From Bugula neritina (Eukaryota > Animalia > Bryozoa), in the NCBI GenBank assembly GCA_964035545.1, contig CAXIUT010000244.1:1-17265 (forward strand): 17,265 nt of DNA, given 5' to 3'. Numbering within the stretch: the first letter of the stretch is position 1; every line of letters begins with the position of its first letter. The position numbers and the translations under genes are program-made. Below are positions 1 through 17,265 of the stretch, one piece after another. The notes below the pieces were generated by a model. That model was not told the origin of the DNA, did no database searches, and saw only the letters and a list, made by a program, of their open reading frames with translations.

Positions 1-81
1 CCCAACCCCAACCCCAACCCCAACCCCAACCCCAACCCCAACCCCAACCCCAACCCCAACCCCAACCCCAACCCCAACCCC
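1..81. repeat. Left telomere, (CCCCAA)n
   Basis: About 13 CCCCAA hexamers at the 5' end; the Tetrahymena-type ciliate telomere repeat. Confidence 0.98.
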
Positions 82-193
82 TCTATTCTATTGGCAAATA
101 TAAATACTATTATCATATATATGATGATTATATCATATTATATTGTATTTATTCGTTAAATATCTTTGATAATATAATAAATGGAGTGACCCA

Positions 194-1611
194 TCATGCA
201 ATAGGTCTTCCTCCAGTACAGAAAGGCATAGTGAAAGCTCCAAGTCCAGCAAAAAAACTCATAACGATAAAAACAAGATAGAGTCCATTGCCTCCAAACC
301 AAGTCATGGCAGACACTCCCAAAACTCCAACTAAGGCCGATCCCACTCTTCCAAAAAAAGAACAAATTCCCAGAGCAGTCCCTCTCAACATAGTTTCATA
401 GATCTAAGCAGTATAAGGATAAATAATCTAAATAGCCCAATAAGTACCATAAAAGTAGCAGTAATGAAAAACTTAATCAACGCCAAACACAAAAACAAGA
501 TATACACATTGATCCCCCCAACTAAGATAATAATTCCAGATATAACTAGCACAACAAAAAAACCAAGATACACTCCTTTTTTTCTACCAATACTCGGATG
601 GTCCATCACATAGGTGCTAGAATAAAAAGCAACAACCTAAACCAAAGTAATAATGATAATGAAGATATACTTCATACTATTGTTTTATTCATTTTTAGTA
701 GCAAATACCTGCTACAAAATCGAAGGAAGCAACAACATAATACCATAGTATATAAAACATATCGTAAACCAAGAAAAAAATAATCTTAAAGTAGATGCAC
801 GGTATCTGCTATTAAACATGTCGCTCATAGGCAATTCCTTTATATTCGTACGCTCCTGATCGCCCTACATCAATGATAATATGTATTATTTGCTTATTTA
901 TACGCTTTTGTTCAGTTGGCACATATATTTGGCCAGCTAAAGCACCTCTTCTTTACGATTTTTAACCCATAAATACCTCAAACTCTAACGACCATGCGCA
1001 TAGTGCTACCAAAGCGCATATATACCAGGCACAGTGATCACAAACAACATAGTCCTCCAAGACTAATTCCTCAAAAATATCCATCCCAGCAAAGAAGTAA
1101 ACAAACACCCGCCCGACCAATACACCCTCGACTTCGACAGCAAAGTAGCCCTCATATAACCAGGCGATATCTAAGTGATATAAGTAGCAGATAGGGGAAG
1201 ACAAATGCCAATACCCACCCCATAAAAGAACCTACAAATCAGAAAGGTTTAATAGGTAGGACAAACACATGACACCAACCCGAATACACATTGCAAAACA
1301 GCATCCCACATAATAAAGTTATACCTGCCATATCGATCACTATAACTCTGAAGATAGGAACCTATAGCAACACCAACATAGACCACTGTTATCAACATCG
1401 ATTGCTACATAGTAGTCAAAGTCCACTCTCTGGCAAGGATTGGGAGAAGCAAACCCAAAGCGATACTTTAACATCCCTAGCTAAAGAGTAGAAGGTAGAG
1501 GGAACGGCTTAATTTTTACTGGGCGAGGCCGTAGCCGATGTTTGATGTAAGGAGGTTGTTGAGGTTGTCGGATGGGATCTAGGATTACGATAGTCTCTCA
1601 CTTAGTTACAT
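194..1611 (-). CDS. MFS transporter, SV2/SVOP/organic-cation-transporter-like, ~465 aa, one 20-nt intron
   Basis: With TAR=Glu the frame is open from ATG 1611 to TGA 194-196 after removing intron 428-447 (1398 nt, divisible by 3). MFS motifs: SDRYGR, RFFYGVGIG, YIT(E)ISPGYMRA, (E)SLRYL, IGRK, YTA(E)IYETMLRGTALG. Many hydrophobic segments. Confidence 0.92.
428..447 (-). other. 20-nt spliceosomal intron in MFS gene
   Basis: GTACTTATTGGGCTATTTAG; removal joins ATFM to IIYPYTAEIYET in frame. Confidence 0.88.
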
Positions 1612-1740
1612 TTAGATATGGATAATTTATAAATATTTCTTTATGTTGCATTTTAGATTCGACTTATAAATAAATCCATTCAATTCTATAGACATCTCCC
1701 TTTAAATACCGCTATATTTTATATAACATAGATAAATAAA
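1612..1740. promoter_or_regulatory. Short AT-rich divergent intergenic region, probable bidirectional promoter
   Basis: 129 nt between head-to-head ATGs at 1611 (-) and 1741 (+). Positional inference only. Confidence 0.4.
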
Positions 1741-2223
1741 ATGTAAAACAATCACTCTTCACCTGCAGTATTATCTGAGAACGACAAATAGTTATTTGAA
1801 AAGCGAAAAATAGTTTTAAGTTTCATGATGTTATACAACAGAGGAAGAATATCAATACCTGAACCACTAGCAGATCAAATATTTGACTTATAGTTCATTT
1901 TAAGTCTTTAATATAAAACTTTAGAACAATCACTGTCTACTTTGGTAAGAGATAATTATAATCATGGCTTTCGAGAATCTGTGTATCCTACCTATCAAGC
2001 AAGATAAACAACTTCTGAAGAATAACTTTAAAAACTCAGAATTCAAGTAGTTAGTACTCTTCCTCCAGAAAAAAGATAAAAATATGAAATAAATTATAAA
2101 AAAATATTATAAAGATAAAAACTAATCAAAAAAATATCTACAGTATAAGGTTAATTAGCATAAGAAGAACCATATATGACTCCAAAATAAGTACTTGATA
2201 AAATGAAAAGTCTACAATTTTGA
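1741..2223 (+). CDS. Hypothetical protein, 160 aa (MENNHSSPAVLSENDKELFEKRK...KMKSLQF)
   Basis: Open ATG to TGA under TAR=Glu, preceded by an A-rich leader; charged helical composition; no recognisable domain. Confidence 0.7.
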
Positions 2224-2645
2224 TTGATTTTATTATTATTATTAATAGCTATCTTTAATTGATTTATTTTATTATTAAGCTATCTTTAATTGATTTATTT
2301 TATTATTAAGCTATTTTTAATTGATTTATTTGATTATTAAGCTATCTTTAATTGATTTATTTTATTATTAAGCTATTTTTAATTGATTTATTTGATTATT
2401 AAGCTATCTTTTAATTGATTTATTATTAATAGCTATCTTTTAATTGATTTATTATTATTATTAATAGCTATCTTTAATTGATTCATTATTATTATTAAGA
2501 GCTATCTTTATTTGATTCATTATTATTATTAAGAGCTATCTTTAATTGATTTATTATTATTATCATTAAGCTATCTTTTAATTGATTGATTATTAATAGT
2601 TATCTTTTAATTGATTTATTATCCTAATAGTTATCTTTTTAATTG
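2220..2645. repeat. AT-rich minisatellite, ~13 copies of a ~28-36 nt unit
   Basis: Core G(C/T)TAT(C/T)TTT(T)AATTGATT recurs from ~2248 to ~2645, separated by variable TTA/TAT-rich linkers. Confidence 0.93.
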
Positions 2646-2752
2646 AAACCTATGAAAGTTCGAAAATATTTTTAATAATTATATTAGCAATGATTCAAAG
2701 CACATAACTAAAAGTTCTACCCTAAGGAGTCATCCCATCGAACTACACTAAA

Positions 2753-4063
2753 ATGAAGGGACGCACTCTCCCTCCCCCACACTCCAGACACCTCAAACCT
2801 CCCCCATAAAGACAATCCCACCATACATCTCTCGATCTCACCCCTCAAAAATAACAAAAATCATCAAATACACACCATAAAACACAAGCTAGATACCCTA
2901 ATAGACCTTCAGGCAAATCGTTTCCCAAATCAGTTTCAGTAATGGGCACAAAATAATCAAATAATAAACATGGTCGTCGAGCCTTTACACCAACAGCTGC
3001 TAGAAATTACAACCGAAATGTAGAATATAATTAACTACTAAACGATTCAACTAGACATTAATTGAATAGAAATGATCGATACCATACAGGACATCTATTT
3101 TAGATATAAAACAATCCATAAAATAGATTATCACTTAGCAATTTTCAATAATATACCAAATTAGGTAAAATTTTAGTCAAAAATAATAATAATTAAACCA
3201 AAGGATTAGAACTCATGGGAATACAGTGTACTTTGATGTCTAATAGTAACAGTCAAAAAATAAAATATAAAAATAATAAACCCATTGACTAGTCTTAAGA
3301 CTGGTATATCACACAACAAGCAGCAACTCTTGATATTAAAAAATCTATTAATAAATCTAGAACTAAAAAATATCACTATAAAAAAAATAATAATCAAAAA
3401 GAACAAAAATAACAAAAAAGTTACAGCCAATTCTTATAAAACAACAACAAAAACAATAGTAGATAAATAAAGAAGAATAATAGTAGATAAATAAAGAAGA
3501 ATAATAGTAGATAAATAAAGAAGAATTCATATTCGTCAGTTTTGGTAAAACAACGACGCCAATTATCAATAAGATAGCAAGCAAAGGTAAACATAATAAA
3601 CATTCAATAATAGCCAATAAAGCAATAGTAGATACCAAAAGAATCATACAGACAATTATATGTAAGATTGATGAAATATCAAGATTAGACCCAATTGGTT
3701 TCATAAAATTCAAAACATTCATTGAAATCTAATCAAAAATAAATACCAAAAGAATTATTTGATTAACTACTAAAATTTAAAAAATAAAAAAAAATAACTT
3801 AATAAAATTAAAAAGCTAAATAAAGTAGCAAAGTTGATAATCAATTATTAACTAATTGTCAATAATAAAAATTATTGCAAAGAAAATCCATTAATAAACA
3901 ATATACTTTCAAAAAAAATAATGATATCAATAAAAATAAAATCATCAGTAATAATAAAAAACTTATGATCAGTAAAAGAACTTCATTCGGTGATGATTTC
4001 CATGTAGAAGGATGGAACTAAAGTCAATAGTTTTAAAAAAGATAACCCATCATGATAGTATGA
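2753..4063 (+). CDS. Hypothetical low-complexity N/K/E-rich protein, ~436 aa
   Basis: Open from ATG 2753 (MKGRTLPPPHSRHLKPPP) to TGA 4061-4063 under TAR=Glu; contains a 3x NSREIKKN repeat. Confidence 0.72.
3455..3526 (+). repeat. 3 x 24-nt in-frame tandem repeat (NSREIKKN)
   Basis: AATAGTAGATAAATAAAGAAGAAT three times in tandem. Confidence 0.93.
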
Positions 4064-4096
4064 ATCCATTTATATTTGCCCTTTTATTAATAATAT

Positions 4097-4170
4097 TGAT
4101 ATTTAGATAGTTAATTAGTGATATTTAGATATTTAATTAGTGATATTTAGATATTTAATTAGTGATATTT
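4097..4170. repeat. ~3.3 x 22-nt intergenic tandem repeat
   Basis: TGATATTTAGATA(G/T)TTAATTAG at 4097, 4119 and 4141, partial copy at 4163. Confidence 0.9.
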
Positions 4171-4265
4171 ATCTTTAATCATAGTGATTTATATTTTTAA
4201 TTATAGTTGATATATATTTATAATAACTATCAGAAAAATAGATGATGCTGAAGAACCTAAATGTA

Positions 4266-5018
4266 ATGTCTTTTATGTTTTCAGTATTAAAATATAATTT
4301 ATCTAAAAATTACTACCAAATTCTAGGTCTTTCTTAGAAAGCAGATGCCAGTCAAATCAAACAAGCCTTCAGAAAATATGCAAAAATATACCATCCAGAT
4401 ACAAATAAAGGCAAATAAGAACAATTCAAATAAATAAACGAAGCCTACCAAGTCCTTTCGACCTAATAAATAAAAAAATAATACGACAGTGCTCGTAAAG
4501 ATCCAAAACCAAATCCAACAAATGAACCTTTTTCAGGCTCATATTCTAAATATAACTATAACAGTCGACAGAACTAACGATAGTATACTCAATAAGACAT
4601 CCGTGAAAACATAAGAAGACAACAAGAATAGATGACGAGAAGACAACAAGAATAGATGATGAGAAGACAACAAGAATAGATGATGAGAAGACAACAAAGA
4701 GCAAATTATGATGATTTAGGACAAAGTTACAACAACTATGAACGATATGCTCAGTAGACTTTCAGAAAAAAACAAAAAACTAAACCTTATCAACATACTC
4801 AAAAATAAAAAGTAACACTCGATTCGGTAAAAAGACAAGAGTAAATGCAAGAAAGGTCATCACAAAGAAGATAAAAAGAAGAGAGATAAAAGAGGCAAGA
4901 ATAAATAAAAAAGACAATAAATTAGAAATATAATCGAGCTGTTTCTAATACAATAAATATGGTTTAAGGGGTAAGAAAAGTTGGAGAATTTGTTAAAAAT
5001 ATTTTCAAAAAGAAATGA
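4266..5018 (+). CDS. J-domain (DnaJ type C) co-chaperone, 250 aa
   Basis: NYYQILGL...IKQAFRKYAKIYHPD...FK(E)INEAYQVLS...(E)YD is a canonical J domain with the HPD motif, followed by a charged C-terminal region; ends TGA 5016-5018. Confidence 0.93.
4614..4697 (+). repeat. 3.5 x 24-nt in-frame tandem repeat (RRQQEEM[T/M])
   Basis: AGAAGACAACAAGAATAGATGA(C/T)G repeated inside the J-protein CDS. Confidence 0.9.
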
Positions 5019-5233
5019 TTCCTTAGAGTATTGCTCTTATCAGTAAAGTATATTATATAAGAACTTCAATATCAATTTTAGCTATTTTAGTAATTAATTA
5101 GTCTCCATACAAAAAGGATATCTATTAAGTTTACTTTCGAATAGATATTTTATACCTTAATACGATGACATAATCGATAAGACAATTGGATGATATATTG
5201 ATAGTTGTAGAATAATATCGGATTGATGTTAAA

Positions 5234-7530
5234 TCAAGATGAGACAGGATGGATCTATGCAAACTTACTGCCGAAAACCAAACTGATAATGGCCATCAAT
5301 TTCATAAGAATGTTCAAAGAAGGACCTGAAGTATCTTTCAATGGATCTCCTACTGTATCTCCTACAACTGCTGCCTTATAAGCATCAGAACCCTTTACAT
5401 GCATCTTGCCCTTCTTATCCTTTATTCCGTACTGTTTGATATACTTCTTTGCATTATCCCAAGCACCTCCAGTATTTGCTGCTGAAGTAGCAAGCATCAC
5501 TCCCGAAACAATAGCTCCAGGTATAAATCCAGCAACCATCAAAGGACCAAAAATAAATCCTAAAAGCAAAGGACTCAAAATAACCTAAATAAATAATAAA
5601 GTACCAAAAGACCAGGAATAATCATTTCTATTAGTGAAGCTCTAGTTGATATTTTAATACAAGAATCATAGTCAGGTTCGACTTATCCGGATAATATACC
5701 TGGGTTTCTTTAAACTTGATCTCTAACTTCATCGACCATTCCTTGAGCAGCCAAACCAACAGATTTGATAGTAAAAGCTGAAAACAGATAAGGCAACATA
5801 GCTCCAAGTAAAAGTCCTGTAAAGATCTAAGGTTGAGTAAGTGAGATCAGTGTACTGAATTCTAAGCCAGCATTATGAAGGAATCCACCATATAAAGCCA
5901 AAGAAACCAAAGCAGCTGAACCAATAGCAAATCCTTTACCAATAGCAGCTGTAGTATTACCAGCAGCATCCAAAGCATCAGTTCTTTCTCTTACATCATC
6001 TCCTATCTCAATCATCTCAGCAATACCTCCAGCATTATCAGAAATAGGACCATAGCCATCAATAGCTAATGTTAGAGGTAAATTAGCCAACATTCCCAAA
6101 GCTGCCAGTGCTACTCCATAAAATCCAAGCCATTTATTAGAGAAATAGGCTGTAAGAGCAATCAAAATAGCAGGGATTACAGTAGATAGATAGCCCAAAG
6201 CAAGACCCAAAGTAACATTAGCACCAGCTCCTGAAAGACAAGAATATGATAGCTCTTGAACAGGTCCATAGGAATGTGAAGTCATGTACTAGGTGAAGAT
6301 AGCGATGATGAGTCCTGATGCCATTCCAATTAGCGAGCATAAGAACGGATGAAGAGGAGTCCTACCTGAAATTGTTTTTTGTGAGAATCTCAGTTCGAAA
6401 TTAGATGGGTAAGTCAGAATAGCTGCTACATAGATGAGTCCTGCCATGATGATAACTGATAGAATCAGTTGTATTTTAAGTGTTGTTTCGATTTTACCTT
6501 ACTCATCAACGGTCATACAACTAATAGCAATGATACTGACCAAGAGACAGATCACAATACCAAATGCTATTAACATGAGCGGGTAGAAGAAATTACTAAG
6601 ATAGAAATCGCATCCACCACTACCAACCAATGAGTTACCTGAAATGACGAGAGCAGCACAAGTAGATTAGGCAAAAGAACCGAATAAATCAGCACTCATA
6701 CCTGCTACATCTCCTACATTGTCTCCTACGTTATCAGCAATAGTAGCAGGATTTCTAGGACTATCTTCAGGAAGACCCATCTCAATTTTACCGACCATAT
6801 CAGCTCCAACATCAGCAGCTTTAGTATAAATTCCTCCTCCTACTCGACCGAACAAAGCCACAAATGAACCTCCCAATCCATAACCAGCAACCGATTAGAA
6901 TAGCTGATGATAATGGTTAGAATCACTACTTGAATCAAATTTATCCATCATTCTTTTGTATACCACAATTAGTACTGTTAAAATCAATAGGCCAATTGAG
7001 ACCAATGCGAAACCCATGGTGCAACCAGCTCTGAAAGCCAACCTAAAGGCTTCAGCTAGTCCATCTTTAGCACAATAAGTTACTCTGTAGTTGGTCCTTG
7101 TTGCCACCACCATGCCGATAGCTCCACAAAGCATTGAAACCAAAGCTCCAATCAGAAAAGCAACAGCTGTCCAAAATTTGAATTAAGTCAAGAAGGCAAT
7201 GATGAAAAACATCAAAAGAACGAAGATTAGACAGATGCCATACTCCATAATAAGGAAGGATTTGGCTCCACTAGAAATTTTATCACCAAGACTGATCAAC
7301 TATTGACGCTTTCCATGACTCAGGGCATTAATAGAAGAATATCCTTAATATCCCTGTCCAGATTGGACGTCAATTTTTTCAACAGCTTGATAATTGATGA
7401 TAGCCCAGATGATGCCGATCAAACAGCAGACTACGATGATGACAATTTCGATGGGATAACTGAGAGGTCCATTACAGTCCGAGCTGGTAACAGCCTGGAA
7501 GTGCTAAAACCTGTCGTTAATTCTCCACAT
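5234..7530 (-). CDS. VP1: Membrane-bound H+-translocating pyrophosphatase (V-PPase), K+-dependent type, ~758 aa, one 20-nt intron
   Basis: Hallmarks [94 protein letters not shown] (Ala, not Lys) marks the K+-dependent class. The four track ORFs join through TAA/TAG and intron 5585-5604; 2277 nt coding; TGA at 5234-5236. Confidence 0.97.
5585..5604 (-). other. 20-nt spliceosomal intron in V-PPase gene
   Basis: GTACTTTATTATTTATTTAG; removal restores [17 protein letters not shown], collinear with the family consensus. Confidence 0.92.
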
Positions 7531-8295
7531 TTATGAATTATACGAAAGATTAAGAGTTGAACCTATATATACTGAAGATATTGAACATCTATATTAACAT
7601 CTTTTAAATCATATCAGCTCTATTTTAAGTCGATTATAGCATCATTCAATAGTCAAAACAGAAAAAGAACATTGACAGAAGAAATCAATAAAATACAATA
7701 AAAAATATTGCAGATTAGTTTCTCATCATTTGCAAATAATCTTCATTAAATTTTCATTTATTTTTGCTTATTTAAGTTATATTCAACTTAAAGTTACTTT
7801 TTTGTTTTTTAATATCCTCTTTCATTGAATAACAGTTCAGAATTATCAGTTATAAAGAAGAAGATCTTAAAAACTACTTCCTTTTCAATCCAGCTAGTAG
7901 CCTATCATTTCACATAAAGATAGTTCTCATAAAATAAAGAACATTTAGATAGTTTATTCTCAAGATTCAACTAAAAGTGCTAAAAAAATTGACATAAACT
8001 ATCGACTAAGTAGAATAAAAAAGTTACAAATATCATATAAAACTCTCCCAACTTGAAGTTTTTCTTCAATATCGAAGGTAAATATCTGTTTTTCTTCTTA
8101 ATTTATAGTCCTCATCTTAAAAACTAACAATAAATGATGTTGACCTCAATTTCAGTTCATCTGATAAGCATCTAAAAACCCATCCAAAGAAAGCACACGA
8201 CTCATCTGATCATCTCCTATCATTTCCAATTGCAATAGTGGTCATAATTGAAGTGATCAAAGTGATTTATTCTTCGATATTAAAAAATAGAACTA

Positions 8296-9102
<807 letters not shown>

Positions 9103-9630
9103 GACTTTGATCAATCTCAATCTCATATTTATCACTTTTTTACATTTTGAAGGATTAAAAGGTCAAATTAAATGACTTTAATCAAGTTTGTAGTTTAGAA
9201 TTTAAACCTCAAAGAACTTTACCTTTGAAGACAAATTTATCATTTTTTAGTATCTAATTGATTCTTAAGCATCAGTAACTACATGACTACTAATGACACT
9301 TTCAAAAGAGTTGTTTTAGCTTGATTTTTTAGGATTTCCTTATTTTTATAAAGAGCTATTTTTCCCAGGTACTTCGCCTTCACCCTTGTATAAAAACAAA
9401 AATAAATGTTGTAAAACTACCTGAAAATCAAAAAAGGTAATTAGTCCTTCATAGTAAACTCAATTTTTCTTAAAAAGGATAACTCTGTTCAATAAGAAAA
9501 GGAAAAAATAAAAAAGATAAAGACGAAATATAGAGTCTCTTTAGAGGAGAAAAAGTTGTTTATTTTGTTAGGAATGGAGGAGATATGCAGATAAAATGTG
9601 TGTAGGTTAATAAAAATATTCAAAAAAGGT

Positions 9631-11915
9631 ATGTATAGTACAATAGAAGGTTTCTAGTTCAAGAAAGCTAGCTGGATATCGAGGCCTCGCAAGGCTGGAC
9701 ATCCAGAAAAGCGCTGGGGACATACTTGTGTTAGTCACGAAGGCAAACTTCTCCTCTTTGGAGGAATGTTTGAGGGCAACTAAGGTCTTCACTGCCTTGA
9801 CTGTGACTCTTTAGAAAACAGATTAATTAGTTTCATCTCTGCTCCTGAAAGAAGGTAAAGTCACTCATGCACTCTCTATCATGATTCTCTCATCATTTTT
9901 GGAGGTTGTATCAACAAAAAAGTACTATTTTTCTTCTACCCTTTGGGTAGATTTCTTTTTCAAATAAACCTTTATTTAGGTCACAAGCTAGCTACTTCAA
10001 CTTAATATGAACTCTAATCCTCCAAACTGGATAAAACTATAGCAAAAAAAATGAAATTTCTCCGAGATAAAGTCATGTAGCTGCTCTTATTCAAGATCAA
10101 TATATTTTGATTTATGGCGGAATAAGTTTGGACTAAACAAGTCTTGATTAATTTTGGCTTCTAGACCTCTAAACTGTAACTTGGCTCCCTATTTCTGACA
10201 TCCAAGGCAAATTTTAGGCTCAAACAGGTATTACTATGACTCCAATCGGTTAAAGTATCTACTCTTTCGGAGGATAATGGGGAGACGACAAAGATGGTCA
10301 TTATTCTAACGATTTGCACAAATTAAATTTCCAAGGAGAGATAGATAACTAGAATATACCTTCTCTTCACATTGAGAAGCTTTAAACTTTAGGGAAGAAG
10401 CCTAAACCTCGAACTGGTCATGCTTGTGTTGAATACAAAGAAAAAGCTTCTTTTAATACTAGGTGGCTAGGGTTTTTCATCAAAAGGTACTACTATCTTG
10501 TTCAATGATATCTGGATACTTGATATTAGAACTTTTACTTGGTTCTAGCTACAAGTGTAAAATAAATCTGTTTTTAAACCTCGTTCAAATTTTACAGCTA
10601 ATCTCTTTAAAGGCACTTTATATGTTTTTGGTGGCTTAACTCATCTTGAAACTTTTAATTCTACTAACTAGCTTATCACTTTAACTCTTTCTTAAACTCG
10701 CCAATCTTTAAGATAAGAACAATAAAACAGAAATTCTTTTTTAGTTCCTATAAAAAAACAAAAAAACTACTGTAGCACTTGCATGCTAGAATTTATGCCT
10801 TTTGAAAAAGAAGTACTGCCTATGGTACCAAAAATAAAGCATAATAACAGCCATTTTATATCATCTATTCATAATATTCTTTATGCTTCCAAATTTATTT
10901 CATCTCCTTTTGAAGCCTTAGCTTTGGTAATTGACTCTCTTTCAAGATTAACTCCTCATCACCACAAAAATATCTCTTTAAATTTGGTTGTCAATTGTAC
11001 TAATATCAGCTCCTAGCTAGCTCTTTTAGTTTAAAAAAGTTATCTTGTCTTGAATGTATAAGGTACAAATCTGACAAAAGACCATTTAGAAATGCTTGTT
11101 TATGACTATCAATTGAAAGCTTAAATGCCAGCTTTTGACTTTAAAAATGGTCTTTTCAGACTTGGAAAATAAATTCTTATCACTCAACTCTTTGAAGATA
11201 ACATCCTTCAATGTTACTTGCTCTCAGCTAACTATCTTCGTTCATACAATCTTCACTTCTAGTCTCTTTAATAAGATCTGAAACAGCAATAAAATAAATT
11301 TTTACTCCAATTTTTAGAATAAAATGCAATTTCCTTTACTAATATCGAACCTTTGAACTTGAACATCTATATTGGAGAACTCTGTCGTTTGAGAAATGGT
11401 GATTTGTAATTAAAACAAGAAAATAGTACAATTCTATCTCGAATCTAAAATTAATAGCGTTCATTTAATTCATTTATTAAAGACTACTTTCTAGATGAAC
11501 GTTCTGTCTCTCTAAACATCGCCAACTAATAAGTTCCAATAATTCCCTATGAGGTACATCAATATCTATCTAGTAATTCTTTAAATAACATGGTACACAA
11601 CGTGAACAGTAATCTACATCTCCCTTCTTCTCTAAAGTTCACTTACTCATCAACTCAAAAACTGATAACATTCTTTCATCCATTAAGATATATGCCAACA
11701 ATCGAAGAGTAGCTGTTTTAAAGAAATCTCCCTAGATATCAGGGTTTATTGTGCTGAGTGATCTTTCTCCTTTGAACTATCCTCAAACTCGATGTGAGAG
11801 TCATCAGGTAAGACTAGCTTTGGAAGAAGAAATCAAAATATTAATTGAAGAAGATAAGAAAAGGATAAATGAAGTAACAGTGCAAGAACTCTAACAAGAA
11901 ATCAACGATTAATGA
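9631..11915 (+). CDS. Kelch-repeat beta-propeller fused to a degenerate MORC-like GHKL/S5 region; two frame breaks in this sequence
   Basis: Six Kelch-like blades (RWGHT..LLLFGG, RESHS..IIFGG, RESHV..LIYGG, IYSFGG, PRTGHA..LILGG, PRSNFTA..LYVFGG). The C-terminal half follows MORC motif order: PFEALALVIDS, FKNGLFRLG, YLLSANYL, IYIGEL..GDLEL, IYANNRRV, GFIVLSDLSP. Introns 9922-9979 and 11554-11573; +1 shifts needed at ~10052 and ~10441. Start uncertain (in-frame ATGs at 9406, 9574, 9631). Kelch call is strong, MORC call moderate. Confidence 0.8.
9922..9979 (+). other. 58-nt intron in Kelch gene
   Basis: GTACTATTT...TTTATTTAG, T-rich; removal links FGGCINKK to VTSELLQLNMNSNPPNW, completing the blade. 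Confidence 0.65.
11554..11573 (+). other. 20-nt intron in Kelch-MORC gene
   Basis: GTACATCAATATCTATCTAG; removal moves into the frame carrying IKIYANNRRV and running to TGA 11913-11915. Confidence 0.8.
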
Positions 11916-11987
11916 TTTGTAACGTCAATAATTGTAACACTATTTTAACCATCCAATTAAATACACTTACTATAACAGTAAATATCT

Positions 11988-12635
11988 ATGAAGACCATTA
12001 TTTGCATAGTATTCAGTCTTATTCTCTTGCAAACCATAGCTATACCCCTATCTCAAGAAGATTCATCATTACCTGAATAACATATATCTAACAAACTTGT
12101 CTCTTTCTTCAACAAAATCTTTGATAGATCCCAAACAACTCTATCAAACGATTCATGTACTCAGAGCTGTTGCGCTTCTCTAAAGTCTCGATCTCCTATG
12201 ACCTATCACTACTACCAAAATACAGGTCGTTTCAAAGGAGGATCAGGATAGTATGCTATCAATGTTCATGGATACTCAGGCCAAGGTTCAGGTTATAACA
12301 ATCCTGATAAACAGTGTGTCCAGAATACAGGTCCTCTTCCCGCATCGACATACAAAGTTTCATACTGTGTCAACACTATGCACTCACCTCCAGTTCAAAG
12401 GCCATGTGCATTTTACTTATAGCCTCAGAGGAAAAGCGAGATGTGTGGTCGAGATGCCTTTTTTATTCATGGATGTGCCTGTTGTACTCCTGGAGATGAT
12501 ACAAACCCTCCAACTGCTGGATGTTCTGCTGGATGCATTGTATTAAGTTATGCGAATAGAAAGAAGATTAGAGTAGGAGATACCGTCATTGTAGAACACT
12601 ATGAGCCAAAGGAAGAATATCTATTACAAGAATGA
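11988..12635 (+). CDS. Secreted Tlde1/DUF2778-like L,D-transpeptidase (YkuD-fold) protein, 215 aa
   Basis: Signal-peptide-like N-terminus MKTIICIVFSLILLQTIA. Then YYQNTG..GYSGQGSGYNNPDKQCVQNTGPLPASTY...LEP...GRDAFFIHG...SAGCIV...R, matching the motif string I recall for bacterial DUF2778/Tlde1 proteins, with His and Cys catalytic candidates. Intronless, three in-frame TAR codons, TGA stop. Confidence 0.85.
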
Positions 12636-12792
12636 TTTCATTTAGATAAATTTAGAATAAATATGATAGTTATTCAAAGTTTTCTTGATCAAGAAAGTAT
12701 ATTCTATTTTAGATTGAAATATTATCATGATTTAGACCAGAAATAACATTCTTAATGATATATGAAGAAGTAAATTAATAACATACAGTTGA

Positions 12793-14090
12793 TCATTAAA
12801 TCTATAGTAACTAGATGGTATCTTTTAGCAAGTCATCATCAAAATTCTAATTAATTTATAGCAACATTTGTAGATACATATCCTTGAGATGTGAAAACTG
12901 TGCCAATGAAATAAAGCCATGAAATTGGTAGTCATTGTGCTCAACTATTTTTTAGTTTTAGGTTCTGATAAAGAAAAGAATCAAATTAGGATTCCAATTC
13001 GATACTTTACACTGGCAAGGTGGACCTATTCTTCTAGCCTATTATCGAAAAATATTTATTTATGGTACCCAGTTATGAATGTCAGGTGTATTAGGTTTTT
13101 AATACTCAACGTATTTTAGTAACTGCCTTACGAAGATATTTTCTAATTACCATTCTTCATCTTTTAATTAAATATTTATATTATTTTTATCTTAGCGGTC
13201 ACACAATAAATTAACATAGAGGTTTTTGTGTTGAAAAATAAAGTTCTTCTATTTTCTATATTTTATAAAGTAACAGTTGGGAAAATATTATTATGCCTTC
13301 TATATTCTTAACTATCTTTATTATTTGTCATTATCTACTTTATTTATCGAGTTTCTAGTAGCGATCTGACTAAGTTTTATCTTTGATTCATTGTCTAGAT
13401 TAATAAAAGTCATCTTTATTTGACCAGGTGGACTATTATACATTTTATTTGCTTAGAACCATCCAATCTTTGAATAGTTATTCAGCTTGAATAATTTTTT
13501 ATTGCTATATTCTGGCTAACTACCTAGTATCTATTAATCTTTCTATGATTGCCAATAAATAAAAGGTTTTCCATTTAAGTAAAATCTCTAAGACGATAAT
13601 AAGCTATCTTTACTATTTTCTATTTTTAACTAAATGTGTAAAAGCAAGTCAGTTGAGTCTCATTAAAGAAAGCAGTTTTTGATTTTTTGAATTATTCAAC
13701 TGAAAAAGGAGGAGGAAGAATTTAAATTTCTTCATAAGTTTCCAGATTGACAATCACAATTTTATTTGGATATTTTAGAAGGAGTATTCTATCTGTCAAC
13801 ATTTATCCTTAAACATAAACTTCTCCGCAATCTTTTGACCAGCATTTCACTCCATTAAATTTGAGATGATGAACTTAGAAGGCTTATTTTAAAGCGTATG
13901 AATAATCAATCCTCACATATGTATTATTAAATGCTGGAGAAACTAATCTGGTGTGTTGTCTCATTAGAATTTTTGATCTTGCCAGTTGAGATACAAACAT
14001 AAAATAATATTTATTGTGGATAAAGTTTCTGCTCCTTCTTAAAATAAGAGGACATTTCTATAAGAAGCTAAATACTTGATGAAAGTACAT
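12793..14090 (-). CDS. Hypothetical protein, ~420 aa, with one unresolved intron or frameshift near 13460-13640
   Basis: Two long overlapping open frames under TAR=Glu (about 14171-13483 and 13659-12793). ATG at 14090; an upstream in-frame ATG at 14195 is separated by a TGA. No recognisable domain. Confidence 0.6.
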
Positions 14091-14266
14091 TTTTTATCCA
14101 TTTTTATAAGAATCTTATGGTTTTTTGTTTGCTTAAATATGTTCAATAATAACCTTCTAATCAATAAATATTCATTGAATAAAATAAGGATTCATACTGA
14201 TCAATATAAAGGTTCAATATATTGAATAACTTATCATTAAATATCAATAAAATTATAACTAAAGCA

Positions 14267-15917
14267 TCAATCACTCTCTGCTGACTGCGGTTTCTTTTAT
14301 GGTCCCTTCAAAACACTCATAATTCCCATCTTTGCTTTGATAGAAGTTAGCAACAACTCAGCTGCCTACTGTTGGGCCTCTTCATTTTTACCCATCCTTG
14401 CTAACTCTTCTTTTTGCTTCAATTTTTATCCCAGCTTTTTTGTCTAGAGGTTCAAAAGATGAAACTTTTACCTTGAAGAATTCTACTATGAGTTTAAAAT
14501 ATCTTCTATTCTTTTTCTTCTGACTCCTTCGTAAAGTCTTAGCTTCTATTATGGGCTCTTGATAGTTGTAGTGTAGGTTGACTAGTTCCAGCTCTTCCTT
14601 ATTTTTCTTCTGCCTCTTTCTCTGTTATTGCTTCTTTTGATGACTTTCAGACCTTCTCATTCTCTTAGCTATTTCCATATAATTTTATCCCAGCTTTTAG
14701 AGTCAATGCTCAAGCGTTGATTTTTTCTTTCCTCATTAGCATACCTTTGAAGTATTTCTTGTTTCTTTTAGTCGTCTATTCTTGGCTTATGCTTTGACAT
14801 GACTTCCTTTTCGAACAGTTCTAGCCTTCTCTGCATTTCTTCATTTTTATTTTTTCTACCTTCTAACTGCCTTTTCAACAAAATCGCTTCTTCTTCAAGA
14901 AGTCTATTCATTCTTTAAGATCTTCCAGGTGCCTGATACATATTCTGTTGTTAAGGTTACTATTTATTTTACGAACTAATCTGATTTTTCTCTTTCCTTA
15001 TCCTTTACATCTATTCAGCTCTCTATCTACACTTCTTTTAATGCTCGCGAACTGATTAGATATCATACCTTTGATGAAACTACCTTAATTTCTTCAACTT
15101 TATCTTCTTCTACTATAAAGATGGTAGCATTATCTCAGACTGATACCTTTGCTACATCTTTTGATAAAGCCATTCCCCTGTTTTTACTGATTAGAACTTC
15201 TTTTGTAAATCTTTTTATATTTGAATCATCTTTTCTCGTTATTGTTTTCTCTTTTTCATGCTTTATTCAATCTATTTCCTTTTCAATTCTCTTTGTTTTT
15301 CTATTGACAACTGCTTCATTTCTTCTTATCTTTCTTCTTGCTCTTTTTTCTTTTTTAACTATTAGAGATTTGTCTCCTCTTGTCTCTTCCTCATCTCGTT
15401 CCAGTCGCAAATTATGTCTTTAACTTTTTGTTAATGTTATTCCTTTGTAAAAATCTCTTTCATTTCCACTACTAAACCTTTTCCTTTATCCTATCCTCGA
15501 ATTTGTCCATTCAAATATTCTTTTTTTTTGTTGATTTCTTCTCTTTTATGTTTGATTTCTTGTTCTTTATCTCATCATATGTCATTTTTGGCACTGCTTT
15601 TGTCGGTTCTGGAAGAGGAAGTGGCTCCTATCTCAATTAAAAATTACATTCGCGACATTAACTAGCCCATATTTAAGTTCTCTTTCAAGCTACGTAAAGG
15701 TCTCTCCAATTACACGACCAGCAACTAGATCAGATGGTGTATTGGGTTCCAACGCGATCAAATATCGATGAATATTTTCTCTGTCAAGAGCAGCTACCAT
15801 CTATTTTTATCGAGCCAAACGCACCTACTAAGACTATGCCTCATTAGCAGCTTTAAGATTACGATTTGAGCCTTTTTTGGCTGCTCCACGCTCTGAAGGT
15901 TATTTTTTTGATGACAT
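14267..15917 (-). CDS. Long E/K/R-rich coiled-coil protein with a 20-nt intron and about three frame breaks
   Basis: ATG 15917 (MSSKKEPSERGAAKK), intron 15628-15647, long charged helical segments, C-terminus LLTSIKAKMGIMSVLKGPEKKPQSAESD then TGA 14267-14269. Frame changes needed near 15570-15510, 14700 and 14660-14360. Confidence 0.7.
15628..15647 (-). other. 20-nt intron in coiled-coil gene
   Basis: GTAATTTTTAATTGAGATAG; contains an in-frame TGA; removal gives NVAN-EPLPLPEP. Confidence 0.8.
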
Positions 15918-16152
15918 AAACAAATAAAATTATCACAATTATATCAATGAACTTACAAATTATATTCTAAAAGCAACTTTATTAGTGATAAAACTATAAT
16001 ATCTATATGACTTCATATTCACAACTTAAAACAATCAATACTCACTTTTCAAAGGTGAATGATGACTTCTAGAATACCCCAGTTGAGACTATTTCCCTTA
16101 ACTCCGCTACCCTTCGTTCCACTACCTCCCAGCCTTCGAACTAAACTATTGT

Positions 16153-17050
16153 TCATTCTCTTGGCACCACTAAACGTCCTATTTCAATTTATTTTTACTC
16201 TGGTGGTTTATTAGATGAAAAAGACTTGCTTTCCTATGAAACTACATACTACACCATAATGGCATTATCACAAATACTATCTAGTTATTTATCAGCTTCT
16301 TACAAGTTGAGAGAAATATAAAGACCTCCTGCCTTTCTATTTCTTTCCACATATTCTGAAATATCACTGATTTCTTTATCTAGTGACTGGCTATCGTTTT
16401 AATAGTATCTGATAAGAGCTGCTAGACATTGTTCGCCTTTAAGATGTCCTATTTTCTAGTATAAAGTTTATATTTATGCTGTAATAAACTATCTCACATC
16501 TCACATTCTTTGCGATTATACACTCCTAGTCATTATACTTTGTTCTTATCTCCTCCATCAACTTCATTTCACATTTTTAAAATTTATCTTCAATACTCTG
16601 AACAATTTTTACTTGCACTATCCTAACTGTCTTCTCACATACTCCTGCAACCCAGCTATATATCCACTCAGTTAACTCTTCATAACTATCATTGTACATT
16701 TCTCTTATCGAACTCTTCCATCCTGATAATGGAAGAATAACAGTACTGTCTGGCTTACTGGAGAGCATCATGAAGGTTTACATACGATGGCTTTTGACCT
16801 CGCTAGTAATGCTACTCGGTATGCTCGACGACACATGTTGGACAGAGAGGCATCAAACACTACTCTAAGTGGAAATAGAGATACTATCAGTGCAAAAGTT
16901 GGTGAGAAATTCAGTAGAGTGATAAGCACAGAATATTTTTTTATAATCTGAAGGTTGAGCTCTGCTTCTTTCGGATGAAATATTAGAACCATGAGGTAGA
17001 TTAGTGAATTGTCCAGTGCCAAAGCTAGTATTGAATCCTGAACCTGACAT
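16153..17050 (-). CDS. B-box zinc-finger plus coiled-coil protein, two 20-nt introns, frame breaks in 3' half
   Basis: After splicing 16865-16884: CAYHSTEFLTNFCTDKECLMPLCPTCVVEHTEEH, a B-box-type Cys/His pattern. Second intron 16678-16697, then a helical region. Frame changes near 16610 and 16500. Stop at 16153, or 16035 if one more indel is assumed. Confidence 0.75.
16678..16697 (-). other. 20-nt intron in B-box gene
   Basis: GTACAATGATAGTTATGAAG; removes two in-frame TGAs. Confidence 0.72.
16865..16884 (-). other. 20-nt intron in B-box gene
   Basis: GTATCTCTATTTCCACTTAG; removal reconstitutes the B-box Cys spacing. Confidence 0.85.
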
Positions 17051-17170
17051 TAATATTAAAAATTATAACTACTATTCCTGAAAATAAATAAAATAAAATA
17101 ATCATCCTTTATAAAGAAATCATTCATTATGATAGTTGATAATACCAATCATATCTTAAATAAATATATC

Positions 17171-17265
17171 GGGGTTGGGGTTGGGGTTGGGGTTGGGGTT
17201 GGGGTTGGGGTTGGGGTTGGGGTTGGGGTTGGGGTTGGGGGGGTTGGGGTTGGGGTTGGGTTGGG
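17171..17265. repeat. Right telomere, (GGGGTT)n
   Basis: About 15 GGGGTT repeats to the end of the window, with one irregular G7 run near 17237-17243. Confidence 0.98.

Follow-up and report, generated by a model that had tools for sequence, protein, structure and literature searches.

A predicted secreted Tlde1-type protein encoded on a ciliate contig belongs to an old ciliate family of probable bacterial or phage origin

The window analysed here, that is, the whole stretch of 17,265 nucleotides, contains a short gene on the plus strand (11988–12635) that forms a single frame from ATG to TGA, with 215 sense codons uninterrupted by an intron, and no open frame is found on the opposite strand of this interval. 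This frame, together with its matches to Pfam and to a family profile, identifies the interval as the coding sequence of a Tlde1-type protein, which is probably secreted. The intact open reading frame of 215 amino acids described in the initial annotation is thus confirmed, with three UAR codons (UAA or UAG) inside it. The protein ends in LLQE immediately before the TGA, as do its homologues P0065 and P0069. A Kelch/MORC-like gene lies upstream on the same strand (9631–11915), recognized by collinear tblastx matches to metagenome contigs and a weak Pfam match to a beta-propeller, and the contig ends in a G4T2 telomere repeat (17170–17265, plus strand), approximately 4.5 kb downstream of the Tlde1-like gene. 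An odd telomere-type tract is also found within the contig, at 8355–8427. A six-frame profile search of the 216-Mb assembly recovered the Tlde1-like gene of the window as one copy.

The three UAR codons, one TAA and two TAG, are all in frame on the plus strand, and are used as sense codons, as had been proposed. The TAA (codon 31, 12078–12080) falls within a variable linker, and its reading as sense follows from the frame and from the use of UAR in the H+-pyrophosphatase (H+-PPase) gene of the same contig. The first TAG (codon 88, 12249–12251), between GGSG and YAIN, corresponds to a homologue column of mostly glutamate (E in 23 sequences, A in 13, Q in five), and the second (codon 145, 12420–12422), between FYL and PQ, to a column of D (30), E (eight), and T (seven), in which Q never occurs. 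The UAR codons of the Tlde1-like gene fall, then, on homologue columns rich in E and D, and those of the H+-PPase gene are found at the positions equivalent to E225 and E423 of the V. radiata H+-PPase. Judging from these aligned positions, the ciliate of this contig appears to read UAA and UAG as glutamate. A reading of UAR as glutamine (table 6) was rejected, given the positions of the codons at E225 and E423 of the plant enzyme and the lack of Q in the homologues between FYL and PQ.

The sense UAR codons, the telomere-capped contig, and neighbours that are syntenic in relatives all bear out the earlier view that this is a resident nuclear gene of a ciliate, and led us to reject a contaminant or a bacterial gene. 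In tblastx searches with the window, in which 36 bases (14155–14190) were masked to N, the upstream and downstream genes and the H+-PPase gene were syntenic in relatives, and the orthologue of the upstream neighbour was located directly upstream of a Tlde1-like gene in several metagenome contigs (L017-L020, L018, L023, and L028). This conservation of the neighbours extends to contigs on which the Tlde1-like protein is only 64–75% identical to the homologue P0001. The nearest relatives at the DNA level have a protein identity of 64–80% and a strongly different GC content, so that saturation would be expected at synonymous sites.

The assignment to the Tlde1 (DUF2778) family, which the initial annotation had made from the letters alone, is sustained by the Pfam profile, at scores well above what chance would produce. 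The 56-residue piece encoded by 12252–12419 is sufficient to match PF10908 (Tlde1_dom) above the gathering score (42.7 bits, E 9e-11, cut-off 30.1), and the piece at 12423–12632 also matches it (27.6 bits, E 4e-6), while the six-frame genome search gave 69.6 bits at the window gene and a profile of the eukaryote-type family gave 306 bits. The catalytic domain covers residues 72–208, approximately (12201–12611, plus strand), for which Pfam and the model of P0001 indicate a YkuD-like L,D-transpeptidase fold. All the domain motifs listed previously are present: YQNTG at residues 76–80, GYSG at 95–98, NNP at 104–106, GPLP at 115–118, CGR at 153–155, IHG at 160–162, and SAGC at 180–183. The YkuD profile (PF03734), by contrast, had no match on the pieces at E values of up to 10. 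When the classical motif, HXX14-17[S/T]HGCh, is compared with the H-x18-SAGC-I of the window protein, the spacing fits, but the histidine of SHGC is replaced by alanine, and the likeness to the classical YkuD L,D-transpeptidases is at the level of the fold only.

The residues expected of an enzyme of this type are in place. The putative catalytic histidine, His161 (CAT, 12468–12470, plus strand), in FFIHG, is equivalent to H140 of P0001, and the putative nucleophile, Cys183 (TGC, 12534–12536, plus strand), in SAGCIV, to C162; this cysteine lies within the [S/T]xGC motif of the L,D-transpeptidases (2020 preprint). Both columns are at least 90% conserved over the 48 eukaryote- and bacterial-type rows, where they are nearly invariant, and they are invariant within each of the two sets, so the conservation of the His/Cys pair noted earlier holds. 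A third residue, Arg155 (CGA, 12450–12452, plus strand), in MCGR, precedes the histidine by six positions, in a column without variation among either the eukaryote-type sequences (R134 of P0001) or those of bacterial type (R78). In Tlde1a, an L,D-carboxypeptidase/transpeptidase, H121 and C131 are essential and R115 binds the carboxylate of the D-amino acid (PMC9638812; 2020 preprint). Arg155 may be the counterpart of this R115, given the equal spacing.

The fold was assessed on a model of P0001, a homologue that is 80% identical to the window protein over window residues 52–208, rather than on the window protein itself. This model has a pLDDT of 92.5, and was matched by Foldseek to L,D-transpeptidases (E 1e-5), which supports, through the homologue, the L,D-transpeptidase fold that had been anticipated. 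Structural comparison (VIA) gave Z scores of 11.5 for Csd6, 10.7 for Pgp2, and 9.8 for Bd1075, while Tlde1a (7uma/7uo8) was matched at a Z of 11.1 and an rmsd of 3.1 over 119–121 aligned residues, covering residues 2–165 of its chain. The top structural matches are, therefore, L,D-carboxypeptidases, and the matches to Csd6, Pgp2, and Bd1075 suggest that the modelled site has a carboxypeptidase-like rather than a cross-linking geometry. In BFVD, the best structural matches were phage Tlde1 proteins, with a TM of 0.85 by target. Searches of PDB sequences by phmmer (with 12423–12632 and 12252–12419) and by hmmsearch with the family profile recovered neither Tlde1a nor any Ldt, only chance matches, which indicates that the ciliate family is distant from the characterized enzyme; the link to solved structures was obtained through the fold alone.

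The N-terminus, MKTIICIVFSLILLQTIA, is strongly hydrophobic, with 11-residue Kyte-Doolittle means of 2.1–3.1, and a similar segment is found in almost all the full-length family members in the alignment, in line with the signal-like N-terminus recognized at the outset. Residues 1–19, MKTIICIVFSLILLQTIAI (11988–12044, plus strand), probably constitute a signal peptide, with cleavage predicted after TIA. The linker of some 50 amino acids that had been described after this segment stands only in part, given that the variable region covers approximately residues 20–53, and is followed by a conserved N-x-S and a CxxxCC...L..R motif (residues 54–70), with Tlde1 homology beginning at about residue 72. 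This eukaryote-specific N-terminal extension (12147–12197, plus strand) contains the sequon N-D-S, at N54, and C57-x3-C61-C62...L..R. The corresponding residues C36, C40, C41, and R47, in P0001 numbering, are invariant in the 29 eukaryote-type sequences, and the N-x-S-C pattern is found in most family members, while the CxxxCC motif is not found in the bacterial-type sequences.

A second eukaryote-specific feature is a cysteine-rich insert between His161 and Cys183 (12474–12524, plus strand), which contains C163, C165, C166, and C179 (...CACCTPGDDTNPPTAGC). With its 10–12 residues, it occupies the loop that connects the catalytic histidine to the catalytic cysteine, its cysteine columns are invariant in the 29 eukaryote-type sequences, and it could alter the specificity of the enzyme. 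The distance from the histidine to the cysteine is thus 22 residues in the window protein, in comparison with 12 in the bacterial-type matches and 10 in the Tlde1a of Salmonella (H121 and C131; 2020 preprint). A short spacing has been noted as typical of DUF2778 in relation to YkuD (2020 preprint), and the longer spacing seen here, which departs from a descriptive trait and not from a Pfam criterion, is due to the insert specific to the ciliate family. Eleven non-catalytic cysteines are found in the window protein (C57, C61, C62, C110, C127, C140, C153, C163, C165, C166, and C179), and all of them, together with the catalytic C183, match invariant columns of the 29-sequence alignment. Some of these cysteines probably form disulfides.

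These features define, for present purposes, a ciliate family of secreted Tlde1-like proteins, characterized by a signal-like N-terminus, the CxxxCC..L..R motif, an HGCxCC...PP..GCSAGC insert, and 11 conserved non-catalytic cysteines, and the window protein presents every one of these traits. Its relatives amount to 51 matches in 1.84e9 representatives, the best of which is 80% identical, and the family as a whole includes 94 protein clusters, 91 of them with a precomputed PF10908 match. Cluster members include TTHERM_00486700 (UniRef100_I7M6H6) of Tetrahymena thermophila, as well as proteins of T. malaccensis and T. utriculariae. A further 76 metagenome loci belong to the family; most of them have in-frame UAR codons and stop at TGA, and C4A2/G4T2 repeats terminate three of them. 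Family members are carried by dozens of ciliate contigs from the environment, with three different readings of UAR, and tiny introns were observed in four copies (L073, L067, L077, and L082). On a 235-kb compost contig, six copies are arranged in tandem; this contig is colpodean-like, and its RPL23A is 89% identical to the MMETSP-transcript representative of a cluster in which Platyophrya macrostoma has an entry. A scan of genome contigs with the piece 12252–12419 returned one match of 14 residues, in a gammaproteobacterial MAG (L002), which was taken to be spurious.

The 29 eukaryote-type sequences share 46 invariant columns, including the H, C, and R described above and the 11 further cysteines. 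In an unrooted tree, the eukaryote-type sequences make up one side of a branch supported at 100/99, which separates them from the bacterial-type Tlde1, and the window protein falls inside a starred clade of seven rows. A very long stem branch, of 4.18 changes per column, leads to the eukaryote-type sequences, and the bacterial sister of the ciliate clade is poorly supported (83/57), the nearest bacterial-type sequence, with weak support, being the Rhs-fused toxin domain P0025. Tlde1 domains are also found in phages and in Rhs toxins, and a T6SS effector is only one candidate for the donor. The family is old and ciliate-wide, and is present at least in the Oligohymenophorea and in a colpodean-like lineage. 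Such a broad, vertically inherited distribution, which the initial annotation had itself named as a ground for rejection, counts against the recency of the domestication, and not against the transfer itself, which is retained. The gene is not a previously unseen one either, given that the T. thermophila member already bears the automatic UniRef label "Tlde1 domain-containing protein", and the literature searched contained no paper on eukaryotic Tlde1 or on TTHERM_00486700. Parsimony favours an origin in bacteria or phages, from which the transfer would have run to the ciliate.

The closest characterized system is the Tlde1a (Tae5) of Salmonella Typhimurium (PDB 7UMA), which belongs to the same Pfam family, PF10908, has the same fold over its whole chain, as seen in the homologue model, and shares with the window protein the His/Cys pair and the arginine six residues before the histidine, both proteins being small and single-domain. 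Tlde1a is delivered by a type VI secretion system (T6SS), however, whereas the window protein is eukaryotic, with a presumptive Sec-type signal peptide, and has a Kelch/MORC-like gene upstream and a ciliate telomere downstream in place of an adjacent Tldi (DUF2195) immunity gene. Because of this eukaryotic context and a signal peptide of its own, the protein is assigned to the domain family and not to the secretion system. The insert, the CxxxCC module, and the 11 extra conserved cysteines also set it apart from Tlde1a, and the SAGC of the window protein is SHGC in the bacterial-type Tlde1 matches. The stand-alone or Rhs-fused Tlde1 proteins of bacteria and phages (for example, P0022, P0005, and P0025, and A0A6J5SGW0, a "Tlde1 domain-containing protein" of an uncultured Caudovirales phage) are 30–40% identical over the domain and share the motifs Y.Q.TG, GYSG.G.G.NNP, GP.P..Y, GR..F.IHG, and S.GC, but they lack a eukaryotic-type signal peptide and the cysteine framework, have a short His–Cys loop, and lie across the 100/99 branch.

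Within the ciliates, TTHERM_00486700 (XP_001032882.3) and its orthologues in T. malaccensis and T. utriculariae have the same eukaryote-type architecture, invariant residues, and clade, but represent a different lineage, in which UAR encodes glutamine. In these proteins no long linker follows the signal peptide, and their annotation goes no further than hypothetical or domain-containing protein. P0001 has 61% identity with P0092, a member of the same 90% cluster as TTHERM_00486700. The cell-shape L,D-carboxypeptidases Csd6 (Helicobacter pylori), Pgp2 (Campylobacter jejuni), and Bd1075 (Bdellovibrio) have the YkuD fold and are the best or near-best structural matches, but their identity is only 10–18%, they bear an additional NTF2-like domain, and their substrate is the wall of their own cell. 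The Dae proteins, reportedly described by Chou and colleagues in 2015, are Tae amidases of the T6SS that passed into eukaryotes, ticks among them. Their evolutionary logic is the same, in that a eukaryote adds a signal peptide to a peptidoglycan enzyme of bacterial warfare, which is then kept by selection, but their fold is that of the unrelated papain-like NlpC/P60 amidases, they cut another bond, and they occur in other hosts, so that the analogy is one of route only. The window protein, with its Tlde1/YkuD-like fold and Pfam family, lies outside the Dae (domesticated amidase effectors, a term found in PMC8906078).

The reading preferred here, to which we assign a probability of roughly 60%, is that the window contains a functional, single-copy, intronless ciliate gene for a secreted peptidoglycan L,D-peptidase, which belongs to a ciliate-wide family derived from one old transfer. 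The donor would have been a Tlde1-type L,D-peptidase of bacteria or phages, and its vertical inheritance in the ciliates would have been accompanied by remodelling for the eukaryotic secretory pathway. The resulting protein may be seen as having five parts, namely the signal peptide, the variable linker, the N-glycosylation sequon with the CxxxCC, the Tlde1/DUF2778 domain, and the cysteine-rich insert. It is likely, on the conserved residues and the fold, to be a secreted L,D-carboxypeptidase/transpeptidase that acts on the peptides of bacterial peptidoglycan. Cys183, assisted by His161, would attack the L,D bond of tetrapeptide stems (mDAP3-D-Ala4), with Arg155 holding the carboxylate of the D-amino acid, and the acyl-enzyme would either be hydrolysed, as in an L,D-carboxypeptidase, or pass its acyl group to a D-amino acid or a stem, in exchange or transpeptidation. 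Ciliates have no peptidoglycan, and the substrate would therefore be foreign, that is, the walls, or pieces of walls, of bacteria that the ciliate ingests or is associated with, either in the food vacuoles or in the medium. The bond cut would be one that ordinary peptidases leave intact, and its cleavage may weaken the bacterial walls or aid digestion. As used in the T6SS, a Tlde1 enzyme is toxic to growing cells. We infer the secretion of the window protein, its disulfides, its substrate, and its site of action, as well as the direction of the transfer, whereas the gene structure, the family membership, the fold (on a close homologue), the conserved catalytic residues, the distribution, the monophyly, and the synteny are observed.

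A different substrate is the first alternative to be weighed. The fold and nucleophile may have been kept while the enzyme turned from peptidoglycan to a substrate of the ciliate, for instance to cleave or cross-link cyst-wall, extrusome, or surface proteins, or to act on free D-amino-acid peptides, a reading that is unlikely, but deserves some weight. The ciliate-specific insert at the active-site loop and the N-terminal CxxxCC module would be compatible with such a change, as would the long stem branch and the six tandem copies in a ciliate that is colpodean-like and hence probably cyst-forming. The Arg, His, and SxGC of the Tlde1a stem chemistry are all invariant, however, the closest structural matches are to peptidoglycan L,D-carboxypeptidases, bacterivory offers an obvious foreign substrate, and no polymer of ciliates is known to us to contain such L,D peptide bonds. 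Less likely again is the specific proposal that the family acts on the ciliate's own secreted material or on D-amino-acid peptides as the first endogenous YkuD-type chemistry of eukaryotes, for which the insert and the CxxxCC would be the adaptations.

A second alternative concerns the route of the gene rather than its function, and supposes that it was acquired from, or is shared with, the giant viruses (Nucleocytoviricota), with no direct passage from bacteria or phages. In the ESM Atlas, the closest neighbours of P0001 (features 0.94; shape TM 0.59/0.68) are clusters of Tlde1-domain proteins of 164–166 amino acids that are labelled Viruses, with Nucleocytoviricota as their commonest label. 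These Atlas taxa rest on few members, however, and AT-rich protist contigs may be mislabelled, while the clusters nearest to P0069, a close relative in the Atlas, are labelled as phage and bacterial. Two scans of IMG/VR, one with motifs of the eukaryote type and the other with P0001, recovered no relative, the best BFVD matches are to phage Tlde1, and ciliate telomeres and host genes are present on the contig of the window, all of which makes this route improbable.

A relic that is silent or decaying, contamination, or an artefact of assembly is very improbable as an explanation of the gene. A search of sequencing runs with 11400–13400 found no RNA run containing the window gene, and the internal telomere-type tract (8355–8427) may also be seen as favouring an artefact, but the 215 codons are intact, with every family-invariant residue present, and three UAR sense codons would be impossible in a bacterial gene. 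In addition, three studies supplied independent runs whose contigs contain almost all of 11400–13400, the same gene order recurs in other metagenomes, and two family members, P0129 and P0012, are recorded in EukProt under transcriptome-style identifiers. That this ciliate alone has recently domesticated a T6SS effector, as the single-copy, intronless gene and the weakly supported proximity to the Rhs-fused P0025 might suggest, is almost certainly incorrect, given that orthologues are present in three Tetrahymena species, on the colpodean-like contig, and at 76 environmental loci, that one derived insert and one cysteine pattern are common to all of them, that the eukaryote-type sequences form a single clade, and that the neighbour genes are kept across contigs.

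The window gene is, then, an ordinary member of an old, uncharacterized ciliate family, and is less exceptional than was first judged. Ciliates are major grazers of bacteria, and if the preferred reading of a peptidoglycan L,D-peptidase is correct and the protein is active on this polymer, they carry a conserved secreted enzyme taken from the arsenal of bacteria or phages. The outcome reached by the Dae amidases of animals would thus have been reached a second time, by a separate route and with an unrelated fold, and the family would be the first eukaryotic YkuD/Tlde1-type enzyme family with a defined architecture. The age of the family, its strong conservation, and the six-copy tandem expansion in one lineage argue that it has a genuine function in feeding or in defence. 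As T. thermophila has one orthologue, TTHERM_00486700, this function can be tested in a model organism.

The Tlde1-like gene is a single frame of 215 sense codons, from ATG to TGA, at window positions 11988-12635 on the forward strand, with an in-frame TAA at 12078-12080 and in-frame TAGs at 12249-12251 and 12420-12422; the opposite strand is closed. The TGA is taken as the stop codon because the C-terminus that precedes it (...LLQE) coincides with the ends of the homologous proteins P0065 and P0069. The four stop-free pieces of the frame were searched one by one, and the Pfam profile Tlde1_dom (PF10908, or DUF2778) matched 12252-12419 with 42.7 bits against a cut-off of 30.1 (E 9e-11, over profile positions 3-52 of 120) and 12423-12632 with 27.6 bits (E 4e-6, over profile positions 68-101). 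A six-frame search of the entire assembly with this profile recovered a single match, of 69.6 bits, at 12264-12560, and a profile of the eukaryote-type family gave 306 bits for the gene, its sole place in the assembly. The intact 215-residue frame, all of the motifs quoted in the initial annotation, and the membership of the family proposed there were thus borne out, as was the hydrophobic N-terminus, given that residues 1-19 are strongly hydrophobic. The key residues of the protein are Arg155, His161, and Cys183, accompanied by an N54-D-S sequon and by cysteines at positions 57, 61, 62, 110, 127, 140, 153, 163, 165, 166, and 179.

The suggestion that this is a resident nuclear gene of a ciliate is upheld by its UAA and UAG (UAR) sense codons, by the telomeres of the contig, and by a gene order that is kept in the relatives. 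The window is a complete contig (C253) in an assembly of 216 Mb and 321 contigs; the contig starts with C4A2 repeats (1-80) and ends with G4T2 repeats (17170-17265). Its H+-pyrophosphatase gene, at 5578-7608 on the reverse strand (Pfam H_PPase, up to 180 bits), contains 13 in-frame UAR codons, two of which could be placed by alignment with the Vigna radiata enzyme 4a01. In these alignments, ...HQLF[TAA]SVAGYGLGG is paired with ...GLFE225AITGYGLGG, and ...IIAIFT[TAG] plus 11 residues with ...GFVTE423YYTSNAYSPVQ; a third codon, in DLFGSFA[TAA]STCAAL, corresponds to position 301 of the chain, the conserved gate glutamate. The placement of these codons on conserved Glu positions shows directly that UAA and UAG are read as Glu in the window genome, as in the peritrich-type table 30 assumed initially. 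At the two TAG columns of the Tlde1-like gene, the residues of the homologues are E23/A13/Q5 and D30/E8/T7. A bacterial contaminant as the source of the gene is ruled out by the in-frame UAR sense codons. Of the sampled words of positions 11400-13400, 27-99% are present in Logan contigs derived from the runs of three studies, none of them recorded as RNA.

Midway along the contig, at 8355-8427, there is a telomere-type tract, (GGGGTT)x12, and the contig resembles two units placed end to end, one of 8.4 kb with telomeres on both sides and one of 8.8 kb with a right telomere only. This tract could be an alternative site of telomere addition or an assembly join. In the metagenome locus L027, the H+-pyrophosphatase gene keeps the same relative orientation to the Tlde1-like gene, so the two halves of the contig adjoin elsewhere too. 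In the left half, with UAR read as sense, a DnaJ-type-looking frame at 4188-5015 on the forward strand (..YYQILGLSQKADASQIKQA..) and a sugar/MFS-type transporter-like frame at 388-1758 on the reverse strand (one piece with a weak Pfam Sugar_tr match) appear to be ordinary ciliate genes.

The relatives of the gene are numerous. A phmmer search with a 56-residue piece against 1.84 billion representatives returned 51 proteins, headed by P0001 (191 residues), which shares 80% identity with residues 52-208 of the window protein. With P0001 as the query, 94 clusters were recovered (E <= 1e-5), most of them by far metagenomic, and 91 have a precomputed PF10908 match. The named members are TTHERM_00486700, a hypothetical protein of Tetrahymena thermophila SB210 (XP_001032882.3; UniRef100_I7M6H6, "Tlde1 domain-containing protein"), and its orthologues in T. 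malaccensis and T. utriculariae, together with P0129 and P0012, EukProt entries with transcriptome-style identifiers. All of the eukaryotic members that could be identified are ciliates.

A scan of JGI/ENA metagenome contigs added 76 loci, translated with X at UAR and TGA as the stop, most of which contain one to eight in-frame UAR codons. In some loci, these codons fall on invariant Gln columns, as in a Tetrahymena-like code, and in others on Glu/Asp-rich columns, as in the window; three of the contigs terminate in C4A2/G4T2 repeats. A 235-kb compost contig (ENA ERZ746982 NODE_2; L003 and L072) carries six tandem Tlde1-like paralogues of 182-195 residues at 2784-15733, beside RPL23A, GATase, and HECT genes, each paralogue being closed by TAA, with zero internal UAR. 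Its RPL23A shares 89% identity with the representative sequence of a cluster in which Platyophrya macrostoma (Colpodea) has an entry, and for this reason the contig probably comes from a colpodean ciliate with TAA as a stop codon. Judged from these sequences, the family extends over at least the Oligohymenophorea and a colpodean-like lineage, under three different readings of UAR.

The ciliate proteins differ from the bacterial-type pattern, Y.Q.TG...GYSG.G.G.NNP...GP.P..Y...GR..F.IHGDN..H.AS.GC. They have an added hydrophobic N-terminus, an N-x-S sequon immediately before a CxxxCC..L..R motif, extra cysteines across the domain, and a Cys-rich insert of 10-12 residues (HGCxCC..GD...PP..GCSAGC) between the catalytic His and Cys, which are 22 residues apart in the window protein, 12 in the bacterial-type matches, and 10 in Salmonella Tlde1a. 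Among 29 eukaryote-type sequences, 46 columns are invariant, including the counterparts of Arg155, His161, and Cys183 and eleven further cysteines. Some homologues have also acquired tiny introns, of around 19 nucleotides in L073 (about 8376-8394), as well as in L067, L077, and L082; read-through of the L073 intron accounts for the aberrant C-terminus of P0002. L082 apparently holds two copies with several introns.

P0001 was modeled in place of the window protein, using an alignment that included the window pieces (mean pLDDT 92.5, pTM 0.81). The Tlde1 fold anticipated in the initial annotation was matched in this 80%-identical homologue: the top Foldseek matches in the PDB were all L,D-transpeptidases (E 1e-5), and the model supports an L,D-transpeptidase fold for the window protein. 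VIA-align ranked Helicobacter pylori Csd6 first (Z 11.5), followed by Salmonella Tlde1a (7uo8, 7uma, and 7uo3; Z 11.0-11.1, rmsd 3.1 over 119-121 residues, with model residues 48-187 aligned to chain positions 2-165), Campylobacter jejuni Pgp2 (10.7), Bdellovibrio Bd1075 (9.8), and the classical Ldt enzymes (about 9-10), the top matches being L,D-carboxypeptidases. The best match in BFVD came from a phage and is named "Tlde1 domain-containing protein" (E 5e-10; TM by target 0.85).

Ciliates have no peptidoglycan of their own, and the L,D bond is not cut by ordinary peptidases. In Tlde1a, the catalytic Cys131 and His121 are both required for toxicity, and R115 holds the carboxylate group of a bound D-amino acid through a salt bridge; the enzyme acts as an L,D-carboxypeptidase on tetrapeptide stems (mDAP3-D-Ala4), with D-amino-acid exchange and weak 3-3 transpeptidation (PMC9638812; 2020 preprint). 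The Cys and His are kept by the ciliate family, and an invariant Arg six residues before the His would, by its spacing, be the counterpart of R115. A secretory-pathway protein with disulfide bonds is suggested by the signal-like N-terminus, by the conservation of the sequon, and by the eleven additional cysteines. Given these catalytic and secretory features, a secreted or food-vacuole L,D-peptidase is proposed (probability roughly 0.6), which would trim or remodel the peptide stems of bacterial peptidoglycan, possibly to the benefit of killing, the digestion of wall peptides, or the control of symbionts. The identity and evolutionary status of the gene are near certain, whereas we infer the substrate and site of action. 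The active-site insert and the long stem branch of the family might also reflect repurposing for a substrate other than peptidoglycan, which is considered rather unlikely.

An unrooted maximum-likelihood tree was built from 37 eukaryote-type and 21 bacterial-type rows. A long-stemmed branch supported at 100/99 sets the eukaryote-type rows apart as one group, and an Rhs-fused domain is the weakly supported candidate for their bacterial sister (83/57). The window protein falls in a starred clade with P0065, P0066 (80% identical), P0068, P0069, P0073, and P0079, while Tetrahymena clusters with loci in which UAR stands for Gln, and the compost copies form a separate clade of their own. In a comparison of gene order, made with positions 14155-14190 masked, the Tlde1-like gene of L017-L020, L018, L023, and L028 is immediately preceded, in collinear order, by the orthologue of the upstream Kelch/MORC-like gene (9631-11915). 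Portions of the downstream gene reappear in L018, L023, and L049, and an H+-pyrophosphatase orthologue (71% identical) lies approximately 4 kb upstream on the opposite strand in L027, as in the window. The single clade, the shared derived features, the introns, and the synteny together show the vertical inheritance of an old acquisition.

PF10908 is described as broad in alpha-, beta-, and gammaproteobacteria (2020 preprint) and is present in phages, and given that the identifiable eukaryotic members are all ciliates, a transfer from bacteria or phages to ciliates would be the parsimonious direction. Acquisition through a giant virus (NCLDV) is improbable: the three ESM Atlas Tlde1-domain clusters nearest P0001 (164-166 residues; 70-109 members) are labeled "Viruses 100%, commonest Nucleocytoviricota", but scans of IMG/VR found no eukaryote-type copy, and these clusters could stem either from protist contigs given a wrong label or from a genuine branch of giant viruses. 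That the gene is a silent relic or an artefact is highly improbable in light of the conservation, the genetic code, and the synteny. The recent, private domestication originally envisaged retains almost no probability, as the family is spread across ciliates in one clade with conserved gene order.

The window gene is an ordinary member of a eukaryote-adapted branch of the Tlde1 family. Through automatic annotation, the Tetrahymena protein already bears the domain name in databases, and a search of one literature library found no paper on eukaryotic or ciliate Tlde1/DUF2778, nor on TTHERM_00486700. The family offers a testable case of bacterivores that have probably gained a cell-wall enzyme from another domain of life; it is neither confined to the window genome nor surprising in kind, and its route is analogous to that of the Dae proteins, which have a different fold. 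HECT-domain genes lie within a few kilobases of a Tlde1-like gene on three unrelated contigs (L003 12687-13184; L005 12781-14321; L006 296-499; L007 243-446). In P0106 (264 residues; ENA/JGI metagenomes), the Tlde1 part is preceded by an additional Cys-rich N-terminal module of around 90 residues, which may be a binding domain.
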